Origin: an uncultured Ectothiorhodospiraceae bacterium
GTDB taxonomy: Bacteria > Pseudomonadota > Gammaproteobacteria > SZUA-152
Direction: 5' to 3'
NCBI GenBank assembly: GCA_964401355.1
Contig: CAYNYJ010000005.1
Coordinates: forward strand, 4,361-68,360
Length of the DNA stretch: 64,000 nt
Part shown: positions 1 to 64,000 of the stretch, in pieces
How the letters are laid out: the number at the start of each line of letters is the position of its first letter
Position numbering within the stretch: the stretch's first letter is position 1
The notes under the pieces: model-generated
Seen by the model: only the letters and a program-made list of their open reading frames with translations
Databases searched by the model: none
What the model was told of the DNA's origin: nothing
Program-made: the position numbers and the translations under genes

Positions 1-30
1 ATGTAAGATGCAAGTAAGACGATAGGCGCA

Positions 31-735
31 TCATGACATGCTGTCAAGCACACGCCGCACCAGCAACAAACCGCAGCCGAAGGCCTTGGAGCGACCTATA
101 CCATTCATCAATGCCTGTTGGAATAAATCGGCATCTTCCACAGTGAGCAACCCAGCATAGTCCAGCGTGCTGTAACGAATGGGGGTTCCTCGTGTATTTT
201 TAACAGCCCGATGCTGGTCGTAACCTTCAACACCAACGTCTCCCTTCCGAAAGGAAAAACCGTTTTTTTCGGCACGTGATTGTAACCATGCCAGCCCCGC
301 TTCTTCGATGATATTTGTCAGTGGTGTCCGTTCAGATATCGACAATTTTTTATACCCCGTGCGATGTTTGAGGTCCATCACCACATCGTGTCGATGCTGT
401 CGGCCGCTTTCATCCCGGCGCGTGACTACGGGGTTAGCCCGCAAGGTGAATGCCAAACGCTGACCCCTGAGAATAACCGGTCGATACTCTTTGGTTTCAA
501 TCTGCCAGACTCCATCGTCGTGTTGCGGCAACCGGTCGGACAACAGGTAAAAACGTGGAAAACCACCATTGGACTTTTCACGCCGAAACAGAAAGTCACG
601 TTTGGCATCGGGATCAGTTTCAAACAAGCGCCACAAATGTTGATGTTCACGATAACCGTTGGCGCACATTTCCTGCGCCAGTCGATTGGCATTGACGCTA
701 TTTGGATCAATGGATACACGACTGAAATAATTCAT
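31..735 (-). CDS. cas6e: CRISPR endoribonuclease Cas6e (CasE/Cse3), type I-E
   Basis: 234-aa ORF with motifs LWRLF..ARDFLFR, FRLRANP and C-terminal GIGRSKAFGCGLL typical of Cas6e. It is last in the cas3-cse1-cse2-cas7-cas5-cas6e order and overlaps the cas5 stop by 4 nt. Confidence 0.8.
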   Translation of the reverse strand: MNYFSRVSIDPNSVNANRLAQEMCANGYREHQHLWRLFETDPDAKRDFLFRREKSNGGFPRFYLLSDRLPQHDDGVWQIETKEYRPVILRGQRLAFTLRANPVVTRRDESGRQHRHDVVMDLKHRTGYKKLSISERTPLTNIIEEAGLAWLQSRAEKNGFSFRKGDVGVEGYDQHRAVKNTRGTPIRYSTLDYAGLLTVEDADLFQQALMNGIGRSKAFGCGLLLVRRVLDSMS

Positions 736-1469
736 CCCTGCGCCTCCGTCACGGTTTCCGAAAAATAGAATTCATCCCGTTCCGCAAACTGCCACCGCGC
801 CCGGCTCAATGACTGGTCGCGGCGCGGATACACCATGCTGGCCGACATACCTGCACTGTCATCCGTCAGTTGTTCCCAGTAGTAACCGCGTTGTGCGGTT
901 GGCTTGATCGGTAACAGCAGTTCGTCCTCGGGAAAACTAACGTCATCAAACGCCGACTTAAGACTCGTCGCATCTAACAACTGCGGACACAGCGGCAATG
1001 CCAGCGGGCAGGCTTTGCGCCCAAGATATAATTGCAATTGCGGATGCAGCAATGCCGCTTTTATATCTGTTAACGAATAAGGTGCCACATCATTTCCAAT
1101 CCACAGCGCAACCACATAACGTGCATCCATGCGGTAATCACGTGACGAAAGAATGGTGTTGAGTTCGGGGTTTCGCAATTCATCACGACGAGTAAAGAAC
1201 ACCGCCTTGCCCTTGGCTGGAGGAACTTGCGTGGTGTGGTAGTCGCGCAGCAATTCGCCCGGGGCATCGACACGCACACCGAACCCATACCCGGCAGTTA
1301 TATCGCGATGCACAGCTTCTTCATCACGGCGAATGCCTTTGGCCGCCGCCAGCAAACCTAGAATCGCAGACTTGGAGGGATGATTCGCGGTCGGGCGCTG
1401 TTCACCCACGGCCACATTTCCCCAAGAGGCCATCGGCCCGTAGAGTTGAAATAATAGAAATTGCCTCAT
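732..1469 (-). CDS. cas5: Cascade subunit Cas5e (CasD)
   Basis: The ORF track starts at 1613 and would overlap cas7. The internal Met at 1469 gives MRQFLLFQLYGPMASWG, the canonical Cas5e N-terminus, 4 nt after the cas7 stop. Confidence 0.8.
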   Translation of the reverse strand: MRQFLLFQLYGPMASWGNVAVGEQRPTANHPSKSAILGLLAAAKGIRRDEEAVHRDITAGYGFGVRVDAPGELLRDYHTTQVPPAKGKAVFFTRRDELRNPELNTILSSRDYRMDARYVVALWIGNDVAPYSLTDIKAALLHPQLQLYLGRKACPLALPLCPQLLDATSLKSAFDDVSFPEDELLLPIKPTAQRGYYWEQLTDDSAGMSASMVYPRRDQSLSRARWQFAERDEFYFSETVTEAQG

Positions 1470-1473
1470 GGCC

Positions 1474-2511
1474 CTATTCCGCTGTCGCGGCATTGATGAT
1501 ATTTGCCAGACTACCTTGACCACCTTGCACGTCCATCGTGATTCGCGCGTCCGCACAGGGACCGTAAGCGTTATCCATTTTTTCCACGGCATCTTCGAGA
1601 CTGGCGGTCGCACTGCTTAACATGTCCGTGCCTGCAATCGGTTTCAAAAAAGCAGCCGCCAACGAACGAGGTTGCTGGTTGCCAGTTTCACACAATACAT
1701 ACGAGGCACGCGCACGTGAGGCAAAACTGTTTTGTTTGCCCGTGGGTGCAACCGTCGTCGCCGCTTCAATCAATGCAGCAAGGGTTTTATTGGTCAGCTC
1801 AGCATCATCACCCAGGTTTTCTTTTAACAGCGCACGATCAATACAGATGTACTGGTAAAACAGACCCGCAGCAAATTCCGTTTCGCCCATGTGTCCCGCA
1901 CCCAGATCTTCTTCACCCGTGTTCAGGTCATCCACCGCAGTAAAAAAATCATCTTCCACCGTGACTTTGTGAACGCTGATCGCATGGGCAACCTGACAGG
2001 CGGCTTCGGTATTAAAAGCAGGGCTGGAAGCCAACATGCGACCGAACAAGGCAATATCCGCCGCGCTATGTTGCTTGCGCAGAAGTTTCAATTCATCGGC
2101 TTCCGGTTCACTACCGCGTTCGGCCAGTATCGTGATCAATTCATTAATGGCGGTTTCTTCTTCCGGGCTGAAATGGGCTAACTGTTCAATATCCACCGAA
2201 TCTTTTTTTAGCTTGCCAAACACAGCGGCAATGGACTTGGCCCAGTCGGTGGCCTTTTTTTCTGCAACGCCTTTTTCGACCAGTGATTTAAAAATTTTCT
2301 GCCCCATTGATTTAGTGCGTGTACCCACGTGGCCTTTAAGTGCATTTTCGAAAACTTCAGATTTTCGCCAGGCGCGTTTAAGACTTTGAGAGGAAACACG
2401 CAGGCGTGGCACGCCACCCATCATCGCGGTTTTAGGCCGACCCAGATCATCACGATTAAGATTAGCGGGCGGATACGAGGTCAACAAATGCAGTTGAATG
2501 AAACGACTCAT
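1474..2511 (-). CDS. cas7: Cascade backbone subunit Cas7e (CasC)
   Basis: 345 aa. The N-terminus MSRFIQLHLLTSYPPANLNRDDLGRPK is the hallmark CasC start. An AAGGAG SD lies upstream. Confidence 0.9.
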   Translation of the reverse strand: MSRFIQLHLLTSYPPANLNRDDLGRPKTAMMGGVPRLRVSSQSLKRAWRKSEVFENALKGHVGTRTKSMGQKIFKSLVEKGVAEKKATDWAKSIAAVFGKLKKDSVDIEQLAHFSPEEETAINELITILAERGSEPEADELKLLRKQHSAADIALFGRMLASSPAFNTEAACQVAHAISVHKVTVEDDFFTAVDDLNTGEEDLGAGHMGETEFAAGLFYQYICIDRALLKENLGDDAELTNKTLAALIEAATTVAPTGKQNSFASRARASYVLCETGNQQPRSLAAAFLKPIAGTDMLSSATASLEDAVEKMDNAYGPCADARITMDVQGGQGSLANIINAATAE

Positions 2512-2568
2512 GGGTATTTCTCCTTGTCAGAAAGTTATTTTATTTAGAGACTTTAAAAAACACATTAT

Positions 2569-2641
2569 CGTCATTCTGGCGTAGGCCAGAACCCAGTAGC
2601 CAGCCAATCCCCCCTGGACTCCGGCCTACGCCGGAGTGACG
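2569..2641. repeat. REP-like imperfect palindrome (cgtcattctggcgtaggcc ... ggcctacgccggagtgacg) inside the Cascade operon
   Basis: Two inverted arms of about 19 nt (17/19 matches) flank about 35 nt in the unusually long 155-bp cse2-cas7 intergenic spacer. It shares the ccggcctacgccgg core with the dispersed MITE family in this window. Confidence 0.5.
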
Positions 2642-2665
2642 AAAAAATAATCAGTTAATACTTTG

Positions 2666-3160
2666 TTAAGCAGATTTCTTTTCAGGCACATTTGGAAAGT
2701 AATCGAAGGCCCAGCGTTTTCGTTCACCATCGCCCCAGTAATAAACCGACTGAGCCAAATCAAATGGGTTCGCTTTTTTATCCATCAAACCCAATACACG
2801 AATCAATGCACCATATAAATCCCGGCGATCGCGTTGCAATAAACGGCGAAAACGTAGCTCGCTTACAACAGGCGGATCGCCTGCCATTTGCCCTGCCAGT
2901 GTCTTGCGTGAATCAAGTGTACGAACATGAGCCAGCAATCCGGCAATCGCGGCGATGCGCATTTCCCAGCCGTCCCGCTCATCTTTCATCAATGGCCGAA
3001 CACTATTACACAGGCGATGAAAGGCCGACACCATCACCACTTCATCCGGTGATTTACAGCGGCGTAACTGCGCACGTCCGCCCTTGTCTTGCTCAAGGTT
3101 TTGCCAGAATTTACTGAGTTCCTTACCTAGAGGGGAATCAGAATCAAATTTCTTGCTCAT
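2666..3160 (-). CDS. cse2: Cascade small subunit Cse2 (CasB)
   Basis: 164-aa ORF between cse1 and cas7. Size and position fit Cse2. Its 3' end overlaps the cse1 stop by 4 nt. Confidence 0.75.
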   Translation of the reverse strand: MSKKFDSDSPLGKELSKFWQNLEQDKGGRAQLRRCKSPDEVVMVSAFHRLCNSVRPLMKDERDGWEMRIAAIAGLLAHVRTLDSRKTLAGQMAGDPPVVSELRFRRLLQRDRRDLYGALIRVLGLMDKKANPFDLAQSVYYWGDGERKRWAFDYFPNVPEKKSA

Positions 3161-4761
3161 GCCGTTTTCTCCTTTTTGTCGGGTAACTGCAATAACTTTT
3201 TCATTTTTTTCGAATACAACAAATTGCGCAATTTGCGATGAGCCATAGCAATGCGGCGCGGATTTGTTACTGACACATCCCCACGCGCCGCCCAGTAGTC
3301 GAACAATGCCATCGCTGCTTTCACTAACTCGCTATGCCAGGAATTCAACACGGCAATGCCATCTCCTCCGGATTCAAGTTCATCGCGCAACTGCTGCGAA
3401 GCATGAAAGAAACTGTTTTCTGTATGCTGAAAAAAGGCCTCGATAATAAATGAGGTATCGCCTTTGGCATCACCCGGTCGCTTGAACCAGGCATCTTTCA
3501 CTGTGCTGCGCACAAACCCCGAAACCTCTATCGCCGCAGTTACCAGCGACTGCGCACGCTCGATAAAAATGGTTCGAATATTTTCGTCCAAGAAATAAAG
3601 GGGATAGGTAGTTTCGTACCAGCAACGAGCTTTCATGTTGTCCATGTCATAACCAAAGGCCCACAGTCGCAGTTGCAGTATTTTCTCTGGGTTACGTTTA
3701 TTGAAAGCGGTGATCACCCGAGCTGCATCACCTAACTCCTCATCAGCAAGAAAACGTAACCAGTGACGGTAACTCATGCCGCCCGGTTGCGGATGCCGGG
3801 GAATAGGCGTGTTGTCTTTTTTATCAAAACTATGCGGACTCAGCGGATGCTTCCACGGGCCGTTGTAATTGACACCGTAGTTTTGGGTGACGTATTGCGA
3901 CACCAGTCGGTCGCTTTCCACGCCGCAAATATCGCATTCACCCTCGCGGGCATTTTCCCAGTCCAGCCGAATCCGGCGCGGCATGGCCCAGTACATTTGC
4001 AGCGGGTTCACGTCAGCAGGGTAGGTATCTCGTCCACCGTGTTTGGAATCACTGCTACGAGTCGCCGCCATCCACGGAAAAATATCTTCGTCGGTTTGTT
4101 TGTCCGCACCATCAGTCAACGACTCGAAATCGCGGCGGCGCAGCACGTTCAGCCAGACATTGCGCCACAGGGTTTCGGGCAAGCCAGCACTATCCTGTGA
4201 GTCCACGATAGCCAAAGTCGTCAACGGCCCACCGCCCCGCAACGAAGTACGATGCCCTGCCCCGCCACTGGGGGCGTTGGTCTGCAACGTGAACAATGCG
4301 CTGGCAGCGCAAACCGGACACAACACTTCCACGCCGCCACGCTTGATAAAATGATCCGCATTATTACGCAGAGTGTTGGCACCCGGGGATTCAATTAACA
4401 GAGCATCGATAGGCTTGGTATCGCCTTGCAGTTCATCAAAATCCTGCATAAAGCGCGGGCCGTCATTGTCCAAATTAAAGGCATGTTGCAAGGGCATAAA
4501 TTTTTCTTTCAGGATATTGGGGGACGGTGCCGTTTCCAGCCAGGTTAACCAGTCTTCATTTCTTGCGTCTTCCGGCGGCATGGCCGTCTGCAACAGACCA
4601 ATGAGGAATTGCATCAGCGCGCCATTGAAATCCGCTCGCGGTGCATTCAGCGCAACGATGGGGTTATCTTCGTGGCCATCGGTTATCTGCCAGGGGGCGA
4701 TCATTTCCTTCGTCCCGCTGGCGCGACGGACTGACAACCAATTAACTGTGATTAGATCCAT
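3157..4761 (-). CDS. cse1: Cascade large subunit Cse1 (CasA/Cas8e)
   Basis: The ORF track starts at 4845. The internal Met at 4761 gives MDLITVNWLSVRR, which resembles the E. coli CasA start MNLLIDNWIPVR. About 534 aa. Confidence 0.8.
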   Translation of the reverse strand: MDLITVNWLSVRRASGTKEMIAPWQITDGHEDNPIVALNAPRADFNGALMQFLIGLLQTAMPPEDARNEDWLTWLETAPSPNILKEKFMPLQHAFNLDNDGPRFMQDFDELQGDTKPIDALLIESPGANTLRNNADHFIKRGGVEVLCPVCAASALFTLQTNAPSGGAGHRTSLRGGGPLTTLAIVDSQDSAGLPETLWRNVWLNVLRRRDFESLTDGADKQTDEDIFPWMAATRSSDSKHGGRDTYPADVNPLQMYWAMPRRIRLDWENAREGECDICGVESDRLVSQYVTQNYGVNYNGPWKHPLSPHSFDKKDNTPIPRHPQPGGMSYRHWLRFLADEELGDAARVITAFNKRNPEKILQLRLWAFGYDMDNMKARCWYETTYPLYFLDENIRTIFIERAQSLVTAAIEVSGFVRSTVKDAWFKRPGDAKGDTSFIIEAFFQHTENSFFHASQQLRDELESGGDGIAVLNSWHSELVKAAMALFDYWAARGDVSVTNPRRIAMAHRKLRNLLYSKKMKKLLQLPDKKEKTA

Positions 4762-4939
4762 CTGTCTTTTCTCCCTGCGCTTGATATATGGGATCGTTAA
4801 CTGCCTCCGTAGCCTGCCATTCAAGCACAATAAAAGTACCGTCATCTAATTCGACCCGCCCCAAACTTCCCCTGCGCCGCATTTCTAAAATCAGCTGCTC
4901 AGGGCGTGATAAAAAATGGGTTGCCAATATTTCTAACAT
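4742..4939 (-). CDS. hypothetical 65-aa protein, first cistron of the Cascade operon; candidate CreT-like toxin or unknown small Cas-associated protein
   Basis: ATG preceded by a perfect AGGAGG SD with 5-nt spacing. The ORF overlaps the cse1 start codon by 20 nt, an arrangement consistent with translational coupling. I recognise no family. It lies directly downstream of the psi-spacer target site. Confidence 0.45.
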   Translation of the reverse strand: MLEILATHFLSRPEQLILEMRRRGSLGRVELDDGTFIVLEWQATEAVNDPIYQAQGEKTDGSNHS

Positions 4940-4998
4940 TACCGCCTCCTAATTCCACGATCATCCAGATGCCGCCACAGGGGTGAAACAATAATTGC

Positions 4999-5023
4999 AA
5001 GTATATATGGAAATATTTTTGAA
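4999..5023 (+). promoter_or_regulatory. AAG PAM (4999-5001) plus 22-nt partial protospacer matching the psi-spacer; putative Cascade operator over the small-ORF/Cascade promoter
   Basis: Target aag|tatatatggaaatatttttgaa versus psi-spacer tatatatggaagtatttggaac. The 11 PAM-proximal nt match exactly, and 17 of 22 match overall. It abuts a candidate extended -10 (TGcAATTAT, minus strand, 4991-4999) for the small ORF. Confidence 0.45.
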
Positions 5024-5042
5024 GCGTGTTGTGTTTATTTCA

Positions 5043-5051
5043 TGTTAAAAT
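5043..5051 (+). promoter_or_regulatory. candidate extended -10 (TGtTAAAAT) for the creR/creA-like RNA
   Basis: A TGnTAAAAT motif lies 4 nt upstream of psi-repeat 1, so a transcript would start at or just before the mini-array. Called from sequence only. Confidence 0.3.
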
Positions 5052-5054
5052 TTT

Positions 5055-5134
5055 AACTTCCCCTTCGAGAAGGGGATGAACCATATATATGGAAGTATTT
5101 GGAACCCGTTCCCCACACCCGTGGGGTTTGTACA
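5055..5134 (+). ncRNA. CRISPR-like mini-array psiR1-psiS-psiR2 (creA/creR-like crRNA-resembling RNA)
   Basis: psiR1 (5055-5083) AACTTCCCCTTCGAGAAGGGGATGAACCA versus the I-E consensus GAGTTCCCCGCGCCAGCGGGGATAAACCG. The TTCCCC/GGGG stem and the AT(G/A)AACC 5'-handle are conserved. The psi-spacer is 22 nt (5084-5105). psiR2 (5106-5134) CCGTTCCCCACACCCGTGGGGTTTGTACA keeps the hairpin with a degenerate 3' end. Its orientation matches the transcribed sense of I-E repeats. Confidence 0.5.
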
Positions 5135-5152
5135 GGGGCTAACGCCCCTGTA
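5131..5152 (+). terminator. perfect 9-bp-stem hairpin tacaggggc-taac-gcccctgta spanning the cas3 stop codon
   Basis: A palindrome followed by CTTCTTCTTCTTCC on the plus strand. It may terminate the creR-like RNA. The cas3 stop codon (cta, 5139-5141) sits in the loop. Confidence 0.3.
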
Positions 5153-7922
5153 CTTCTTCTTCTTCCTTCATCAAACCTATTTCCGGGCTGTAATAAAATG
5201 CCATCGTTGCACCGTCCTTGCTGAGCGCCATTCCTTTCCACAAACCATCGTCAACGGCCACCAATGGCAACAACACTCCCCACTTGCCTTTGGCGGGTAG
5301 CCGTTCGCGGCAGGTTTCGATTATCTCGGCAGTGATATTTTCAGTGGCTGCCTCACTGGCGATCAGGTCGCACCGCATTTGCACGGCGCTACGTGGCCAG
5401 GCGTGATCAATTTCGTTGATCCAGGGTTCCAGGTTTTTTCCATTCCAGCGGGCAAGATAGACGGTGGTGGTTTCCACTTCGGCGAGTCGGGTCGGTGTCT
5501 TTGTCTCATCCCACCAGCGGTTTTCATCTTCGCCGTTATAGCCGTCTGCAATATTCAGCGTGTTGAGTGCGCCCAAACTGCCACTGGCACTGGCGCGTCC
5601 TTCTGCTTCCATTGAGGCTGCATCCAGGGCCGGTGGATATTCTGTGCAGGCGTAGACGCCTTCGATCAAGCGACGGGCATCGTCGGGCATGCGGAAACCG
5701 CCGCGTTTTTTAAGCAGATGGGCAGTGCGCCAAATTTGCCCATGATGGGGGTAAACATAACTGGTGCCCTTTAAATAATCCTTGAACCAATTGGCGCTGA
5801 CATCACCGCCCGGGTCGGGGCCATTGACGACCAGCACGGGCTCGCCGCGCTCACCACGCTGATGACGGTGCAAACGCCCGGCACGCTGGATGATAAGGTC
5901 GACGGGTGCGAGGTCGGTGATCAGCAAATCAAAATCGAGATCCAGGGATTGCTCTACGACCTGGGTGGCGATGAGTACCTGTCCCCGGCGCTCGTCAGCG
6001 GTACTTTTCGGGCCGAAACGTTTGACGATGCGATTTTCAATATCCAGCCGATCCTGCATGGCGTAGCGGGCATGGAACAAATCAATAGGCCAATCCGGGT
6101 GCTGGGCGCGCAAATGGTCGAAGGATTCACGGGCATCGCCAACAGTATTGCGTATCCAGCAGGCGCACTGCCCGGTATTAACAGCAGCTACCAACCGATT
6201 TTCGACATCCGCAAGCCCATGCACCATTTCCACTCTGACTTTACGACGCACACTGTCACGGGTGGCCACTGTTGTTTCATCAAGATTTTCTGAATGCACA
6301 CGGGTGAACAGTGGATAGTCATCTTCACCCGTTTTGTTCAATTCTCGATTAGCCCAGCCTGCTCCCTTGGCAAAGGCATTGACCAGCTGTTGGCGTTGTT
6401 TGGTGGGCAAGGTTGCGGAAAGTAGAATGGCACTGCCGCCACTGGCGGCATGGGCTTGCAACAGATCGCGCAACAGGCGATTCATGTAGTCATCACAGGC
6501 ATGGACTTCATCCACCACCAATAACTTACCGAGCAAACCCAACAAGCGAAGAGACTGATGGCGCGACGGCAATATGGCCATCAACGCCTGATCAATAGTG
6601 CCCACACCGACTTCCGCCAGCAGTGCCTTCTTTCGGTTATCCGCCAGCCAAGCACCGCAATGACTGCCTGCGGTTTCGGTGTTGTCGCCATAGTCTGATT
6701 TCTCAGTTGTTGTGATGGCGGTTACCGACGACATAATCGCTTGTCGGAAATTTGCCGAAAGATCGCGTGCTCCGTGAGCCAGTACCAACGAAGGTTTAAT
6801 GTCTCCCTGAAATAAACGTTGATAAACTTTGGCCATGCGGTCATACATGGCATTGGCAGTGGCCATGGTGGGCAACCCAAAATAGAAGCCCTGTGAATTC
6901 CCGGCCGCCATCATGCGATGCACCAGCATCAGCGCCGCCTCGGTCTTTCCTGCGCCGGTCACGTCTTCGAGGATAAATAACTGCGGGCCTGCTGGCAGAG
7001 GTAGCTGTTCACAATAGGCTTGCAAAGGTGTCGGCGTGAATATTGAAGTTGCTGTTGGTGAAAATAGGTCTTGAAAACTCATGCTACCGGCAACTTGTGA
7101 TGGCAAAAGCTCTGTGGCGGAAATAGCAGTCTCTGCGCGTGAAAGGGCTATTTGCCAATAATCAGGAAGCGATTGTGTACTGTCTGTAAAGGGAAAATAA
7201 TCGGTATTGGAACCCAGCCAATCACACAACACTGCAAATCCGGCCAGCCACCAAGACGCCGTCTGGCTTATCTCAAGAGCGGGTTGTGGAAATGGCGTTG
7301 CGGGCGGCAAAAGCAAGCTCGCAACATCGGCAACAAATTCACGAGCAGCGTCAACATCCTGGGGCTCGAAATAATCACGGCACATTCCTTCCGGTTTGGG
7401 TGGCACACCGTGATGACCAATCATGGCCTGCATCCAGTATTCCAGGCCTGTGGGCAGATTGCCGGTAAGCAAACCACCCGACCTTTGTTTTGACAATAAA
7501 CCCAGCTGACGAAAGCGCTTACGTAGATGATCTTGCCAAAGCATGAATCCCAGATTGTCATGTCGCGGAGAATCACTGCATGCCCGGTCTCGTTGTTGCA
7601 ACGCCCCAAACAGATCAGGCCGAAGGTTTTGAAAACTGGCAGAAAATTTTCCAATGTCATGTAAAGTTAAGAAAAAGGGCAACCAGTCTAAAAGCTCCAC
7701 CGCCTCCAGCCCTGTCAATCGCACCAAGGACTCGCGCAAGTGGTGGTGCCTTCTCAACAACACGACCCCAACCGCCGCCACATCCAAGCAGTGAAACGGC
7801 AACAGATGATAAGGGGCACCGTCTTCATCCGTCTTCCGGGCCTTGCCCCAATAACGAAAATAACGGGCCTTTTTGTCGGTAGCTGTATTTGCGGGAACGT
7901 CCATATTCCTTTGTTTTAACAT
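5139..7922 (-). CDS. cas3: Cas3 HD nuclease/helicase, type I-E
   Basis: 927 aa with an N-terminal HD domain (LHDIGKFSASFQ) and a Walker A motif (GAGKTEAAL). Confidence 0.9.
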   Translation of the reverse strand: MLKQRNMDVPANTATDKKARYFRYWGKARKTDEDGAPYHLLPFHCLDVAAVGVVLLRRHHHLRESLVRLTGLEAVELLDWLPFFLTLHDIGKFSASFQNLRPDLFGALQQRDRACSDSPRHDNLGFMLWQDHLRKRFRQLGLLSKQRSGGLLTGNLPTGLEYWMQAMIGHHGVPPKPEGMCRDYFEPQDVDAAREFVADVASLLLPPATPFPQPALEISQTASWWLAGFAVLCDWLGSNTDYFPFTDSTQSLPDYWQIALSRAETAISATELLPSQVAGSMSFQDLFSPTATSIFTPTPLQAYCEQLPLPAGPQLFILEDVTGAGKTEAALMLVHRMMAAGNSQGFYFGLPTMATANAMYDRMAKVYQRLFQGDIKPSLVLAHGARDLSANFRQAIMSSVTAITTTEKSDYGDNTETAGSHCGAWLADNRKKALLAEVGVGTIDQALMAILPSRHQSLRLLGLLGKLLVVDEVHACDDYMNRLLRDLLQAHAASGGSAILLSATLPTKQRQQLVNAFAKGAGWANRELNKTGEDDYPLFTRVHSENLDETTVATRDSVRRKVRVEMVHGLADVENRLVAAVNTGQCACWIRNTVGDARESFDHLRAQHPDWPIDLFHARYAMQDRLDIENRIVKRFGPKSTADERRGQVLIATQVVEQSLDLDFDLLITDLAPVDLIIQRAGRLHRHQRGERGEPVLVVNGPDPGGDVSANWFKDYLKGTSYVYPHHGQIWRTAHLLKKRGGFRMPDDARRLIEGVYACTEYPPALDAASMEAEGRASASGSLGALNTLNIADGYNGEDENRWWDETKTPTRLAEVETTTVYLARWNGKNLEPWINEIDHAWPRSAVQMRCDLIASEAATENITAEIIETCRERLPAKGKWGVLLPLVAVDDGLWKGMALSKDGATMAFYYSPEIGLMKEEEEVQGR

Positions 7923-8076
7923 TCCAGTTCAGTCAAAACAAACGGAATCTATTTATAGTCGTCGAGGACTGCACTCGGGTTTTTACGGGCGATATATTTC
8001 AGATCAATGCAGCCTCTAACCTGGACTGTTTGCTGTGAGCTTTGATTTCCAACACACATCGACGGGCGCTTCGCGC

Positions 8077-8634
8077 TTAACCCTTTATAAAATGCTCACG
8101 ATAATATTTCAGCTCATTTATGGAATCACGAGTATCATCCAGCGCCAGATGGCTGGAGTCCTTTTTAAAGCCTTTGGCGACATCGGGCGCCCAACGCATG
8201 GCCAGTTCTTTGAGGGTGCTGACGTCGAGGTTGCGGTACATAAAGAAGTCTTCCAGTTCGGGCATGCAACGTGCGAGAAAACGGCGATCCTGACAGATGC
8301 TGTTACCGCACATGGGTGATTTACCCTTGGGTACGTATTGTTGTAAAAAGGCGAGGGTCTGTTGCTCGGCCTCGGCCTCGGTGATGGTGCTCTCTTTCAC
8401 CCGTTTGGTGAGGCCGGAACCACCGTGTTGTTTGGTGTTCCACTCGTCCATGCCCGACATGATGTCATCGCTTTGATGAATGGCCAGCATCGGCCCTTCG
8501 ACGAGGATATTCAGCTCACTGTCGGTGATGATGGTGGCAATTTCTATAATGACGTCATTTTGGGTATCCAGACCGGTCATTTCCAGATCAATCCAGATCA
8601 GGTTTTTTTCATTGGGTTCCGGATTCGCGGACAT
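8077..8634 (-). CDS. orn: oligoribonuclease
   Basis: 185 aa. [11 protein letters not shown] and the DEDDh-exonuclease layout match Orn. Confidence 0.9.
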
Positions 8635-8825
8635 AAAAATCTCTCACACAGGATTATTGGGGTACGCTACAAACAATACCTGCCGATACTAACAGAGCAG
8701 TCAATAAAATATACTGAGCGCCCGCGCCACGGCGCATACTTGTTGACGGGCCTTTTGTTAACCGGCCATGTCAACTAAACTCTGGAGACAGGCCGCACTG
8801 AGCAGTCGCTGAATGGAAACACTTT

Positions 8826-9173
8826 ATGACGATTTTTGTGAAAAACATTTTTAAGACCACCATTTTTAAGACCACCATTGTTAAAAACTTGTTAATAGCT
8901 GCGGTTTTATTCATGACCGGCTTAACGACCCCCATATTGGCCGCCGACCGCGTCCCCGATGCTGAACAGGGCAAGGTGTTACACGAGAAGAATTGTATGG
9001 AATGCCACGACAATCGCCAGTACACGCGGCCCAATCGCATCATCCATACCTTTGAGGATCTGCATGCCCGGGTGGAGTTTTGCGACACTGCCTCAAATGC
9101 CGGCTTTTCCTTTAATGACATTGATGACGTGGTGGAATACCTCAACGTCAATTTTTATAAATTTATAAAGTAA
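8826..9173 (+). CDS. small monohaem c-type cytochrome (putative)
   Basis: Signal-like N-terminus and a single CMECH (CxxCH) haem-binding motif. The start codon is uncertain. Confidence 0.45.
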   Translation: MTIFVKNIFKTTIFKTTIVKNLLIAAVLFMTGLTTPILAADRVPDAEQGKVLHEKNCMECHDNRQYTRPNRIIHTFEDLHARVEFCDTASNAGFSFNDIDDVVEYLNVNFYKFIK

Positions 9174-9204
9174 ATCTAAACGAAATTTTCTAAAGGCAAT
9201 ACGC

Positions 9205-9546
9205 ATGTCAAAGCTCACCGAAAAATCCTGCAAACCCTGCGAAGGTGGGGTCAAGCCCCTCAGTGCCGATGAGGCACAATCGATGTTGGCGCAACTGAAC
9301 GGCTGGGAGCTCAACGCCGACAGCAAGCTTATCCATCAAACGTTTCGCTTCAAAAATTATTACCAAACCATGGCCTTTGTGAATGCCGTGGCCTGGATCG
9401 CGCATCAGGATGACCACCATCCCGACATGGAAGTGAGTTATAACCGCTGTCTGATTAACTTCAGCACTCACGCCATCGGCGGGCTTTCGGAAAATGATTT
9501 CATTTGTGCCGCCAAGATTGATGCCCTGTTGAAATCCGATGCCTAA
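9205..9546 (+). CDS. phhB: pterin-4a-carbinolamine dehydratase
   Basis: 113 aa. The HHPDM/EVSYN motif region is typical of the PCD/DCoH family. Confidence 0.8.
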   Translation: MSKLTEKSCKPCEGGVKPLSADEAQSMLAQLNGWELNADSKLIHQTFRFKNYYQTMAFVNAVAWIAHQDDHHPDMEVSYNRCLINFSTHAIGGLSENDFICAAKIDALLKSDA

Positions 9547-9712
9547 AATGGCATCACGCGTTTCTCATCCCTTTCGCAACATCCTCTTCACCACACTTCT
9601 CCTCACCAAGCAGGCATTATGAATCCGTATTTTCCGACTTGCCGTTATTTTTTCGGCACCCGTATTTTCCGCATCACTGATTTTCACTTCAAGCGTCCGT
9701 CCCAAAGCCACC

Positions 9713-10753
9713 ATGGCAAAACGTAAGCTGACTCGCCAACAGGCGTGGCGTGCAGAAAAGATCCAGGCCGAACGCCTGGCGCGCGCTCAAAGGAAAGTTG
9801 CTGTGGTCGAGTCCGCACTCGAAGGCAGTGAACTCGGCCCCGAGCGGGCGGGCCGTGTCATCACTCGCTACGGGGCGCAGGTTGAACTCGAAGATGCACA
9901 ACACCGCCGCTATCGCTGCCTGATGCGCCGCAACCTTCCCGCCCTGGTCTGTGGTGACCGGGTAGTGTGGCAGGCCGGACCGGACAATACCGGCGTGGTG
10001 GTGGCCATGGAGCCTCGCGACAGCCTGCTGGAACGTCCTGATGCCGACAATCAGCTGAAACCGGTGGCCGCCAATATCAATCAGATTCTGGTGGTCGCCG
10101 CGCCAGAACCCGTGCTGGATATCGATCTCATCAACCGCTATTTTGTCGCGGCAGAAATGACCGAGATCCAGCCGGTGCTGATCATCAACAAAATCGACCT
10201 GCTCAGCGAAAAGGCTTTTGCCAAACTTCAACGTCGTTTTCAGGCGTATCGAGATATCGGCTACCCCGTCATCTACGCCACCACCAAACACAGCGGCGGA
10301 TTGGACGACTTATTGGAACACCTGGTCGATAAAACCAGCATCTTCGTCGGCCAATCCGGGGTGGGAAAATCCTCGTTGATTCAGGTCTTGTTGCCCGATC
10401 TCGAATTACGCGTCAACACGCTCTCAGAAAGAAGCAAAGAAGGGCGACACACCACCACCACCACCCAGCTTTATCATTTCCCTGCCGGGGGCGAACTGGT
10501 CGATTCACCCGGCATTCGCGCCTTCCGTCTGGGACATGCCAGCATCCGGCAAATCACTGAAGGCTTTCGAGAATTTCACCCCTATATTGGGCAATGTCGC
10601 TTCAGTAATTGCCGGCACACCGTAGAACCCGACTGTGCATTGTTGGCCGCCGTGGCCGATGGAGAAATATCCACCGACCGCTTTGAGAGCTACCAACGCA
10701 TCATTACCACCACCGAAGATTTAGTGGATACACGCAACAAACAAAAGAAATAG
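9713..10753 (+). CDS. rsgA: ribosome small-subunit-dependent GTPase A
   Basis: 346 aa with a circularly permuted GTPase (GQSGVGKSSL) and a C-terminal zinc finger (CRFSNCRH). It is adjacent to orn, as in E. coli. Confidence 0.9.
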   Translation: MAKRKLTRQQAWRAEKIQAERLARAQRKVAVVESALEGSELGPERAGRVITRYGAQVELEDAQHRRYRCLMRRNLPALVCGDRVVWQAGPDNTGVVVAMEPRDSLLERPDADNQLKPVAANINQILVVAAPEPVLDIDLINRYFVAAEMTEIQPVLIINKIDLLSEKAFAKLQRRFQAYRDIGYPVIYATTKHSGGLDDLLEHLVDKTSIFVGQSGVGKSSLIQVLLPDLELRVNTLSERSKEGRHTTTTTQLYHFPAGGELVDSPGIRAFRLGHASIRQITEGFREFHPYIGQCRFSNCRHTVEPDCALLAAVADGEISTDRFESYQRIITTTEDLVDTRNKQKK

Positions 10754-10841
10754 CGCGTATCCTGTACCCAAGCGGCATTGAGACACCACGATACTTGTGA
10801 TGTGCATCACGCGGCACTGAAATGGATTTTAGTAAAATGAT

Positions 10842-11091
10842 CAGTGCTGCCCCGTTAACTCTTTGTTCGTCATGCTGGCGAAGGCCGGCATCCAGAAAGT
10901 CGTTGCACCACCAAAAGTAGGCGCTCTTAGGCGAAAGTAAGCGCTCTTAGGCGACCACTGAATTCCGACCTACGCCGGAATGACGGGAAGGGGTTGTCTA
11001 GGTTCATGTCTCCAATACTACTGAATGCGCTATACACCAAGTGTGCTGCCAGTTGCAGCAGAACAAGATCCAAGTTAACGGGACAGCACTG
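10842..11091. mobile_element. MITE-like repeat, copy A (TIR CAGTGCTGTCCCGTTAAC)
   Basis: A 250-bp element bounded by 18-bp terminal inverted repeats. It is about 90% identical to copy B at 13476-13726. Confidence 0.6.
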
Positions 11092-11137
11092 TAAAATGGG
11101 ATATACACACGAAAATAGCCACTGGGAAACTGTGAAG

Positions 11138-11866
11138 ATGCCGATGATCAAACATCAGGGAAAAAACATTATTGTCGCATTGGCCGTCAGCTTCACGCTG
11201 CTGCCTTGTGCCTTCGCGGCCAACATCGACAACGTCGGCAGCCTGTTACAGCCTGAATTTAAAGACCTCACCGCCGATCTGGGCGCAGCACTCAGCTACA
11301 AGGCGATTCGCCCTGCCGAACCCATGGGCAGCTTGGGCTTCGACATCGGCTTCGAAATCACCAGCACCAAAATGGAAAGCAACGCGCTGGAACTGGCCAC
11401 CTCGGGCAATGCCCCCAGCCAGCTGCTGGTTCCCAAGTTGCACATCAGCAAAGGCCTGCCGTTTGGTTTCGATATCGGTGCGTTTTACACTTCCGTGCCT
11501 TCCAGCAACATTGGCCTGATCGGCGGTGAACTCAGTTATGCCCTCTACGAGGGCGGCACCTTCAGCCCCGCCGTGTCCATTCGCGGCACCTTTTCGCGGC
11601 TCACTGGCGTGGATCAGCTGAACTTGACCACCAAGGGACTGGAACTCTCTATTTCCAAAGGTTTTGCCTTTTTCACACCCTACGCCGGCATCGGCCAAGT
11701 GTGGATCGACAGTGACACCAATACCGGGCTGGAAGACGAGAGCCTCACCAAAAGCAAATATTTTCTCGGGATTAACTTCAATCTAGGTTTGATTAATTTT
11801 GCCGCAGAAACGGAACAGACCGGCGATAACACCTCGACCAGCGCCAAAATCGGCGTCCGCTTTTAA
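11138..11866 (+). CDS. putative outer-membrane beta-barrel protein
   Basis: The ORF track starts at 10994, inside the MITE. The Met at 11138 gives signal peptide MPMIKHQGKNIIVALAVSFTLLPCAFA. The protein has alternating amphipathic strands and a C-terminal Phe. Confidence 0.55.
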   Translation: MPMIKHQGKNIIVALAVSFTLLPCAFAANIDNVGSLLQPEFKDLTADLGAALSYKAIRPAEPMGSLGFDIGFEITSTKMESNALELATSGNAPSQLLVPKLHISKGLPFGFDIGAFYTSVPSSNIGLIGGELSYALYEGGTFSPAVSIRGTFSRLTGVDQLNLTTKGLELSISKGFAFFTPYAGIGQVWIDSDTNTGLEDESLTKSKYFLGINFNLGLINFAAETEQTGDNTSTSAKIGVRF

Positions 11867-11922
11867 TCGCTATCGTTAAAAACTGTTGTTAATCGCTAAC
11901 AAACAACCCCAAGCGAAAGAAA

Positions 11923-12333
11923 CTACGCAAACTCATCAAGCCCGAATACTGCAACCAACTCCTCGCGGTGTTGCTGTGTCGCCACGCTGGTGTATTCTGC
12001 CACCGCCCGCTGCGCCGGAGTCAATACCGTATTCAATGCCGAACGCTGACTGTCCCGCCCCACAAGCCCCTCAGCCGCCAAACTAGCGCGCACGACATCT
12101 GTTGCAGACCTTCCCGCAAAGGTGACTTCACCCGCGCCTCGACGCGCCAACAACAAAGTACGTGACGTGTCATTGCTTGATCTGTCGCTTAGATTGGGAA
12201 TAGCGTTTGGAGCTTGCGGCTGGGCATTCTGCCCCGCGACCACATCTGCCGCCGCGCCTGAAGAAATCAGCGGTGCCTGGGTCACGGGAACCGTTACGGG
12301 ATAGGGCCGCACAGTGGAAGAAGCAATATACAT
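11923..12333 (-). CDS. hypothetical protein
   Basis: 136-aa Ala/Gln-rich ORF. I recognise no family. Confidence 0.3.
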   Translation of the reverse strand: MYIASSTVRPYPVTVPVTQAPLISSGAAADVVAGQNAQPQAPNAIPNLSDRSSNDTSRTLLLARRGAGEVTFAGRSATDVVRASLAAEGLVGRDSQRSALNTVLTPAQRAVAEYTSVATQQHREELVAVFGLDEFA

Positions 12334-12540
12334 GTAACTGATTTCGTCCTCTGATAATCAGAAATGGAGACTGCAACACATCATTTCAGGCTCGCCAAAT
12401 CCTGACAGGGCTTTACATTGAGCCGCTATGCACACATCAATTTATGCTGACTCTATTCGACATACATCTTGCGACAATTAAGCATCTTGCCGAGACAACG
12501 GCGATAAATATAGTATTGCGACACAAATATCATTTTCTAT

Positions 12541-12701
12541 AGGGCACCTCTAATAATTCTGGATGTGTCAGCTTGGGATTCAAAATTCGTCGATTCAAGG
12601 CGTGAAACGCAGGCAATAGCGAGCTATTGGCAAGTTTCACAACGCAGAAGCGGCGGATTTTTGGCTCAAGATGCGCATTCACGAATTATTAGAGGTGCCC
12701 T
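12541..12701. repeat. 161-bp element with perfect 19-bp terminal inverted repeats (AGGGCACCTCTAATAATTC) and nested internal palindromes
   Basis: The TIRs are at 12541-12559 and 12683-12701. The inner arms are gtgaaac...gtttcac. It is intergenic, 3' of the SEC-C gene. Confidence 0.5.
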
Positions 12702-12744
12702 ATTAGTCTTTCCACCCATTATCAACATAAAACAGATCGCCGAC

Positions 12745-13371
12745 TTAAAGAAACAATGATTCACCACTGGCAAGACGTTGGGACACGACGTACTGAAACT
12801 CTTTGGGCCCAAAAGCAAACCACTGTTGCTGACGCTCATAGATAAATGGACGCATGTTTTTAGTGGAATATTCATGATACCAGTCCAGCAACTTTTTGCT
12901 CGGGTCCTTACCCGCAGACACCAGCACATCCACCGGGCGGCCTGCCCAACTGACACGCCCCGATAAAACAATAATGCCGCTCTGACTCGGCTTCATCCAG
13001 TCAGGCAAATCACTTTCGGGTTCTGCCCAGCCACAAAAGAATATCCGGCAAGGATCCTCCGGACGAGTCTCGTGAATGGTGCAATTCTGCCCGGAACTAA
13101 AGGGACAGGGCTTATTCAGGTCGATGTCATGATCCAGAACGCGTGTCTTGACCCAACCGTCGCAACAGAGTGAGCAGTCGCCACAGGGGCGAGCCGGCTG
13201 AGTCGATGAAGGCTTGGGCTGGCGCGCGGGCCGGAGAGAATAACTGGCCTGCTGTGAGGCAGTGGCCGTGGCATTATTTTCCACGGCACTATTTGTCACA
13301 GCACCATGGCATTTTTTAAATTTTCTACCACTGCCACAAGGACAGGGGTCATTTCGACCAGGCTTCGTCAT
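12745..13371 (-). CDS. SEC-C motif plus CxxCxxCC (UPF0153/YkgJ-like) metal-binding protein
   Basis: N-terminal [15 protein letters not shown] (SEC-C) and a CGDCSLCC cysteine cluster. Confidence 0.55.
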
Positions 13372-13475
13372 AAGTTAAATACCGTCAAAAAAATCACCTC
13401 AGTAACACCCGATTAACCACAACCAACATCGTCAGTTTTTTAAAAATCCAGTATTCAGAGTTTTATCCGTGCAGT

Positions 13476-13726
13476 GCAGTGCTGTCCCGTTAACTCTTTG
13501 TTCGTCATGCTGGCGAAGGCCGGCATCCAGAAAGTCGTCGCACCACCAAAAGTAGGCGCTCTTAGGCGAAAGTAGGCACTCCCAGGCGACCACTGGATTC
13601 CGGCCTACGCCGGAATGACAGGAGGGGGTTGTCTAGGTTCATGTCTCCAATACTACTGAATGCGCTATACACCAAGTGTGCTGCCAGTCGCAGCAGAGCA
13701 AGATTCAAGTTAACGGGACAGCACTG
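13476..13726. mobile_element. MITE-like repeat, copy B
   Basis: Same TIRs and internal sequence as copy A. Confidence 0.6.
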
Positions 13727-13818
13727 TTATCCGTGTTAAAAAAATAAACTCCAGATTCCAGTTGGCCTCTGAAGCGTTATCCGCAGCCCTTGATCACGTT
13801 ATGACACGGCCACGTATT

Positions 13819-14751
13819 CTATGGGCTATTTCCCCAAAGTTCCTGCAGCTGACTCCCCAACAGTTCAAATTCATACGTACGTGGCGAGGTTTTACGCCAG
13901 AGCAGACCGATTGAACGCCACACCTTTTTTTCAAGAAAGGGTCTGACTGTGACCGATACATTAACCAGGATATGACTATCAATGGCCATTTTGGGTAACA
14001 ATGTGATTCCCATGCCGTTAGCGACCATCTGCACCAAGGTGTTTAAACTGGTCGCCTGATAAGAAACGGACAGTTCGTTGACATCGAGTTTGCAAGCCTC
14101 CAAAGCGTGATCACGCAGGCAATGATCATCTTTCAGCAACAATAAATCCTGGTTATTCAAATCGTCAAGCCGAAGAGGATGCGTTTCAGTCAGCGGATGA
14201 TTATTAGGGCACACCAGCAAAAAATCATCATAAAACAAATGGAGAGTGTCTGCACCTTGAGACGGATACGGCAACGCCAACAACAATACATCCAGCTCAC
14301 CATTATTGAGACATTCAATCAGTACCCTGCTAAGGTCCTCCCGGAGGGACAACTTGAAACCCGGATATGCATTACGCATTTTGCCCATCAGACTGGGCAG
14401 CAAATAAGGAGCAATGGTTGGGATGACGCCGAGGCGCAATTCATGACTGAAGGGCTCTTCAGAGACCTTGCACAATGAAACCAGGTCAGCGACCTGGGTC
14501 AGGATATCCTGGCTACAGCTAACAACTTCTTTGCCAAGACGTGTCAGATACACGCGTTTATTCGTGCGTTCCAGCAGTGAAACACCGAGATGTTCTTCCA
14601 GCTCATGCATCCCGGCACTCAACGCCGATTGTGAGATATAACAATCTCTGGCCGCTTGGCCGAAATGCTGCGTTTTCGCGATAGCGCAAAGATACTTGAG
14701 TTGTTTGAGTGTTGGCTGTGCGATCATCTTGAGTGTTAGCTGCGCGATCAT
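13819..14751 (-). CDS. LysR-family transcriptional regulator
   Basis: HTH region LKYLCAIAKTQHFGQAARDCYISQSALS and a LysR substrate-binding domain. A 24-bp tandem duplication creates two in-frame ATGs, at 14751 and 14727. It is divergent from the porin gene. Confidence 0.8.
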   Translation of the reverse strand: MIAQLTLKMIAQPTLKQLKYLCAIAKTQHFGQAARDCYISQSALSAGMHELEEHLGVSLLERTNKRVYLTRLGKEVVSCSQDILTQVADLVSLCKVSEEPFSHELRLGVIPTIAPYLLPSLMGKMRNAYPGFKLSLREDLSRVLIECLNNGELDVLLLALPYPSQGADTLHLFYDDFLLVCPNNHPLTETHPLRLDDLNNQDLLLLKDDHCLRDHALEACKLDVNELSVSYQATSLNTLVQMVANGMGITLLPKMAIDSHILVNVSVTVRPFLEKKVWRSIGLLWRKTSPRTYEFELLGSQLQELWGNSP

Positions 14752-14970
14752 CGTAAAAATCGATCAACGCTTTCTAAAAAATCCATTATACAGTTTGTGA
14801 CGATGTTGATAGTTTCATCCTGTTCGAAAATAGGACAGGATGCAATGTGAGGATTTATACCCCTTATAATCAATCAATTGCACGTACTTTTTAAAAAGTT
14901 TAATCGAATATTAATTTTTAGCTAAAATGTTATTTAAAATAAGAACCACCCACTCCAGGAGAGAAAATTT

Positions 14971-16035
14971 ATGAACAAAAAGCTTCTTGTGATTGCCATA
15001 GCTTCTGCTATCGCAGCACCACTAACCGCCCATGCCGCGACCGATCTGAAAATTTACGGAAGCGTCGGTGTTGCCGTCGAGTCTATTGATGTCGACACCG
15101 GAGGTGATGCCCTTGCGGTTAACAACAACCACTCAGCCCTCGGTTTTGAAGGTAGTACCGATATCAACTCTGATCTTGCCGCAGTATTTCATTGGGATGT
15201 CTTTGTAGATATTGATGCCGGCGGTGGTAACGCCGGAGGCAATTTAATCAATGGCGGTCGTGATGGCTGGGCTGGCCTACGCGGCGAGTTTGGTACCGTG
15301 GCACTGGGCTTTCAGGGACGTCCCTGGAAAACATTGTCTCATGGACTGGATCCTTTTCAAGGCACCATCGCAGATTATAGCTCGGTATTAGGTACCACCG
15401 GTGGTGCTTCCTACTTTGATGGTGGCATTGGTAATGCCATTATCTGGTTTGGCCCGAACATCAATGGTCTGAGCTGGCATCTCCAGTACGGAGCAGAAGA
15501 TGTTGCCAATGGCGCTAGCAATACTGGTGCACAAGTTAATTACAGTGCTGGCCCGCTGTTTGTCGGTGCCTCTTACGATGTCAATGAAGATACCGCCAAT
15601 TTGGCCACGACCGATGACGAAACCGCCATCAAGATTGTCGGCAGTTACAGTATGGACACGATCACCCTTACCGCTGCTTTTGAAACAATTAACAGCTCTG
15701 GTTTTGCCGACGGTGCTGACCGCGATGCCTACTGGCTGGCGGCAACCGTTGATTTGGGCGATGGCAGCATTCGGGCAGCCTATACCAGTGCCGACGACCT
15801 GAAAGGCACATCCAATACCGGTGCCAGCCAGGTATCCCTCGGTTACTTTGCCGATCTGTCAAAGAACGCCATGTGGTATGCGATCTATACATCCATCAGC
15901 AATGATGCCATGGGTAATTACGGCTTTGTTTCTGCACCACACACCTCCAGCCACGGCTTGGTTGCCAACACAGGTGACGACAGCAATGCGATTGCCGTGG
16001 GCTTCAAGTACAACTTTTCTTCAGATCTGATCTAA
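14971..16035 (+). CDS. Gram-negative porin
   Basis: 354 aa. Signal peptide MNKKLLVIAIASAIAAPLTAHA, a Gly/Asp-rich beta-barrel and a C-terminal aromatic-rich strand. Confidence 0.65.
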   Translation: MNKKLLVIAIASAIAAPLTAHAATDLKIYGSVGVAVESIDVDTGGDALAVNNNHSALGFEGSTDINSDLAAVFHWDVFVDIDAGGGNAGGNLINGGRDGWAGLRGEFGTVALGFQGRPWKTLSHGLDPFQGTIADYSSVLGTTGGASYFDGGIGNAIIWFGPNINGLSWHLQYGAEDVANGASNTGAQVNYSAGPLFVGASYDVNEDTANLATTDDETAIKIVGSYSMDTITLTAAFETINSSGFADGADRDAYWLAATVDLGDGSIRAAYTSADDLKGTSNTGASQVSLGYFADLSKNAMWYAIYTSISNDAMGNYGFVSAPHTSSHGLVANTGDDSNAIAVGFKYNFSSDLI

Positions 16036-16507
16036 AGAGAAACTGTCACCACCGTTGAGGGCCTTTGATTAAGTCTGAGCGAAAAGAGTGAGTTTCAAGA
16101 TAGTCAAACTCAGGATTTTCGCCCATGACTTAATCGGAGGCTTCTTAACATAAAGCTTCAACCCATCTAATCACTCACCTTGTAACGGGTATGCGATTAA
16201 AAAACGCCTGTACTCAATGTCAGCAGTCAACGTCAGCAGTCAAAAACAATCCATCACAACCCTTTCAACAACTTCAAACAAAGATGTCTTTTGATGTCAT
16301 GTCTATAATGGAAAATGGGTAGCCAACAAACGGTAACAGCTGTTTCAAAAGACATCGAGAAACGAAACTTATTCTCAGCGGGGTATCGTTACCCAGCGCA
16401 CAACTCAAATAACACACATTGAATTCGGGGACGACAGATTAGCCATTGTTTTTTTGTCACCGAGGCCATTCACATTCGTAACAATTCGCATTCGTAACAA
16501 AGAATAT

Positions 16508-17716
16508 TCAGAAAATGGCATCCTCAAGATGCCGTGCCTGTTTTAATCCCCTAACGCTCGACAAATTTTCCGCGCCTCGCAGATCAGCATCCCGGAAATT
16601 GGCTCCGCGAATGTCCGAACCCATAAAATCAACGCCCTTGAGGTTTGCCGCTTTGAGGTTTGCCGCCACCAGACGGGTTCTGACCATGATACTGTTCAAC
16701 AGGTTCGCGCCATCCAGTTTGGCATCGCTGAAATTCGTACCCGTGAAATCACCCCGGGCAAGCACAGCATCACGCAGATCTGCCCAAATAAAAGAAGCAT
16801 TCACCGCGGTCACTTGAAACAAATTGGCAGCGCGCAAATTGGCTCCAGTCAGATTCACTTCACTCATATTGGCACCCTGCAACAAGGCCCTTTTCAGATT
16901 CGCACCTTGCAGACGGGCATGAAACAGATTCGCGCCACGCAAATCGCATTCCACCAGACTGGCCTCATTCAACTGCACACTGTGCAACAAGGCCTCACTG
17001 AGAATCGCCCCATCCAGGTTTGCCCGCATCAAATTGGCCTTGGCCAGATCCGCCGAACGAAAATTGACCCCGCTCAAATCTGTCCCTTCCAGATTGGCGC
17101 CCCGCAAAATCCCGTTGCTCAAATCAGCACCCTGAAAGTTCACTTCGCGCAGGTCCAGCCCACTAAGATCAGTGGCCCCCAGATACACATTCACAAACTG
17201 CGCATCGTACAGAATGGCGCCCGTCAGTTTAATTCTCTGCACCCGTGAACGATTGAAAATCGCCCCCTGTAAATTGGCCCCGGACAAATCTGCACCATTG
17301 AGGTTGGCCCCGGTAAAATCCACACCGGTCAGATTGGCACCGATAAAATTCACCTCGCGTAAATCCGTGTCCATCATCAGAGCACCGGCCAGATTGGCAT
17401 AATCGAAACGCGCCAGGCGCAGATTGGCCTGTTGAAAATCCACATTGACAAGATAAGCGCGGGTGAAGATGCTGCGCTGGAAATTGAACTTGCGTAATTC
17501 GAGGTCCGACAAGTTCTTTTTAGCAAAACTGACAACATTGCTTTTGCCCCGGCCCGCAAGTATCCGCACCAACTCCAGGCGCGACATGGGCTTTTCAAAC
17601 TGGGCGGTATTTTGCGATTTGGGGTTACTGCTGCAACTCGACATCACCATCGCCACCCACATTGCCAAGGACAAGATGACAAGGGTTCGTATGTTTCGAG
17701 ACTTCAGTATACCCAT
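16508..17716 (-). CDS. pentapeptide-repeat lipoprotein
   Basis: Lipobox MVMSSC followed by about 60 A(N/D)LxG pentapeptide repeats. Confidence 0.7.
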   Translation of the reverse strand: MGILKSRNIRTLVILSLAMWVAMVMSSCSSNPKSQNTAQFEKPMSRLELVRILAGRGKSNVVSFAKKNLSDLELRKFNFQRSIFTRAYLVNVDFQQANLRLARFDYANLAGALMMDTDLREVNFIGANLTGVDFTGANLNGADLSGANLQGAIFNRSRVQRIKLTGAILYDAQFVNVYLGATDLSGLDLREVNFQGADLSNGILRGANLEGTDLSGVNFRSADLAKANLMRANLDGAILSEALLHSVQLNEASLVECDLRGANLFHARLQGANLKRALLQGANMSEVNLTGANLRAANLFQVTAVNASFIWADLRDAVLARGDFTGTNFSDAKLDGANLLNSIMVRTRLVAANLKAANLKGVDFMGSDIRGANFRDADLRGAENLSSVRGLKQARHLEDAIF

Positions 17717-17905
17717 TAAACACCCTATTAAACGACCCGTTAAACGATCTATTGCATGGCTATGAACAACCTGTATTGAACCCCCCTGGTTTATTCATTA
17801 CCTGTGCTCTAACAATTATTTACCACTGCTTTTGCCGCAAACCACCGTCAACGGCAAACACTGCCCAGGCAGTGTCATCATCCCAGTCGGCATCCCCGGC
17901 TGGCG

Positions 17906-18604
17906 CTAGCGGATCTTCTTCCAGGTCACTTTATCCCGCAAGTACACCGGCAAGGCCTGTTCCGCACTCACTGCCTGTCCACCCTCAAACCCCGCCACAC
18001 CGAGCTGCGCGACATCACGGGCACGGGGGAAACGCGTGCCATCCCATGTTGCAAGCAAACCGCCGCAGCGCTCCGTTAAAACAGCTTCGTAAGCCGCCCA
18101 GCCTGCGCCCACGCCCTGCCAGCTATTTTCTCGTGGCGAGTCTTGTGGCGGAAAGCCCGACGGCAACGGCACCTCGGCGGGGGCCGAAACACATTCCTCG
18201 CCAAGCAACTCCATTAACCCGGCGGCATTACGCTGATAAGCGCCCCAGTAAACCTCGTCCATGCGCGCATCCAGTGCGGTCAACACTCGATCCCCATCAG
18301 CACCCTGCGCCAGGGCCGCCAGCGTCGATACCGGCAGCACCGGCAAATCTGCCGCAAAGGCGATGCCCTGAGTCACACCCACCGCGATACGCACTCCGGT
18401 GAAGGCGCCGGGGCCGCGACCAAAGGCCATGGCGTCCAACTGCGAAACAACAATACCCGCCTCCACCATGAGTTCGTCAACCATCGGCAGAATAAGTTCC
18501 GTATGGGCACGGGGTGCCAGCGCGTAACGCTCCCGTATTTCGCCGTCGATAGACAGCGCGGCCGAACAGGCATCCGTGGCGGTTTCAATAGCCAGCAGTT
18601 TCAT
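17906..18604 (-). CDS. tsaB: tRNA threonylcarbamoyladenosine biosynthesis protein TsaB
   Basis: MKLLAIETATDACSAAL; YeaZ family. It is adjacent to yoaA, as in E. coli. Confidence 0.85.
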   Translation of the reverse strand: MKLLAIETATDACSAALSIDGEIRERYALAPRAHTELILPMVDELMVEAGIVVSQLDAMAFGRGPGAFTGVRIAVGVTQGIAFAADLPVLPVSTLAALAQGADGDRVLTALDARMDEVYWGAYQRNAAGLMELLGEECVSAPAEVPLPSGFPPQDSPRENSWQGVGAGWAAYEAVLTERCGGLLATWDGTRFPRARDVAQLGVAGFEGGQAVSAEQALPVYLRDKVTWKKIR

Positions 18605-20568
18605 GTGGTTTTCACCTCAGTTGTTTGCCCATTCGTCTGTTGTGCCGCATTTTTATTAAAAAAAGCCTGTACATCGGCGACCTCCCGACTCACCGGCATC
18701 GGCGGCAGACTGTTGCGAAAGATGCGCCCGTAGCCCTTGCCGAACAACCGAGGATCGCAAATCATCAGCACCCCACGGTCGCTGACATCACGGATCAAGC
18801 GCCCCACGCCTTGCTTGAGGGTGATGGCCGCCTGCGGCACCTGATAATCAAAAAACGGATTCAGGCCGCGCTCACGCATGGCTTCGAGCCGCGCCTGCAT
18901 CACCGGATCACCCGGCGAACTGAACGGCAGCTTGTCGATGATCACGCAAGACAGCGCCTCGCCGCGCACATCCACGCCCTCCCAAAAACTGCTGGTGCCC
19001 ACCAGTACCGCGTTGCCCAGCGCGCGGAACCGCTCCAGCAGTTCGCCGCGCGGCAGGCTGCCCTGCACCAGCAGCGGGTAGTCGATAGTGCCCTCTAGCG
19101 CACGGGCGACGATATTCAGCGCCCGGTAGCTGGTGAGCAGAAAAAAGGTGCGGCCACCGCTGGCCTCGATCACCGGCCGCGCCGCCTCCACCACCAACGC
19201 CGTGTAATCCGGGCTGTTGGGCGCGGGCAACGCCGTGGGCACGTACAACAGCGCCTGTTTGGCAAAATCAAAGGGACTGTCCCAGCGTCGGGCGTGAACA
19301 TCTTCGATGCCCAGTTGACGGGAAAAATGGGTGAAATCCTCGCCCACCGCCAGAGTCGCCGAGGTGAAAATCCAGGCACTTTTATGTTTATCGACATAAC
19401 TGCGGAAGGTCTCGCTGACCTCCAGCGGCGTCATGTGCAGCACAAAACCGCGCGCGTGGGTCTCGAACCACTGGATCACTCCCTGCTCCTCACTGCCGCC
19501 ATCGACAAACTGATCCAGCCGGTTTTTCAATTCCAGGCAGCGACGCCAGTTGCGTTCCAGGCCTTTACCACGCGTGGCCAAAGGCTCCAGATCCGACTCC
19601 AGCCGCGCCAGTGATTCGGCCAGATCCTCGGTGGCCGCGCGCAAGGCCATGTTCTCGTCTTGTGAGGCCCAGGGCGCACGACGCACGTCGTTGCCCAGTG
19701 CCAGCCGGAAGTCGCGCCCCGCCTTGTCCAGCTTGGTGATGCTGGCCTCCACCGTGTCCACGTCCGGCGCCTCGGCATGCACCTCGATCAGCACGTCGCG
19801 GCCCAGCTCCGTCAACTGGCGAGCACTGAAGCTGATGCCAAAAAAGCGGCTGGCGATATCCGGCAACTGGTGAGCCTCATCGAAAATAAAGGCATCGACG
19901 CCCGGCAGCACCTCGCCGAAACCCTCATCACGCAAAGCCAGATCGGCAAAAAACAGGTGATGATTCACCACCAGCACATCGGCGGCCTGGGCATCTTTGC
20001 GCGCCTTCACCACGAAACATTCGCTGTACGCCGGGCAGTCACCGCCCAGGCAGTTATCGGGAGTGGAAGTGACCTGCGGCCAGATCGCTGCGTCTTCCGG
20101 CACCTCGCTCAGCTCGGCAATATCGCCACGCTCAGTGCGTCCCAGCCAGGTACGGATACGCGCCATTTGATCTTGCTGCTCGGGACGCAGACGCCGACCC
20201 TCCGACATTTCCAGCCGGTGATAGCACAGGTAATTGGCTCGCCCTTTGAGCAACGCCACCGAGGTGGACACTCCCAGTGCCTTGCGCACTGTGGGCAAAT
20301 CACGATGAAACAGTTGATCCTGCAGATTTTTGGTGCCGGTGGAGATCATCACCTTCTTGCCGTGTTTCTGGCTGTACAACAGTGCAGGCGCCAGATAAGC
20401 GTAGGTTTTGCCAGTGCCGGTGCCCGCCTCGGCGATCAGCATCTCATTATTTTCCAAGGCACGGATCACCGCCTCAGCCATGTCTTGCTGCTGACTGCGC
20501 GCCGCAAAACCAGGCACGTGCCTGGCGAGAGGCCCACTGGGACCCAGAATATCGGTGATGGTTTGCAT
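18601..20568 (-). CDS. yoaA: DinG-family ATP-dependent DNA helicase (YoaA-like)
   Basis: 655 aa with a Walker A (AEAGTGTGKTYAYL), a DEAH box (FDEAH) and Fe-S helicase architecture. Confidence 0.8.
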   Translation of the reverse strand: MQTITDILGPSGPLARHVPGFAARSQQQDMAEAVIRALENNEMLIAEAGTGTGKTYAYLAPALLYSQKHGKKVMISTGTKNLQDQLFHRDLPTVRKALGVSTSVALLKGRANYLCYHRLEMSEGRRLRPEQQDQMARIRTWLGRTERGDIAELSEVPEDAAIWPQVTSTPDNCLGGDCPAYSECFVVKARKDAQAADVLVVNHHLFFADLALRDEGFGEVLPGVDAFIFDEAHQLPDIASRFFGISFSARQLTELGRDVLIEVHAEAPDVDTVEASITKLDKAGRDFRLALGNDVRRAPWASQDENMALRAATEDLAESLARLESDLEPLATRGKGLERNWRRCLELKNRLDQFVDGGSEEQGVIQWFETHARGFVLHMTPLEVSETFRSYVDKHKSAWIFTSATLAVGEDFTHFSRQLGIEDVHARRWDSPFDFAKQALLYVPTALPAPNSPDYTALVVEAARPVIEASGGRTFFLLTSYRALNIVARALEGTIDYPLLVQGSLPRGELLERFRALGNAVLVGTSSFWEGVDVRGEALSCVIIDKLPFSSPGDPVMQARLEAMRERGLNPFFDYQVPQAAITLKQGVGRLIRDVSDRGVLMICDPRLFGKGYGRIFRNSLPPMPVSREVADVQAFFNKNAAQQTNGQTTEVKTT

Positions 20569-20593
20569 GAGGGTTGTATTGCCGTCGTTTTTA

Positions 20594-20630
20594 CTCCCTC
20601 TCCCTTTGGGAGAGGGCTGGGGTGAGGGGG
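20594..20630. repeat. REP-type palindrome ccctctccctttgggagaggg + ctggggtgaggggg
   Basis: A 9-bp-stem hairpin. A related copy lies at 30216-30284. Confidence 0.4.
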
Positions 20631-20634
20631 TCGT

Positions 20635-21132
20635 TTACGAGGCCTGCTCGTCGAGCGCATCTTCTTTGCTGACATCATCCACCGACCACACCCGGATGCT
20701 GATGGCCTTGAATTTCGCCACCGACATGGCGCCACGTTTGGCGCGTTTTTCCGAACCTTCCGTGCTGGCGGCAACGATAGCCTCACGATCCGCCTCAAAA
20801 ATGGCCTGCGCCTCGTAATCTTCATTCATGAGGATCAGCATCACGCTGTCCCAGTCCTGCTCCAGTTTAATCTGGCCGACACGTTGGCCGCTCTTCTTTT
20901 CGTTGAAGATGGTGCGACCCTTGATCTGAATGTACTTGCCTTCGCGAGCACCAGTGCCGATGGCATCGTAACCGCCCGCGCCCGGTTCTGCTGGCACCAG
21001 TTTCATCAGACGAATCACGTCATGAGTGGCGATTTCATTACTAATACCCAGCGTCTGGCCCGTGGCCCGACGATAGGTCGCCGCTAACTTGCGAGCCTCG
21101 TGCATCAGTTTGTCTACATCGTATACGGCCAT
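20635..21132 (-). CDS. hypothetical protein, possible PD-(D/E)xK-like motif
   Basis: 165 aa. The motif YDAIG...EGKYIQIKGR resembles D...ExK. I recognise no family. Confidence 0.4.
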   Translation of the reverse strand: MAVYDVDKLMHEARKLAATYRRATGQTLGISNEIATHDVIRLMKLVPAEPGAGGYDAIGTGAREGKYIQIKGRTIFNEKKSGQRVGQIKLEQDWDSVMLILMNEDYEAQAIFEADREAIVAASTEGSEKRAKRGAMSVAKFKAISIRVWSVDDVSKEDALDEQAS

Positions 21133-21259
21133 GATTTTCTGAATTACGAAGCGATATCCACCAAGAAAAAAGATTGTGCATATCTAACCCTATTTGTCGC
21201 CATTTTGGAAGCCGCAGCGCAACCGGCCGCCAAACTAAACACCTGAAAAATCACTCGAA

Positions 21260-21700
21260 TTAGCCTGCCGCCGCCTCGCTTGCCGCCAAACCCCGCGCAG
21301 CCTCGATGAGTTCGGCATTACTCCGCCTAAGCACTTCATCGTGCTTCGCCAGGGCATTGGATTTTTGCGCCAGACTCTCCGCCATGCCGTACTGCCCCTG
21401 CTGCAAACGAATCTTCGCCAGCCGATGCCAGAGCCGTGCATTACGGGGCTCGATGCGCAGCGCCCGTTCCAGCAGAGCCGCGGCCCGCTCCCAGTGGGCC
21501 TGATATTCCTGCTGCTCGGCCTTGGCTAACAAGGTGGCCACAGCACGACCGACATCGGGCGTGACACCCATCGCCGAAGGTGGATCCGTAACGGCTGAAT
21601 CGGTGGCACAGCCAATCATCGAAAGACTGGCGATGAGTATCATCAGCGCACCGACTAATTCACCGATTCGTTGGTATCGCATTATTTTCATATTCTGCAT
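21260..21700 (-). CDS. TPR-repeat lipoprotein (putative)
   Basis: Lipobox LSMIGC and TPR-like helices (RALRIEPRNARLWHRLAKIRLQQGQY). Confidence 0.5.
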   Translation of the reverse strand: MQNMKIMRYQRIGELVGALMILIASLSMIGCATDSAVTDPPSAMGVTPDVGRAVATLLAKAEQQEYQAHWERAAALLERALRIEPRNARLWHRLAKIRLQQGQYGMAESLAQKSNALAKHDEVLRRSNAELIEAARGLAASEAAAG

Positions 21701-21735
21701 TTCACTGCTGTTCTGTTAACCAATACATGTCATGT

Positions 21736-21933
21736 TGTAATAAATTGTTTTGCGTGACCTGTCGTGTGATTTGAAAAATTGAGGGACGCATTCTCAGCAA
21801 CCTATCCCGTCAGAGCCTACCCCGCGTAGCGTTTTGGGTATTCCGACGAAGACCGGAATCCAGTGATTTCAACGACGTTCTGGATACCGGCCTGCGCCGG
21901 TATGACGAATAAAAAGTTAACGGGACAACAGTC
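21736..21933. mobile_element. MITE-family variant, copy C (inverted, partial)
   Basis: It shares about 200 bp with copy D, including ttgttttgcgtg..cgtagcgttttgggtattccg and the terminal gttaacgggacaacagtc. Confidence 0.45.
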
Positions 21934-22014
21934 TCTGCATTTATCATTTCTTACAACTCAAAAACTTTTTACTGGGAGAACGGGTACTCAAAAAAATAGC
22001 CCTCAAAAAAAGTG

Positions 22015-24435
22015 TCACTCATCCAGCCCCTCCCAATCACAGAGACTTTGGCCCTCAGGCTGGGTGCCAACCACAAAAGGCAACGAGACCGCATGCGGGC
22101 AATCGGCATCAATCAACAGGCCGCTGCGCCGGTCGATGCCCGTGAATTCGATCCCGGCGGGGGGCTCGACGAAAACGTTCTGCACCTCAGATCGAGCGTT
22201 CAATCGGGACAGGATATCACCCCACACCCGCAAAGCCCCACTGGCACCGGTGAACCCGGCGGGCCGATTATCATCCAGCCCCAGCCACACGGTGACGACG
22301 TGGTTGTCACTGAAACCGGCAAACCAGCTGTCACGCAGTTCGTCACTGGTGCCGGTTTTGCCCGCCACAACCAGCCCCTCCGGCAATCGACCTTGCAGGC
22401 CACGCCCGGTGCCTTCGCGGGTCACCGCTCGCAAGGCGCTGTTGATCAGAAATATTGACTGGCTGTCAAAAGCGCGCGTCACCGACAAGGGATAGCGTTG
22501 CAAAGGACGACCGTCCGCCGTCAACACCGCCCGAATCGCGCGTAACGGGGTACGAAACCCTCCGGCCGCCAGGGTGTGATACATCTGCGTCACCTCCAAC
22601 GGGGAAAAATTGGCCGCCCCCAGCAACAGCGCCGGGTATTCGGTGAGCGGACGCTCCGCCCCCAAATCGCGCAAGGTGTCGATCACCGCTGGCACCCCCA
22701 ACTCCATGCCCAAACGTGCGGTAGAAATATTATAGGAATGAATCAGGGCATCGTGCAGCAAAACCTGATAATTCTTGCCCTTGCCTTCCTCGTCATCACT
22801 TTCAGGCCCAACGCGGAAACCGTGATTTTGGTGATCAAAGTTTTGCGGCCGCCAATGCTCGCCGCCACCCATGTCCACATCCAATGGACTGTCATCCAGC
22901 AGGCTGGCGAGGCTGTATTTTTCGGGCCGCAACAAGGCAGTGAGATACACCGCGGGTTTAATCAGCGAGCCGATGGGGCGCAGCGCATCCAGGGCGCGAT
23001 TAAACCCGGCAAAACGTGGATCACGCCCGCCCACCAGCGCCTGCACTTCGCCGTCGTTGACATTCACCACCACCGCCGCGCCTTGTAATTCACTATCCGC
23101 ACCCCGGCGTTGCAATCGCTCTAACTGTAAACTGACGGCCTGTTCCGCAGCACGCTGCACCTCGGGATCGAGGGTGGTAAAAATCCGCAGACCTTCGGAA
23201 TTGAGATCGGATTCGCTGTAATCGCGCCGCAACTGACGACGCACCAAATCCGTAAACGCCGGCACCCGAGACACGCGCGTGGAGTTTTGCGGCAACACTC
23301 GGGGCGCTTCAGCACTGGCCCGCTGCCCGGCAGCCGGGGACAGTTTCCCCTGTTCCACCAATAATCTTAAAACCAGATTGCGCCGTTCAGCGGCACGCAA
23401 ACGGTGACGCCGGGGATCGTAATACGACGGCCCCTTCACCAACGCCACCAACAAGGCCACTTGCGGCAGCGACAGCTTTTTCAGCGGCTGAGCAAAATAA
23501 AATTGGCTGGCGAGACCGAAGCCGTGAATCGCGCGACGACCATCCTGACCCAAATAAATTTCATTCACGTAGGCTTCGAGAATGTCGTTTTTGTCAAAAT
23601 GAAATTCCAGCAACAGGGCCATAATGGCCTCGTTGAATTTTCGCCACAGGGTGCGTTCATTGCTGAGGAAAAAATTCTTCACCAGTTGCTGGGTAAGCGT
23701 ACTCCCACCCTGCACCGTCTTGCCCGCCCGCAGGTTGACCCACAAGGCACGCAGAATAGATGATGGCGAAACACCGTAATGCGAAAAGAACTCACGGTCT
23801 TCCACCGCCAACAAGGCGTCGATCAATAACGGCGGCACTTCATCCAGCTGCACTAGAATGCGGTCTTCCCGATGGGAGGGATAAATGTTGCCGATTAACG
23901 GTGGATCCAATCGCAACAGATCAACGGTATCACCGGTACTGGCCTGCCAAATACCCAGCAAACGCCCAGCCGAAAACTCCAACCGCAACGACTGACTCTT
24001 TTCATCGCCATCCCAAAAATGAAACGACCGTGTGGTCACTAAAAACGCATTGCCGGTACGCACATAAGTGCCCGGTAATGTCGGATTAGATGTCAAGCGA
24101 TAACCCAGGCGTTTTAATTCGGCGACAAACTGTTTGGCGCTCACCCCCTGGTCCGGGTACAGTTCCAGCGCGCGCGCGTACACATGCGCAGGCAAGGCCC
24201 AGCGCTTACCTTCGAACTGGGTTCTTACTTCGTTATCGAGATACAACACATAAGCCGAAAGAAGCAGCAAGACACCCAGAGAAGCCCAACTGAATAAACG
24301 CAAGCGCATCAACCACTTTTTTCTCTGCTGGGAAGCACGCCGACGGCTTTGTCGATACCCGCGCCGACCCGTGCGCCGCCTACGCTTGCCTCGGGGCTTA
24401 AGACGAAAAATAAATCTTTTCAGAAAATCAAACAT
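22015..24435 (-). CDS. mrcB: penicillin-binding protein 1B (bifunctional transglycosylase/transpeptidase)
   Basis: Arg/Lys-rich N-terminus, a membrane anchor, the glycosyltransferase motif EDREFFSHYG...GGSTLTQQLVKN and a transpeptidase domain. The preferred start is Met at 24435 (MFDFLKRF). Confidence 0.8.
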   Translation of the reverse strand: MFDFLKRFIFRLKPRGKRRRRTGRRGYRQSRRRASQQRKKWLMRLRLFSWASLGVLLLLSAYVLYLDNEVRTQFEGKRWALPAHVYARALELYPDQGVSAKQFVAELKRLGYRLTSNPTLPGTYVRTGNAFLVTTRSFHFWDGDEKSQSLRLEFSAGRLLGIWQASTGDTVDLLRLDPPLIGNIYPSHREDRILVQLDEVPPLLIDALLAVEDREFFSHYGVSPSSILRALWVNLRAGKTVQGGSTLTQQLVKNFFLSNERTLWRKFNEAIMALLLEFHFDKNDILEAYVNEIYLGQDGRRAIHGFGLASQFYFAQPLKKLSLPQVALLVALVKGPSYYDPRRHRLRAAERRNLVLRLLVEQGKLSPAAGQRASAEAPRVLPQNSTRVSRVPAFTDLVRRQLRRDYSESDLNSEGLRIFTTLDPEVQRAAEQAVSLQLERLQRRGADSELQGAAVVVNVNDGEVQALVGGRDPRFAGFNRALDALRPIGSLIKPAVYLTALLRPEKYSLASLLDDSPLDVDMGGGEHWRPQNFDHQNHGFRVGPESDDEEGKGKNYQVLLHDALIHSYNISTARLGMELGVPAVIDTLRDLGAERPLTEYPALLLGAANFSPLEVTQMYHTLAAGGFRTPLRAIRAVLTADGRPLQRYPLSVTRAFDSQSIFLINSALRAVTREGTGRGLQGRLPEGLVVAGKTGTSDELRDSWFAGFSDNHVVTVWLGLDDNRPAGFTGASGALRVWGDILSRLNARSEVQNVFVEPPAGIEFTGIDRRSGLLIDADCPHAVSLPFVVGTQPEGQSLCDWEGLDE

Positions 24436-24550
24436 GAGGACGCATTGTACCCCATGCCCCTGCCAACAAACTTCCCCGATGAAGGGTAACGCCGGTATTT
24501 TTGCTAAACTTGTCACAGCAAATGAACTTTTCGCGCTCGGAGATAAAAAT

Positions 24551-26200
24551 ATGTCCCGCAGCAATACCCACGTTCCTGTTAACAATAGCGAGGACGACAG
24601 CGTTAACGACGCCTTCGAAGAACAACAGCACACAATAATTCCTGCCCTCTCCCGCGCCGAGGCCTACCCGCACAGCGTTGAGAATATTCAATTGATCGAA
24701 ACCCATATTTCGTGGGTTTTTCTGACCGGCCATTACGCCTACAAAATAAAGAAAAACGTCAACTTCGGTTTTCTGGATTTTTCCACCCTGGCGAGGCGCC
24801 GCAGATTTTGTGAAGAAGAACTTCGTCTGAACCGTCGCCTTGCGCCCGCACTCTATCTGGGTGTCGTTCCCATTTGCGGTTCATTCCAAAAGGCCACGAT
24901 TAACGGCACAGGTGAGGTGATCGAGTACGCGGTAAAAATGCGCCAATTCGATACCCAAAACAGCTTTGATGCCTTGCTGGCAGAGAGCAAACTTACGCCA
25001 TCGCACATCGATGAGAGCGCACAGGTGTTGGCGCGATTTCATTCAGGCATTGCCATTGCCGATAAAACATCCTCTTACGGTACAGCAGAGGCTATCCGAC
25101 AACCGGCCATGGAAAATTTTGATCAATTGGCATTATCGACAAACACTATATTCACCGATAATGCCGCCCATCCTTCACAACAACAGTTACAACAACAGTC
25201 ACAACAACAGTTACACCGATGGACTACGAATCAACACGCGAAATTAATCGGTATTTTTGAACAGCGAAAAAACGCCGGTTTTATTCGTGAATGTCACGGC
25301 GACCTGCATTTGCGCAACATCGTTATTTGGCAAGGCCGCGTCACGCCCTTCGACGGCATTGAATTCAGCGACAACCTGCGCTGGATTGATGTCATCAGCG
25401 AACTGGCTTTTTTGTTGATGGATCTGGATGACCACCAGCAAGCCGTTCTCGCCCGGCAATTACTCAACACCTATTTATCGTTAACCGGTGACTATGCAGG
25501 ATTGCGGGTACTGCGTTATTACCAGGTTTATCGCGCCATGGTGCGTGCCAAGGTGGCGGGTTTGAGACTGGATCAGAATGAGAACAAAGCACCTCAATTA
25601 TTACCGGAAATTAACAACTACCTTCAACTGGCGAAGCGTTACACTCAAACTCACGCCCCTCAACTCATCATCACCCACGGGCTGTCGGGGTCGGGTAAAT
25701 CTTATCTTTCAAAACAACTCGTACTTGCCGCAGACATCATTCATTTACGCTCCGACGTGGAACGCAAGCGTTGTTTTGGTTTTGACGCACAGGCCAAAAC
25801 CCATGCTGGCATTTATTCTCCCGAGGCCACAGAAAAAACCTACCAGCATCTTTTACAATTAACTCGAAATATTCTCGCCGCCGGCTTCACGGTATTAGTG
25901 GATGCCACTTTTTTACAGCGTCAATACCGGGACAGGTTTACATCATTGGCGGACGAACTACAGATTCCCTTCACCATCCTGCATTGCACAGCGAAGCCTG
26001 AAACGCTGCGACAACGGGTGCAACAACGTCTGACGCAAGCTAACGATGCATCGGAAGCCAACCCAGCGGTGCTGGAAAAACAGATGCAACACCACGAAAT
26101 GTTGAACACCGATGAACAACGCTATACACACACGATTCAAACCGCCGCTGCAATTGATCTCAAAAAATTGCTCGCCACATTAAATTTCACCACCCAATAG
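24551..26200 (+). CDS. bifunctional aminoglycoside-phosphotransferase-like kinase / P-loop NTPase fusion protein
   Basis: The ORF track starts at 24371. The Met at 24551 is preferred. It has an APH-like HGDLHLRN catalytic motif and a C-terminal Walker A (GLSGSGKS). Confidence 0.55.
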   Translation: MSRSNTHVPVNNSEDDSVNDAFEEQQHTIIPALSRAEAYPHSVENIQLIETHISWVFLTGHYAYKIKKNVNFGFLDFSTLARRRRFCEEELRLNRRLAPALYLGVVPICGSFQKATINGTGEVIEYAVKMRQFDTQNSFDALLAESKLTPSHIDESAQVLARFHSGIAIADKTSSYGTAEAIRQPAMENFDQLALSTNTIFTDNAAHPSQQQLQQQSQQQLHRWTTNQHAKLIGIFEQRKNAGFIRECHGDLHLRNIVIWQGRVTPFDGIEFSDNLRWIDVISELAFLLMDLDDHQQAVLARQLLNTYLSLTGDYAGLRVLRYYQVYRAMVRAKVAGLRLDQNENKAPQLLPEINNYLQLAKRYTQTHAPQLIITHGLSGSGKSYLSKQLVLAADIIHLRSDVERKRCFGFDAQAKTHAGIYSPEATEKTYQHLLQLTRNILAAGFTVLVDATFLQRQYRDRFTSLADELQIPFTILHCTAKPETLRQRVQQRLTQANDASEANPAVLEKQMQHHEMLNTDEQRYTHTIQTAAAIDLKKLLATLNFTTQ

Positions 26201-26239
26201 CACCACCCAATAGCACCATCTAATATCACAAAGAATGTG

Positions 26240-27478
26240 TCACTGACCGCCCGTTATTTTAAAAATCTTTCCGCCCAAGTCCAGCAGATAAATTTCACCC
26301 GCCCGGTCTTCCGCAAACGAGGCAATATTGAGACCGCTCTCCATTAATAATTGGCGTTGATAGCGTCCATCGCGCGCGGCAAACAGGCCCCACATTTTTC
26401 CGCTGCAATAATCTGCAAAAAGATACACGCCCTGCAGGGCCGGAATCGCGGCACCTCGGTACACATAACCGCCCGTCACTGAGCAGCCTTCCGCGTGAGA
26501 ATATTCCGCGACCGGCTCTATCAATCCCGATACACGACAGTCACCCGAATAACAATGCGCGCCTTCGCGCAGGCTCCATCCATAATTGCCGCCGGGTGTG
26601 ACAATATTGATTTCTTCCCAGGTATTCTGGCCAACATCGGCTAACCACAATTCACCGGTGTTGCGATCAAAACTCCAACGCCAGGGATTACGCAGCCCAT
26701 AGGCAAAAATTTCCGGTCGGCCACCGGCGTTGACAAAGGGATTGTCCGGCGGAATTTGGTAACCCATTTTCCCGTTGAAACCTAAGCCTTTAACATCGAA
26801 GTCACTCACATCCAGCCGTAACAGCGAACCCAATAAGGTCTGGGTATTTTGTCCGTTGCCCTTCGGGTCTCCCGCCGAGCCGCCATCCCCCAAACCAAAA
26901 TAGAGATAACCGTCCGGCCCGAACTGCACATTGCCGCCGTTGTGATTGGTGAAGGGTTGCGACACCTCAAGCAAGATTTGCTCACTACTTTTATCCAGCG
27001 TCCGACCGCCATCACGACTCTGCCAGCGCGATAATACCGACGTCAGTGGTGAGCCGGATTTTTTACCTGATCGGGTATATGAAAGGTACACCCGGCCGTT
27101 TTGAGCAAATTGAGGGTCAAGCGCCATGCCCAGCAGTCCGGCCTCATTGGGCCCGGACTCGACAGCGCGCCGCAGGTCGATAAACACCGTGCGCTTCAGC
27201 GTCAAACCCAACTGCTGAATCCGCAGCACCCGTCCGGCCTGTTCCACCAGATACCAGCTGCGCGGTGTCGCATCAGCCATGAACGTTCGCGGCGCCTCAA
27301 GTAATGCCAGGGGCTTGTTCATGACAATCGTCTCGAACACCGGCTTCAGGACTAGCGTCGGCCCCGCATAAAGCAGCCCGCTACTGCACAGGCAAGCCAG
27401 CAACACCCCAGCATTTTTCATCCATCGTCCCGTATTCATGCGCATTTCATATCCCTCTGTGCCGAACACCCTGCCCAC
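26240..27478 (-). CDS. PQQ-dependent soluble sugar dehydrogenase (YliI/GDH-B family)
   Basis: Signal peptide and GLLGMALDPQFAQNGRVYLSYT; beta-propeller. Confidence 0.7.
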   Translation of the reverse strand: MGRVFGTEGYEMRMNTGRWMKNAGVLLACLCSSGLLYAGPTLVLKPVFETIVMNKPLALLEAPRTFMADATPRSWYLVEQAGRVLRIQQLGLTLKRTVFIDLRRAVESGPNEAGLLGMALDPQFAQNGRVYLSYTRSGKKSGSPLTSVLSRWQSRDGGRTLDKSSEQILLEVSQPFTNHNGGNVQFGPDGYLYFGLGDGGSAGDPKGNGQNTQTLLGSLLRLDVSDFDVKGLGFNGKMGYQIPPDNPFVNAGGRPEIFAYGLRNPWRWSFDRNTGELWLADVGQNTWEEINIVTPGGNYGWSLREGAHCYSGDCRVSGLIEPVAEYSHAEGCSVTGGYVYRGAAIPALQGVYLFADYCSGKMWGLFAARDGRYQRQLLMESGLNIASFAEDRAGEIYLLDLGGKIFKITGGQ

Positions 27479-27695
27479 TCATTCCCGTTCGAAAATCAAC
27501 GATAACCCCCGCTAAACATCCCATTCTAAACCCCAAAAAAAACAGGGTTGAAAAGTGCCGTTAGCGGGAGTTGCCAGGATCAAACAGGCCCATTACACTG
27601 ACCGTCGAAATTTATCTGCTGTGACTGTACCGCTATATTTCTCATCATTTTTTACAGGTTTCCGGCGTCCCATATTTTCAATCATAAGCACTGAA

Positions 27696-28640
27696 ATGAG
27701 CACCCTTTTAATGAGCACATCACTGAGCACCTCCAAGAACAAAACGATCGACTTCGAGCCGCTGCGCAACATGGAGTCCTTCACCAAGGACATGTTCAAC
27801 CGGGTCATCGAGTTCCAGGAAAAAGAGCATCATGCCTGGAATGCCAATCTCTCTTTTGATGCGCGCATCAAGGGGCTGCCACTGCACAATCTCATTTTCA
27901 GCAACCCGGATCGTGACCCTGCAAAATATAGCACCACCGTTGCTCCCTATTACCCGTTGCGCGAAGAGATGCAGAAGATCGCATTTTACGTGCGCCAGCT
28001 GGGCGACAATCCCGTGGTCTGCGACATTTATCCCGGTAATGGATTCATCGGCAGCTTGTTGGGGCGCGCCATTGCCGCTGAAGCAGGCGCAGCAAACCCT
28101 TCTGATAAAACAGCCGTCATCGGCCTGCAAAACAATGTCGCGGATAACAAGCCTTATCAGATCGAATCGTTCATCGACCCCGAACATTTTGCCTATCGCA
28201 GTGAACCCTGCAACGAATTAGATTTCGATGCCGCGCTGATTTCCTGGCCACCCGCCAACAGTAACCCGAGCACCGAACGGGTGCTACGACAAACCAAACT
28301 GCTCATTTATATTTTCACCCAACATCTCGACGAGTCCACTCAGCAGCGACAAACCGGCAGCGAAGAAATGCTGACAACACTGGCGGAAAATTATCGCCTC
28401 ATCGACAGCTGGGACGTGACCCGCCCCAAAGATATCCTGCACGATATCTGGCCTGACATGACACCTTCCATCGCCGAAACCCGCCACGTGCACATTTACG
28501 CACACCACTCGCTGAGCGAGCTGCAAACTGCCCAAAACCTGGAACCGGTTCAAGGTTATGACTGGGAAAAAGATCTGCAAATGGCCCTGCTCGCCCTGCA
28601 GGCAAAACAGGAAGTGCAAGGCCGGGGGTTTCCTACCTGA
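27696..28640 (+). CDS. hypothetical protein (possible Rossmann-like GxGxG: DIYPGNGFIG)
   Basis: The ORF track starts at 27555. The Met at 27696 is preferred. I recognise no family. Confidence 0.4.
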   Translation: MSTLLMSTSLSTSKNKTIDFEPLRNMESFTKDMFNRVIEFQEKEHHAWNANLSFDARIKGLPLHNLIFSNPDRDPAKYSTTVAPYYPLREEMQKIAFYVRQLGDNPVVCDIYPGNGFIGSLLGRAIAAEAGAANPSDKTAVIGLQNNVADNKPYQIESFIDPEHFAYRSEPCNELDFDAALISWPPANSNPSTERVLRQTKLLIYIFTQHLDESTQQRQTGSEEMLTTLAENYRLIDSWDVTRPKDILHDIWPDMTPSIAETRHVHIYAHHSLSELQTAQNLEPVQGYDWEKDLQMALLALQAKQEVQGRGFPT

Positions 28641-28678
28641 GCATCTCCAATACCCGCGTCAATACCAGCGCCAATGAC

Positions 28679-29539
28679 ATGCCCCTGGCCATCGCAATCG
28701 CGGGCCAGGAAAGTGCCGCGGAACTGACACAGTTGCACGCGCTCGTGCGGCAACTGAATCTGCCAATATGTGATTTGTCGGGGCTTGAATCCAAACCCCA
28801 GTCTAAATATAAAACCTGTCAGTCTTTTCGCTTTACCCTGTCATTTATTAGCGGTGAATCGCAGGCTGATCATTCTGACCGTCTGACAAACAACGCGACA
28901 AAAATGCTCGCGCTCTCCAGCATGCAGAATGAATTCAAGAGCAGCGTACACATCGACTTCCTGCACGGCAAACTCGCCCACCGACGCGAATTCGGCGGCG
29001 GACGCGGACAAGCCCTGGCCAAAGCCATCGGCCTGAAACACGGCGCCAACCCCAGCGTCATCGACGCCACCGCCGGGCTGGGCCGCGATGCCTTCGTGCT
29101 CGCCCACCTCGGCGCACACGTCACCATGATCGAACGCTCGCCCATATTGGCCGCCCTGCTCAATGACGGATTGCAGCGCCTGGCCATCAACACCGAACCA
29201 CCGGGCAGCGACACGATTCAATTGCAACTGATCCAGGCCAACGCCATCGACTGGTTACCGCGACAGGCAAAGGACAACAACAGACCGGAAGTGGTGTACC
29301 TCGACCCCATGTACCCCCACCGCAGCAAAAGCGCCCTGGTCAAAAAAGAAATGCGAGCCCTGCGCGCCTTGGTGGGTGACGACGAGGATTCCGCCCTGCT
29401 ATTGCAAGCGGCACGACACTGTGCCCTGAAACGGGTGGTGGTAAAACGGCCCAAAGGGGCACCATTGATTGATGACAGCAAGCCCAGCGGCAACGTGCAA
29501 TCAAAGAATACGCGCTACGATATCTACCCGGTGTTTTAA
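28679..29539 (+). CDS. rsmJ: 16S rRNA m2G1516 methyltransferase RsmJ
   Basis: AHRREFGGGRGQALAKAIG, DATAGLGRDAFVLA and VYLDPMYPHRSKSALVKKEMR closely match E. coli RsmJ. Confidence 0.8.
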   Translation: MPLAIAIAGQESAAELTQLHALVRQLNLPICDLSGLESKPQSKYKTCQSFRFTLSFISGESQADHSDRLTNNATKMLALSSMQNEFKSSVHIDFLHGKLAHRREFGGGRGQALAKAIGLKHGANPSVIDATAGLGRDAFVLAHLGAHVTMIERSPILAALLNDGLQRLAINTEPPGSDTIQLQLIQANAIDWLPRQAKDNNRPEVVYLDPMYPHRSKSALVKKEMRALRALVGDDEDSALLLQAARHCALKRVVVKRPKGAPLIDDSKPSGNVQSKNTRYDIYPVF

Positions 29540-29734
29540 TAACGCACAACATCATTTGACGCATCGACAAGAGCAGCCATTGACCCGCCCCCGGACGTGA
29601 ATAACGCACAAGCAGTGAACAACACCCTCGGTCAGAAGGCTGAATGGGTTATTGATCAACAAGACTCCTTGTTTATTACCGTCATTCTGCGCAGTACACC
29701 ACTCCCCTGATTGCCCTGGAGTGATTCCCAAGTG

Positions 29735-30007
29735 CCCTTGAGTCATTTCTTAGTGCCCCGGAACGATTTCTTAGTGCCCTTAGGTCATTTCTTAGTCACC
29801 TTGAGCCATTTCTTAGTGCCCTTAGGTCATTTCTTAGTCACCTGGAACGATTTCTTAGTGTCCTTAGATCATTTTTTAGTGACCTGGAATGATTTCTTAG
29901 TGCCCTTAGGTCATTTTTTAGTGACCTGGAACAATTTCTTAATGCCCCTGGGTCATTTCCCAACCACACAGAACGATTTCCGAGTGCCCCTGAACCCTTT
30001 CCGAACC
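29735..30007. repeat. 13 x 21-bp tandem repeat (conserved core ATTTCTTAGTG plus 10-nt variable half) with an alternating 42-bp higher-order period
   Basis: The units are contiguous with no spacers. Two variable-half classes (cccttaggtc and acctggaacg) alternate, producing recurring AGGTCA-N8-TGACCT palindromes. Confidence 0.8.
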
Positions 30008-30215
30008 GCGTAGGATAGGCACGTTTTTCGTACCTACCCTAAAAAACCTCCCAAGCGAATGCATTCCTTCCTTCCCGGCAGATATTAATCGTTACATACT
30101 ACCCAGTCGCCTGAAAAGGATACTGCTTCTTTTTAAAATCCCGGTATGACGGTGGATTTAAGTAACATGAGTAGTATTCATTATTAGTGACTTGTTAGTA
30201 AGTATTTGCACATAG

Positions 30216-30284
30216 CCCCCTCTCCCTTTGGGAGCACCCGAGGGCATAAACACCCAGAGGGCATAAAAGGGTTGGGGTGAGGGA
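30216..30284. repeat. REP-type palindrome copy (ccccctctccctttgggag ... ggggtgaggg) with an internal insertion
   Basis: Related to 20594-20630. Confidence 0.35.
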
Positions 30285-30540
30285 ATAAAACACATGTCAA
30301 TATTTATGCAACAATTAATAGTTATGGATTGTCGCGTGTGTTTACCGGAAGATTCAACGGGACCGATAAGCGCCGATGAACATTCACGGTATTTCAGTGC
30401 AGGGTTCTACCCCACGTTGGGGTAATTCCACATTCAATATACGGCACCCACTGATATCCCGATTCAAAAAAACATCCCTACCTACGGGCCATCCGATTGA
30501 ATGTAAATATTTTCACTGCCGTCCCATTAACAAATGCTTG

Positions 30541-30794
30541 CTATGTTGTAATTCGTTGTTTTGCGTGGCCTACAACGTGATTTGTGGAATTAAGACATGA
30601 ATAACCAGCAACCTCTCCCATCACAGCCTGCCCTGCGTAGCGTTTTGGGTATTCCGGCGAAATGCCGGAATCCAGTGGTCGCCTCAGAGCGCCTACTTTC
30701 GCCTAAGAGCGCCTACTTTTGGTGGTGGTTCAACGACCTCCTGAATACCGGTCTGCGCCGGTATGACGGATATAAAGTTAACGGGACAGCAGTG
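30541..30794. mobile_element. MITE-family variant, copy D (inverted relative to copies A and B)
   Basis: It ends in gttaacgggacagcagtg. The internal part is the reverse complement of the left half of copies A and B. Confidence 0.5.
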
Positions 30795-30839
30795 GTTAAA
30801 AATAATAGAATCAGAAGTAACAAACCAAGGGCACTCGCA

Positions 30840-31196
30840 ATGACCATTGATGACATCATTACCCAAATAAAAACTCAAGCTGGCAACGTCAACTTTCAGG
30901 ACGTGATTGATTGCATTGATAAATATTTTGACTACACACCTGTTCATTTCACCAATGGCCAAGGACACGATGTCGTGATGAATCAAGCGGGTAGCAATGA
31001 AGGCTCATGCAAGATATTTTCTTTCGCAACACTGGAAGGTTTTAGTGAAGTAGAGACGCTCGCCTGCTTTGGCCAGTATTATCGGCAGGATGTGTTACTG
31101 CAGCCGACGGGCACCGACCACGCCAACATCCGCGCCTTCATGCGCCACGGTTGGTGCGGCATCCGCTTTGAACAATCGGCATTGCACAAGCGCTAG
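30840..31196 (+). CDS. HopJ-family (type III effector HopJ1-like) protein
   Basis: The ORF track starts at 30597, inside the MITE. The Met at 30840 is preferred. About 118 aa, with NEGSCKIFSFA...LACFGQYYRQDV...GTDHANIRAFMRHGW matching the HopJ family. Confidence 0.65.
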   Translation: MTIDDIITQIKTQAGNVNFQDVIDCIDKYFDYTPVHFTNGQGHDVVMNQAGSNEGSCKIFSFATLEGFSEVETLACFGQYYRQDVLLQPTGTDHANIRAFMRHGWCGIRFEQSALHKR

Positions 31197-31227
31197 ATAT
31201 AAAACTCACCTAGCAGCGCAGTCAAAG

Positions 31228-31527
31228 TTATTCGTCACGCTCAACGTCTTCAATGAAAAACTGGTAATTATCGGGGCGAGCGTTGAGATCGGTGTAACCC
31301 AGATCATCTCGCTCAAGGCCATCAAAGGCACCCGTCCAATCCTCTGGGGGTGGAATCGTTTCCAGCCCCATCTGCGACCAGGCTTCAAATTCCACTTCAT
31401 CCAGTTCGCCGTCAAAATATTGGATTTCGATAACACCGTCTTCTTCATCCAAGGCAATGACTTCAAACTTTGTTTGATCCGGACTTTGGTACCAATTCCC
31501 CACTGCCGGGCCGACTCCAATGGCCAT
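31228..31527 (-). CDS. hypothetical small acidic protein
   Basis: About 99 aa from Met at 31527 (MAIGVGPAVGNWYQSPDQTKFEV...). Confidence 0.35.
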   Translation of the reverse strand: MAIGVGPAVGNWYQSPDQTKFEVIALDEEDGVIEIQYFDGELDEVEFEAWSQMGLETIPPPEDWTGAFDGLERDDLGYTDLNARPDNYQFFIEDVERDE

Positions 31528-31676
31528 ACGCCCTCCTCCAGTTTCCTTTCCGTTTGCCCGAAAATTGGATGACGGCATCTCGGGTTCCCTACAAGATAGC
31601 AGCTAATTTGTATTTGTCTTGTGCGAAAACCCTTCAAAAAAACGAATACTACGCATTACTCAACGTGGCTTCTCGA

Positions 31677-33011
31677 TCACCTTGTAAACAAGGCAATCGA
31701 TTCAACGTGCGCAGTGTGCGGAAACATGTCCATCACTCCGGCACTTACCAGGGTGTAGCCGTGTTGATTAACCAACACCCCGGCATCGCGCGCCAAGGTG
31801 GCGGGATCGCAGGCAACATAAACGATGCGTTCTGGCAACGGTTGCGGGAGCCTTTCCATAATGCCCGGAGCACCACTGCGCGGCGGATCCAGCAACAGTT
31901 TGTTAAAACCTTCCCCGTACCAGGGCTCAGTAGCAAAATCAGCATTCAGGTCGGCAACATGAAACTCGACATTTCCAATCCCGTTGCGTTGCGCATTTTC
32001 GCGCGCCCTGTCCACTAGGCTGGCCTCACCTTCAACACCCACCACCTGTCCCGCCTTTCTCGCCATCGGTAGCGAAAAATTGCCCAGTCCACAGAATAAA
32101 TCCAACACCCGGTCCTGCGGACCCAGCTCCAGCATCGCCACGGTGCGATCAATCATTTTGATATTCAGTTCAGCGTTGACCTGGGTAAAATCCGTGGGCT
32201 GAAATTGAATCTGCACATCGTAGGCGGGCAAGCGATAATTGAGCGAAAAATCATTGTCTGACTCGGGCCATAGGCGCCGAACTGTTTTCGGGCCCTTGGA
32301 TTGCACGAAAATACCCAAACCGCTGTCTTCACCGTAGGCCCGCAGTTGCTGCTCGTCATCCTCGCTCAAGGGCTCCAAATGACGAAACACCAAGGCGCTG
32401 TGCTCATCCCCCACCGCAACCTCGATTTGCGGAATTTTATCGCGCACCGACAGGCCATTCACCAATTCACCAAATTCAGTTAAGCGGCTGCCAATGGCCT
32501 CATGCAACACATCACACTGTTTGGCATCGGTCAGAAAGGCGCTGTGTTTTTCCCGAAAGCCGACCCGCACCACTTCTTCGCGCCGCATGAACTTCACTCC
32601 CAAACGCGCCTTGCGGCGGTAACCCCAAGGCGCGGCGGTAAGCGCTGGCAGCACCTCATTGGGAGTGACCTTGCCCAGGTGTTTGAGATTTTCCAGCAGT
32701 CGATTCTGCTTGGCAGTAATCTGATCTTCGGGACTTAAATGTTGCAAGCTGCACCCCCCGCAAACACCAAAATGGGGGCAACGCGGTTCAAGGCGCTGCG
32801 GGGAGGCCGTCAGTATTTCGATGGCATCGCCCTCGTCAAACTTGCCGCGTTTCGAGGTGTAACGAAACATCACCTCCTCCCCCGGCAAGGCGCGCGAAAT
32901 AAAGGTGACTTTGCCATCGATGTGACTGATACCGCGCCCATCGTGAGACAGGCTTTCGATACTGGCGCGAACGGGTTCAGTGGGGAGTTTTTTACGACGA
33001 CGTCGGGACAT
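31677..33011 (-). CDS. rlmD: 23S rRNA (uracil1939-C5)-methyltransferase RlmD
   Basis: TRAM domain, a 4Fe-4S Cys cluster (CPHFGVCGGC) and SAM MTase motifs (DLFCGLGNFSLP). Confidence 0.85.
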   Translation of the reverse strand: MSRRRRKKLPTEPVRASIESLSHDGRGISHIDGKVTFISRALPGEEVMFRYTSKRGKFDEGDAIEILTASPQRLEPRCPHFGVCGGCSLQHLSPEDQITAKQNRLLENLKHLGKVTPNEVLPALTAAPWGYRRKARLGVKFMRREEVVRVGFREKHSAFLTDAKQCDVLHEAIGSRLTEFGELVNGLSVRDKIPQIEVAVGDEHSALVFRHLEPLSEDDEQQLRAYGEDSGLGIFVQSKGPKTVRRLWPESDNDFSLNYRLPAYDVQIQFQPTDFTQVNAELNIKMIDRTVAMLELGPQDRVLDLFCGLGNFSLPMARKAGQVVGVEGEASLVDRARENAQRNGIGNVEFHVADLNADFATEPWYGEGFNKLLLDPPRSGAPGIMERLPQPLPERIVYVACDPATLARDAGVLVNQHGYTLVSAGVMDMFPHTAHVESIALFTR

Positions 33012-33169
33012 GATTTTAGTTTCTACTGAAAGTAAAGTTGATAGGGCCTAGTGTGACGAAGTGTCATACCTAATGGTTTTAGGAAGCAGTATCGAGAGAC
33101 GAATGACCAGGGCCTGGAAAAAGACAGATTGTTTTTTCCCAGCCACTCGATACTCGCCGCTCGATACTT

Positions 33170-34060
33170 TTACGTCGGAAAAACATCCGTCGATAAATAA
33201 CGATCACCGCGATCACAAATAATCACCACGATCACGGCATCCTCGACCTGCTGGGATAACGCAAGCGCAGCTGCTACCGCACCGCCGGAGGAGATGCCAG
33301 CAAAGATGCCTTCCTGTGCGGCCAGCGCACGCGTGGTGTCTTCCGCAGCTTGCTGAGAGATATCGAGAATACGGTCAACTCGCGTCTCATCATAAATCGT
33401 CGGCAGGTACTCCTTGGGCCAACGGCGAATACCAGGAATCGATGCCCCTTCCGTGGGCTGCACACCGACAATTTCAATCTCCGGCTTCACTTCCTTAAAG
33501 TAACGCGAGCATCCCATAATGGTGCCCGTGGTGCCCATGGAACTCACAAAGTGGGTGATACGACCCTCGGTGTCACGCCAGATTTCCGGGGCCGTGCCTT
33601 CATAGTGTGACAGGGGGTTGTCCGGATTGGCGAACTGATCCAGCACTGTACCCTTGCCCTCAGCCTGCATTTGCAGCGCCAGATCACGCGCGCCCTCCAT
33701 GCTTTGTTCTTTGGTGACCAACACGATCTCTGCGCCAAAGGCCTTCATCACCCCACGTCGCTCCACGCTCATGTGATCCGGCATAATCAACACCATGCGG
33801 TAACCCTTAATGGCCGCCGCCATGGCCAAGGCGATGCCGGTATTGCCACTGGTAGCCTCGATGAGAATGTCGCCGGGTGTAATCTCCCCCCGTGCCTCGG
33901 CACCCTGAATCATGCTCAACGCGGGCCGATCCTTCACCGAACCGGCAGGGTTATTACCCTCCAGTTTCACCATGATGATATTACGAGTGTCCCCCGGGAG
34001 GCGCTGCAAGCGCACCAAGGGCGTATTGCCAACGAAAGTCTCAATGGTGGGAAAGGTCAT
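33170..34060 (-). CDS. cysM: cysteine synthase B
   Basis: PLP-enzyme motifs (SVKDRPA, TSGNTGIALA); 296 aa. Confidence 0.85.
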   Translation of the reverse strand: MTFPTIETFVGNTPLVRLQRLPGDTRNIIMVKLEGNNPAGSVKDRPALSMIQGAEARGEITPGDILIEATSGNTGIALAMAAAIKGYRMVLIMPDHMSVERRGVMKAFGAEIVLVTKEQSMEGARDLALQMQAEGKGTVLDQFANPDNPLSHYEGTAPEIWRDTEGRITHFVSSMGTTGTIMGCSRYFKEVKPEIEIVGVQPTEGASIPGIRRWPKEYLPTIYDETRVDRILDISQQAAEDTTRALAAQEGIFAGISSGGAVAAALALSQQVEDAVIVVIICDRGDRYLSTDVFPT

Positions 34061-34272
34061 GGCTGACTACCAACAGAATAAAAGAGACGACTAATGTACC
34101 GATTTCACTTATTTTATCAAGAGGATTCGTGCTCATACGCAAAATCCTTAACGACTTAGGGGAAGAACCCGCTGGCTACGCCTGATACAATAAAATTCAG
34201 GTTGCAGGAGGGGCAACCCCATTTTGATACTCCCCCAGGCATGATGGATATAACGAGAGGGCAGTACATCGA

Positions 34273-36324
34273 GTGAAGCGTTACATGAAAATAATAAATC
34301 AGTCAGTCCAACAGCAAATCCTACTCGTATTCACCATTGCTATCGCAGCATTCTCACCCCTCTACGCGACGGAAGGTACAATGGAACCCATCAACGTTGC
34401 CGTCTTGTCGGAAGACGACTTTCTCGCCGACATCCCCGTGGTGCTCACTGCCACCCGCCTGGCCCAGCCCATCACCGAAGCACCTGCGGCGATTACCATT
34501 ATCGACCGCGAGATGATTCGCGCCTCCGGCGCACGCGAAATTACCGACCTGTTCCGCATGGTACCCGGTTTCGTGGTGAGTCATGATAGTGGACACCAGC
34601 CCATTGTCTCCTACCACGGCCTCACCGATGAATACGCGGTGCGCATGCAGGTACTCATTGATGGACGCTCGGTTTACTCGCCGGTATTCGGCGGCGTGGA
34701 CTGGGCCAATCTACCGCTGGCGATGGATGACATCAAACGCATTGAGATCATTCGTGGCCCCAATTCGGCAAGTTTTGGCAGCAACTCCTTCCTTAGCGTC
34801 ATTAACATCATCACCCAACATGCCGCAGAAACCACCGGTACGTTTGTTCGCGGAACGCGCGGCAGCAATGGCGTCAAAGATGTGATTGTCCGCATTGGCG
34901 AAAGTACCGAGAATTTCGATTATCGCGTCACCGCCAGCATCGCCAACGACAATGGCTTTGAGGCGCGCGCAGACGACCGACGCATGAAGACCGTGCGCTT
35001 CCGCGGTGACTATCAAATCAATGCGGAAGATAACCTGATGTTTCAAACAGGCATCACCCGAGGCATCCGGGAGATCGACTCCAAGAGATTGCAGGCCGTG
35101 ACAGACCGCAGGGTTAAACTCAATTTTGAACACCTTCGCTGGCAGCGGCAAATCAACAATAGCGAAGCCTTAAGCCTGCAATTCTTTCATACTCTGGAAA
35201 ATAATGACCAAATCTTCGACGTCATTTTACCGTCAGGCGTACATATCGTCGTTGACTCCTCAACACAATCAGAGCGATTTGATTTCGAGTTACAACACAC
35301 CAAACAGTTACAGGAAAATACACGCATGGTTTGGGGGTTGGGCCTACGTCAGGATTCCGCCAAGGGTCCACATATTTTCGGCACCGACCCTGCAACAGGG
35401 TACACCGGCAACAAAAAATATTTTTATAATCGAGTCGCACGGGTTTTCAGCAATATTGAATGGCGTATAAAAAATAATCTCACCCTTAACCTGGGTGCCA
35501 TGTGGGAAAAATCCGACTTGGCCAAACAAGAATTTTCACCCCGTGCCGGCCTAAATTATTCCATCACTCCAGAACAATCCATTCGCATTATCGCCAGCCG
35601 CGCCACCCGTACTCCCAGCCTCAATGAGGCCCGATCCAATTTTCGTTTCCCGGTTGAGAATTACCCGCTCTCTCCCTTCAACTTCATTTCAACCATATGG
35701 GTGGGGAATAAAAACATTAAACCGGAAAAGATCAGCGCCTATGAAATAGCCTATCACGCCAATTTGATACACGAAAAACTATCCTTCGATCTGAAACTTT
35801 TCCGCGAAGATTTACACGGCCTCATCACTCTGGATGAAACCAGCATCCCCAACCCTGACGACCTACTATTGGGAGAATATGAAATCTACGAGAACGCCAC
35901 TGATGCACACGTCAAGGGTGCCGAGGCCAACCTTGAATTCTTTCCGCTACGCGACACCCGCGTGGTTATCTCGCGTTCATACACCCGAATCAAAAGCCAG
36001 AATCCCAATGTCTCATCTAAAGACCTGGCGGAATCTGCACCCAAGCATATCACCTCCATCCTCGCCATTAACCGTTTCCCTGGCGGAGTCACAGGCAGCG
36101 CACTGTATTACCGCGTTAGCGATAGCAATGGTCTCGGCTCAGGAAAACCTATAGAAGGATACGCGCACGTCAATCTCCGCTTGGCATTCCCGTTCAAATG
36201 GCCAGGAATTCACGGTGAACTTGCTTTCGTTGTACAAAATGCAACAGGGAACTATGTCGACTGGCGGCGAGATAACATCGCAGAAACCCAAAAATATATT
36301 ACGGTATCGGCACAATGGGATTAA
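34273..36324 (+). CDS. TonB-dependent outer-membrane receptor
   Basis: Plug domain, TonB box region and a C-terminal ...VSAQWD. 683 aa. Confidence 0.8.
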   Translation: MKRYMKIINQSVQQQILLVFTIAIAAFSPLYATEGTMEPINVAVLSEDDFLADIPVVLTATRLAQPITEAPAAITIIDREMIRASGAREITDLFRMVPGFVVSHDSGHQPIVSYHGLTDEYAVRMQVLIDGRSVYSPVFGGVDWANLPLAMDDIKRIEIIRGPNSASFGSNSFLSVINIITQHAAETTGTFVRGTRGSNGVKDVIVRIGESTENFDYRVTASIANDNGFEARADDRRMKTVRFRGDYQINAEDNLMFQTGITRGIREIDSKRLQAVTDRRVKLNFEHLRWQRQINNSEALSLQFFHTLENNDQIFDVILPSGVHIVVDSSTQSERFDFELQHTKQLQENTRMVWGLGLRQDSAKGPHIFGTDPATGYTGNKKYFYNRVARVFSNIEWRIKNNLTLNLGAMWEKSDLAKQEFSPRAGLNYSITPEQSIRIIASRATRTPSLNEARSNFRFPVENYPLSPFNFISTIWVGNKNIKPEKISAYEIAYHANLIHEKLSFDLKLFREDLHGLITLDETSIPNPDDLLLGEYEIYENATDAHVKGAEANLEFFPLRDTRVVISRSYTRIKSQNPNVSSKDLAESAPKHITSILAINRFPGGVTGSALYYRVSDSNGLGSGKPIEGYAHVNLRLAFPFKWPGIHGELAFVVQNATGNYVDWRRDNIAETQKYITVSAQWD

Positions 36325-36376
36325 ACCATTTCAGGCATTTTCGACACACAATAATAAGGGAAAATTCTAGGTACAC

Positions 36377-37375
36377 GTGATGCAAAAGGCCGCGCCACAT
36401 ATTCAAGGAACGAAGAAACAGACACCGAGATTTACGGGCGCCGTTACAATGCTATTCCTGCTATTCCTGCTAACGGCGAACCCTGTATGGGCGAAGACAT
36501 ATAACATTTTCATCGTAAGCAGCGATAACAGCCCGGTCTACACCCGAATTATAAACACCATTCAGACCACTGTTTCAACAAGCGAAAATACCACTGCAAT
36601 ATTTAGCATCCTATATTTAAAAAACACATCCACAACCGCACTGCTCCAAAATAGGGCCAGCGGCCAGGATTTAATATTAACTATCGGCCAGCGAGCCATG
36701 ATAGCCGTCACCAAAATCAGCAACTCCCCCCCCATCATTGCCACGCTCATCCCCAAACAGTCTTACGATAAATATCGTTCGACCTTACGCAAAGCAAACA
36801 ATAAAACCACCGCAACGTTTATCGACAACCCACCCGAGCGACAAATCTTACTGGCAAAACTGATATTGGGTGATGTGCAGAGACTGGGAGTCCTGGTTGG
36901 TGAAAATCCACCCTATGGCAAAATCAGAGACACTATCCAGTCATTAGGTATTCACTCACACATTGAAACCGTCAGAGAAAATGACAACCTCATCAGAAAA
37001 TTATCACGCATGCTTAGTAATAGCGACGCCTTCCTGGCTCTTCCTGATGCGCAAATATTCAACCGTAGAAATGCGAAAAATATTCTACTGACCACCTACC
37101 GACAACGAACACCGGTCATTGCTTATTCAGCATCATATGTAAAAGCTGGGGCTCTGGCAGCTATATACTCAACACCTCAACAACTTTCCGAACAAATCGG
37201 AAATCTCTTGCTTAGTATTTTACGCTCGAAGTTATCCTTCCCACTCACGAATTCATATCCAGAAAAGTTTGAGGTTGCGATTAATAAAAACGTCGCAAAA
37301 TCACTAGGCATACCCCCTCATGATGAAACAGAAATTAAAAATAAACTACTTAAAATATTGCGAGGAAAAAAATGA
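36377..37375 (+). CDS. periplasmic substrate-binding protein (ABC-type, sensor-associated family)
   Basis: Signal peptide, then about 300 aa. Its end overlaps the start of the downstream hybrid kinase by 4 nt. Confidence 0.55.
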   Translation: MMQKAAPHIQGTKKQTPRFTGAVTMLFLLFLLTANPVWAKTYNIFIVSSDNSPVYTRIINTIQTTVSTSENTTAIFSILYLKNTSTTALLQNRASGQDLILTIGQRAMIAVTKISNSPPIIATLIPKQSYDKYRSTLRKANNKTTATFIDNPPERQILLAKLILGDVQRLGVLVGENPPYGKIRDTIQSLGIHSHIETVRENDNLIRKLSRMLSNSDAFLALPDAQIFNRRNAKNILLTTYRQRTPVIAYSASYVKAGALAAIYSTPQQLSEQIGNLLLSILRSKLSFPLTNSYPEKFEVAINKNVAKSLGIPPHDETEIKNKLLKILRGKK

Positions 37376-40131
37376 TATTTCCTAGCATAAGAGCACGCGT
37401 ATTTTCCCTGGCCATAATCCCGACAACTGCGGCTTCCTTGATATTTTTTAGTTATTTTGTAACCAAACAAATCAATGACATCGAAACTGCTTTGACCGCC
37501 AAAGGAAACGACGTAGCCAGCCACCTTGCCTCTGCTAGCGAATACGGAATCTTTTCTGGCAATCTAATTTTACTATCACCACTGGTTGATTCTGTTTACA
37601 AAGAAAGCAACGTCGTCTCCATTACCATCACTGACAGCCGTGGAAATCCACTCATACAGCGCTCTGATGACCGTTCAACAATACGCGGAGGATCCCTAAA
37701 AAACACGTACAATAACAACCATCGGATTTTCAGCAAGCCAATAATACAAAATTCCCTAGCGATTAATGATTTCGATGAAACAGAAAAACCTCTGCCGTCC
37801 ATCATTGGCTGGGTTATCGTTGAAATATCCAACGATTTGGCAGAAAAACGTAAACGGGAAGCCACCATTGAAACTTTACTTATCACCCTTTTCATTCTCA
37901 TCAGTAGTATATTCCTTGCCACACGAATCAGCCGTCATATCACCACACCCATCACCATAATTACCAATGCCGTCAAAGAAATTGAATTCGGAAACCTTGA
38001 GGTATCAATCAACACACATTCAACCGGTGAGTTACTGACTCTCGAGCAAGGAATTCGAGGCATGCTTCGCTCTATAAAATCTTCGCAGCAGGATGCCCAA
38101 CAGAAAATAGAACGCGCAACCATTGAGTTGCGCGATTCCCTGGAATTGCTTGAACGAAAAAATATGGACCTCGATGCTACTCGCCAAGAAGCACTTTCTG
38201 CCAGCCAGGCAAAGTCACTTTTTCTGGCAAATATTAGCCACGAAATCAGAACACCAATGAATGGGATTCTAGGTTTTGTAAGACTGCTAAATAATTCTCC
38301 ACTATCAAAAGAGCAACGCGAATACTTACAAACTATCGAACAGTCGGCCCACAATTTATTACGGATTATCAATGATGTTCTTGACCTTTCAAAAATAGAA
38401 GCCGGAAAACTAAAAATAAAAAGTGTAGAGTTCAATTTACGCGAGTGTATCGAAGATGTTGAAATACTGATGTCACCTTCTGCCAAGGACAAAAACTTGG
38501 AACTGGGCGCGCTTTTTTATGACGACACACCTGAAGTCATTATTGGGCCACATGATCGCATCAGACAAGTACTAATAAATTTAATCGGAAATGCGATCAA
38601 ATTTTCTGATCGCGGAACCATTATTGTCCGTGCAATGATTGAATCTCGTAACAATGACGGCGCTATCATCAAACTGTCCGTGAGTGATCAAGGACCGGGA
38701 ATAACAGAAAAAAATCAAAAAACACTGTTCAATTCTTTTACACAGCTGGATGAAAGTGACACGCGGGAATTTGAAGGTGTAGGCTTAGGACTATCTATAT
38801 CAAAATCTCTAGCCACCGCAATGAATGGCGAGATCGGTGTTGAAAGCAGACCGGATGAAGGTTCCATATTCTGGTTCACTTTTAGCTGCAAATTACTCCC
38901 ATACAAGAGCCTAACTGAAGCCCTCCCCTTACCCTTTACAGAAAAATCCATCAGCCTCTATGATGGAAACGAACTTACTCTCCTTTGCAATGCCCATACT
39001 TTTCGAAAACTGGGATTTACTGTACACGAACACACCAGCATTGATGAATTTTGCCATCAATATAGACAAACAACTGATTTTGATCTCTTTGTCCTAAATC
39101 TCGCTGACCATGAATCAAATAATATTCCCTCTGTATTTTCGGATATCGATCACTCCGCTTCTCAAAAATCAATCATCATCGTCAACAATGCCAACTCAAG
39201 AACCCTAAATAATTTTCATCAACAAGGTGCTTATTCGTGGCTGATACGTCCCTTTCGTACCGCAGACTTAATGACCGTCCTGTCCAACATCATGCAACCA
39301 AATGGTGATGCCGATAAAATAGAAATCAGTAATAAAAATGAGTCACTAAAACAACCAACACACCGTAGACTTGATGGGATTTCTATTCTTATCGCTGAAG
39401 ACAACCCAATTAATGCCAAGTTCGTTAGCACCATTCTCCAAAAATCTGGTGCCAACACACTTATTGTTAGCGACGGAACGTCAGTTGTTGATGCATATTC
39501 CAACGGTAAATTCGATATTATCTTGATGGATATCAATATGCCGATAATGAATGGCATTGAGGCAACAAAACATATTCGCACGCTGGAAGAGGCAACCAGC
39601 CATATCCCGATACTGGGATTAACCGCAGTCAGCTACGTAGATGAACAGACTGCATACAAAGATGCCGGCCTTGATGACGTCCTCGAAAAGCCAATAGCCG
39701 TTGATGAGTTATTGCATGAAATTGCATACTGGGTTCATGCTAAAAAGACGCAACCAAGCATACACATAGCCACCAAAAGTAACTCGCATAAAGTAGCCGC
39801 TATAAAGATAAACCCATTATCAAACAAGACCAGTCTCAATCAACTGGGAATTGACGAAAACCTGTCTACCACAATGTACGACATGCTTCTGGCAGAATTA
39901 CCCAATACCCGAAAAATACTCTCTGCGGCCTATGCGAAAAACGACTGGGCACATCTTAGGAATGAAATACATCGTTTTTTGGGCGGTTTAAGCTACTGTA
40001 ATGTGCCACAATTACATGATTTAACCACTGTATTTCAACAGAGTCTTAAGTCACAAGATGTATACATGAGCCAAAATTTTGAAGCAATGGTCAATGAAAT
40101 AGACCTTCTTATTATCACTACAAAAACGTAA
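37372..40131 (+). CDS. hybrid sensor histidine kinase / response regulator with C-terminal Hpt
   Basis: TM and HAMP regions, HisKA (FLANISHEIRTPMNGI), HATPase, a REC domain (ILIAEDNPINAKF...ILMDINMP) and Hpt. Confidence 0.8.
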   Translation: MIFPSIRARVFSLAIIPTTAASLIFFSYFVTKQINDIETALTAKGNDVASHLASASEYGIFSGNLILLSPLVDSVYKESNVVSITITDSRGNPLIQRSDDRSTIRGGSLKNTYNNNHRIFSKPIIQNSLAINDFDETEKPLPSIIGWVIVEISNDLAEKRKREATIETLLITLFILISSIFLATRISRHITTPITIITNAVKEIEFGNLEVSINTHSTGELLTLEQGIRGMLRSIKSSQQDAQQKIERATIELRDSLELLERKNMDLDATRQEALSASQAKSLFLANISHEIRTPMNGILGFVRLLNNSPLSKEQREYLQTIEQSAHNLLRIINDVLDLSKIEAGKLKIKSVEFNLRECIEDVEILMSPSAKDKNLELGALFYDDTPEVIIGPHDRIRQVLINLIGNAIKFSDRGTIIVRAMIESRNNDGAIIKLSVSDQGPGITEKNQKTLFNSFTQLDESDTREFEGVGLGLSISKSLATAMNGEIGVESRPDEGSIFWFTFSCKLLPYKSLTEALPLPFTEKSISLYDGNELTLLCNAHTFRKLGFTVHEHTSIDEFCHQYRQTTDFDLFVLNLADHESNNIPSVFSDIDHSASQKSIIIVNNANSRTLNNFHQQGAYSWLIRPFRTADLMTVLSNIMQPNGDADKIEISNKNESLKQPTHRRLDGISILIAEDNPINAKFVSTILQKSGANTLIVSDGTSVVDAYSNGKFDIILMDINMPIMNGIEATKHIRTLEEATSHIPILGLTAVSYVDEQTAYKDAGLDDVLEKPIAVDELLHEIAYWVHAKKTQPSIHIATKSNSHKVAAIKINPLSNKTSLNQLGIDENLSTTMYDMLLAELPNTRKILSAAYAKNDWAHLRNEIHRFLGGLSYCNVPQLHDLTTVFQQSLKSQDVYMSQNFEAMVNEIDLLIITTKT

Positions 40132-40134
40132 TTT

Positions 40135-41019
40135 TTACTCCGTCGGTAAACATACGCCGCGTAAATACTGCATAAACTCTTTTTTCAATGCGGGATGTTT
40201 GAGCGCGTATTCAACTGTCGCTGTCAAATAACCTAATTTGCTACCACAGTCATAACGCTTTCCTTCAAACTCATAAGCCAGCACGTCTTCTTCATGCAGC
40301 AACTGTGCGATCGCATCTGTCAATTGAATTTCCCCGCCCGCACCTGTACCCGTGTTTTCCAGTATTTCAAATATCCGTGGAGATAAAATATAACGACCCA
40401 CCACAGCCAGATTAGAGGGTGCCACTTCTGGTTTCGGTTTTTCAACTATCTGTTGAATTTTTCCAATATGCCCTGTGAGCATATCTGCTTTTACTACACC
40501 GTATTTCTCGGTATCTTCTTTATTAATTTTTTCGACACCCAAAAGACTGCATTGATGGTCACGATGCAAGGCTATCATTTGAGACAAACAACCTGCGTTA
40601 CCATCGTCAATCAAGTCATCGGCCAAAATTACAGCAAAAGGATTGTCACCCACCACATTCTTTGCGCATAACACCGCATGGCCCAGCCCCAGTGCTTCCG
40701 GTTGCCTAATATAAACACAACTCACTCCTTTTGGCAGAATGTCCTTGACGATAGCCAACAACTCATCTTTGCCACGGGCTGCTAACACGCTTTCAAGCTC
40801 AAAGTTGCGGTCGAAATGATCTTCAATGGCACGCTTACTACTGCTCGTGACAAAAACAAGTTCAGTGATACCAGCGGCAATCGCTTCCTCTGCTGCATAC
40901 TGGATCAGTGGTTTATCGACGATCGGTAACATCTCTTTGGGATTTGCTTTAGTCGCCGGAAGAAAACGTGTCCCGAGGCCGGCTACCGGAAAAACAGCGG
41001 TCTTAATTGTCTGCGTCAT
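40135..41019 (-). CDS. galU: UTP--glucose-1-phosphate uridylyltransferase
   Basis: [34 protein letters not shown]. Confidence 0.9.
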
Positions 41020-41114
41020 AACGAAGTACTATCCTTTTGATGTAATTTTCAATATACCCGCGTACCGCGATCCTAGGTTAACTGTGCGCACAACATCTAC
41101 CATAAAATAATCAA

Positions 41115-41143
41115 TAAAAAAGGGGCCAATAGCCCCTTTTTTA
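41115..41143. terminator. bidirectional intrinsic terminator (AAAAAAGGGGCCAATAGCCCCTTTTTT)
   Basis: A GC hairpin flanked by an A-run and a T-run, immediately 3' of pnp. Confidence 0.6.
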
Positions 41144-41170
41144 TTGTCGGACAACATACCACTATCCGGT

Positions 41171-43273
41171 TTATTCCGCATCCACCGCTTTCATGCTAAG
41201 ACGAATACGGCCCTGCTTGTCAATTTCCAGCACCTTGACCTTGATGATGTCACCTTCGGTCAATTTGTCACTGACATTTTCCACACGCTCTTCCGAAATT
41301 TGGGAGATATGCACTAGGCCATCTTTGCCTGGCAAGATCGTCACAAAGGCACCGAAATCCATTAGCTTGGCAACCTTGCCTTCATAGATCACACCCACTT
41401 CAACATCGGCGGTAATCTGTTCGATCAGTTTCAAGGCCTGCTCACCCGCCGCGCTGTCAACTGAAGAAATCTTGATAGTGCCATCATCTTCAATGTCGAT
41501 ACCGGCTCCCGTCTGTTCGGTAATGGAACGAATCGTCGCACCACCTTTACCGATAACGTCACGAATTTTATCCGGATGAATTTTGATGGTGAGATAACGC
41601 GGTGCAAATTCAGACATTTCACTGCGTGTTTCCGCGAGGACTTTATTCATTTCACCGAGGATGAACATGCGTCCCTCGGTGGCCTGGCTTAACGCCTGTT
41701 TCATAATCTCGTGCGTGATGCCGGTGATCTTGATATCCATTTGCAAAGCGGTAACACCCGCCGCTGTACCGGCCACTTTGAAATCCATGTCGCCCAAATG
41801 ATCTTCGTCACCGAGAATGTCAGACAACACCGCATAGCGATCATCATCTTTGATCAGACCCATGGCGATACCGGCCACCGGCGCCTTCAAAGGCACACCA
41901 GCATCCATCATTGACAGACTGGATCCACATACTGACGCCATGGAACTGGAACCGTTGGATTCCGTGATTTCAGACACCACGCGAATCGAATAGGGGAAAT
42001 CTTCGGTGCTCGGCATTACCGCTGCCACGCCACGTTTCGCCAATCGACCGTGGCCAATTTCACGACGCTTGGGGCTGCCGACAAAACCGGTCTCACCCAC
42101 GCAGTATGGGGGGAAGTTGTAATGCAACATGAAGTGTTCTTTACGTTCACCTTCGATAGCGTCGATCAACTGCGCATCACGAGCGGTGCCCAGCGTCGTC
42201 ACCACGATGGCTTGAGTCTCGCCACGGGTAAACAGTGCGGAACCGTGTGTCCGTGGCAGAATGCCCACTTTCACCTCGATGGGACGCACGGTACGTGTAT
42301 CACGGCCATCAATACGACGCTCACCGGCCAATACACGGCCACGCACAATGGATTTTTCCAGCTTACCAATCGCTTCTTTCACATCGGCAATGGCATACGT
42401 GGATTCATCGCCTTCCGGACAAAGCTGAGCAACGATGCTGGAGCGAATGCCGCCCAATTCATCATAGCGCGCTTGTTTATCACTGATCTGATAAGCCGTA
42501 GTCAATGTGGTTTCGCCCGCAGTTTTCACCGCAGCAACCAACGCCTCATCGCTTTCAGGTGCCGTCCAGTCCCAAGCCACCGTACCCGCCTCGGCAACCA
42601 ATTCATTAATTGTAGTAATCACCGTTTGTAGTTGTTCGTGACCGTAAGCCACCGCACCCAGCATCACTTCTTCGGATAACTCTTGCGCTTCGGACTCCAC
42701 CATCAACACGGCATCGGCAGTACCAGCAACCACTAAGTCCAGTTGCGAAGTTTCCAGTGCAGCTTTGGGAGGATTCAAGAGGTACTGGCCATCGGCATAA
42801 CCCACGCGAGCACAACCTATCGGGCCGGCAAAAGGAACACCCGATAAGCTGACCGCGGCAGAGGCTCCAATCATCGCCGCGATATCCGGATCAATTTCCG
42901 GATCCAGTGACATCACCGTCGCAATGACCTGTACTTCATTCACAAAACCCTTGGGGAACAACGGTCGCAATGGACGATCGATCAAGCGGCTGGTCAGCGT
43001 TTCTTTTTCGCTGGGGCGTCCTTCACGCTTGAAAAAACCGCCCGGAATTTTACCCGCCGCATAAGTCCGTTCCTGATAATTGACCGTCAGCGGAAAAAAG
43101 TCCCGACCGGGTTCAGCCTTTTTTCGTGCAACACAGGTCACAAACACGGAGGTATCACCCATGCTCACCATTACTGCTCCACCGGCTTGACGTGCGATTT
43201 CGCCCGTTTCAAGGGTTAAGGTATGATCGCCAAATTGTACGACTTTTTTAATAGCCATGTTTTTAGTAGCCAT
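41171..43273 (-). CDS. pnp: polynucleotide phosphorylase
   Basis: 700 aa with near-complete alignment to E. coli PNPase. The alternative Met at 43258 is possible. Confidence 0.9.
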
Positions 43274-43440
43274 GGTCGAGTGGGTTCCTTAAGAGTTATT
43301 GCGTTTTTTATCAGGAATTTATGAGCAGCCTTTATCACTACCCACAAAACAGTGCGTGCAGTCGATACCAAAGCCGGAACCCACGCATATGACGTTCATT
43401 TGAAAGTACACATGTGTGAATTCTGCAAGCATTGAATCGA

Positions 43441-43710
43441 TTAACGGCGCAGACCAAGGCTAGAAATCAGCTCGCGATAACGCGCCGAATTCTTTTTCTT
43501 GAGGTAGTCCAGCAATTTACGACGACGACTCACCATGCGCAGCAAACCCTGGCGCGAATGATGATCATGAATATGAGATTTGAAATGACCCGACAGATCA
43601 TTGATTCGCGCCGTTAACAGGGCGACTTGAACTTCCGGGGAACCCGTATCGGTTTCATCACGGGCATGACTTTTAACAATTTCTTGTTTCTGTGCAGCAT
43701 CTAAAGACAT
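43441..43710 (-). CDS. rpsO: 30S ribosomal protein S15
   Basis: 89 aa. Confidence 0.9.
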
Positions 43711-43885
43711 GAGTGCCTCCTAGTAAATGTATAAAATAAATAGTAAATGTATAAAATAAATTGTCGTTCACAGGCCGGCTACTAGGTCCAGCACAATGAG
43801 CGTGCGCGATTCTACCCCATTCCTCGTAAATTCACCATGTTAATGGTCTTTTCTGAGGTATTTACTTGATTTGATGGGTGTTGCT

Positions 43886-44806
43886 TCATGAACTACTCAG
43901 CAGCCGTTTGGGCGCCACTCTGCCGTCATCCAGCACCGTGCCCAACCCCAGAAAACGCTTGTCGCCTGCATACAGACGCACCCATCCACGATCCTTAAGT
44001 TGAGGCACAAATACTGGCTGCCCCTGACACAGATAAAAGCTGGCATCTTCTGACAGGCAAACTTCCGGCCAATCTGGCAGGGCCGACTCCATAGGCAAAA
44101 GTAGCTCATCTAACGCCGAAGGGCCGGACTGCTCGACAATGGCCTCGAGTGACTCAAGACTGTGCATGACATGGTTGTCCAAAGCACCCACACCGGTACG
44201 GCGCAGCGTAATAATATGTGCGCCACAACTCAGTGCCTCGCCGATTTCCTCGGCCAGAACGCGAATATACGTACCCTTGGAGGATCGCACCGCGATCTCC
44301 AGTTCATCACCTGTCAGCTGCAACAATTCTAGGGAATGTATCGTTATCTCGCGTGGTTTGCGTTCGACTTCGATACCTTGATGGGCAAGTTTGTAGAGCG
44401 GTTGGCCATTTTGTTTAATCGCCGAATGCATTGGCGGGGTTTGCAAGATTTTCCCCAGAAAACTCTCCAGCACCTCACGGACTCGCGATTCTGTCACCGC
44501 AATCACCGGCCGGGTGCGCATCACATTACCATCCGCATCGCCGCTGTTGGTGGTCTGTCCCAGTTTCAGGGTCGCCTGATATTCCTTATCTGCCGACAAC
44601 AAAAAACCGGAAATTTTAGTGGCTTCGCCCAGACAAATGGGCAGCATCCCGGTCGCCAATGGATCCAGACTACCGGTGTGCCCGGCCTTGTTGGCGTTAA
44701 AGAGTCGCTTGACCCTTTGCAAAGCAGCGTTGGAGGTAATACCAACGGGTTTGTCCAACAACAAGACACCATTCACCTGTCGGCCACGGTTACGTCTTCG
44801 CGCCAC
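43886..44806 (-). CDS. truB: tRNA pseudouridine-55 synthase
   Basis: The GHTGSLDPLATGMLPICLGEATK core is present. The ORF track extends to 44923, but a GTG at 44806 gives an E. coli-like N-terminus (VARRRNRGRQVNGVLLLDKP). Confidence 0.75.
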   Translation of the reverse strand: MARRRNRGRQVNGVLLLDKPVGITSNAALQRVKRLFNANKAGHTGSLDPLATGMLPICLGEATKISGFLLSADKEYQATLKLGQTTNSGDADGNVMRTRPVIAVTESRVREVLESFLGKILQTPPMHSAIKQNGQPLYKLAHQGIEVERKPREITIHSLELLQLTGDELEIAVRSSKGTYIRVLAEEIGEALSCGAHIITLRRTGVGALDNHVMHSLESLEAIVEQSGPSALDELLLPMESALPDWPEVCLSEDASFYLCQGQPVFVPQLKDRGWVRLYAGDKRFLGLGTVLDDGRVAPKRLLSSS

Positions 44807-44873
44807 GTTAATACTCCAATCGTTGTAAGAATGCGTTGTTAAGAATGCGTTAGTAAAAAATAGTGTACGAAGT

Positions 44874-45311
44874 TTACTGCGGTTTGGGTTCGCTATCGTC
44901 GGTATCGCGGCTTTTAGCATCACTGGATGTTGCGCTATTGATTAAATCCGTCAGACGATTGCCATGTTCCATCGACGAATCATAAATAAAAATCAGCTGG
45001 GGGGTGGTGCGTATTTTGAGGCGACGCGACAGCGCAGTGCGCAGATAACCTGCGGCCTTATTCAGCACTTTGGCGGTAATCTTGGCCTGTTCATTTTCGA
45101 CCGGCTCCTGATCGGGATGAGCTTTCTTCCCCAAAGAATCACCCAGAACCGTAAAATAAATTCGCGCGCGTTCAAATTCATGAGTCACGTTCACACCAGT
45201 GATCGTCACCATGCCCACTCGCGGATCACCCAATTCCATTTGGATGAGCTCGGCCATATGACGCTGAATTTGATCCGCGACTCTGCGCGTACGACTAAAT
45301 TCTTTCGCCAT
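44874..45311 (-). CDS. rbfA: ribosome-binding factor A
   Basis: The preferred start MAKEFSRTRRVA matches E. coli RbfA. Confidence 0.85.
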   Translation of the reverse strand: MAKEFSRTRRVADQIQRHMAELIQMELGDPRVGMVTITGVNVTHEFERARIYFTVLGDSLGKKAHPDQEPVENEQAKITAKVLNKAAGYLRTALSRRLKIRTTPQLIFIYDSSMEHGNRLTDLINSATSSDAKSRDTDDSEPKPQ

Positions 45312-45373
45312 ATTCGTCACTCCTGCTCATCGTGCCTGCCAACCGTTTTCCATACTCACCGCGATCCGCCACG

Positions 45374-47890
45374 TTACAGCGAGCGTTTGACTTCCACTTG
45401 CTCAAAGACTTCAATCTGATCGCCCGCTTGAATATCATTGTAGTTCTTCACGCCGATACCGCATTCTGTGCCCGAACGCACTTCCGGCACATCGTCTTTA
45501 AAGCGGCGCAGTGATTCCAGCTCGCCTTCGTAAATCACCACATTGTCACGCAACACACGAATCGGATTGCTGCGTTTCACCGTGCCCTCGATCACCATGC
45601 AACCGGCGATAGCGCCCAACTTGGGTGAGCGGAACACATCACGCACTTCGGCCAGACCCACAATCTGTTCCTTGAACTCGGGGGCCAACATGCCACTGAG
45701 TGAATTTTTCACTTCGTCGATGGCATCATAAATTACGCTGTAATAATGCAGATCAATACCTTCTTCTTCGATAAGACGTTTAGAAGAGGCATCTGCCCGC
45801 ACATTAAAACCGATCATCACCGCAGAGGAGGCCACCGCAAGGTTGACGTCCGACTCGTTGATACCACCTACGCCGCTGGCGACAACTTTCACACGAACTT
45901 CGTCGGTTGACAAATTCGTCAGGGAATCGCCCAAAGCCTCAACCGAACCTTGCACGTCTGCCTTCAGAACCACATTAAGGGTACTGACCTCACCCTCTTC
46001 CATTTGCGAGAACATGTTTTCCAATTTGGCTTTTTGCTGACGCGCCATTTTCACATCGCGGAACTTGCCCTGACGGAACAATGCCACTTCACGCGCCTTG
46101 CGTTCATCGGACACCACCAGCACATCATCACCGGCACTGGGCGCACCTGATAAACCTAACACTTCCACCGGAATAGACGGGCCCGCCTCGGCGGTGTTTT
46201 TTCCATCCTCATCCAGCAAGGCACGCACACGTCCGTATTCCTGACCTGCAAGAACAATATCGCCCTTGCGCAAAGTACCACTCTGCACCAACACCGTCGC
46301 CACCACGCCACGCCCCTTATCAAGACGAGACTCGATCACGACGCCCTTCGCAGGCCCATCTTTAACGGCCTTAAGCTCGAGCAGTTCTGCCTGCAAGGAA
46401 ATAGCTTCCAGCAGCTGATCGATACCTTCACCAGTGTGGGCAGAGACGTGGATGAACTGAGTATCACCACCCCAGTCATCCGGCACCACTTCCGCAGCCA
46501 CTAATTCCTGTTTGACGCGATCCGGCTGAGCATCTTCTTTATCAATTTTATTGACCGCAACAATCATCGGAACGTCAGCGGCCTTGGCGTGCTGAATCGC
46601 TTCCTGTGTTTGTGGCATAACGCCATCGTCGGCGGCAACGACCAACACCACGATATCGGTCGCCTTGGCACCACGCGCACGCATCGCGGTAAATGCCGCA
46701 TGTCCCGGCGTATCGAGGAAAGTAATCGGACCGGCAGCCGTTTTCACATGGTAGGCACCGATGTGTTGGGTAATGCCACCGGCCTCACCCGCAGCCACTT
46801 TGGCCTTGCGAATGTAATCCAGCAGCGAGGTTTTACCGTGGTCAACGTGACCCATAATGGTCACAGCCGGTGCGCGCGTAAGCTGCTCGCCTTCATCCTG
46901 CGTGGTTTCAACAAGGCTTTGCTCGATGGCATCATCGCTGACCAATACCACCTTATGTCCCATTTCTTCCACAATGATGCTCGCCGTCTCTTGATCCAGC
47001 ACCTGGTTGATGGTCACCATACTGCCCATGCCCATCATCACTTTAATCACTTCGGCGGCCTTGACGGCCATTTTTTGCGCCAATTCACCGACCGTGATGG
47101 TTTCCGGAATAGAAACGTCACGCACCACCGGCACCACTGGTTTTTCAAACCCATGCTCGGTCGGTGCTGAAGAAACCGCGCCACGGCCACCGCGAGGTTT
47201 TTTCTTGCGGCGCCCAGATTTGCCTGCCGTAACATGCAATTCTTTGCGGCCATATTTTGTCGACGATTTCTCTTTTTTGTCTGTGCGCTCACGCTTAACG
47301 CCACGTTTATCCGAGGCTTTTTCCTCACTCGGTTTCGTGGGCGTTGTTGCCGTCTGTGCTGCGGCAATCGTCGCCTCTTTCAAGCGTACTTCTTCTTCCA
47401 GTTTTTTAGCTTCTACTGCAGCCTTGCGATCAAGATCTTCTTTCTCTTTCGCCTCTATAACTTCCGTTCGCCGTTGACGTTCGACTTCCGCCAGTTTTTC
47501 TTCATCTATACGAGTCTGGGCAATTTTGTCGGTTTCAGCTTTCAAGCGATCCGCTTCTTCCGAAACAACCTCACTACGTTTCACGTAAGTACGTTTTTTA
47601 CGCACTTCCACATTGACCGTTTTTCCACGAGTCGCGGTACGCCCTGAGCCGCCAGGCTGTTTCAATTCAGTCACCATCTTACGGCGCAGAGTGATCTTTT
47701 TTGGTTCATTAGCCTTTACTTCGCCACCGTGCGTGTCTCGAAGAAAATCCAGCAATTTCATTTTTTCTTCATCGCTAACAGTCTGCTCGCCGTCTTTAAA
47801 AGACATGCCCGCCTTATCCAACTGACCCAGCAACCGATCCACCGTGACACTCAGAACCTCGGCTAATTGTTTTACGCTTACGCCTGACAT
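45374..47890 (-). CDS. infB: translation initiation factor IF-2
   Basis: Preferred start [12 protein letters not shown] (47890). The G-domain [11 protein letters not shown] is present and the C-terminus aligns to E. coli IF2. Confidence 0.9.
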
Positions 47891-47906
47891 AACTTCCCCC
47901 AATACC

Positions 47907-49424
47907 TTAACCCTGTTGCTCGCCAGTGGTCTCATCAGCAAACCAAGGCGCTCGCGCGGTCATGATCAGCTTACCTGCCCGTTCTTCATCCATCTCTTCA
48001 ATATCCATCAACTCATCGACCGACTGTTCAGCCAGGTCTTCCATGGTAATCACATCGCGACTGGCCAATACATAGGCCAGATGCTGATCCATACCTTCCA
48101 TCGTCAACAAGTCTTCTGCTGGTTTCTTCTCTTCCAGCACTTCTTCCTGCACCAAGGCCTTGGTTAACAACACATCCTTGGAGCGATTCCGTAATTCCAT
48201 CACGATGTCTTCATCAAATTCTTCAATAGCCATCATTTCTTCCAACGGCACATAGGCGATTTCTTCGATGCTGGTGAAACCTTCCTGCACCAGAATATTG
48301 GCAAATTCTTCGTCTACGTCCAGTTGCGCCATAAACAATTGCTGGGCAACCTGACTTTCCTGGTCACCTTTTTCGGCCAATTGCACGTCCGACATCACGT
48401 TAATCGTCCAGCCGGTCAACTCACTGGCCAGGCGTACATTTTGCCCACCGCGACCAATCGCCTGTGACAACTGCTCTTCCTCCACAGCAATATCCATGCT
48501 GTGTTTTTCTTCGTCCACCACAATCGACACCACTTCCGCAGGGGACATAGAGTTAATCACAAACTGCGCGGGATTCTCATCCCAAAGGATAATATCGACA
48601 CGTTCGTCGGCAAGTTCGTTGGATACCGCACGCACTCGTGAACCGCGCATACCCACGCAGGCACCCACAGGATCGATACGCGGATCATTGGATTTCACCG
48701 CGATCTTCGCCCGCGAACCGGGGTCACGCGCCGCGCCCAAAATATCAATCAAGCCCTCGCCCACTTCGGGAATTTCCAACTTGAATAATTCGATCAGCAA
48801 TTCCGGTGCAGTACGACTGACAAACAATTGCGGACCGCGCATTTCGGAACGAACATCTTGTAAATAACCCCGTAAACGATCTCCCGGGCGCACCGCTTCG
48901 CGAGGGATCATCGAATCGCGAGTCACCAGTGCTTCAACATTTTCGCCTAAATCAAGAATCAGATTGCCCTTGTCAAGACGCTTCACTACGCCCATGACCA
49001 ACTCGCCAATGCGACCCTGGAACGTCTCAACCACACGCGCACGCTCTGCGTCACGCACTTTTTGCACGATGACCTGTTTCGCAGCCTGTGCGGCAATACG
49101 ACCAAATTTAGCGCACGTCATAGGCTCTTCGATGAACTCACCCGCTTTGATGTCGGGGTTCTTTTTCAGCGCATAAGTCAGTTTGATCTGAGTATCGGGA
49201 TCTTCGAAATCTTCAGAATCATCTTCAAACACTTCCCAGGTACGGAAGGTCTCGTACTCCCCCGTATCACGGTCGATAGTGACGCGCACACTGATATCGG
49301 CACTGCTTAATTTTTTACTGGCGGTGGCCAACGCAGCTTCAATGGCACCAAATATTGTTTCCCTGTCGAGTCCTTTTTCATTCGACACGGCATCCACAAC
49401 CATCAATATTTCTTTGTTGTTCAT
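47907..49424 (-). CDS. nusA: transcription termination/antitermination factor NusA
   Basis: The preferred start [19 protein letters not shown] matches E. coli NusA. Confidence 0.9.
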
Positions 49425-49604
49425 AGCTATCGGCCTCACCATACCCTTGGCATGCCCTTGGTTTATCCCTGGGCGTTTTAAATACTATATTAATCTATCG
49501 TTACTCAAACTTGTTGCTATAACGCTGCCACTTATTTGAACGGCAACGCACCAGATTCAGCTCGCAAAAACTAAACCTCGCGCTCAGGCATCAAAACCCA
49601 AGCA

Positions 49605-50060
49605 TCAAAATTCTGATATCAAATTCGCTTTATCAATGGCGTTCAAGCTCAACACCAATTCGCTCTCACCGATGTTTACAATCACCTGGCCGTCTTCGAC
49701 GCCTTGCAAAACACCCTTAAATTTACGCCGTCCTTCAATCGGCGACATCAATGTCAGTTTAGCCTTATGACCGATAAAGCGCTCAAAATGCGCCAACGTG
49801 TACAACGGCCGATCAAGGCCTGGAGATGATACTTCCAGTTGATACTGCTCCTTAATAACATCTTCTACATCCAGCACACCGCTCAACTGGTGACTGACAC
49901 GCTGACAATCTTTCACATCGATGCCGTCCTCTTTATCAATGTAAATACGCAGCAAGCTGCGTTTACCCTGTCGGGCATATTCAATACCAACCAACTCGCA
50001 CCCCAATGATTCAACCACCGGTGCGATAACAGACAATATGTGGTCCGGTACTTGTCGCAA
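49605..50060 (-). CDS. rimP: ribosome maturation factor RimP
   Basis: TTG start. APVVESLGCELVGIEY matches RimP. It sits between metY and nusA. Confidence 0.8.
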   Translation of the reverse strand: MRQVPDHILSVIAPVVESLGCELVGIEYARQGKRSLLRIYIDKEDGIDVKDCQRVSHQLSGVLDVEDVIKEQYQLEVSSPGLDRPLYTLAHFERFIGHKAKLTLMSPIEGRRKFKGVLQGVEDGQVIVNIGESELVLSLNAIDKANLISEF

Positions 50061-50417
50061 ACTCTATAACCCCACGAAAAAAGCGTAACCTCGCTTTTTC
50101 AAAAATGACTTTTCATAAAACCGCTTTCTTTAAAACCAAAAAAAGGGCCCAAGGCCCACCCGTCACATCAACGACTTTTACACGCCAATTAATTATAGCG
50201 CCGGACGACCTACACACCAAGGCATGTCAGCAGCTTATACGATTCCCAAATTCGCTACAGCAAGAATCCCGCTCGTTCGCGTGTTGATCAAAATAAAGCT
50301 AAAAAAAAACCACGAAAGTCGTGGCCTTGGCAAGACTCAATCAACATATTTGATCCAGAATTGCTGGTTCCCTGCGGAACCGTTCAACTTTCTTTGATAC
50401 CCAACACGACATTCGTC

Positions 50418-50500
50418 GCAGGAACAGGGTTTAAACCTGTGACCTTACAGCGGTTACGCCTAAAAAGCCAAGCCTGAACCTCAGACACTCCACACATACC
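50418..50500 (-). pseudogene. decayed tRNA-fMet copy 1 (3'-half remnant TAAGGTCACAGGTTTAAACCCTGTTCCTGC)
   Basis: A diverged T-arm/acceptor remnant and a degenerate 5' half. No CCA end and no acceptor pairing. Confidence 0.5.
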
Positions 50501-50525
50501 ATTCTCTACAAAACCAGTATTCGGT

Positions 50526-50613
50526 TGGTAGCGGGGACAGGATTTGAACCTGTGACCTTCAGCGGCTGCGCCGGTAAAAGCCGAGCCCGACCCTCGGGCG
50601 CTCCACACATACC
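50526..50613 (-). pseudogene. decayed tRNA-fMet copy 2 (intact 35-nt 3' half, mutated 5' half)
   Basis: The 3' half GAAGGTCACAGGTTCAAATCCTGTCCCCGCTACCA is identical to the functional gene. The 5' half retains only GTGGAGC and TCGGGCTC islands, and the acceptor stem is lost. Confidence 0.55.
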
Positions 50614-50639
50614 ATTTCTCTACAAAACCAGTATTCGGT

Positions 50640-50716
<77 letters not shown>

Positions 50717-50775
50717 TCCGAGGTGGGGAATTCTACCCAAATCCGCTCAAAATACAAGCCCAGACCGACAAATAA

Positions 50776-51180
50776 TTACCGTTTTTCGCTATTAATTCTC
50801 TCCAGTACCACGTAAGCAATCGCGTACTCCGATTCGTCCGACAGACTGAGGTGGAAACCACCAATACCCTCATTTCGCAAGATCTGTTTCGCCCGCTCGG
50901 AGAATATCAGCACCGGTTTGCCCAGCACGTCGTTATTCACCCCAATATCCCGCAGACTAAGCCCATCCCGAAAACCGGTACCCAAGGCCTTGGCGGTCGC
51001 CTCTTTGGCAGCAAAGCGCTTGGCCAGAAACTGGGCCTGTTTTGCCGGGTGCAGCGAATCCCGAAAAACCGCCATTTCAGCCTCAGTGAGGATGCGCGCG
51101 GCAAATCGTTCACCGTAGCGGGCCAGGTTATCGGCCATACGCGGAATACGCACAATGTCCGTACCAATGCCAAATATCAC
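50776..51180 (-). CDS. acpS: holo-ACP synthase
   Basis: [10 protein letters not shown]...; 134 aa. Confidence 0.85.
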
Positions 51181-51902
51181 GCGAGCTGGGCCTCGCGCAT
51201 GAGCTGTTTCATCTCGCGCACGGCCGGCTGCAGGCCGCTAAAAATGGCTCGCGCAATGATGGCATGACCAATATTCAGCTCACGTATGCCCGGTATCGAG
51301 GCGATAGCCTGCACATTGTGATAATGCAGACCGTGGCCAGCGTTCACATGTAGACCCAGTCCGAGGCCGTGTTCCACGGCCTGCACCACTTTAGCCAACT
51401 CGAGTTCACGTTGCTCAGGCGTTTGCGCATCTGCAAAATGCCCGGTGTGAATCTCGATCACGGGGGCGCCCACCTCGGCAGCCGCATCAATTTGTGCGGG
51501 ATCGGCATCAATGAACAAAGATACACGCACTTGCACCTCGGCCAGTTGCGCACAGGCATCACGCAGACGCTCGCGCTGACCGGATACGTCCAACCCGCCC
51601 TCCGTGGTCAATTCTTCGCGGCGTTCAGGCACTAGGCAGCATTCCGCCGGTTGAACACGCGCTGCAACCGCCAGCATTTCATCCGTAACGGCCATTTCCA
51701 GATTCATACGGGTTTGCAAGATATCGCGAAGCATTTCCACATCACGATCCTGAATATGACGACGATCCTCGCGCAAATGCAGAGTAATCGCATCCGCCCC
51801 CGCCTGCTCCGCCTCGATGGCCGCCTGAATGGGATCGGGATAGCGAGTTCCCCGCGCCTGACGCAGGGTGGCAACGTGGTCGATATTCACACCGAGCAAC
51901 AT
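51177..51902 (-). CDS. pdxJ: pyridoxine 5'-phosphate synthase
   Basis: Preferred start [24 protein letters not shown] (51902). The ORF track starts at 51947. Confidence 0.85.
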
Positions 51903-51996
51903 CGTAGTGGTCGAAATGGCTGTTGCAGAAAGGGATAGGGCTGTCATTAAGTGGCTACCTTGTGTCTGTGTCGTACGTCAGAGAGAAATACGGGTG

Positions 51997-52773
51997 TTAC
52001 ACAATATGCGCATGAGCACGTTGTGCAAGCTGGGCACTTTGTTGCATCAACTGGCGGCTTGCCAGCGGTTTGGGGCCCAGATATTGACCCAGCACCGCAC
52101 GCAACAGGCGCTTTGCTTCCCGACGTGCCATGTCCGTCGACAAATCATCGGCCTGCATGGCTAACAATGTCTGCCCAGAAATTTGCACGCCAGACGGTTC
52201 TTCATTACGCCCATCGTCCAACACCGGGCCCTGTTCCATATGATAAATATACTGCCGCTCTGCTTGCACGGATGCCGCGCTGTGTACCTCATGATCAAGC
52301 ACCAGCCCATAGCCCAAGGCGCTCAACAGGCGCATTTCAAAACGACGCAGTGTGATTTCCAAGGTCTGACGCTCATCGCCCCCCGCACTCAACGCCGACA
52401 GCGACCGCAACGCCGCATCGTAGCAACCAAATAATTCCAACTGTGCATCGTGGCGCTGTAACAGTCGCATTAAAATCTCATTGAGATAAAAACCGCTGGC
52501 GATAATCCCCGGGCTAATCGTCAACGCGGCTCCTTGGGCTTCTGCCGCCGTCAACAAACCCAGTTCAGCGCGCAGATTAAACGACACCAGCAACGGTTGA
52601 AAACTTTGCAGCAATCCAGGCCAACGCGGTTTCTTACCGCGCACCCCTTTGGCAACAACACCCACACGTCCCTGTTCCGGAGTCAATAATTCAATAATAG
52701 CGCTGCTGTCCCGATAGGCATGCTGATGTAAAATATAGGCGGGCTGCAACACAACCCGTTGCGTTGCTGACAT
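51997..52773 (-). CDS. recO: DNA repair protein RecO
   Basis: 258 aa in the era-recO-pdxJ context. AYILHQHAYRDSSAIIELLT matches the RecO N-terminus. Confidence 0.8.
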   Translation of the reverse strand: MSATQRVVLQPAYILHQHAYRDSSAIIELLTPEQGRVGVVAKGVRGKKPRWPGLLQSFQPLLVSFNLRAELGLLTAAEAQGAALTISPGIIASGFYLNEILMRLLQRHDAQLELFGCYDAALRSLSALSAGGDERQTLEITLRRFEMRLLSALGYGLVLDHEVHSAASVQAERQYIYHMEQGPVLDDGRNEEPSGVQISGQTLLAMQADDLSTDMARREAKRLLRAVLGQYLGPKPLASRQLMQQSAQLAQRAHAHIV

Positions 52774-52786
52774 GTTTTATCCTGAC

Positions 52787-53689
52787 CTAATCATCCTGAT
52801 AACCAAGACTGCGCAACGCACGTTCGTCATCCGCCCAGCCACTGCGCACCTTCACCCACAGTTGCAAAAAAACTTTACCATCAAACGCACGTTCCATATC
52901 CTTGCGCGCGAGTTCACCAATACGTTTTAACTGTGCGCCTTTTTTACCGATGATAATGCCTTTCTGTCCGTCACGCTCCACCCAGATGATGGCGTGAATA
53001 TGTCGCACATTGTCTTCCATGCTGAATTTTTCAATTTCTACCGTGGTGGAATACGGCAGCTCCTGTGACAGGGAACGCATCAGTTTTTCACGCACCAGCT
53101 CCGAAGCCATAAACCGTTCACTGCGATCCGTGACCTGATCTTCCGGAAAGAAAGGAGACGATACCGGCAACACCTTTTCGATCTCAACTTCCAGCTGCTG
53201 CACACCATCACCCAAACGCGCCGAGATAGGAATCATTTGATGGAAATGATGTTTCTCGGACAACATGGTTAAATGCGGTAACAAAATATCTTTTTCTTTA
53301 ACGTGATCAATTTTATTGATCACGAGAAATACCGGCACCGAGACTTGTTTGAGCTTTCCCAATACAAGCTCATCTTCATCTGTCCAGCGAGTACGATCCA
53401 GCATAAAAATAATCGCATCCACATCGGTGATGGCACCGGAAGCCGCGCGGTTCATGTAACGGTTAATCGCACGTTTGCCACCCAGGTGTAAACCGGGTGT
53501 ATCAACATAAATCACCTGGCTTTGGTTCGTGGTTTTTACACCCAAAATACGATGACGTGTGGTTTGGGGACGGTCTGCAGTGATACTGATTTTTTGACCT
53601 AGAATACGATTCAGCAACGTCGACTTGCCCACATTGGGACGTCCCACAATCGCCACATAACCGCAGTGAAAGACCTGTTCTTCTATCAT
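52787..53689 (-). CDS. era: GTPase Era
   Basis: [16 protein letters not shown] and a KH domain. Confidence 0.9.
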
Positions 53690-53729
53690 TAGCTTTTTAC
53701 TGCATCTATCATTTCATTAATGGGTGTAT

Positions 53730-54437
53730 TTACCAACGACTCGATTCAGCATTTTTTAACAAATGGTTCAACACTTGTTGGGCCGCGGACTGTTCCGCCT
53801 TGCGACGACTGCTACCTATACCCGTAACAATTTCATTCAGCCCTGTGACATTACACTGCACCGTAAATTCTTGCTCATGCGCGTCGCCGAGGGTTTCTGT
53901 TACCGTGTATTCTGGCAAATCCAGACGCCGCGCCTGAAGATATTCTTGTAACCGAGTCTTAGGATCCTTCATATCCGATTCAGCAGAAAGATTTTCAAGT
54001 CGCGAAGACAAACAACGTTCGATCAGTTTGCGTGCTGGTTGCAGACCACCATCCAGATACATCGCACCAAAAATGGCTTCCATGCCATCGGCTAAAATCG
54101 AATCCCGACGAAAACCACCACTTTTTAATTCGCCCGACCCCAAACGCAAATAATCACCCAGCGAAAATTCACGCGCCAGCGCCGCCAGAGTTTCTTTTTT
54201 AACAAGGGAAGCCCGAAACCGACTCAGGTGTCCTTCGGGTGCCTGTTGAAACTGGGAATAAAGCAAATCGGCGGCGATAAAACCTAAAATCGCATCACCC
54301 AGAAATTCCAGCCGTTCATTGTTTTCTGCGGCTTTACTGCGGTGCGTCAAGGCCTGCCTCAGAAGAGAAATGTCTTTAAATTGATAAGCTAACGTCCGTT
54401 GCAGTTTATCGAGTTGTTCATTAGCATTGTTCATCAC
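53730..54437 (-). CDS. rnc: ribonuclease III
   Basis: The ERLEFLGDA signature is present. Confidence 0.9.
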   Translation of the reverse strand: MMNNANEQLDKLQRTLAYQFKDISLLRQALTHRSKAAENNERLEFLGDAILGFIAADLLYSQFQQAPEGHLSRFRASLVKKETLAALAREFSLGDYLRLGSGELKSGGFRRDSILADGMEAIFGAMYLDGGLQPARKLIERCLSSRLENLSAESDMKDPKTRLQEYLQARRLDLPEYTVTETLGDAHEQEFTVQCNVTGLNEIVTGIGSSRRKAEQSAAQQVLNHLLKNAESSRW

Positions 54438-54481
54438 GTGCGTTCATCAAACATGTTCACTGGACAAACACCTTCCACCAC

Positions 54482-54934
54482 TCACTTCAAATCCACCTCA
54501 TCCACAAAAGTGACCACCATATCGATATTTGCCAAGGCCGTTGTACGCACTTCATATTCTATCGCAACAGTGACCAGCCCATCCTTTCCACGTTCGATAA
54601 AAATATGCTCACTAGTAACATTTTTAACATCATCGATAGAAAAACGTTTTTGCAACGTCGATATAATTTCTGCATTCGTCTTGGCCGCGCTGCCACTCTC
54701 TGTCGCAAGACTGTTCAAATGCGAGGTCACGCTAAAATATTCCATGTAAATCGGGAACAAGCGCAAAAGAATCAGGGTAAAAAGGGCGATTAATAGCAGG
54801 ATCATGACCATGGTAATGCCCGTCACACCCTTTTGGTGACGACGGCTGTGTTGAGAGTGCTGAGCCTTTTGTTGAAACATTTTTCGAAACCCTTTTTGAG
54901 AGAATCGCTTAGGCTGTCGAATTATTTTTCTCAT
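54482..54934 (-). CDS. DUF4845-like small membrane protein (lepB-rnc intergenic gene)
   Basis: Preferred start MRKIIRQPKRF (54934). The ORF track starts at 55096. It has a single TM helix (MVMILLLIALFTLILL). This position is conserved in gammaproteobacteria. Confidence 0.45.
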   Translation of the reverse strand: MRKIIRQPKRFSQKGFRKMFQQKAQHSQHSRRHQKGVTGITMVMILLLIALFTLILLRLFPIYMEYFSVTSHLNSLATESGSAAKTNAEIISTLQKRFSIDDVKNVTSEHIFIERGKDGLVTVAIEYEVRTTALANIDMVVTFVDEVDLK

Positions 54935-55105
54935 TTTTTCTCCACCGCTAATTATTGCGTCACCCATCCGGTGACGGTCACTAGTCCGCTCAAGAATATG
55001 CGCCATGTCCTCTGAATTCCACACATTCGAGCCTTTTTCTCGCCATAAATAATGTACCTGGACATTGAAAATATGTGGGATCATCTCGGCAAACAACCCA
55101 AAAGG

Positions 55106-55939
55106 CTATTTAATGCTGCTACCCAAGCGTTCCCAGGCGATACCATCGGCCTGAGGATCCCAGTTCATCCACACCATAAAGGCTTTGCCGACGAGGTTTT
55201 CTTCCGGCACAAAACCCCAATAGCGACTGTCATTACTGTTGTCACGGTTATCACCCATCACAAAATAATGACCATCTGGCACGGTGAATTCACCTTCCAT
55301 GGATCCGCTGCCTTCATCGATCAAAATACCGTGAGCCACGCCCAACAAATTTTCTTGCAGCAATTTAGCCCCTGACATTGACACCCCGGCACCCACGCCC
55401 GTATAGCGTGTCTGGCCTTCCTGCTTGGCGGGTTCACCGTTAATAAACAACTGTTTGTTGTAATAAGCCACCTTATCACCGGGTAACCCAACCACCCGCT
55501 TAATGTAATCAATGGAGGGGTTTTTGGGATAGCGAAAAACCATGACATCACCGCGCTCGGGCTCACCGACATCGATAATTTTACGATTGAGCACTGGCAA
55601 GCGTATGCCGTAGGAAAATTTATTCACCAGAATGAAGTCGCCAACCAACAAAGTCGGCATCATTGAGCCTGATGGAATCCGAAAAGGCTCCATCAAAAAT
55701 GAGCGCAGTACTAAAACGGCCAAAATCACTGGAAATAGCGAACGCGCATATTCCACCAACACAGGTTCTTTGAGCAGACCTTCCCTGGCCTCGGACAATT
55801 CAGCAGTATTTTTGCCTTGTGCCTCCAGCGCATGGGCCGCCGCACGTCGTTTCGGCGCCCAAAGCATGCTATCAAGCAACCAGATAATACCCGTTAAAAA
55901 TACTGCGCTGACCATAATGGCCGGAAAATTAAAATCCAT
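55106..55939 (-). CDS. lepB: signal peptidase I
   Basis: GDNRDNSNDSRYWGFV and SGSMMPTL motifs. Confidence 0.85.
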   Translation of the reverse strand: MDFNFPAIMVSAVFLTGIIWLLDSMLWAPKRRAAAHALEAQGKNTAELSEAREGLLKEPVLVEYARSLFPVILAVLVLRSFLMEPFRIPSGSMMPTLLVGDFILVNKFSYGIRLPVLNRKIIDVGEPERGDVMVFRYPKNPSIDYIKRVVGLPGDKVAYYNKQLFINGEPAKQEGQTRYTGVGAGVSMSGAKLLQENLLGVAHGILIDEGSGSMEGEFTVPDGHYFVMGDNRDNSNDSRYWGFVPEENLVGKAFMVWMNWDPQADGIAWERLGSSIK

Positions 55940-56148
55940 CAGTTTATTTATCCGTTAGGGAGCCCCTGATTTATTCTGGACGAAGTAGACTGCGATCTAA
56001 AATATCCAGATTCGAAACGCGAATCGCACGTAATAGCTGGCTATTGCGAACTTTCTCAATAAAAATAAGCGTAACGATGAAGCTGGATATTTTAGGCGCA
56101 AGATACGAGTTCATGAATAGATCAGAGGTTCCTTAGTGTATTGAGTGG

Positions 56149-57945
56149 TCATTTATCTCTTCCCACTTGCAAGATCGCCATAAAGGCCTCTTGTGGAATT
56201 TCCACCGAGCCCACCTGTTTCATGCGCTTTTTACCGGCTTTTTGTTTTTCCAGCAATTTACGCTTACGGGAGATATCACCACCATAACATTTGGCCGTCA
56301 CATTTTTGCGCAGCGCTTTGACATTCGAGCGCGCCACCACATTCGCGCCAATGGCTGCTTGAATCGCCACATCAAACATTTGTCGTGGAATAAGTTCGCG
56401 CATTTTTTCCACTAGTTGACGGCCACGATACTGTGCCTGCTCTCGATGCACGATGCACGACAGCGCATCGACACCCTCACCATTGATGAGCAAATCCAAA
56501 CGCACCAGATCCGCAACCTGAAATCGCACAAAATGGTAGTCCAGTGAGGCATAACCCCGACTCACCGATTTCAGACGATCAAAAAAGTCCATCACCACTT
56601 CGTTCATCGGCATTTCGTACTCCAGCGACACCTGATTCCCGATGTAGAGCATTTTGCGTTGCACACCGCGTTTTTCCACGCACAGACCGATCACGTTACC
56701 AATGTAGTCCTGCGGCACCAAAATATTGGCGATGATAATCGGCTCGCGAATTTCTTCGATCTTACCCAGCTCCGGCAATTTGGAAGGACTATCGACGTGC
56801 GTCACCTCACCATTCGTCGCCCGCACTTCATACACCACCGTTGGCGCGGTGCTGATCAGATCCAGGTCATATTCGCGTTCCAACCGTTCCTGCACGATTT
56901 CCATGTGCAACATGCCGAGGAAGCCGCAACGAAACCCCAGCCCCAAAGCTTGCGAGGTCTCCGGCTCGTAAAACAGTGCCGCGTCATTGAGGTTCAGTTT
57001 CGCCAGCGCATCACGCAGATCTTCGTAATCTTCAGCACTGATCGGAAAAATACCGGCATACACCTGTGGCTGTACAGTCTTAAACCCCGGCAAAGATCCC
57101 GTGGCTGGATTGTCGGCCAGGGTGAGGGTGTCACCGACCGGTGCACCTTCAATTTCCTTAATACCTGCAATCACATAGCCCACTTCACCGGCCTGCAGCT
57201 GATCGGTGTCCTGCCGTTTAGGATTGAAAATGCCGACGTGATCCACAATATGGCTACGGCCGGTGCTCATCACCAGAATTTTTTGGCGCTTTTTGAGGGT
57301 GCCGTGTTTAATGCGAACCAGCGACACCACGCCCAAATAATTGTCGAACCAGGAATCAATAATCAACGCTTGCAGCGGTGCATCCCGATCACCTTCGGGG
57401 GGCGGAATCTTTTTCACTAGATCTTCCAGCAGCTCATCCACACCCTGTCCCGTTTTGGCGCTGATACGCACGGCATCACTGGCCTCGACACCAATAATAT
57501 CTTCAATCTCGTGAATCACACGATCGGGATCGGCAGCGGGTAGATCGATTTTGTTGAGCACCGGCACCACTTCCACATCCTGCTCGATAGCGGTGTAACA
57601 ATTGGCCACACTCTGCGCTTCGACGCCCTGTGAGGCATCCACCACCAACAGCGCCCCTTCACAGGCCGCCAGCGAGCGCGACACTTCATAGGAAAAATCC
57701 ACGTGGCCGGGGGTGTCGATAAAATTCAGTTGATAAACTTCACCATTTTTCGCGGTGTAATTGAGCGTCACGCTCTGCGCTTTGATGGTGATGCCCCGTT
57801 CCTTTTCAAGATCCATGGAATCGAGCACTTGCGCCGACATTTCCCGATCAGACAGGCCTCCGCACATCTGGATAAAACGATCTGCAAGCGTGGATTTTCC
57901 GTGATCGATGTGGGCAATAATGGAAAAATTGCGAATGTTTTCCAT
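56149..57945 (-). CDS. lepA: elongation factor 4
   Basis: Preferred start [20 protein letters not shown] (57945). Confidence 0.9.
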
Positions 57946-58210
57946 CTTGGACATGTCTTGATACCGCCTAGTGCCGGGACAAGCAGGCTGCCCGGAAAAT
58001 TAGTGTCTGCTAACAGACAAATGAATTGAGGCGTTCAGGGTGAACAACCGGCGGGCATTGTAATCTATCTGGCACGTTGCTGGAACTCTTGTAGGACTCG
58101 CGCAGAAACCCGAGTCTTTCTTCAACACCCCGACTTCCCAACGACCAAAAACACCCGCCCCGCACATACGCGGAGCGGGCATCGACGGGTATTTGTCCGC
58201 TAATGCCAGA

Positions 58211-59764
58211 TTATTCGTCTTTGATCTTCAATGCCAGAAATACTGGGCCACCTCGGCGCTGCACTAACAGCGGCACTGATTTCCCGGTGGGTAGATCCGC
58301 TGAAACCTCGGCAAAATGCTTGGCATCTTTCACCTCGACATTGTTGAGCGTCAGGATTACATCACCTCGCCGCACACCGGCCTTGCGTGCCGCACCGGCC
58401 TGCACCCGCTTGACAATCACACCGCCGCCTTTGATTTCCAGTTTTTCACGCTGCTCTGGGGTCAAATCCATCACCGTCACATTCAATCGTGCCTCATTCG
58501 CAGAAAGCGAGTTAGCACCCGCAACAACCACGTTTTCCGGTAACTCACCCAGTTTCACAGACAATACCTTGAGCTTGCCCTTGCGAAGAATTTCCACTCT
58601 GACCTTGTCGCCCACCGGACTAATACCCACCAGCGGCGGTAAATCCGAGGAACGCATCACCACGGTGCCATTAAAGCGCATCACAATATCACCCACTTCC
58701 AGGCCAGCCGCTTTGGCGGGACTGTCTTTCAGCACCTTGGCCACCAAAGCACCACTGGGTTTATCCATACCGAAGGACTCGGCCAATTCGCGGGTCACGT
58801 CCTGAATCAACACTCCCAGCCAACCGCGCACAACGTGGCCACTGTCTTTTAGTTGTTTGACTACATTCATAGCCATATCGATGGGGATCGCAAAAGACAG
58901 ACCCATAAATCCACCGGTGCGACTGTAAATTTGTGAGTTGATACCGACCACCCTGCCTTCCAGGTCAAACAGGGGTCCACCCGAGTTACCTGGATTAATC
59001 GCCACATCGGTTTGAATAAAAGGCACATAATTTTCGCGCGGCAAGGAGCGCCCCTTGGCGCTGACAATACCGGCAGTGACAGAATGATCAAACCCAAAAG
59101 GTGAGCCAATCGCCAGCACCCAGGCACCGACTTTAAGATTTGCCGAATCTCCAATGTTCACCACCGGCAAATTGTCGGCATCCACCTTCAACAACGCAAT
59201 GTCGCTGCGTTCGTCACTGCCAATCACCTCGGCGACCAGTTCTCGACGGTCCGACAAGCGCACCAGAATTTCCGTGGCATCCTTCACCACGTGATGATTG
59301 GTCAACACGTAGCCATCTTTGGAAATAATAAAACCTGAACCCAGCGACTTGGCCTCAATCGATCCGCCATTGAAGTCGCCATGACCTTCTGGCCCACCAA
59401 AACCACGCCCCGGATCACCAAAGAAATGTCGAAACAAGTCACCAAACGGCCCTTCAGGAATATTCTCTGGCATGCCACGTGGCATACGCCGCACTTTCGG
59501 ATGTTTCATTTTTTGCGTGGTACTGATGTTGACCACTGCGGCACTGTACTGTTCCACCAGCTCGGTAAAGTCAGGCAAAGACCGTGCCTGCACTGTGGTG
59601 GGCACCATCATCCATATAAACAGAAGAGAGACCAGCACTAACAGCCTGCGATTCACCATTGTGCGCCAGTCATCCACACCGTATGCGCCATAGCCCTTCA
59701 TCGCTCTTTCTTTCATAGGAAAACGAGGATGACCATTCTGAAAATTCATGTTTACTCCTAACAT
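58211..59764 (-). CDS. degP: periplasmic serine endoprotease DegP/MucD (HtrA family, two PDZ domains)
   Basis: GNSGGPL, the catalytic triad context and two PDZ domains. The true start is probably an internal Met (MKGYGA or MVNRRLL). Confidence 0.8.
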   Translation of the reverse strand: MLGVNMNFQNGHPRFPMKERAMKGYGAYGVDDWRTMVNRRLLVLVSLLFIWMMVPTTVQARSLPDFTELVEQYSAAVVNISTTQKMKHPKVRRMPRGMPENIPEGPFGDLFRHFFGDPGRGFGGPEGHGDFNGGSIEAKSLGSGFIISKDGYVLTNHHVVKDATEILVRLSDRRELVAEVIGSDERSDIALLKVDADNLPVVNIGDSANLKVGAWVLAIGSPFGFDHSVTAGIVSAKGRSLPRENYVPFIQTDVAINPGNSGGPLFDLEGRVVGINSQIYSRTGGFMGLSFAIPIDMAMNVVKQLKDSGHVVRGWLGVLIQDVTRELAESFGMDKPSGALVAKVLKDSPAKAAGLEVGDIVMRFNGTVVMRSSDLPPLVGISPVGDKVRVEILRKGKLKVLSVKLGELPENVVVAGANSLSANEARLNVTVMDLTPEQREKLEIKGGGVIVKRVQAGAARKAGVRRGDVILTLNNVEVKDAKHFAEVSADLPTGKSVPLLVQRRGGPVFLALKIKDE

Positions 59765-59850
59765 TTCACAAATCGATGTATCAAGCTAATGTATCGAATC
59801 AATCCATTTCAAGTAAATCGTGAAACCGATTTATCGTTACCCAAAAACTA

Positions 59851-60315
59851 TTACCTAACCGGTAACACACGTCGCAACAGCACTGGCTGATAACGTTGAT
59901 CGTTACCAATGTGGCGAGTAAATCGCCATACCCAGACAAAACCCAGCGCCAAACCCAGCAATCCAAACACAATAGAGGCAAGCTCAGGATTTTCAAATAA
60001 TAACTGGGTACCTAACACTTGCCCCAACCCAGCAAACATAAACAATGCTAATAATGGCACGATATACACTGCCAATGAACCACGCACCAAGGCCCGCTCA
60101 TCAATACCGATGATCACTTCATCACCCACCGTCACCACCGTGGCCTTAGGATTGAGCGCCCGCACTTGGCTGCGCTTGTTGCCCAGCACTTTCGCCAACG
60201 TTGCGGTGCCGCAACCCTTGTTCACTGCGCATGTCCCGCAGGCCGAGCGACGTTGCGTTTCAACCCAAACATCGTCGGCATTTAACGCAACGACCCGCGC
60301 ATGTTCTTCGATCAT
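59851..60315 (-). CDS. rseC: sigma-E regulatory protein RseC/MucC
   Basis: 154 aa with a CGTCAVNKGC motif and a C-terminal TM segment. Confidence 0.7.
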   Translation of the reverse strand: MIEEHARVVALNADDVWVETQRRSACGTCAVNKGCGTATLAKVLGNKRSQVRALNPKATVVTVGDEVIIGIDERALVRGSLAVYIVPLLALFMFAGLGQVLGTQLLFENPELASIVFGLLGLALGFVWVWRFTRHIGNDQRYQPVLLRRVLPVR

Positions 60316-61322
60316 TCATTTTCCTCTGGGTCATACATGACCGCATGAGCCACACTTTCAACCGTGTGCGCGGGAACCTCGCCGATCACCGTAATCTGAT
60401 ACCCCTGACGCAATACGCCAAACGCATTAGTGGCCCCCATCAGCGATGCGCCTTCAAATATTGTGTGAGCGTCGGAGATTTTTTCCATATACACCGAAAT
60501 ACTGGCCAGACCGTCTGAAATAACCCAGTGTTCCACAAGTCCGGGGGAATTGGGCATCTGATGATGAAAACGTGTAATGATTGAAAAACCTTGTGGCAAG
60601 TTCACAATATCCCAGCGACTATCAACGAGGCTTTCCGCCGTTGGGTTATCGTCGTGCATAGTCCAGGTAAAATCATCACTGCGAGTCTCTGCCTCCAGCA
60701 TCACGTCCGGAATATCCCCACCAATGGTAATATTGGCAAACATGGTCTGTTCCAGCACCTCGCCCTGGCCATTGATCAAATCAGATTTTAAGAGAATAGC
60801 GTTAACCTCATCGATCCAAAGACGGTAACCATAACGGGAAGTATCTTTTGGCTCAATTAAAATAGCCTGCACACTCTGCCCTGCAACACGATCCATGGCT
60901 TCAAATGAGAACGAATAATAATCTTGTAGCTGGCTAAAATCATTTTCAGCCATCTGCGCCAATAAATTACCTTTAAACTGTTGCTTGCAAACCATCACCA
61001 CCTTGCTATTTGGCATGTAACTTGTCACTACATCATTTTTACGCACAACCTCCCTTGCCACACCGTTGAGATTAATCAGTCGTTCAAATTCGCCCCGCTG
61101 ATCAACTCGGTGCACCACTCGCATAGACTGCACCTGACCATCCTGCAAATATACCAGGGTGCCATGATAATTGAGTTGCTGCGTCGCCGTTTGCATCCGC
61201 ATCAGCACATCAAGTACCGCCTGATCAGCCGCATAGCCCGTGCCCGCAAAACCACAGGTCAAAACCAACACCAGCCAGAATTTACCGGATAATCGTCGCA
61301 CCGAAAAAAGGCCAGACCGCAT
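60312..61322 (-). CDS. rseB: sigma-E regulatory protein RseB/MucB
   Basis: 336 aa, periplasmic, positioned between rseA and rseC. Confidence 0.75.
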   Translation of the reverse strand: MRSGLFSVRRLSGKFWLVLVLTCGFAGTGYAADQAVLDVLMRMQTATQQLNYHGTLVYLQDGQVQSMRVVHRVDQRGEFERLINLNGVAREVVRKNDVVTSYMPNSKVVMVCKQQFKGNLLAQMAENDFSQLQDYYSFSFEAMDRVAGQSVQAILIEPKDTSRYGYRLWIDEVNAILLKSDLINGQGEVLEQTMFANITIGGDIPDVMLEAETRSDDFTWTMHDDNPTAESLVDSRWDIVNLPQGFSIITRFHHQMPNSPGLVEHWVISDGLASISVYMEKISDAHTIFEGASLMGATNAFGVLRQGYQITVIGEVPAHTVESVAHAVMYDPEENE

Positions 61323-62008
61323 TATTTTTGCGCTTGGATAATGATGTAACGAGAATTGGGATAAGCCACGATTCTCGCGTACGGCACGACCCCCTGTAAC
61401 GCCGCTCGCGGCGCTTGCTGATTGTGGTCAACCAGATATTTATTCAAATTGGGATGATAACGTTTCGCCAAAGGTGGCGTTGCCACGACAGGATTCGCAG
61501 CTTGGGTCACGATTTGAATATTGGGCCGAACCACCGCACGGGCAATTGATTGACTGACGGAGGGCCTATTTGAAGAAAGAATTGGCGAGAGGGTTGGAGA
61601 AAGAGTGGTCGGCGTTTGTGCCATTTGTCCAGCCAGGCTACGATCGTCTTGCTGATACATAAACTGCACTCCCAGCACCGCAACCGCGGCAACGGAGGCA
61701 GCAACCGCCAGCCCAGCCAGACGCCGCCCCAATGCCGTTCCCTGAAATGCCCTCCTAGGTGGTCGGGGCGCCAGCACCGTGGGCTCGTCTTGCAATGCCT
61801 TCATAACCCGGGACGAAAATTGGGCATCCATGCCCGCAGGCAAATGTTGTCGCAAAGTATCGCTTATCAGATGGTAGCGAAACCAGGTATCTCGCGACTC
61901 ATCATTTTTCAACAGTTCATCCACCGCATCATGATGCGCCCGCTTATCCAGTTCGCCATCCATCAGCGCCGAAATTCGTTCATCCGATGAATTTGTCATA
62001 CCTATCAC
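61322..62008 (-). CDS. rseA: anti-sigma-E factor RseA/MucA
   Basis: SALMDGELD N-terminal motif. Confidence 0.75.
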   Translation of the reverse strand: MIGMTNSSDERISALMDGELDKRAHHDAVDELLKNDESRDTWFRYHLISDTLRQHLPAGMDAQFSSRVMKALQDEPTVLAPRPPRRAFQGTALGRRLAGLAVAASVAAVAVLGVQFMYQQDDRSLAGQMAQTPTTLSPTLSPILSSNRPSVSQSIARAVVRPNIQIVTQAANPVVATPPLAKRYHPNLNKYLVDHNQQAPRAALQGVVPYARIVAYPNSRYIIIQAQK

Positions 62009-62126
62009 CTGTCATTGTTGTTTCTATTTTCAACTACAGCCTTATTACTGAACTACTACCTACCGCTAGCCAATGAGTTGATTTAATCCTGCTTTCACCG
62101 AGGCCAGCCATAACCGGCAACCCCCG

Positions 62127-62708
62127 TCACTCGCGTTCAATAAGCGGCCGGAGTTTATGATCAACCGCTTCTCGCGCCCGAAATATTCGCGAACGCACCG
62201 TGCCAATGGGGCATTCCATCGTTTCCGCAATTTCCTCGTAACTCAAACCTTCAATTTCCCGCAGGATAATCGCCGTACGCAAATCATTCGGAAGTTGTTC
62301 CATTGCCAGAAATATCGTCGATTCAACTTCATCCCTTAACGCCAGCTGCTCCGGCGTTGCATATTCCTTGAGACCCTCGGCACCGTCAAATTGTTCAGCC
62401 TCTTGTGCATCAATATCCACATTCGGCATACGACGTCCACGCGCCACCAGATGATTCTTAGCCGTATTGATCGCGATGCGATACAGCCAGGTGTAAAATG
62501 CACTGTCACCGCGAAACCGGGGCAAGGCCCTATACGCCTTGATGAAGGCCTCTTGGGCCACATCCTGCACTTCACTGTGGTCACGAATATAGCGCGAGAT
62601 CAACTTCATGATCTTGAGCTGATACTTCAGCACCAGAGTATCAAATGCGGTTTTATCACCGCGCTGCACTCTTTCTACCAGCAGCTGGTCTACCTTTTGT
62701 TCACTCAT
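62127..62708 (-). CDS. rpoE: RNA polymerase sigma-E (ECF sigma)
   Basis: LVERVQRGDKTAFDTLVLKYQ. Confidence 0.9.
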   Translation of the reverse strand: MSEQKVDQLLVERVQRGDKTAFDTLVLKYQLKIMKLISRYIRDHSEVQDVAQEAFIKAYRALPRFRGDSAFYTWLYRIAINTAKNHLVARGRRMPNVDIDAQEAEQFDGAEGLKEYATPEQLALRDEVESTIFLAMEQLPNDLRTAIILREIEGLSYEEIAETMECPIGTVRSRIFRAREAVDHKLRPLIERE

Positions 62709-62939
62709 TTTTGCTTAACGATTAGCCCACACTGCGGGCAAGCCCTTTGTTATTTTTCAAGCGAGTGAAGCGTTCCCCAACAAGCTACCCGTGAGTGGAC
62801 AATATCCGCAACAGATAGTTCTGTTAGCCAACCCCAGTTTCTGGCACATTCTGACGCGGTTCACGCCCAACACGCAACACTCAATACACACAACCCCTGA
62901 GATATGGGTTCTGCGCCCGGAATCAAGTAAACTTTGCGC

Positions 62940-64000
62940 ATGAGTGAACATTTCAGTCATGACGTCCTGGTCATCGGTAGCGGCGCGGCCGGTCTAAGCC
63001 TGATTCTACGGCTTGACTCCAGCCTGCGAGTCGCCGTCATCGCCAAAGGGCCCGTGGACGAAGGCAGCAGCAAATATGCCCAGGGAGGCATTTCTGCTGT
63101 GCTTGATCCCGCCGACACCGTCGAATCCCACGTGCAAGACACCCTCACCGCCGGTGCCGGCTTGTGCGACCCCAGTATCGCGCAATTTACTGCAGAGCAC
63201 GGTGCCAAGCAGATTCGCTGGCTCAGCGAACTCGGCACGCGTTTTTCGACAGCCAACCCCGCCACCAGCGACAACGCTGATCTGCATCTCACCCGCGAAG
63301 GGGGCCACAGTCAGCGCCGGGTCGCGCACGCTGCCGATGCCACCGGCCGTGCCATGGTCTGCTCCATGATCGGAGCACTAAAAGACCGCCCCAATGTCGA
63401 ACTGTTCGAACATCACATCGCAGTCGATCTGATCACCGCCAATAAGCTCGGTCACGAGCCGCAACGGGTACTAGGCGCCTACGTACTGAATCGCAACAGC
63501 GAGCACATCGAAGTCTTTCACGCACGCTGTGTGGTGCTCGCCACCGGCGGTGCCAGCAAAGTCTATTTGTACACCACCAATCCGGACGTTTCCACCGGCG
63601 ACGGCATCGCCATGGCCTGGCGCGCCGGTTGCCGGGTCGCCAACATGGAATTCATCCAGTTCCATCCCACTTGCCTCTATCATCCGAAGGCCAAATCTTT
63701 CCTGGTCTCCGAAGCCCTGCGCGGCGAAGGTGCTCATTTATTGTTGCCCGACGGCAGCCGCTTTATGCACAAATTTGACTCCCGCGAAGAACTCGCTCCG
63801 CGAGACATCGTCGCCCGCGCCATGGATCACGAAATGAAACGCCTCGGTGCTGACTGCCTGTACATCGACATCAGTTTCAAAGGTGCCGACTTCATCACCC
63901 GCCACTTCCCCACTATTTATCAGCGCTGCCTTGAGTTCGGCTTCGACATGACCCAGCAACCACTGCCCGTGGTGCCCGCCGCCCACTACACCTGCGGTGG
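62940..64000 (+). CDS. nadB: L-aspartate oxidase (5' part; continues beyond the window)
   Basis: MSEHFSHDVLVIGSGAAGLS FAD-binding fold and the QGGISAV motif. It is absent from the ORF track because no stop falls inside the window. Confidence 0.85.
   Translation, partial: MSEHFSHDVLVIGSGAAGLSLILRLDSSLRVAVIAKGPVDEGSSKYAQGGISAVLDPADTVESHVQDTLTAGAGLCDPSIAQFTAEHGAKQIRWLSELGTRFSTANPATSDNADLHLTREGGHSQRRVAHAADATGRAMVCSMIGALKDRPNVELFEHHIAVDLITANKLGHEPQRVLGAYVLNRNSEHIEVFHARCVVLATGGASKVYLYTTNPDVSTGDGIAMAWRAGCRVANMEFIQFHPTCLYHPKAKSFLVSEALRGEGAHLLLPDGSRFMHKFDSREELAPRDIVARAMDHEMKRLGADCLYIDISFKGADFITRHFPTIYQRCLEFGFDMTQQPLPVVPAAHYTCG

Follow-up and report, generated by a model that had tools for sequence, protein, structure and literature searches.

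A reading frame of 65 codons between cas3 and cse1 of a type I-E CRISPR-Cas locus, here called ORF65, was found to be a genuine, conserved small protein gene under purifying selection in its sense frame alone. It stands at the head of the Cascade operon and is put forward as a new candidate CRISPR-guarding cargo gene, of a kind already described in a few other bacteria. By analogy with those modules, we tentatively favour the reading that ORF65 encodes a protein cargo, harmful or growth-arresting when overproduced, of a guard module of the CreTA/CrePA type, here fused to Cascade autoregulation; the role of a benign regulator is nearly as likely. An earlier sequence-only reading of this DNA had proposed either the toxin of a Cascade-addiction module or a new small Cascade-operon protein. 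The novelty that it implied is lower, since Cascade-repressed protein toxins have been published in I-E (PMC12055562) and I-F (10.1101/2024.01.05.574328) systems. The kind of module is thus already known, and what is new for such modules is the ORF65 protein family and its fold.

The features of the locus within the window (the whole 64-kb stretch of DNA that was analysed) are collected in Table 1. What had been said of the sequence itself, namely AGGAGG followed by 5 nt and ATG, 65 codons, the translation, the position of the stop and the 14-nt spacing, holds throughout. Read from the minus strand, the ATG of ORF65 occupies 4939-4937 and its TAA stop 4744-4742; 14 nt lie between this stop and the cse1 ATG (4761-4759), so that the two genes overlap by 20 nt. 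The frame had also been called unannotated, and here the records differ: an identical protein has already been called, without a name, in NCBI, JGI and ENA. The cse1 start was fixed by the Pfam CRISPR_Cse1 and TIGR02547 models, both of which align model position 1 to residue 2. A longer cse1 beginning at an in-frame ATG at 4845 was ruled out by the model alignment and by the N-termini of relatives; that ATG merely extends the mechanical cse1 reading frame. The Shine-Dalgarno (SD) sequence of ORF65 is stronger than that of cse1, and because the reading frames overlap, the two genes should lie on one transcript.

Table 1. Positions of ORF65, its neighbours and the intergenic elements in the window
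Feature	Coordinates	Strand	Description
cas6e	31-735		downstream of cas5
cas5	732-1613		downstream of cas7
cas7	1474-2511		downstream of cse2
cse2	2666-3160		downstream of cse1
cse1/casA (534 aa)	3157..4761	minus	next Cascade-operon gene after ORF65
ORF65 CDS	4742..4939	minus	65 aa + TAA; between cas3 and cse1
ORF65 3′ end / cse1 5′ end overlap	4742..4761	minus	20 nt, different frames
cse1 ribosome-binding site AGGGAG	4771..4776	minus	within last ORF65 codons; 9 nt before cse1 ATG
ORF65 Shine-Dalgarno AGGAGG	4945..4950	minus	followed by CGGTA (5 nt), then ATG
-35-like TTGCAA	4995..5000	minus	adjoins PAM
Pseudo-spacer target	4999..5023	plus	PAM AAG at 4999-5001, then protospacer TATATATGGAAATATTT...
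Extended -10-like element TGTTAAAAT	5043..5051	plus	just upstream of mini-array; conserved AATTTTAACA alignment block
Pseudo-repeat 1 AACTTCCCCTTCGAGAAGGGGATGAACCA	5055..5083	plus	I-E hairpin kept; 5′-handle-like ATGAACC
Pseudo-spacer TATATATGGAAGTATTTGGAAC	5084..5105	plus	about 22 nt
Pseudo-repeat 2 CCGTTCCCCACACCCGTGGGGTTT	5106..5129	plus	repeat 5′ part and hairpin kept; 3′ part degenerate
Hairpin GTACAGGGGC-TAAC-GCCCCTGTAC plus TTCTTCTTCT	5130..5163	plus	terminator-like for mini-array transcript; contains cas3 stop
cas3 (927 aa)	5139..7922	minus	upstream neighbour

Homologues of ORF65 fell into 13 clusters, all of 54-66 aa and seen only in I-E loci, and no other genomic context was found. 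The order cas3, mini-array, PAM-flanked target, ORF, cse1 recurred in every ORF65 locus examined. A member only 30% identical to ORF65 (P0016, locus L089) showed the same layout; its pseudo-spacer is a different one, matched by a cognate target that is again flanked by AAG. The question raised earlier, whether homologous small ORFs occur at the cas3-cse1 junction and always accompany the mini-array, can be answered in the affirmative: the family is conserved, and the mini-array was present in every ORF65 locus whose upstream region is present. Nor was conservation limited to the promoter at the nucleotide level, the outcome named beforehand as counting against a gene; conservation is seen in the protein but not in the 5′ UTR.

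The ORF65 frame was open in 11 of 11 homologous loci, with an (A/G)GGAG-type motif kept at the SD position in all family loci. The in-frame pN/pS was 0.16-0.56, compared with about 0.6-2.7 in shifted frames, and the differences at codon positions 1, 2 and 3 numbered 39, 35 and 93 (p=6.5e-9). Conservation covered codons 1-54, followed by a variable C-terminal tail. The cse1 overlap measured 8-23 nt in nine of the 11 loci; the other two have gaps of 71 nt (L092) and, after an insertion, 187 nt (L003), and the core of ORF65 is intact in both, where the overlap is broken. The only other frame with low pN/pS was the wobble-coincident antisense one, and an antisense ORF on the plus strand (4788-4952), open for 54 codons in the window, was discarded as a true gene for its internal stops in 8 of 11 loci. 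It is very improbable that the open frame is a by-product of conserved non-coding sequence at the start of the Cascade mRNA (its 5′ leader), or that the antisense ORF is the real gene: the antisense frame, which shares wobble positions, has an equally low pN/pS, but only the sense frame is open throughout, aligns without gaps beside a true 5′ UTR that is unalignable, and keeps SD, ATG and the periodicity of substitutions.

Between cas3 and ORF65, a mini-array (5055-5129) runs on the plus strand, opposite to ORF65 and the cas genes, and is conserved in 9 loci. It consists of two degenerate repeats around a spacer-like sequence and lies beside effector cas genes. When it was compared with a bona fide I-E repeat from the related locus L060 (GTGTTCCCCACGCATGTGGGGATGAACCG), the parts retained were GGGGATGAACC in pseudo-repeat 1 and GTTCCCCAC...GTGGGG in pseudo-repeat 2. 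A search of Rfam with this region yielded neither a CRISPR-repeat family nor any other credible one. The AAG and seed-matched site reported upstream of ORF65 was verified; it is PAM-flanked, with the ATG 59 nt downstream of the PAM, and a target followed by the ORF is common to all family loci. Target and pseudo-spacer are identical at 16 of 17 positions, with the mismatch at position 12, and the site is single in the window, where 0.01 would be expected by chance. In most family loci it is positions 6, 12 and 18 that are mismatched; position 2 shows covariation, and the PAM never varies.

A -35-like TTGnnn adjoins the PAM in all loci, and our own promoter scan placed TTGnnn-17 nt-TAnnnT there in 10 of 11. 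The exception is the window, in which a 7-nt deletion removes the -10 hexamer present in the 10 relatives; the same -10-less sequence recurs in two other assemblies. A sigma-70 promoter scan gave no promoter in this region of the window; the syntenic promoter emerged from our own scan, and in relatives only. Because the -10 is deleted, expression of ORF65 in the window may need a weak promoter or read-through from cas3, the latter being possible because the hairpin at the end of cas3 has no T-run after it on the minus strand. On the plus strand, the conserved TGTTAAAAT is probably a promoter element of the mini-array. A palindrome, GTTAAAATTTTAAC, was considered as an operator; one half alone is conserved, and the mini-array -10 is the better reading. 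The hairpin at the cas3 stop is in turn better read as the putative terminator of the mini-array. As a YefM-type operator, the GTAC-containing hairpin at this stop was rejected, since two ORF65 loci, L089 and L090, have not kept it.

The slot between cas3 and cse1 proved to be variable. Of 80 related I-E loci, 78 lack ORF65, among them the one with the closest Cascade operon (L001, Cse1 81% identical). The proposal of a new Cascade subunit is unlikely, as L001 lacks the whole intergenic module and L028 (Cse1 76% identical) has an unrelated hydrophobic mini-ORF in its place. Canonical I-E loci had been said to run cas3 straight into cse1. This is true of about 31 of the 73 related loci with a measurable junction and not of the remainder, about 20 of which have a gap of 260-460 nt; published surveys report gaps of >200 bp in about 20% of I-E loci (10.1101/2023.03.03.530964). 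In sister loci the slot is taken by unrelated hydrophobic mini-ORFs, for example MPGLLEVIVCVFVGVGAFVVTKIQAVKIDFKDKDDN, and the small ORFs found there across the related loci make up no fewer than three or four families unrelated to one another.

Sequence searches placed ORF65 in no known family. There was no match in Pfam, NCBIfam or PADLOC, and hmmscan of nine family members against Pfam gave no family at E<=10, PF02604 and KilAC included. A PDB sequence-profile search returned nothing significant, tblastn against phage and plasmid collections gave nothing or chance matches, and a scan of IMG/VR revealed no viral relatives. A PHROG 'endolysin' match was weak (E 0.06-0.15) and was not credited. 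Large repetitive proteins (P0008, P0010 and others) were rejected as relatives; their scores summed many weak beta-hairpin repeats, and their Pfam content is unrelated.

Two AlphaFold models, one of them of a 30%-identical member, shared a beta-alpha-alpha-beta-beta core, and the best matches of the ORF65 model in three structure libraries were the DNA-binding domains of Phd/YefM antitoxins, whose N-terminal beta-alpha-alpha-beta-beta-alpha fold the model reproduces. Such a fold is a dimeric DNA-binding module. The 10-20 variable residues beyond the core had pLDDT <50. The protein is acidic (pI 4.7) and predicted to be soluble. An hhalign comparison of ORF65 with the YefM/Phd alignment gave a probability of 0.55%, which is not significant, so the likeness suggested by the models is one of fold only. 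The structure prediction proposed earlier as a check yielded a compact Phd/YefM-like fold, and no significant sequence or profile family. Compared with the known proteins (PF02604; PDB 2a6q, 3hs2, 4zlx, 6jqy), ORF65 agrees in its predicted beta1-alpha1-alpha2-beta2-beta3(-alpha3) core, in a size like that of their N-terminal domain and in having an acidic pI. It differs in having neither sequence nor profile similarity, no C-terminal toxin-binding extension and no adjacent YoeB- or Doc-type toxin, and in lying in a cas operon.

The nearest published counterpart is the I-E CreTA of Citrobacter rodentium, a translated 96-bp Cascade-repressed toxin ORF in the cas3-casA spacer (PMC12055562). It shares with our locus the subtype, the slot, the opposite-strand crRNA-like gene upstream and a PAM-flanked partial target at the promoter, followed by a small ORF with a strong ribosome-binding site. 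The C. rodentium ORF has 31 codons, is experimentally toxic and acts as a protein, and its authors report no homology to annotated sequence; ORF65, by contrast, has 65 codons, a predicted soluble Phd/YefM-like fold and an overlap with cse1. In the I-F CrePA of Acinetobacter baylyi, CreA RNA is paired with the CreP protein toxin (10.1101/2024.01.05.574328). There, too, a mini-array, a PAM-flanked target and a small protein ORF occupy the cas3-cas8 (csy1) slot, to which the homologues are confined. CreP, however, has 103 aa and a KilAC domain and derives from phages, whereas ORF65 has no KilAC, Pfam or significant PHROG match and no viral relatives.

The RNA part of the locus resembles CreR, a Cas-regulating RNA of Salmonella enterica I-E (10.1101/2023.03.10.532045), and the I-E mini-arrays of Shmakov et al. 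(10.1101/2023.03.03.530964). In each, a degenerate two-repeat mini-array lies between cas3 and casA and is read in the direction opposite to cas3; its first pseudo-repeat retains the 5′ handle and its second the hairpin, and an AAG PAM is followed by about 15-17 nt of complementarity. CreR targets the casA promoter and thereby brings about Cascade autorepression; with ORF65 overlapping cse1 and a -35/-10 pair at the PAM in 10 of 11 loci (-10 deleted in the window), the target here might likewise control the promoter of the Cascade operon. Unlike the CreR loci, which are described as standalone without a coupled gene, the ORF65 locus has a conserved protein gene between target and casA. Other CRISPR-supervised cargo, the CRISIS defence systems in I-C (10.1101/2024.12.27.630466) and the TA cargo in I-D (10.1101/2023.03.03.530964), similarly places non-cas genes under crRNA-like RNA control between cas3 and the effector genes, but as multi-gene defence or complete TA systems rather than a single 65-aa gene.

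As guard cargo, ORF65 would work as follows. The mini-array would be a CreA/CreR-type gene whose crRNA-like RNA loads Cascade, and the loaded complex would bind the target without cleaving it, because the match extends to only 16 of 17 nt and the mismatches fall at positions flipped out in I-E Cascade. Bound Cascade would occlude the adjacent -35 and repress ORF65 along with the Cascade genes. Once Cascade is titrated by crRNAs, mutated or blocked by an Acr, ORF65 would be derepressed, and its product would be a soluble, acidic protein with a Phd/YefM-like core of ~45 residues, beta-alpha-alpha-beta-beta(-alpha), and a short, variable, disordered tail. The guard role is favoured by a slot that is both variable and dispensable (empty in L001; filled by unrelated hydrophobic mini-ORFs in L028 and many others) and by the published modules of the same layout in C. 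rodentium, Acinetobacter and S. enterica. Against it, the fold and the acidic charge recall antitoxins or regulators and no known toxin, and the -10 of the relatives is deleted in the window. Moreover, ORF65 should be made whenever Cascade is made, because it is co-transcribed and has the stronger SD, and such constant co-production is awkward for a potent toxin.

The same predicted fold could instead belong to a benign, Cascade-supervised small dimeric DNA-binding protein of the Phd/YefM type, whose level reports Cascade occupancy. Non-toxic, it would act as a second feedback loop, on the cas or mini-array promoters, or control genes elsewhere. This role is possible, and several observations point to it: Phd/YefM DNA-binding domains head all three structure libraries, the core recurs in the model of the 30%-identical member, pI and size are like those of YefM and Phd, and co-translation with Cascade would be natural for a regulator. 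In addition, no partner toxin gene was found among the neighbours (cas3, cse1, RNase T, RsgA) and no ORF65 paralogue in the window. However, the aligned intergenic regions hold no conserved operator-like dyad outside the mini-array, target, promoter and SD blocks, and homology to Phd/YefM is absent at the sequence level. Close relatives either lack ORF65 or have unrelated hydrophobic peptides, which is unusual for a dedicated regulator, and every experimentally studied gene in this slot is toxic. [quoted passage not shown] If true, such a relay would add a level of regulation new to type I-E systems and, taken with the hydrophobic mini-ORFs, would mark the cas3-cas8e slot as a general site at which small effector genes of diverse kinds dock.

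Two further roles appear improbable. ORF65 might bind Cas proteins rather than DNA, for example to aid assembly, to inhibit self-targeting or to serve as a decoy for anti-CRISPRs. Its place in the operon, its translational link to Cse1, its small size and acidity (as in many Cas-binding proteins) and the restriction of the family to I-E loci would fit, but the most similar Cascade operons (L001, L028) do without it, so Cascade does not need it, and its top structural matches include no Cas or Acr protein. Alternatively, translation of ORF65 might open the mRNA and deliver ribosomes to a weakly initiated cse1, the peptide itself having no function. The overlap in nine of the 11 loci, the cse1 SD within the last ORF65 codons and the variable tail are what such coupling would produce. 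It is opposed by purifying selection on the amino-acid sequence of codons 1-54, by the confident compact fold predicted and by the many I-E loci that translate cse1 without such an ORF; in L092 and L003, with their intact cores, the gaps make coupling impossible.

CRISPR-repressed guard genes explain the resistance of CRISPR-Cas loci to loss and to anti-CRISPRs. Protein examples are very few, CreP (I-F) and the one C. rodentium I-E ORF, and the majority of I-E mini-arrays continue to be classified as standalone CreR. To these examples the ORF65 locus contributes a protein family in the slot that is conserved and foldable, with an unexpected, antitoxin-like predicted fold and a putative direct fusion to Cascade autoregulation. 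The survey of the slot also provides a testable set of candidates for the partners that I-E mini-arrays still lack, and further cases may be reached through SD-preceded mini-ORFs between a PAM-flanked target and cas8e.

Upstream of cas3 lie the genes for an oligoribonuclease (RNase T) and RsgA. The GC content of ORF65 is 0.45 and its GC3 0.41, compared with 0.49-0.55 for the cas genes; the lower value is consistent with acquired cargo.

The 65-codon reading frame between cas3 and cse1 (ORF65; minus strand, ...GGAATTAGGAGGCGGTAATGTTAGAA...) was found as the sequence-only reading had described it, with the same ribosome-binding site and the same translation. Its stop codon, which had been placed inside cse1 (casA/cas8e), indeed lies there, 20 nt deep and in a different frame. 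The protein read from ATG 4761 aligned from residue 2 with both Pfam CRISPR_Cse1 and TIGR02547, indicating that this ATG is the cse1 start; a further in-frame ATG upstream, at 4845, was ruled out by the same alignment start. The genes 3′ of cse1 are cse2, cas7, cas5 and cas6e, and the locus is a leftward-reading type I-E locus. ORF65 has a GC content of 0.45 (GC3 0.41), and the cas genes are higher (0.49-0.55).

A word-index search across 5.8 billion proteins recovered relatives of ORF65 and an identical protein, which is called as a gene but left unnamed in NCBI, JGI and ENA records. Iterated profile searches, with an exhaustive HMMER scan across 1.84 billion representatives, gave a family of 13 clusters (54-66 aa); large repetitive proteins from the representative search were dismissed as artefacts. 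Four further metagenome loci were found and no more, and there were no relatives in the phage, plasmid and IMG/VR collections. Homologues at the cas3-cse1 junction, proposed earlier as a check, were present in every readable context (the window, L002, L003, L081, L084-L088, L089 and L090-L095), always in the order cas3, intergenic region, ORF, cse1. When the intergenic regions of homologous loci were aligned, ORF65 was gap-free across 54 codons, and the 5′ UTR just before it was indel-rich and unalignable. In-frame pairwise pN/pS was 0.16-0.43 within the closer part of the family and rose to 0.56 for comparison with the 30%-identical homologue of L089; both shifted sense frames gave about 0.6-2.7. 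The sole other frame with low pN/pS was an antisense frame, which was rejected as coding: stops interrupt it in 8 of the 11 loci, and the sense frame in none. Codon positions 1, 2 and 3 carried 39, 35 and 93 differences across five phylogenetically independent pairs (chi-square p = 6.5e-9). These comparisons suggest that ORF65 is very probably a translated gene, and that it is no gene is unlikely. A uORF serving purely for coupling is also unlikely: the conserved core is retained in L092 and L003 despite the lost cse1 overlap, indicating selection on the protein and not on translational coupling alone.

The intergenic region contains two repeat-like hairpins, which resemble type I-E repeats when read on the plus strand, opposite to the cas genes; type I-E mini-arrays transcribed opposite to cas3 have been reported (Shmakov et al., 10.1101/2023.03.03.530964). 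Comparison with a bona fide repeat of the same class from L060 (GTGTTCCCCACGCATGTGGGGATGAACCG) indicated that the 5′-handle part is kept in pseudo-repeat 1 and the hairpin part in pseudo-repeat 2, the pattern published for CreR (10.1101/2023.03.10.532045). The pseudo-spacer target occurs once in 64 kb (chance expectation 0.01) and is identical to the pseudo-spacer at 16 of 17 positions, the mismatch being at position 12. The PAM does not vary among homologous loci, pseudo-spacer and target covary at position 2 (T/T or C/C), and in most family loci the mismatches are at positions 6, 12 and 18. These positions are unread by type I-E Cascade. The distant L089 carries its own, different pseudo-spacer with a cognate AAG-flanked site. 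The mismatch pattern and the position-2 covariation give strong comparative support to the view that the RNA would guide Cascade to the target.

A TTGnnn-17 nt-TAnnnT promoter adjoins the PAM in 10 of 11 loci, its -10 end 29-43 nt from the ORF ATG, indicating that the ORF is probably the first cistron of a transcript that the target would control. The window keeps TTGCAA and has lost the -10 hexamer through a 7-nt deletion relative to the 10 homologous loci (window 4955-4995, minus strand). Since two independent metagenome assemblies (L082 and L083) are identical to the window here, the deletion is no assembly error. The hairpin at the cas3 stop is not followed by a T-run on the minus strand, so that cas3 read-through could supply transcription, and in this genome the expression of Cascade and ORF65 may depend on it. 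Comparison across loci identifies ORF65 as a conserved, predicted protein gene that follows a PAM-flanked target co-evolving with the pseudo-spacer, and places it on a predicted common transcript with cse1.

The ORF65 family had no match in Pfam, NCBIfam or PADLOC, and a PHROGs search gave a weak match only. The proteins are predicted to be soluble, range from acidic to neutral (pI 4.7-6.8) and have no hydrophobic segment. The AlphaFold2 model of ORF65 (7 sequences) had a pLDDT near 90 for residues 1-40, with the topology beta1-alpha1-alpha2-beta2-beta3-alpha3 and the final ~10 residues disordered; the model of the L089 homologue (P0016, 13 sequences) has the same core. Roughly the first 30 Foldseek matches in the PDB were Phd, YefM and related antitoxins (E 0.01-0.3), and the best BFVD matches were cyanophage PhD/YefM antitoxins. 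Sequence homology was unsupported when a verified YefM/Phd alignment was compared by hhalign (probability 0.55%); the pairing nonetheless covers the equivalent alpha2-beta2-beta3 segment. The fold is predicted to be Phd/YefM-like, dimeric and DNA-binding. ORF65 lacks the C-terminal toxin-binding extension, no toxin gene was found near it (oligoribonuclease and RsgA are upstream of cas3), and the 64-kb window contains no paralogue.

Cascade with the mini-array RNA would repress ORF65, and inhibition of Cascade would derepress it. We tentatively prefer to read ORF65 as a CreT/CreP-type guard gene, because all the genes studied in this slot are harmful once derepressed, because the slot content is variable and dispensable, and because ORF65 looks acquired. 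A benign regulator relaying Cascade occupancy is nearly as likely as the guard; it is favoured by the antitoxin-like predicted fold, by the acidic charge and by the fact that ORF65 is necessarily co-expressed with Cascade. That ORF65 is an accessory protein of Cascade is unlikely; in the most similar Cascade operon (L001, Cse1 81% identical) the intergenic region is missing altogether. The sequence-only reading, which proposed either the protein toxin of a Cascade-addiction module or a new small Cascade-operon protein, was confirmed in its observation and supported in part in its interpretation.

ORF65 is a new protein family in an already known kind of system. The RNA circuit of CreR (S. enterica I-E) is the same as that predicted for the window, and CreR was described as standalone (10.1101/2023.03.10.532045). 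The mini-arrays of Shmakov et al. have AAG-flanked promoter targets, with cargo genes elsewhere (10.1101/2023.03.03.530964). CrePA of an Acinetobacter I-F system encodes a KilAC toxin of 103 aa between cas3 and csy1, placed after the CreA target (10.1101/2024.01.05.574328). The most relevant comparison is the C. rodentium I-E cas3-casA spacer, with an opposite-strand creA, a PAM-flanked promoter target and a 96-bp ORF behind a strong RBS, whose toxicity requires translation and which renders the Cascade genes conditionally essential (PMC12055562). The two architectures are alike in all testable respects. ORF65 is unrelated to that toxin and has double its length; it is a predicted folded protein and is fused to the Cascade operon.

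The cas3-cse1 junction was measurable in 73 of 80 related type I-E loci. The earlier statement that cas3 canonically runs straight into cse1 holds for about 31 of the 73, where the genes overlap or sit within 20 nt, and fails for the others, about 20 of which have a gap of 260-460 nt. Other small ORFs directly precede or overlap cse1 in L028 (76% identical) and in numerous loci at greater distance. One family of hydrophobic single-helix mini-ORFs (35-45 aa; consensus MPxLLE-(~14 hydrophobic residues)-TKxxSxxIDFKDK) occurs in six loci and looks like small membrane toxins in the slot of ORF65; the mini-ORFs of L022, L023 and L039 are likely or possibly its relatives. The second, third and L078 types are further unrelated small ORFs and end at the cse1 start (examples: MSIFIRIALKLKQWLSFEMEFSR..., MGLKSFLKKCCIGIAICKGK.../MIIKAYFKKFLFGFAVFKR... 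and MDTLLTLLEIINGLSPSPGALIALALTTTIVMVIKWPGGK). Mini-arrays are visible 5′ of the small ORFs in L012, L013, L041, L046 and L078, and each of these loci but L012 also has a candidate target. Mismatches between mini-array and AAG-target are at 6 and 12 in L041, L046 and L078 (also 9 in L041 and 15-16 in L046). The varied small ORFs with mini-arrays indicate that the slot is a recurrent, exchangeable docking site for genes of small proteins, of which ORF65 is one occupant. These unrelated mini-ORFs in sister loci are the most useful by-product of the analysis.

Coordinates of features in the window and of small ORFs in related type I-E loci
Feature	Locus and position	Strand	Remark
cas3	window 7922-5139	-	upstream neighbour of ORF65
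Hairpin and T-rich tail	window 5130-5163	+	3′ of mini-array; cas3 stop codon inside
Pseudo-repeat 2	window 5106-5129	+	CCGTTCCCCACACCCGTGGGGTTT
Pseudo-spacer	window 5084-5105	+	TATATATGGAAGTATTTGGAAC
Pseudo-repeat 1	window 5055-5083	+	AACTTCCCCTTCGAGAAGGGGATGAACCA
Conserved element	window 5043-5051	+	TGTTAAAAT; 5′ of mini-array
Pseudo-spacer target	window, PAM AAG 4999-5001	+	then TATATATGGAAATATTT
Shine-Dalgarno AGGAGG of ORF65	window 4950-4945	-	5 nt, then ATG at 4939
ORF65	window, ATG 4939 to TAA 4744-4742	-	65 open codons
Antisense ORF overlapping ORF65	window 4788-4952	+	54 codons; wobble positions common with ORF65; mimics coding conservation
Hydrophobic mini-ORFs	L012 2407-2529; L013 ~2846-2956; L007 2880-3017; L009 2883-3002; L014 ~2889-3020; L028 2895-3002
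Possible hydrophobic mini-ORFs	L022 543-665; L023 2871-2993; L039 ~2798-2995
Second small-ORF type	L019 ~2904-3017; L024 ~2897-2989; L067 ~2898-3017
Third small-ORF type	L041 2808-2993; L046 2777-2977
Another small-ORF type	L078 ~2877-2999

In L003, an insertion of about 190 nt separates the ORF from cse1 (2808-2994); the former cse1 start (ATGGATAATTTGATTTT) persists as a remnant and a new GTG start was made. The repeat-like hairpins of the insert (TTCCCATGCTCCGCGTGGGAAT, TTCCCACGCAGGAGCGTGCGGAAC) recall a small mobile element or repeat element. The ORF65-type operon of L095 has two added genes between cse2 and cas7 (2513-3393; 143 and 149 aa, no Pfam match). Directly 5′ of cas3 in L092, also an ORF65-type locus, lies a gene for a WYL/WCX-domain protein (38-1048), which is a candidate for a further transcriptional regulator of the CRISPR locus there. 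Elsewhere in the window, a separate tandem array of 21/42/84 nt is located at 29712-29989, and a 114-nt unit starting with a tRNA 3′-half-like ACAGGATTTGAACCTGTGACC is repeated 2.2 times at 50424-50674, which may be an integration-site duplication.

What the first reader, a model, noticed from the sequence alone, without database searches (positions are those of the whole stretch)
4999..5152. CRISPR-like mini-array (psi-repeat / psi-spacer / psi-repeat) in the cas3-cse1 intergenic region, with a PAM-flanked partial target in the adjacent promoter: a candidate CreTA/CreR-type Cascade-guided regulatory module in a type I-E locus
Seen in sequence: 5055-5083 (AACTTCCCCTTCGAGAAGGGGATGAACCA) has the full I-E repeat architecture. 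That is a TTCCCC/GGGG hairpin stem followed by an AT(G/A)AACC 5'-handle, against the E. coli consensus GAGTTCCCCGCGCCAGCGGGGATAAACCG. 5106-5134 keeps the TTCCCC-loop-GGGG hairpin with a degenerate 3' end. Between them lies a 22-nt psi-spacer, tatatatggaagtatttggaac. At 5002-5023 sits tatatatggaaatatttttgaa, 53 bp upstream in the same intergenic region and immediately 3' of AAG (4999-5001), the canonical I-E PAM. The 11 PAM-proximal (seed) nucleotides match the psi-spacer exactly, and 17 of 22 match overall. The array itself carries CCA where the PAM would be, so it cannot self-target. The target abuts a candidate extended -10 for a divergent, SD-equipped 65-aa ORF that is co-oriented with and overlaps cse1. 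Established knowledge: in CreTA (type I-B Haloarcula) and CreR (Cas-regulating RNA) systems, a crRNA-like RNA guides Cascade to bind a promoter through a seed match with a PAM but without full complementarity. That binding represses a toxin gene or the cas operon without triggering Cas3. Inference: this is such a module. It either autoregulates the Cascade operon (CreR-like) or holds the small ORF in check (CreTA-like addiction module). Caveat: a 22-nt psi-spacer is shorter than the 32-nt I-E norm.
Basis: partly seen in the sequence, partly recalled or inferred. Interest (0 to 1): 0.92.

Follow-up and report, generated by a model that had tools for sequence, protein, structure and literature searches.

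The report
Cascade-guiding mini-CRISPR between cas3 and cse1
A degenerate two-repeat mini-CRISPR in a type I-E locus most likely makes a guide RNA that parks the Cascade complex on a nearby promoter region to repress a small gene and the Cascade genes; it is well supported by comparative evidence, but this kind of element is already known.

Summary
In 43 of 43 related type I-E loci with at least 200 nt between cas3 and cse1, the same antisense mini-array follows the cas3 stop. None of 88 loci with a gap under 100 nt has one. In 36 non-redundant loci (21 unrelated psi-spacer families), the best match of each psi-spacer in its own intergenic region was found without using the PAM. It is flanked by AAG in 35 of 36 loci, against 2.7% in cross-locus controls.

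Pairing is kept at positions 1-5, 7-11 and 13-15(17). It is at chance level at positions 6 and 12 and decays from 16 to chance by 19. This is the footprint of Cascade binding without a full R-loop.

The CreR/CreA-type reading is therefore supported. It is a new member of a known kind: Salmonella I-E CreR, the I-E mini-arrays of Shmakov et al., and Citrobacter rodentium I-E CreTA with a translated small toxin.

Two points stay open. The 65-aa ORF is a real gene (dN/dS 0.11-0.38) whose model resembles Phd/YefM antitoxins, not a membrane toxin. The window lacks the -10 box that relatives have beside the target.

The parts
5139..7922 (-). cas3 (927 aa). Its stop codon lies inside the hairpin at 5130-5153.
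   Evidence: NCBIfam Cas3 models, E 2.5e-154.
5130..5166 (+). Terminator-like hairpin GTACAGGGGC-TAAC-GCCCCTGTAC followed by TTCTTCTTCTTCC. This is the likely end of the mini-array transcript. It overlaps the cas3 stop.
   Evidence: A hairpin at this position is present in nearly all related mini-array loci.
5106..5134 (+). psiR2. The stem CCCCAC (5111-5116) pairs with GTGGGG (5121-5126). This part would give the 3' hairpin of the guide. The handle part is degenerate.
   Evidence: 19 of 21 hairpin bases match a native repeat, but only 2 of 8 handle bases do.
5084..5105 (+). psi-spacer, 22 nt: TATATATGGAAGTATTTGGAAC.
   Evidence: Its length falls in the 20-22 nt class seen in 17 related loci.
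5055..5083 (+). psiR1. The stem 5059-5065 pairs with 5070-5076. The 8-nt handle ATGAACCA lies at 5076-5083. Predicted Cas6e cut is after G5075, giving a predicted mature RNA of 51 nt at 5076-5126.
   Evidence: the hairpin is kept through different stem sequences in relatives. The handle is ATGAACCG or ATGAACCA in 26 of 38 loci.
5043..5051 (+). Extended -10 TGTTAAAAT, the candidate promoter of the mini-array. The transcription start is expected near 5057-5059.
   Evidence: It is invariant in WIN, L002, L004 and L083. TGnTAnnnT lies within 24 nt upstream of psiR1 in 18 of 38 loci, and TAnnnT in 35 of 38.
4999..5023 (+). PAM AAG (4999-5001) followed by the target. Positions 1-11 and 13-17 pair with the psi-spacer. 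Positions 12 and 18 are mismatched, and there is no pairing beyond 18.
4995..5000 (-). TTGCAA, a -35-like hexamer that overlaps the PAM. In relatives it is the -35 of a good sigma-70 promoter facing the small ORF. In this window no -10 follows at 16-18 nt.
   Evidence: 17 of 25 same-strand loci have their best promoter starting 0-12 nt after the PAM. One search shows a 7-nt gap in WIN where L083 and L002 have TATATT and TATTAT.
4742..4950 (-). SD AGGAGG (4945-4950) and a 65-aa ORF (4939-4742), small-protein family A. It is the first gene downstream of the target.
   Evidence: called as a gene; dN/dS 0.11-0.38. Phd/YefM-like model.
3157..4761 (-). cse1/cas8e (534 aa from the ATG at 4761). It overlaps the small ORF by 20 nt.
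   Evidence: the model starts at residue 29-30 of the longer ORF. (gene call in L082).
31..3160 (-). Rest of the Cascade operon: cse2 2666-3160, cas7 1474-2511, cas5e 732-1469 and cas6e 31-735.

Best explanation
The mini-array is a CRISPR-derived regulatory gene of the CreR/CreA type.

How it most likely works:
1. It is transcribed on the plus strand, antisense to the cas operon, from its own extended -10 promoter (5043-5051). It ends at the hairpin that overlaps the cas3 stop.
2. Cas6e cuts at the base of the psiR1 and psiR2 hairpins. This gives a guide of about 51 nt: AUGAACCA, then 22 nt, then the 3' hairpin. The guide is loaded into Cascade.
3. Cascade recognises the AAG PAM at 4999-5001 and pairs with only about 17 bp, positions 1-5, 7-11 and 13-17. 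That is enough to stay bound but too little for a locked full R-loop and Cas3 recruitment.
4. The bound complex sits on the divergent control region between the mini-array and the operon that starts with the small ORF. It lowers transcription of the small ORF and, through it, of cse1-cse2-cas7-cas5-cas6e. It possibly lowers transcription of the mini-array as well.
5. When Cascade is titrated by crRNAs or blocked by anti-CRISPRs, repression is relieved.

Shown here: the anatomy, the relation to native repeats, the conservation, the covariation, and the position-specific constraint.

Inferred, not shown: transcription, processing, binding, repression, and escape from cleavage.
For: Anatomy and chance tests.

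Native repeats of relatives, and the complementary decay of psiR1 and psiR2.

Distribution across 139 related loci:
- A mini-array is present in 43 of 43 loci with a cas3-cse1 gap of at least 200 nt. This counts L107 and L134, which were confirmed by eye.
- It is present in 0 of 88 loci with a gap under 100 nt.

Target search without PAM and with all 18 positions weighted equally:
- The set is 36 loci in 21 spacer families.
- AAG flanks the best hit in 35 of 36 loci, against 32 of 1192 in cross-family controls.
- Match frequency is 97-100% at positions 1-5 and 7-8.
- It is 86-97% at positions 9-11.
- It is 83-94% at positions 13-15.
- It is 22% at position 6 and 11% at position 12.
- It is 14-28% at positions 19-23.

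Covariation inside the window's own clade: position 2 is A/A in WIN and L004 but G/G in L002, L083 and L022. Positions 11, 15 and 16 change together in L022.

The psiR1 hairpin is kept through different stem sequences, and a -10 box lies upstream of it.

In relatives the target abuts or overlaps the -35 or -10 of a good promoter that faces the small ORF.

Experimental precedent for I-E:
- Salmonella CreR represses PcasA about 8.6-fold.
- I-E guides with 21-24 nt psi-spacers are processed and active.
- An I-F1 mini-array guide represses its target without cleaving it.
Against: - There are no expression or binding data for this organism.
- The genuine array of this genome lies outside the window and could not be retrieved. 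The repeat comparison therefore rests on relatives with 45-81% Cse1 identity.
- In this window no sigma-70-like promoter is recognisable for the small ORF or cse1. The -10 box that L083, L002 and L004 have 17 nt after the PAM-overlapping -35 is missing here, where WIN has a 7-nt gap. What is repressed in this particular locus is therefore less clear than in its relatives.
- Two relatives, L030 and L131, show that such modules can decay.
Confidence: 0.8

Rival explanations
1. CreTA-type addiction or anti-anti-CRISPR guard. Under this reading the 65-aa ORF is a toxin whose promoter is kept shut by Cascade plus the mini-array RNA, so loss or inhibition of Cascade kills or arrests the cell. Autoregulation of Cascade would be secondary.
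For: - Every mini-array locus examined carries a small SD-equipped ORF between the target and cse1. There are at least five unrelated families, and most are single-helix hydrophobic or amphipathic peptides of 30-45 aa that look like type I toxins.
- The closest Cse1 relatives, L084 and L091 (80-81% identity), carry such a peptide with a different spacer-target pair. The slot therefore behaves like an exchangeable cassette.
- In L004 and L022 the family-A ORF stays next to the mini-array although inserts of about 190 nt and 1.3 kb separate it from cse1.
- C. rodentium I-E has this architecture with a 96-bp ORF shown to be a translated toxin.
Against: - The window's ORF is not hydrophobic (GRAVY -0.43).
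- It has no hit in Pfam, PADLOC or PHROGs.
- It is translationally coupled to cse1, so it would be made whenever Cascade is made.
- Toxicity is untested.
Confidence: 0.3
2. The mini-array RNA guides Cascade mainly to other sites in the genome, as scaRNA-like regulation of non-cas genes. The nearby match would be secondary.
For: Only about 15-17 bp are needed, so further targets cannot be excluded. Shmakov et al. make the same caveat.
Against: - Within the 64-kb window the site at 4999-5023 is the only AAG-flanked site with at least 11 of 15 constrained matches.
- In 35 of 36 relatives the best match in the adjacent intergenic region carries the PAM and covaries with the spacer.
- The rest of the genome was not available.
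Confidence: 0.08
3. A relic or a coincidence. Under this reading the element is a decayed fragment of an inverted CRISPR array, or ordinary terminator hairpins after cas3 plus a chance AT-rich direct repeat, with no guide function.
For: - The hairpins lie directly after the cas3 stop, and one overlaps it.
- The repeated 17-mer is AT-rich.
- Decayed versions exist in L030 and L131.
Against: - On the cas3 strand the hairpins are not followed by a T run (one search finds the terminator only on the plus strand).
- Selective conservation of the handle in psiR1 and of the hairpin in psiR2, the PAM in 35 of 36 loci, the covariation across 21 spacer families, and the relaxation at positions 6 and 12 cannot arise without selection for Cascade binding.
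Confidence: 0.03

Closest known systems
CreR of Salmonella enterica type I-E (Liu et al., bioRxiv 10.1101/2023.03.10.532045)
   Same: - It is a degenerate mini-CRISPR between cas3 and casA.
- psiR1 keeps the 8-nt 5' handle and psiR2 keeps the 3' hairpin.
- It has a partial, seed-side match to a site with an AAG PAM upstream of casA.
- It represses PcasA in a Cascade-dependent way, and crRNA load or Acr relieves the repression.
   Different: - The Salmonella match is 15 consecutive nt. Here it is 11 + 5 nt, interrupted at position 12.
- The handle is ATAAACCG there and ATGAACCA here.
- Salmonella was described as having no accompanying toxin gene. Here an SD-equipped 65-aa gene lies between the target and cse1.
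- Nothing has been tested experimentally here.
CreTA of Citrobacter rodentium type I-E (Basta, Campbell et al., Nat Microbiol 2025, PMC12055562)
   Same: - It lies in the cas3/casA intergenic region.
- The crRNA-like gene is on the strand opposite to a small ORF.
- The target is adjacent to the ORF's promoter and carries a type I-E PAM.
- The ORF has an RBS and must be translated.
   Different: - The PAM is ATG there and AAG here.
- The ORF is 31 aa there and 65 aa here.
- The window's ORF has a Phd/YefM-like predicted fold and overlaps cse1.
- Toxicity and Cascade dependence are shown there and untested here.
Regulatory mini-arrays of type I-E, I-F1, I-D and I-B loci (Shmakov et al., bioRxiv 10.1101/2023.03.03.530964 / PMC10120712)
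   Same: - They lie in long cas3-cas8 intergenic regions and were found in about 19% of bacterial I-E loci.
- They are transcribed opposite to cas3.
- The spacer is partly complementary to the cas8 promoter region, with an AAG PAM.
- Mismatches at every sixth position were noted.
   Different: - That survey used complete genomes and annotated ORFs. It reports cargo genes mainly for I-D.
- It does not describe small unannotated ORFs between the target and cas8e in I-E.
CreTA of Haloarcula hispanica (I-B) and CrePA of Acinetobacter (I-F)
   Same: A crRNA-like antitoxin directs Cascade or Csy to the promoter of an adjacent toxin gene inside the cas locus.
   Different: The toxins are a tRNA-sequestering small RNA (I-B) and a KilA-N protein (I-F). 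The subtype, PAM and position in the locus all differ.
Phd/YefM-family antitoxins (for the 65-aa ORF only)
   Same: - The predicted topology is strand-helix-helix-strand-strand followed by a flexible tail.
- The top 32 Foldseek PDB hits (E 0.008-0.4, probability 0.80-1.00, 0.97 or more for the top 20) are all of this family.
- The gene overlaps the start of the next gene, as antitoxin genes do.
   Different: - There is no sequence-level match to Pfam PhdYeFM at E <= 1, nor to PDB sequences.
- The downstream gene is cse1, not a toxin.
- The model rests on a 3-sequence alignment.

Membership tests
CreR/CreA-type regulatory mini-array (crRNA-like RNA gene) | Two repeat-like sequences flank one spacer-like sequence inside a cas locus, outside the CRISPR array. 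| tested here: met
   There is no array in the window.
CreR/CreA-type regulatory mini-array (crRNA-like RNA gene) | The repeats derive from the cognate CRISPR repeat. psiR1 keeps the 5'-handle bases and psiR2 keeps the 3' hairpin. | tested here: met
   compared with native repeats of relatives. The native repeat of this genome itself was not retrievable.
CreR/CreA-type regulatory mini-array (crRNA-like RNA gene) | There is a partial, seed-side match to a nearby site that carries the cognate PAM. | tested here: met
   AAG plus 15 of 15 constrained positions. AAG flanks the best match in 35 of 36 relatives.
CreR/CreA-type regulatory mini-array (crRNA-like RNA gene) | The target lies in or next to the promoter of cas effector genes or of a toxin gene. 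| tested here: inconclusive
   This holds for most relatives. In the window only the -35-like TTGCAA is present and no -10 is recognisable.
CreR/CreA-type regulatory mini-array (crRNA-like RNA gene) | The spacer and target are conserved and covary in related loci. | tested here: met
   21 spacer families, each with its own target. Paired changes occur within the window's clade.
CreR/CreA-type regulatory mini-array (crRNA-like RNA gene) | The gene is transcribed and processed by Cas6 into a guide, and represses its target in a Cascade-dependent way without cleavage. | not testable with these tools
   Only a predicted promoter, hairpins and terminator are available.
CreTA/CrePA (Cascade-repressed toxin plus crRNA-like antitoxin) | A gene sits directly downstream of the targeted promoter, paired with the mini-array. 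| tested here: met
   The 65-aa ORF with an SD. It is under purifying selection. A small ORF is present in most of the 36 loci examined.
CreTA/CrePA (Cascade-repressed toxin plus crRNA-like antitoxin) | The product is toxic when derepressed, and Cascade genes cannot be lost unless the toxin is removed. | not testable with these tools
   The fold prediction points to an antitoxin-like fold rather than a toxin-like one.
CreTA/CrePA (Cascade-repressed toxin plus crRNA-like antitoxin) | The product is homologous to a known CreT or CreP. | tested here: not met
   No Pfam (including KilA-N), PADLOC or PHROGs hit.
Genuine CRISPR array | Three or more near-identical repeats, spacers of about 32 nt, in the same orientation as the cas operon and downstream of cas2. 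| tested here: not met
   Here there are two divergent repeats and one 22-nt spacer, antisense, between cas3 and cse1.
Phd/YefM antitoxin family (small ORF) | The N-terminal beta-alpha-alpha-beta-beta dimerisation and DNA-binding fold. | tested here: inconclusive

The most novel reading that the evidence does not exclude
The cas3-cse1 gap of this type I-E clade may be a cargo slot. In it, a Cascade- and mini-array-controlled promoter drives interchangeable small genes, each cassette carrying its own matching psi-spacer and target.

In most loci the cargo is a single-helix membrane peptide, a likely toxin like C. rodentium CreT. In the window's clade the cargo is a Phd/YefM-like protein of 53-66 aa that is translationally coupled to cse1.

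The latter would be a new kind of partner. It could be an antitoxin-like or DNA-binding protein placed under CRISPR-guided control. It might act as a second regulator of the cas operon, or as a factor that binds a Cas protein through its conserved EAxNDP tail.
Probability: 0.3. Interest if true: 0.6.

Novelty: new member of a known kind. Interest (0 to 1): 0.45.

Why it matters
The element adds an uncultured marine gammaproteobacterial lineage to the list of type I-E systems that use a degenerate mini-CRISPR to control themselves.

The comparative set assembled here gives an unusually clean evolutionary readout of how Cascade reads DNA. It covers 36 loci in 21 independent spacer-target pairs. 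Five-base segments are under strict constraint, every sixth base is free, and pairing stops at about 17-18 bp.

That is direct evidence from natural sequences for the rule that partial R-loops repress without cleavage.

The strict pairing of the mini-array with varied small ORFs suggests that toxin-guarded or otherwise cargo-carrying I-E loci are far more common than annotation shows. These ORFs are too short to be called as genes.

Tried and rejected
- **Source contig.** Exact-protein look-ups for Cas6e and the small ORF gave only contigs of 0.6-1.9 kb. The native array of this genome was not obtained.
- **Rfam.** At gathering thresholds it found nothing in the region.
- **Promoter scan.** The consensus scan found no sigma-70 site in 4700-5400.
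- **A third repeat.** A possible third repeat-like piece at 4864-4876 is not conserved in L002 and is treated as chance.
- **Family searches.** Pfam, PADLOC and PHROGs gave no family for any of the small ORFs.
- **Profile against PDB sequences.** It hit only designed repeat proteins by summed weak matches, and these were rejected.
- **Search of 1.8 billion representatives.** It found three true homologues. The other hits were long repetitive proteins with many weak stretches whose Pfam content is unrelated, and these were rejected as compositional.
- **First structure model.** Its pLDDT of 62 was too weak to use. Only the second model is used.
- **AFDB50 fold library.** It was not available.
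- **Phage-borne mimics.** A scan of viral contigs for a mimic of the handle plus seed found none.
- **C. rodentium CreT.** Its sequence is not in the held supplements.
Full report
**1. Setting**

Window 31-7922 carries a type I-E cas cluster on the minus strand:
- cas6e at 31-735
- cas5e at 732-1469
- cas7 at 1474-2511
- cse2 at 2666-3160
- cse1 at 3157-4761
- a 65-aa ORF at 4742-4939
- cas3 at 5139-7922

The genes orn and rsgA follow. The NCBIfam Cse1 models start at residue 29-30 of the longest ORF. An independent gene call in a short metagenomic contig identical to this part of the window (L082) puts the cse1 start at the ATG at 4761. The small ORF therefore overlaps cse1 by 20 nt. No CRISPR array lies in the window. 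In relatives the array follows cas2 in the orientation of the cas genes, so here it should lie beyond the left edge.

**2.

Three chance tests agree:
- The hairpin-plus-handle motif occurs once in 64 kb, against 0.01 expected.
- The AAG-flanked site at 4999-5023 is the only one in the window, on either strand, with even 11 of the 15 constrained positions matching the psi-spacer. It has 15 of 15.
- As plus-strand RNA, 5052-5166 folds into three separate hairpins: psiR1, psiR2 and a third hairpin followed by UUCUUCUUCUUCC. The z-score is -4.8.

The scan tool reports that third hairpin as the only terminator-like site in the region, and only on the plus strand.

**3. Relation to genuine repeats**

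The native array of this genome could not be fetched. Forty arrays in loci found with Cse1 give the repeat GTGTTCCCC-N7-GGGGATGAACCG.

Compared with such a repeat:
- psiR1 keeps 7 of 8 handle bases but 10 of 21 of the rest.
- psiR2 keeps 19 of 21 hairpin bases but 2 of 8 handle bases.

This complementary decay is expected if only one guide is made. psiR1 would supply the 5' handle and a cleavable hairpin, and psiR2 the 3' hairpin. The same pattern has been described for CreA and CreR.

**4. The element is a conserved class**

Genome and metagenome scans with Cse1 gave 162 related loci, L002-L081 and L084-L163. In 139 loci both the cas3 end and the cse1 start are visible.

| cas3-cse1 gap | loci | with antisense mini-array |
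|---|---|---|
| 200 nt or more | 43 | 43 |
| under 100 nt | 88 | 0 |

Of the 43, 41 were found automatically and L107 and L134 by eye.

Features of these mini-arrays:
- The psiR1 hairpin is kept with many different stem sequences, for example CCCCTTC/GAAGGGG, CCTCAG/CTGAGG and TCTCATAG/CTATGAGA.
- The handle is ATGAACCG or ATGAACCA in 26 of 38 loci and differs by one or two bases in the other 12.
- The 3' octamer of psiR2 is different in almost every locus.
- psi-spacer lengths fall into two classes, 20-22 nt in 17 loci and 32-34 nt in 19 loci. The 22-nt length noted as a caveat is therefore normal. The gap of about 11-12 nt between the classes equals about two Cas7 steps (my inference).
- Processed and active I-E guides with 21-24 nt psi-spacers have been reported.

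**5. Spacer-target covariation**

For 36 non-redundant loci I looked for the best ungapped match of psi-spacer positions 1-18 in the up-to-600 nt upstream of psiR1. Both strands were searched, all positions were weighted equally and the PAM was not used.

The best hit is flanked by AAG in 35 of 36 loci. In 1192 cross-family controls the figure is 32, or 2.7%. The spacers fall into 21 unrelated families, each with its own target.

Match frequency by position:

| positions | match frequency |
|---|---|
| 1-5 | 97-100% |
| 6 | 22% |
| 7-8 | 100% |
| 9-11 | 86-97% |
| 12 | 11% |
| 13-15 | 83-94% |
| 16-17 | about 58% |
| 18 | 39% |
| 19-23 | 14-28% (chance level) |

In type I-E Cascade every sixth guide base is flipped out and does not pair (established knowledge). 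Natural selection has therefore kept exactly the bases that Cascade reads, and it stops after three segments.

Paired changes also occur within the window's own clade (WIN, L002, L004, L083, L022):
- Position 2 is A in both spacer and target in WIN and L004. It is G in both in L002, L083 and L022.
- Positions 11, 15 and 16 change together in L022.

This rules out chance, a relic and a simple duplication.

**6. Control region**

An alignment of WIN, L002, L004 and L083 shows three invariant blocks:
- CAAG plus the target
- TGTTAAAAT (window 5043-5051)
- the psiR1 handle

TGTTAAAAT is an extended -10 on the mini-array strand. It predicts a transcription start at the foot of the psiR1 hairpin. 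A TAnnnT box lies within 24 nt upstream of psiR1 in 35 of 38 loci, and in 18 it has the TG extension.

Facing the other way, 17 of the 25 loci with the window's target orientation have their best sigma-70-like promoter starting 0-12 nt after the PAM. Examples are CTTGACA-17-TATTCT in L115 and CTTGATA-17-TATGAT in L004. In the 11 loci with the opposite target orientation, the target overlaps the -35 or the -10 in several of them.

Cascade bound there would occlude the promoter of the small ORF. The guide would pair with the non-template strand of that operon, which is the favourable arrangement for Cascade roadblocks (my own knowledge of type I-E CRISPRi work).

In the window itself the PAM-overlapping TTGCAA (4995-5000) is present. 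The -10 that L083 and L002 have 17 nt further on is missing, because WIN has a 7-nt gap there in the alignment. No sigma-70 site is found in 4700-5400. What drives the small ORF and cse1 in this locus is therefore not settled. Read-through from cas3 is possible, because the hairpins are not terminator-like on the minus strand.

**7. The small ORF**

The 65-aa ORF has a strong SD and is called as a gene in public records. It has homologues at the same position in L002, L004, L022 and L083.

Evidence that it codes for a protein, and where it sits:
- dN/dS is 0.11-0.38 in the six comparisons that are not saturated.
- Only three homologue clusters exist among 1.8 billion representatives.
- No Pfam, PADLOC or PHROGs family matches it.
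- In L004 and L022 it stays beside the mini-array, although inserts separate it from cse1.

With a 3-sequence alignment, AlphaFold gives pLDDT 87-91 for residues 1-40, with the order strand-helix-helix-strand-strand and a disordered tail.
- The top 32 Foldseek hits in the PDB are all Phd/YefM-type antitoxins (E 0.008-0.4; probability 0.97 or more for the top 20, 0.80 or more for all 32).

This is a consistent but not significant lead.

Most other mini-array loci carry unrelated peptides of 30-45 aa with one hydrophobic or amphipathic helix. This includes the closest Cse1 relatives, L084 and L091. An example is MPGLLELIICVIVGVGAFVATKVRSVRINFKD. At least five unrelated small-ORF families occupy this slot.

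**8. Comparison with what is known**

- Regulatory mini-arrays in long cas3-cas8 gaps were described by Shmakov et al. in about 19% of bacterial I-E loci. They are transcribed opposite to cas3 and carry AAG-flanked partial targets.
- Liu et al. showed that Salmonella I-E CreR represses PcasA and responds to crRNA load and to Acr.
- Basta, Campbell et al. showed that the C. rodentium cas3/casA gap holds a crRNA-like gene on one strand and, on the other, a 96-bp ORF with promoter and RBS. That ORF is a translated, Cascade-repressed toxin.

The window's element has the same architecture, so it is a new member of a known kind.

Two things go beyond those reports:
- the position-resolved constraint profile for I-E across many independent pairs
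- the finding that in this clade the mini-array always comes with a small ORF of varied family, one of which looks like a Phd/YefM protein

**9. Verdict**

The most likely mechanism is Cascade-guided, cleavage-free repression of the operon that starts with the small ORF and continues into the Cascade genes. My confidence is about 0.8 for a functional guide and target.

Whether the small protein is a toxin (CreTA-type, about 0.3) or a regulator or antitoxin-like factor is open. Interest is moderate, because the evidence is strong but the kind is published.

Noticed in passing
window 4864-4876: AACTTCCCCTGCG inside the small ORF repeats the first 13 nt of psiR1 with one mismatch. It is not conserved in L002, so it is probably chance.
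   Followed up: partly
window 5130-5153 and the same position in related loci: A hairpin that overlaps the cas3 stop codon is kept in sequence or in structure in nearly all mini-array loci. On the mini-array strand it is followed by a T/C-rich run. It may terminate both convergent transcripts.
   Followed up: partly
L002-L163 (36 loci): psi-spacer lengths are bimodal, 20-22 nt against 32-34 nt. Pairing to the target ends at about 17-18 nt in both classes.
   Followed up: yes
L030:3251-3420 and L131:712-914: These are decayed modules. A deletion removed the target and promoter and fused the small peptide ORF to the 3' half of psiR1.
   Followed up: partly
L004:4369-4560 and L022:8701-10001: Inserts lie between the family-A ORF and cse1. 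L004 has a piece of about 190 nt with inverted GGGAA/TTCCC ends. L022 has 1.3 kb with two ORFs of 170 and 142 aa that have no Pfam match.
   Followed up: partly
L051:8186-8822: Two overlapping ORFs (98 and 127 aa) on the opposite strand lie between cas3 and the mini-array. They could be a toxin-antitoxin-like cargo pair.
   Followed up: no
window 50424-50716: A 114-nt unit repeated 2.2 times overlaps tRNA-Met(CAT) at 50640-50716 on the minus strand. These are partial tRNA copies, such as integrating elements leave behind.
   Followed up: no
window 29712-29989: A tandem array with a 42-nt period (84-nt super-period), about 5.5 copies at 87% identity.
   Followed up: no
window 10914-10954, 13549-13589, 30679-30719: Paired 20-nt units related to AAAGTAAGCGCTCTTAGGCG recur at three sites. 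They look like a REP-like dispersed element.
   Followed up: no

Follow-up and report, generated by a model that had tools for sequence, protein, structure and literature searches.

The window analysed here, a 64-kb stretch of DNA (64,000 nucleotides) from an uncultured Ectothiorhodospiraceae bacterium, contains four dispersed repeats with common ends, which raises the question of what these repeats are and which enzyme moved them. The original prediction, made from the letters of the window, described a dispersed four-copy family of MITE-like elements with 18-bp terminal inverted repeats (TIRs). The four repeats are very probably MITE copies mobilised in trans by a DDE transposase that belongs to an insertion sequence (IS) of the IS4 family with the same 18-bp ends. 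The copies, designated c1 to c4, are located as follows:

10842-11091, plus strand: MITE c1, 250 bp, with TIRs at 10842-10859 (1 mismatch) and 11074-11091
13477-13726, plus strand: MITE c2, 250 bp, with TIRs at 13477-13494 and 13709-13726
21703-21933, minus strand: MITE c3, 231 bp, inverted relative to c1
30514-30794, minus strand: MITE c4, 281 bp, inverted, with 2-3 mismatches in the left TIR

The 18-bp inverted repeat CA(G/C)TGCTGTCCCGTTAAC delimits all four copies, with zero to three mismatches. The CAGTGCTGTCCCGTTAAC 18-mer is found at eight sites in the window that form four inward-facing pairs (three or fewer mismatches), compared to 0.04 in dinucleotide-preserving shuffles, none of which (0 of 100) reaches eight sites, and the predicted four-copy family with 18-bp TIRs is thereby upheld. 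No additional whole or solo copies were found in the 64-kb window, which leaves the copy count at four in 64 kb. The two copies predicted to be near-identical, c1 and c2, are both 250 bp in length and exhibit 94.8% identity, differing at 13 of 250 positions. The c3 and c4 copies lie in the opposite orientation to c1 and c2 and are diverged in sequence, with about 77-89% identity to each other in pieces and 83-86% identity to c1 and c2 over 60-144 bp. The coordinates first given for c1 are correct, while c2 begins at 13477 rather than one base earlier at 13476; the existence and inversion of c3 and c4 were also read correctly, with starts (about 21736 and 30541) placed about 30 bp too far in. 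The description of some copies as mosaic is borne out by internal blocks of 20, 28 and 42 bp by which the copies differ. The same ends recur consistently well outside the window, in at least 220 stretches of public genomes and metagenomes.

The sequence immediately flanking these elements is duplicated. The flanking 9-mers match at 8 or more of 9 positions in 84 of 120 elements fetched from genomes and metagenomes outside the window, compared to the next 9 bp outward, where a control of 53 elements from the genome-collection subset produced one pair with 7 of 9 positions alike and none higher. A+T makes up 75% of the duplicated sites, in which position 1 is preferentially A and position 9 preferentially T. 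Within the window, c3 is flanked by a perfect (9/9) duplication of TCTGCATTT at 21694-21702 and 21934-21942, and c2 by a perfect (9/9) duplication of TTATCCGTG at 13463-13471 and 13727-13735. The flanks of c1, TAAAATGAT (10833-10841) and TAAAATGGG (11092-11100), are alike at 7 of 9 positions, and no target duplication was found in the flanks of c4. The TTAA-like duplication that the original prediction suggested looking for is therefore ruled out by the AT-rich 9-bp duplications, which favour A as the first base and T as the last.

Because c4 has no duplication, the c1 flanks match at only 7 of 9 positions and c2 carries five extra bases, the window copies are not pristine, and they may be old or rearranged. 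The extra bases of c2 (CAGTG, 13472-13476) are situated between the left duplication and the TIR and are identical to the five bases with which the element begins. One guess is that they are the product of aberrant end-joining or hairpin resolution.

Related loci were chosen for comparison that encode an RsgA 82-84% identical to that of the window and retain its gene order. In these relatives, syntenic stretches of up to 21 kb are free of TIRs. At the position of c3, the relative L120 contains a single ACTGCATTT between the PBP1B and TPR genes, which are 27 bp apart, compared to 314 bp in the window. Removal of c3 and one of its duplicates allows the window to align across the L120 junction, and the entire 231 bp of c3 is missing from this empty site. 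At the position of c1, the intergenic region of the relatives is 160-176 bp in length compared to 384 bp in the window. For c1, the intergenic DNA has diverged too far to allow an unambiguous empty-site alignment, and the size difference alone is clear. The c2 copy lies within a segment of about 4 kb (encoding a SEC-C protein, a LysR protein and a porin) that is missing from the relatives. For c4 there is no empty-site comparison, since synteny with the relatives stops at 29539 (rsmJ) and c4 is located just beyond this point; a rearrangement involving c4 would fit its missing duplication. Of the four window copies, two lie within or border on segments that the relatives lack.

Two further features were observed at these loci. 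TIR-like strings are present at the sites orthologous to c1 in L118 (CAGTGATGCACCAATC, at about 7140-7160, a 16-mer) and L116 (AGTGGCCGTTAAAGAG, at about 7150-7175), and these could be due to chance or could be footprints of an older, lost insertion. A minisatellite at 29712-29989, with a period of 21/42 bp (roughly 12 repeats of a 21-bp unit; at period 42, matches reach 87%), is situated between rsmJ and c4, exactly where synteny ends. It fills a 100-aa "ORF" (29711-30013) that has no Pfam hit.

The window itself offers no enzyme for such movement, as predicted: a tblastn search with the cognate transposase described below did not find a counterpart (best E = 2). The non-autonomous reading of the elements also holds, as they are short, TIR-bounded, dispersed and intergenic, with no transposase in the window. 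A search for a cognate IS elsewhere was successful. Among the matches listed, the termini pair at two spacings, either 63-443 bp (114 elements, including c1-c4) or 1268-1276 bp (12 elements). The 12 longer elements, from other genomes and metagenomes, feature identical 18-bp ends and one intact ORF encoding 383 aa. Both end variants, CACTG and CAGTG, occur on the ISs and the short elements alike, and the two kinds of element also have their boundary and the 9-bp length of the duplication in common (e.g. L001, ATTTGAACT). The characteristics of a MITE are thus present in this family, namely short elements without a transposase, TIRs, a fixed-length duplication, termini shared with an IS and, for c3, a filled site that can be compared to an empty one.

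The 383-aa product matches the Pfam domains DUF4372 in its N-terminal part and DDE_Tnp_1 (PF01609, E = 8e-32), and scores 265 bits against the NCBIfam model NF033592 (IS4 family transposase), for which the cut-off is 115. The Y-x2-R-x3-E-x6-K signature can be read directly from the protein as YKARWQVELFFKWIK. A single ORF, a length within about 1.2-1.6 kb and a duplication of about 9 bp also agree with the IS4 family.

The nearest named IS is ISAbe18, an IS4-family element of 1,269 bp from Acinetobacter, with 49.5% amino acid identity. ISAbe18 resembles the partner IS in size (1268-1276 bp for the latter) and in its single ORF of about 383 aa with DUF4372 and DDE_Tnp_1 domains. Its ends are related (CACTGCTGTCCCATAG) and begin with CACTGCTGTCCC as in the partner IS, but the two part after position 12, where the partner IS has GTTAAC and ISAbe18 has ATAGTT. 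ISAbe18 is flanked by a 9-10-bp repeat, compared to the 9-bp duplication of the partner IS. The hosts also differ, since the partner IS is found in uncultured marine and sediment Gammaproteobacteria, and ISAbe18 is a full IS, whereas the window elements are non-autonomous derivatives. The ISfinder convention places elements in the same IS or as isoforms at more than 95% DNA or 98% amino acid identity. The possibility that the partner is ISAbe18 itself or an isoform is excluded by the 49.5% identity, and by sequence comparison the partner is an element related to ISAbe18 but distinct from it. ISAbe18 has been found to transpose experimentally in the laboratory (PMC8552602).

A scan of a genome collection with CASTGCTGTCCCGTTAAC, using one genome per species, identified at least 112 stretches, and a scan of metagenomes with the CAGTG variant added 111 further stretches. 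Among the genome-collection matches listed, nearly all hosts are uncultured Gammaproteobacteria, including Sedimenticola, Thiohalobacter, Thiodiazotropha, Halieaceae, Poriferihabitaceae, Sulfuriflexus and others. The family is widespread in uncultured marine and sediment Gammaproteobacteria, symbiont lineages included. One of the few listed matches outside the Gammaproteobacteria is a Nitrospirales MAG (L074), in which two different IS4-family transposase genes adjoin (5275-6423 and 6912-8000); their products are 39% and 79% identical to the transposase of L036.

In the proposed mechanism, the 383-aa transposase, with its DUF4372 and DDE_Tnp_1 domains, would recognise CA(C/G)TGCTGTCCCGTTAAC at both ends of an element, excise it and insert it into a staggered 9-bp cut, the repair of which would produce the 9-bp direct duplication. 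AT-rich A-N7-T sites would be preferred, and it is proposed that copies land in promoter-proximal intergenic DNA because of this preference. The interior of the MITE is not derived from the IS. Tn5 and Tn10 encode characterised IS4-family transposases that act by cut-and-paste, and the same chemistry is probable here by analogy. This mechanistic analogy is drawn purely from family membership, since the transposase exhibits no sequence match to the solved structures of the PDB. An autonomous copy is presumably present in this organism, or was in the past.

Another origin for the short elements would be the decay of full-length ISs in situ, each copy being the wreck that is left after an interior deletion. 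Such derivatives exist within the family, as the 353-bp element L094 is clearly a deletion derivative with about 70% identity to the 3' part of the IS. With the exception of L094, the short elements and the IS are alike over only about 18-35 bp at each end. Local alignment of the c1-c4 interiors to the IS interiors gave no similarity above that of shuffled sequence, c1 and c2 have a common 250-bp structure at two different loci, and many metagenomes contain elements of this architecture that are flanked by other 9-bp duplications. Decay in place is consequently an extremely unlikely origin for the four copies. A resemblance of c3 and c4 to the start of the transposase (ATGTCATGTTGTAAT) was also considered and rejected as not significant, the alignments being no better than those of shuffles.

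Mobilisation in trans of elements with their own interior remains the preferred reading, and the anatomy of these interiors can be described in some detail. Several subfamilies use the common ends, as is evident from the discrete size classes of the short elements (160, 204, 213, 227-236, 246 and 300 bp). The frame of the window subfamily is composed of a TIR (18 nt), 8 nt, module A (28 nt), a 16-nt spacer, an inverted module B (28 nt), a conserved arm of about 88 bp and the second TIR (18 nt). This frame corresponds to the 204-bp class in metagenomes, in which the arm is 85-91% identical to that of c1 and c2. The frame can be extended by optional blocks, namely up to two 20-nt units, a 28-bp block or a 42-bp block. 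Two 20-nt units (AAAGTAGGCGCTCTTAGGCG) are located between the modules of c1 and c2, where other copies have one or none, and the unit of this minisatellite reads AAAGTA(A/G)GCGCTCTTAGGCG in the c1 core. Both c3 and c4 contain an added 28-bp block after module B, and c4 also contains two 20-nt units. The internal parts of the four copies, together with a free module pair found elsewhere in the window, are located as follows:

10868-10985, no strand assigned: c1 core, with module A at 10868-10895 (plus), 20-nt units at 10914-10954 and module B at 10958-10985 (minus)
13503-13530, 13549-13589 and 13593-13620: c2 core, laid out as in c1
21836-21907: c3 module pair, with a good match at 21880-21907 (minus) and a degenerate module at 21836-21863 (plus), 16 nt apart
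30741-30768 (minus): c4 module, with a degenerate partner at about 30651-30678 and 20-nt units at 30679-30719
2569-2641: free module pair, 2569-2596 (plus) and 2614-2641 (minus), without IS4-type termini, within the type I-E cas operon with cas7 immediately downstream

In four elements from other sources (L127, L130 at 8946-9191, L139 and L208), the segment between the modules is inverted relative to the other copies, which suggests flips through recombination across the inverted modules.

Bacterial MITEs and mobile insertion cassettes are short elements with IS-type TIRs, a fixed-length duplication and an interior unrelated to the IS, and they are presumed or have been shown to be mobilised in trans. 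For MIC231 of Bacillus cereus, an IS of the IS4 family, IS231, reportedly shares only its ends with a short cassette. The present elements differ from MIC231-type cassettes in their termini, in their hosts and in an interior composed of NTS/SRM-like hairpins and a 20-nt minisatellite. The BrickBuilt MITE of Porphyromonas gingivalis also combines IS-like ends with an internal minisatellite of variable copy number, but differs in having IS5-like ends, irregular duplications and a sequence unrelated to that of the window elements (PMC4596501). MITEs with ends borrowed from an IS are of a known kind, and the unusual detail here is the pair of hairpin motifs. No description of this MITE family was found in the literature, and a search with the TIR sequence did not return a relevant paper.

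The two hairpin modules have the 28-nt consensus CGTCATTCCGGCGnAGGCCGGAATCCAG and occur as an inverted pair in the window subfamily. This consensus is equal to the Neisseria Transformation Sequence (NTS, CGTCATTCCCGCGMAVGCGGGAATCYRG) except for a compensated change in the stem from CCC/GGG to CCG/CGG, and the modules have the layout of the NTS, namely 28 nt with oriented flanks and a hairpin. The ssDNA-specific GIY-YIG nuclease SsnA recognises the NTS, and a degenerate "Ssn-related motif" (SRM) described together with the NTS is found across bacteria (PMC11893778). The published SRM pattern has six matches in the window compared to 0.43 in shuffles, four of which are inside the MITEs, the other two being the free inverted pair at 2569-2641. 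On the basis of this resemblance, the modules are filed as NTS/SRM-like. Free modules, single or paired, are also present in other genomes.

The modules open the possibility that the repeats are clusters of REP/BIME, REPIN or NTS-type hairpins spread by a RAYT or a GIY-YIG enzyme of the Ssn type, with the common ends being incidental. The sixfold occurrence of the SRM pattern and the existence of free pairs, in the window and in other genomes, agree with such a system. The boundaries of the elements, their 9-bp duplications and ends identical to those of a DDE-type IS instead point to DDE transposition, and among the matches listed the modules are present in 36 of 114 short elements and absent from the remaining 78. 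Moreover, at the c3 empty site the full 231 bp is missing and not the hairpins alone. Searches of the window and of 1.65 Mb of fetched loci yielded neither a RAYT-like nor a GIY-YIG-like ORF (for the ssn type, cd10448, by tblastn and motif scan), a weak negative that covers 64 kb of this genome. Spread by such an enzyme is considered very improbable. A REPIN/REP-RAYT system proper, in which repeats flank a RAYT gene and no duplication is made, was rejected on account of the 9-bp duplications and, as a weak test, the absence of RAYT-like sequence.

With transposition by the DDE enzyme as the preferred reading, the modules are passengers whose presence differs from the situation of NTS/SRM and dRS3 in Neisseria, as the motif here rides inside a DDE-type MITE in a gammaproteobacterial host. 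The embedded modules extend the range of a motif so far tied to the control of transformation in Neisseria, and they suggest that carriage by a MITE is one way in which NTS/SRM-like motifs can spread. It is conceivable, at a low probability, that the MITE acts as a vehicle for Ssn-related hairpins or, conversely, that a mobile hairpin pair has colonised the MITE. In either case, a single element would join two repeat systems that are unrelated to each other. On the former reading, a DDE-mobilised carrier would seed recognition sites for an ssDNA nuclease beside genes. Sites seeded in this manner would shape where incoming or replicating ssDNA is cut, with consequences for recombination and the control of horizontal transfer. 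No literature was found that joins Ssn motifs or NTS/SRM hairpins with MITEs.

The operon that contains the free module pair is a type I-E CRISPR-Cas operon on the minus strand (31-7922). It encodes Cas3 (5139-7922), Cse1 (3157-4845), Cas7/CT1975 (1474-2511), Cas5 (732-1613) and a Cas6e-like protein (31-735), with the hairpin pair positioned between the cse2 region and cas7. No CRISPR array was seen in the window.

The surroundings of the four copies agree with the claim that they are intergenic and lie just upstream of genes, as a start codon is found 2-105 bp downstream of each (4/4). The c1 copy is located 88 bp past the rsgA stop codon and 46 bp upstream of the ATG at 11138 of a gene encoding a secreted-looking protein of 242 aa. 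The c2 copy is situated between a minus-strand gene with a SEC-C motif, which starts at 13371 (105 bp away), and the stop codon of a LysR gene (13819). The c3 copy lies between the stop codon of PBP1B (22015) and a minus-strand TPR-protein gene whose ATG is at 21700 (2 bp away), and c4 is 45 bp upstream of the hopJ ATG (30840). The hopJ label given to the last of these genes is confirmed by a Pfam match to HopJ; the outer-membrane beta-barrel label given to the gene after c1 is not confirmed, since its product has no Pfam hit.

Several over-long ORFs had been suspected to be artefacts of reading into the elements, and two such cases are evident. The ORF at 10994-11866 (290 aa) starts within c1, compared to a gene call of 242 aa from 11138 on a matching JGI metagenome contig (3300033050, Ga0348266_1000352), and the ORF at 30597-31196 (199 aa) starts within c4, with the HopJ domain identified by Pfam from residue 85 onward. 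Masking of the elements clears these spurious N-terminal extensions along with spurious antisense ORFs.

The position of all four copies 2-105 bp upstream of a start codon is also what would be expected if they were regulatory or structured-RNA elements of the host, such as a small RNA, an attenuator or a terminator, kept for their function. Copies fold far better than shuffles (z = -4.0 and -3.3), and at c3 and c4 a -35-like TTAAC(A/G) hexamer in the TIR (TTAACA/TTAACG) is paired with a -10-like hexamer in the flank, facing the TPR and hopJ genes. The strong folds follow by construction from the inverted ends and the inverted module pair. No Rfam match was found at gathering score or at E of 1 or below, with the exception of a chance snoRNA hit; simple scans of the copies identified no terminator-like sites, and promoter-like sites are not more frequent than in shuffles. 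The relatives have the same genes without the elements. Retention for a host function is thus extremely improbable as the explanation of the family, and the hybrid TIR/flank promoters at c3 and c4 are candidate sites that provide a lead only.

As transposed MITE copies, the elements may still affect the genes next to them. On the gene strand, the 9-bp duplication that flanks c3 reads AAATGCAGA and includes the conserved ATG of the TPR gene, so that the ribosome-binding region of this gene now consists of MITE sequence. This parallels ISAbe18, which has been caught inserting within a start codon with gene expression retained (PMC8552602). Since insertion takes place a few to about 100 bp from start codons, the family is likely to give rise to differences in expression between close strains and to rearrangements among them.

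A separate repeat was observed elsewhere in the window, where a 114-bp unit present in 2.2 copies (50424-50716) overlaps the 3' part of a tRNA-Met gene (50640-50716, minus strand). These repeats look like duplicated tRNA ends from an integrating element, that is, att-site scars.
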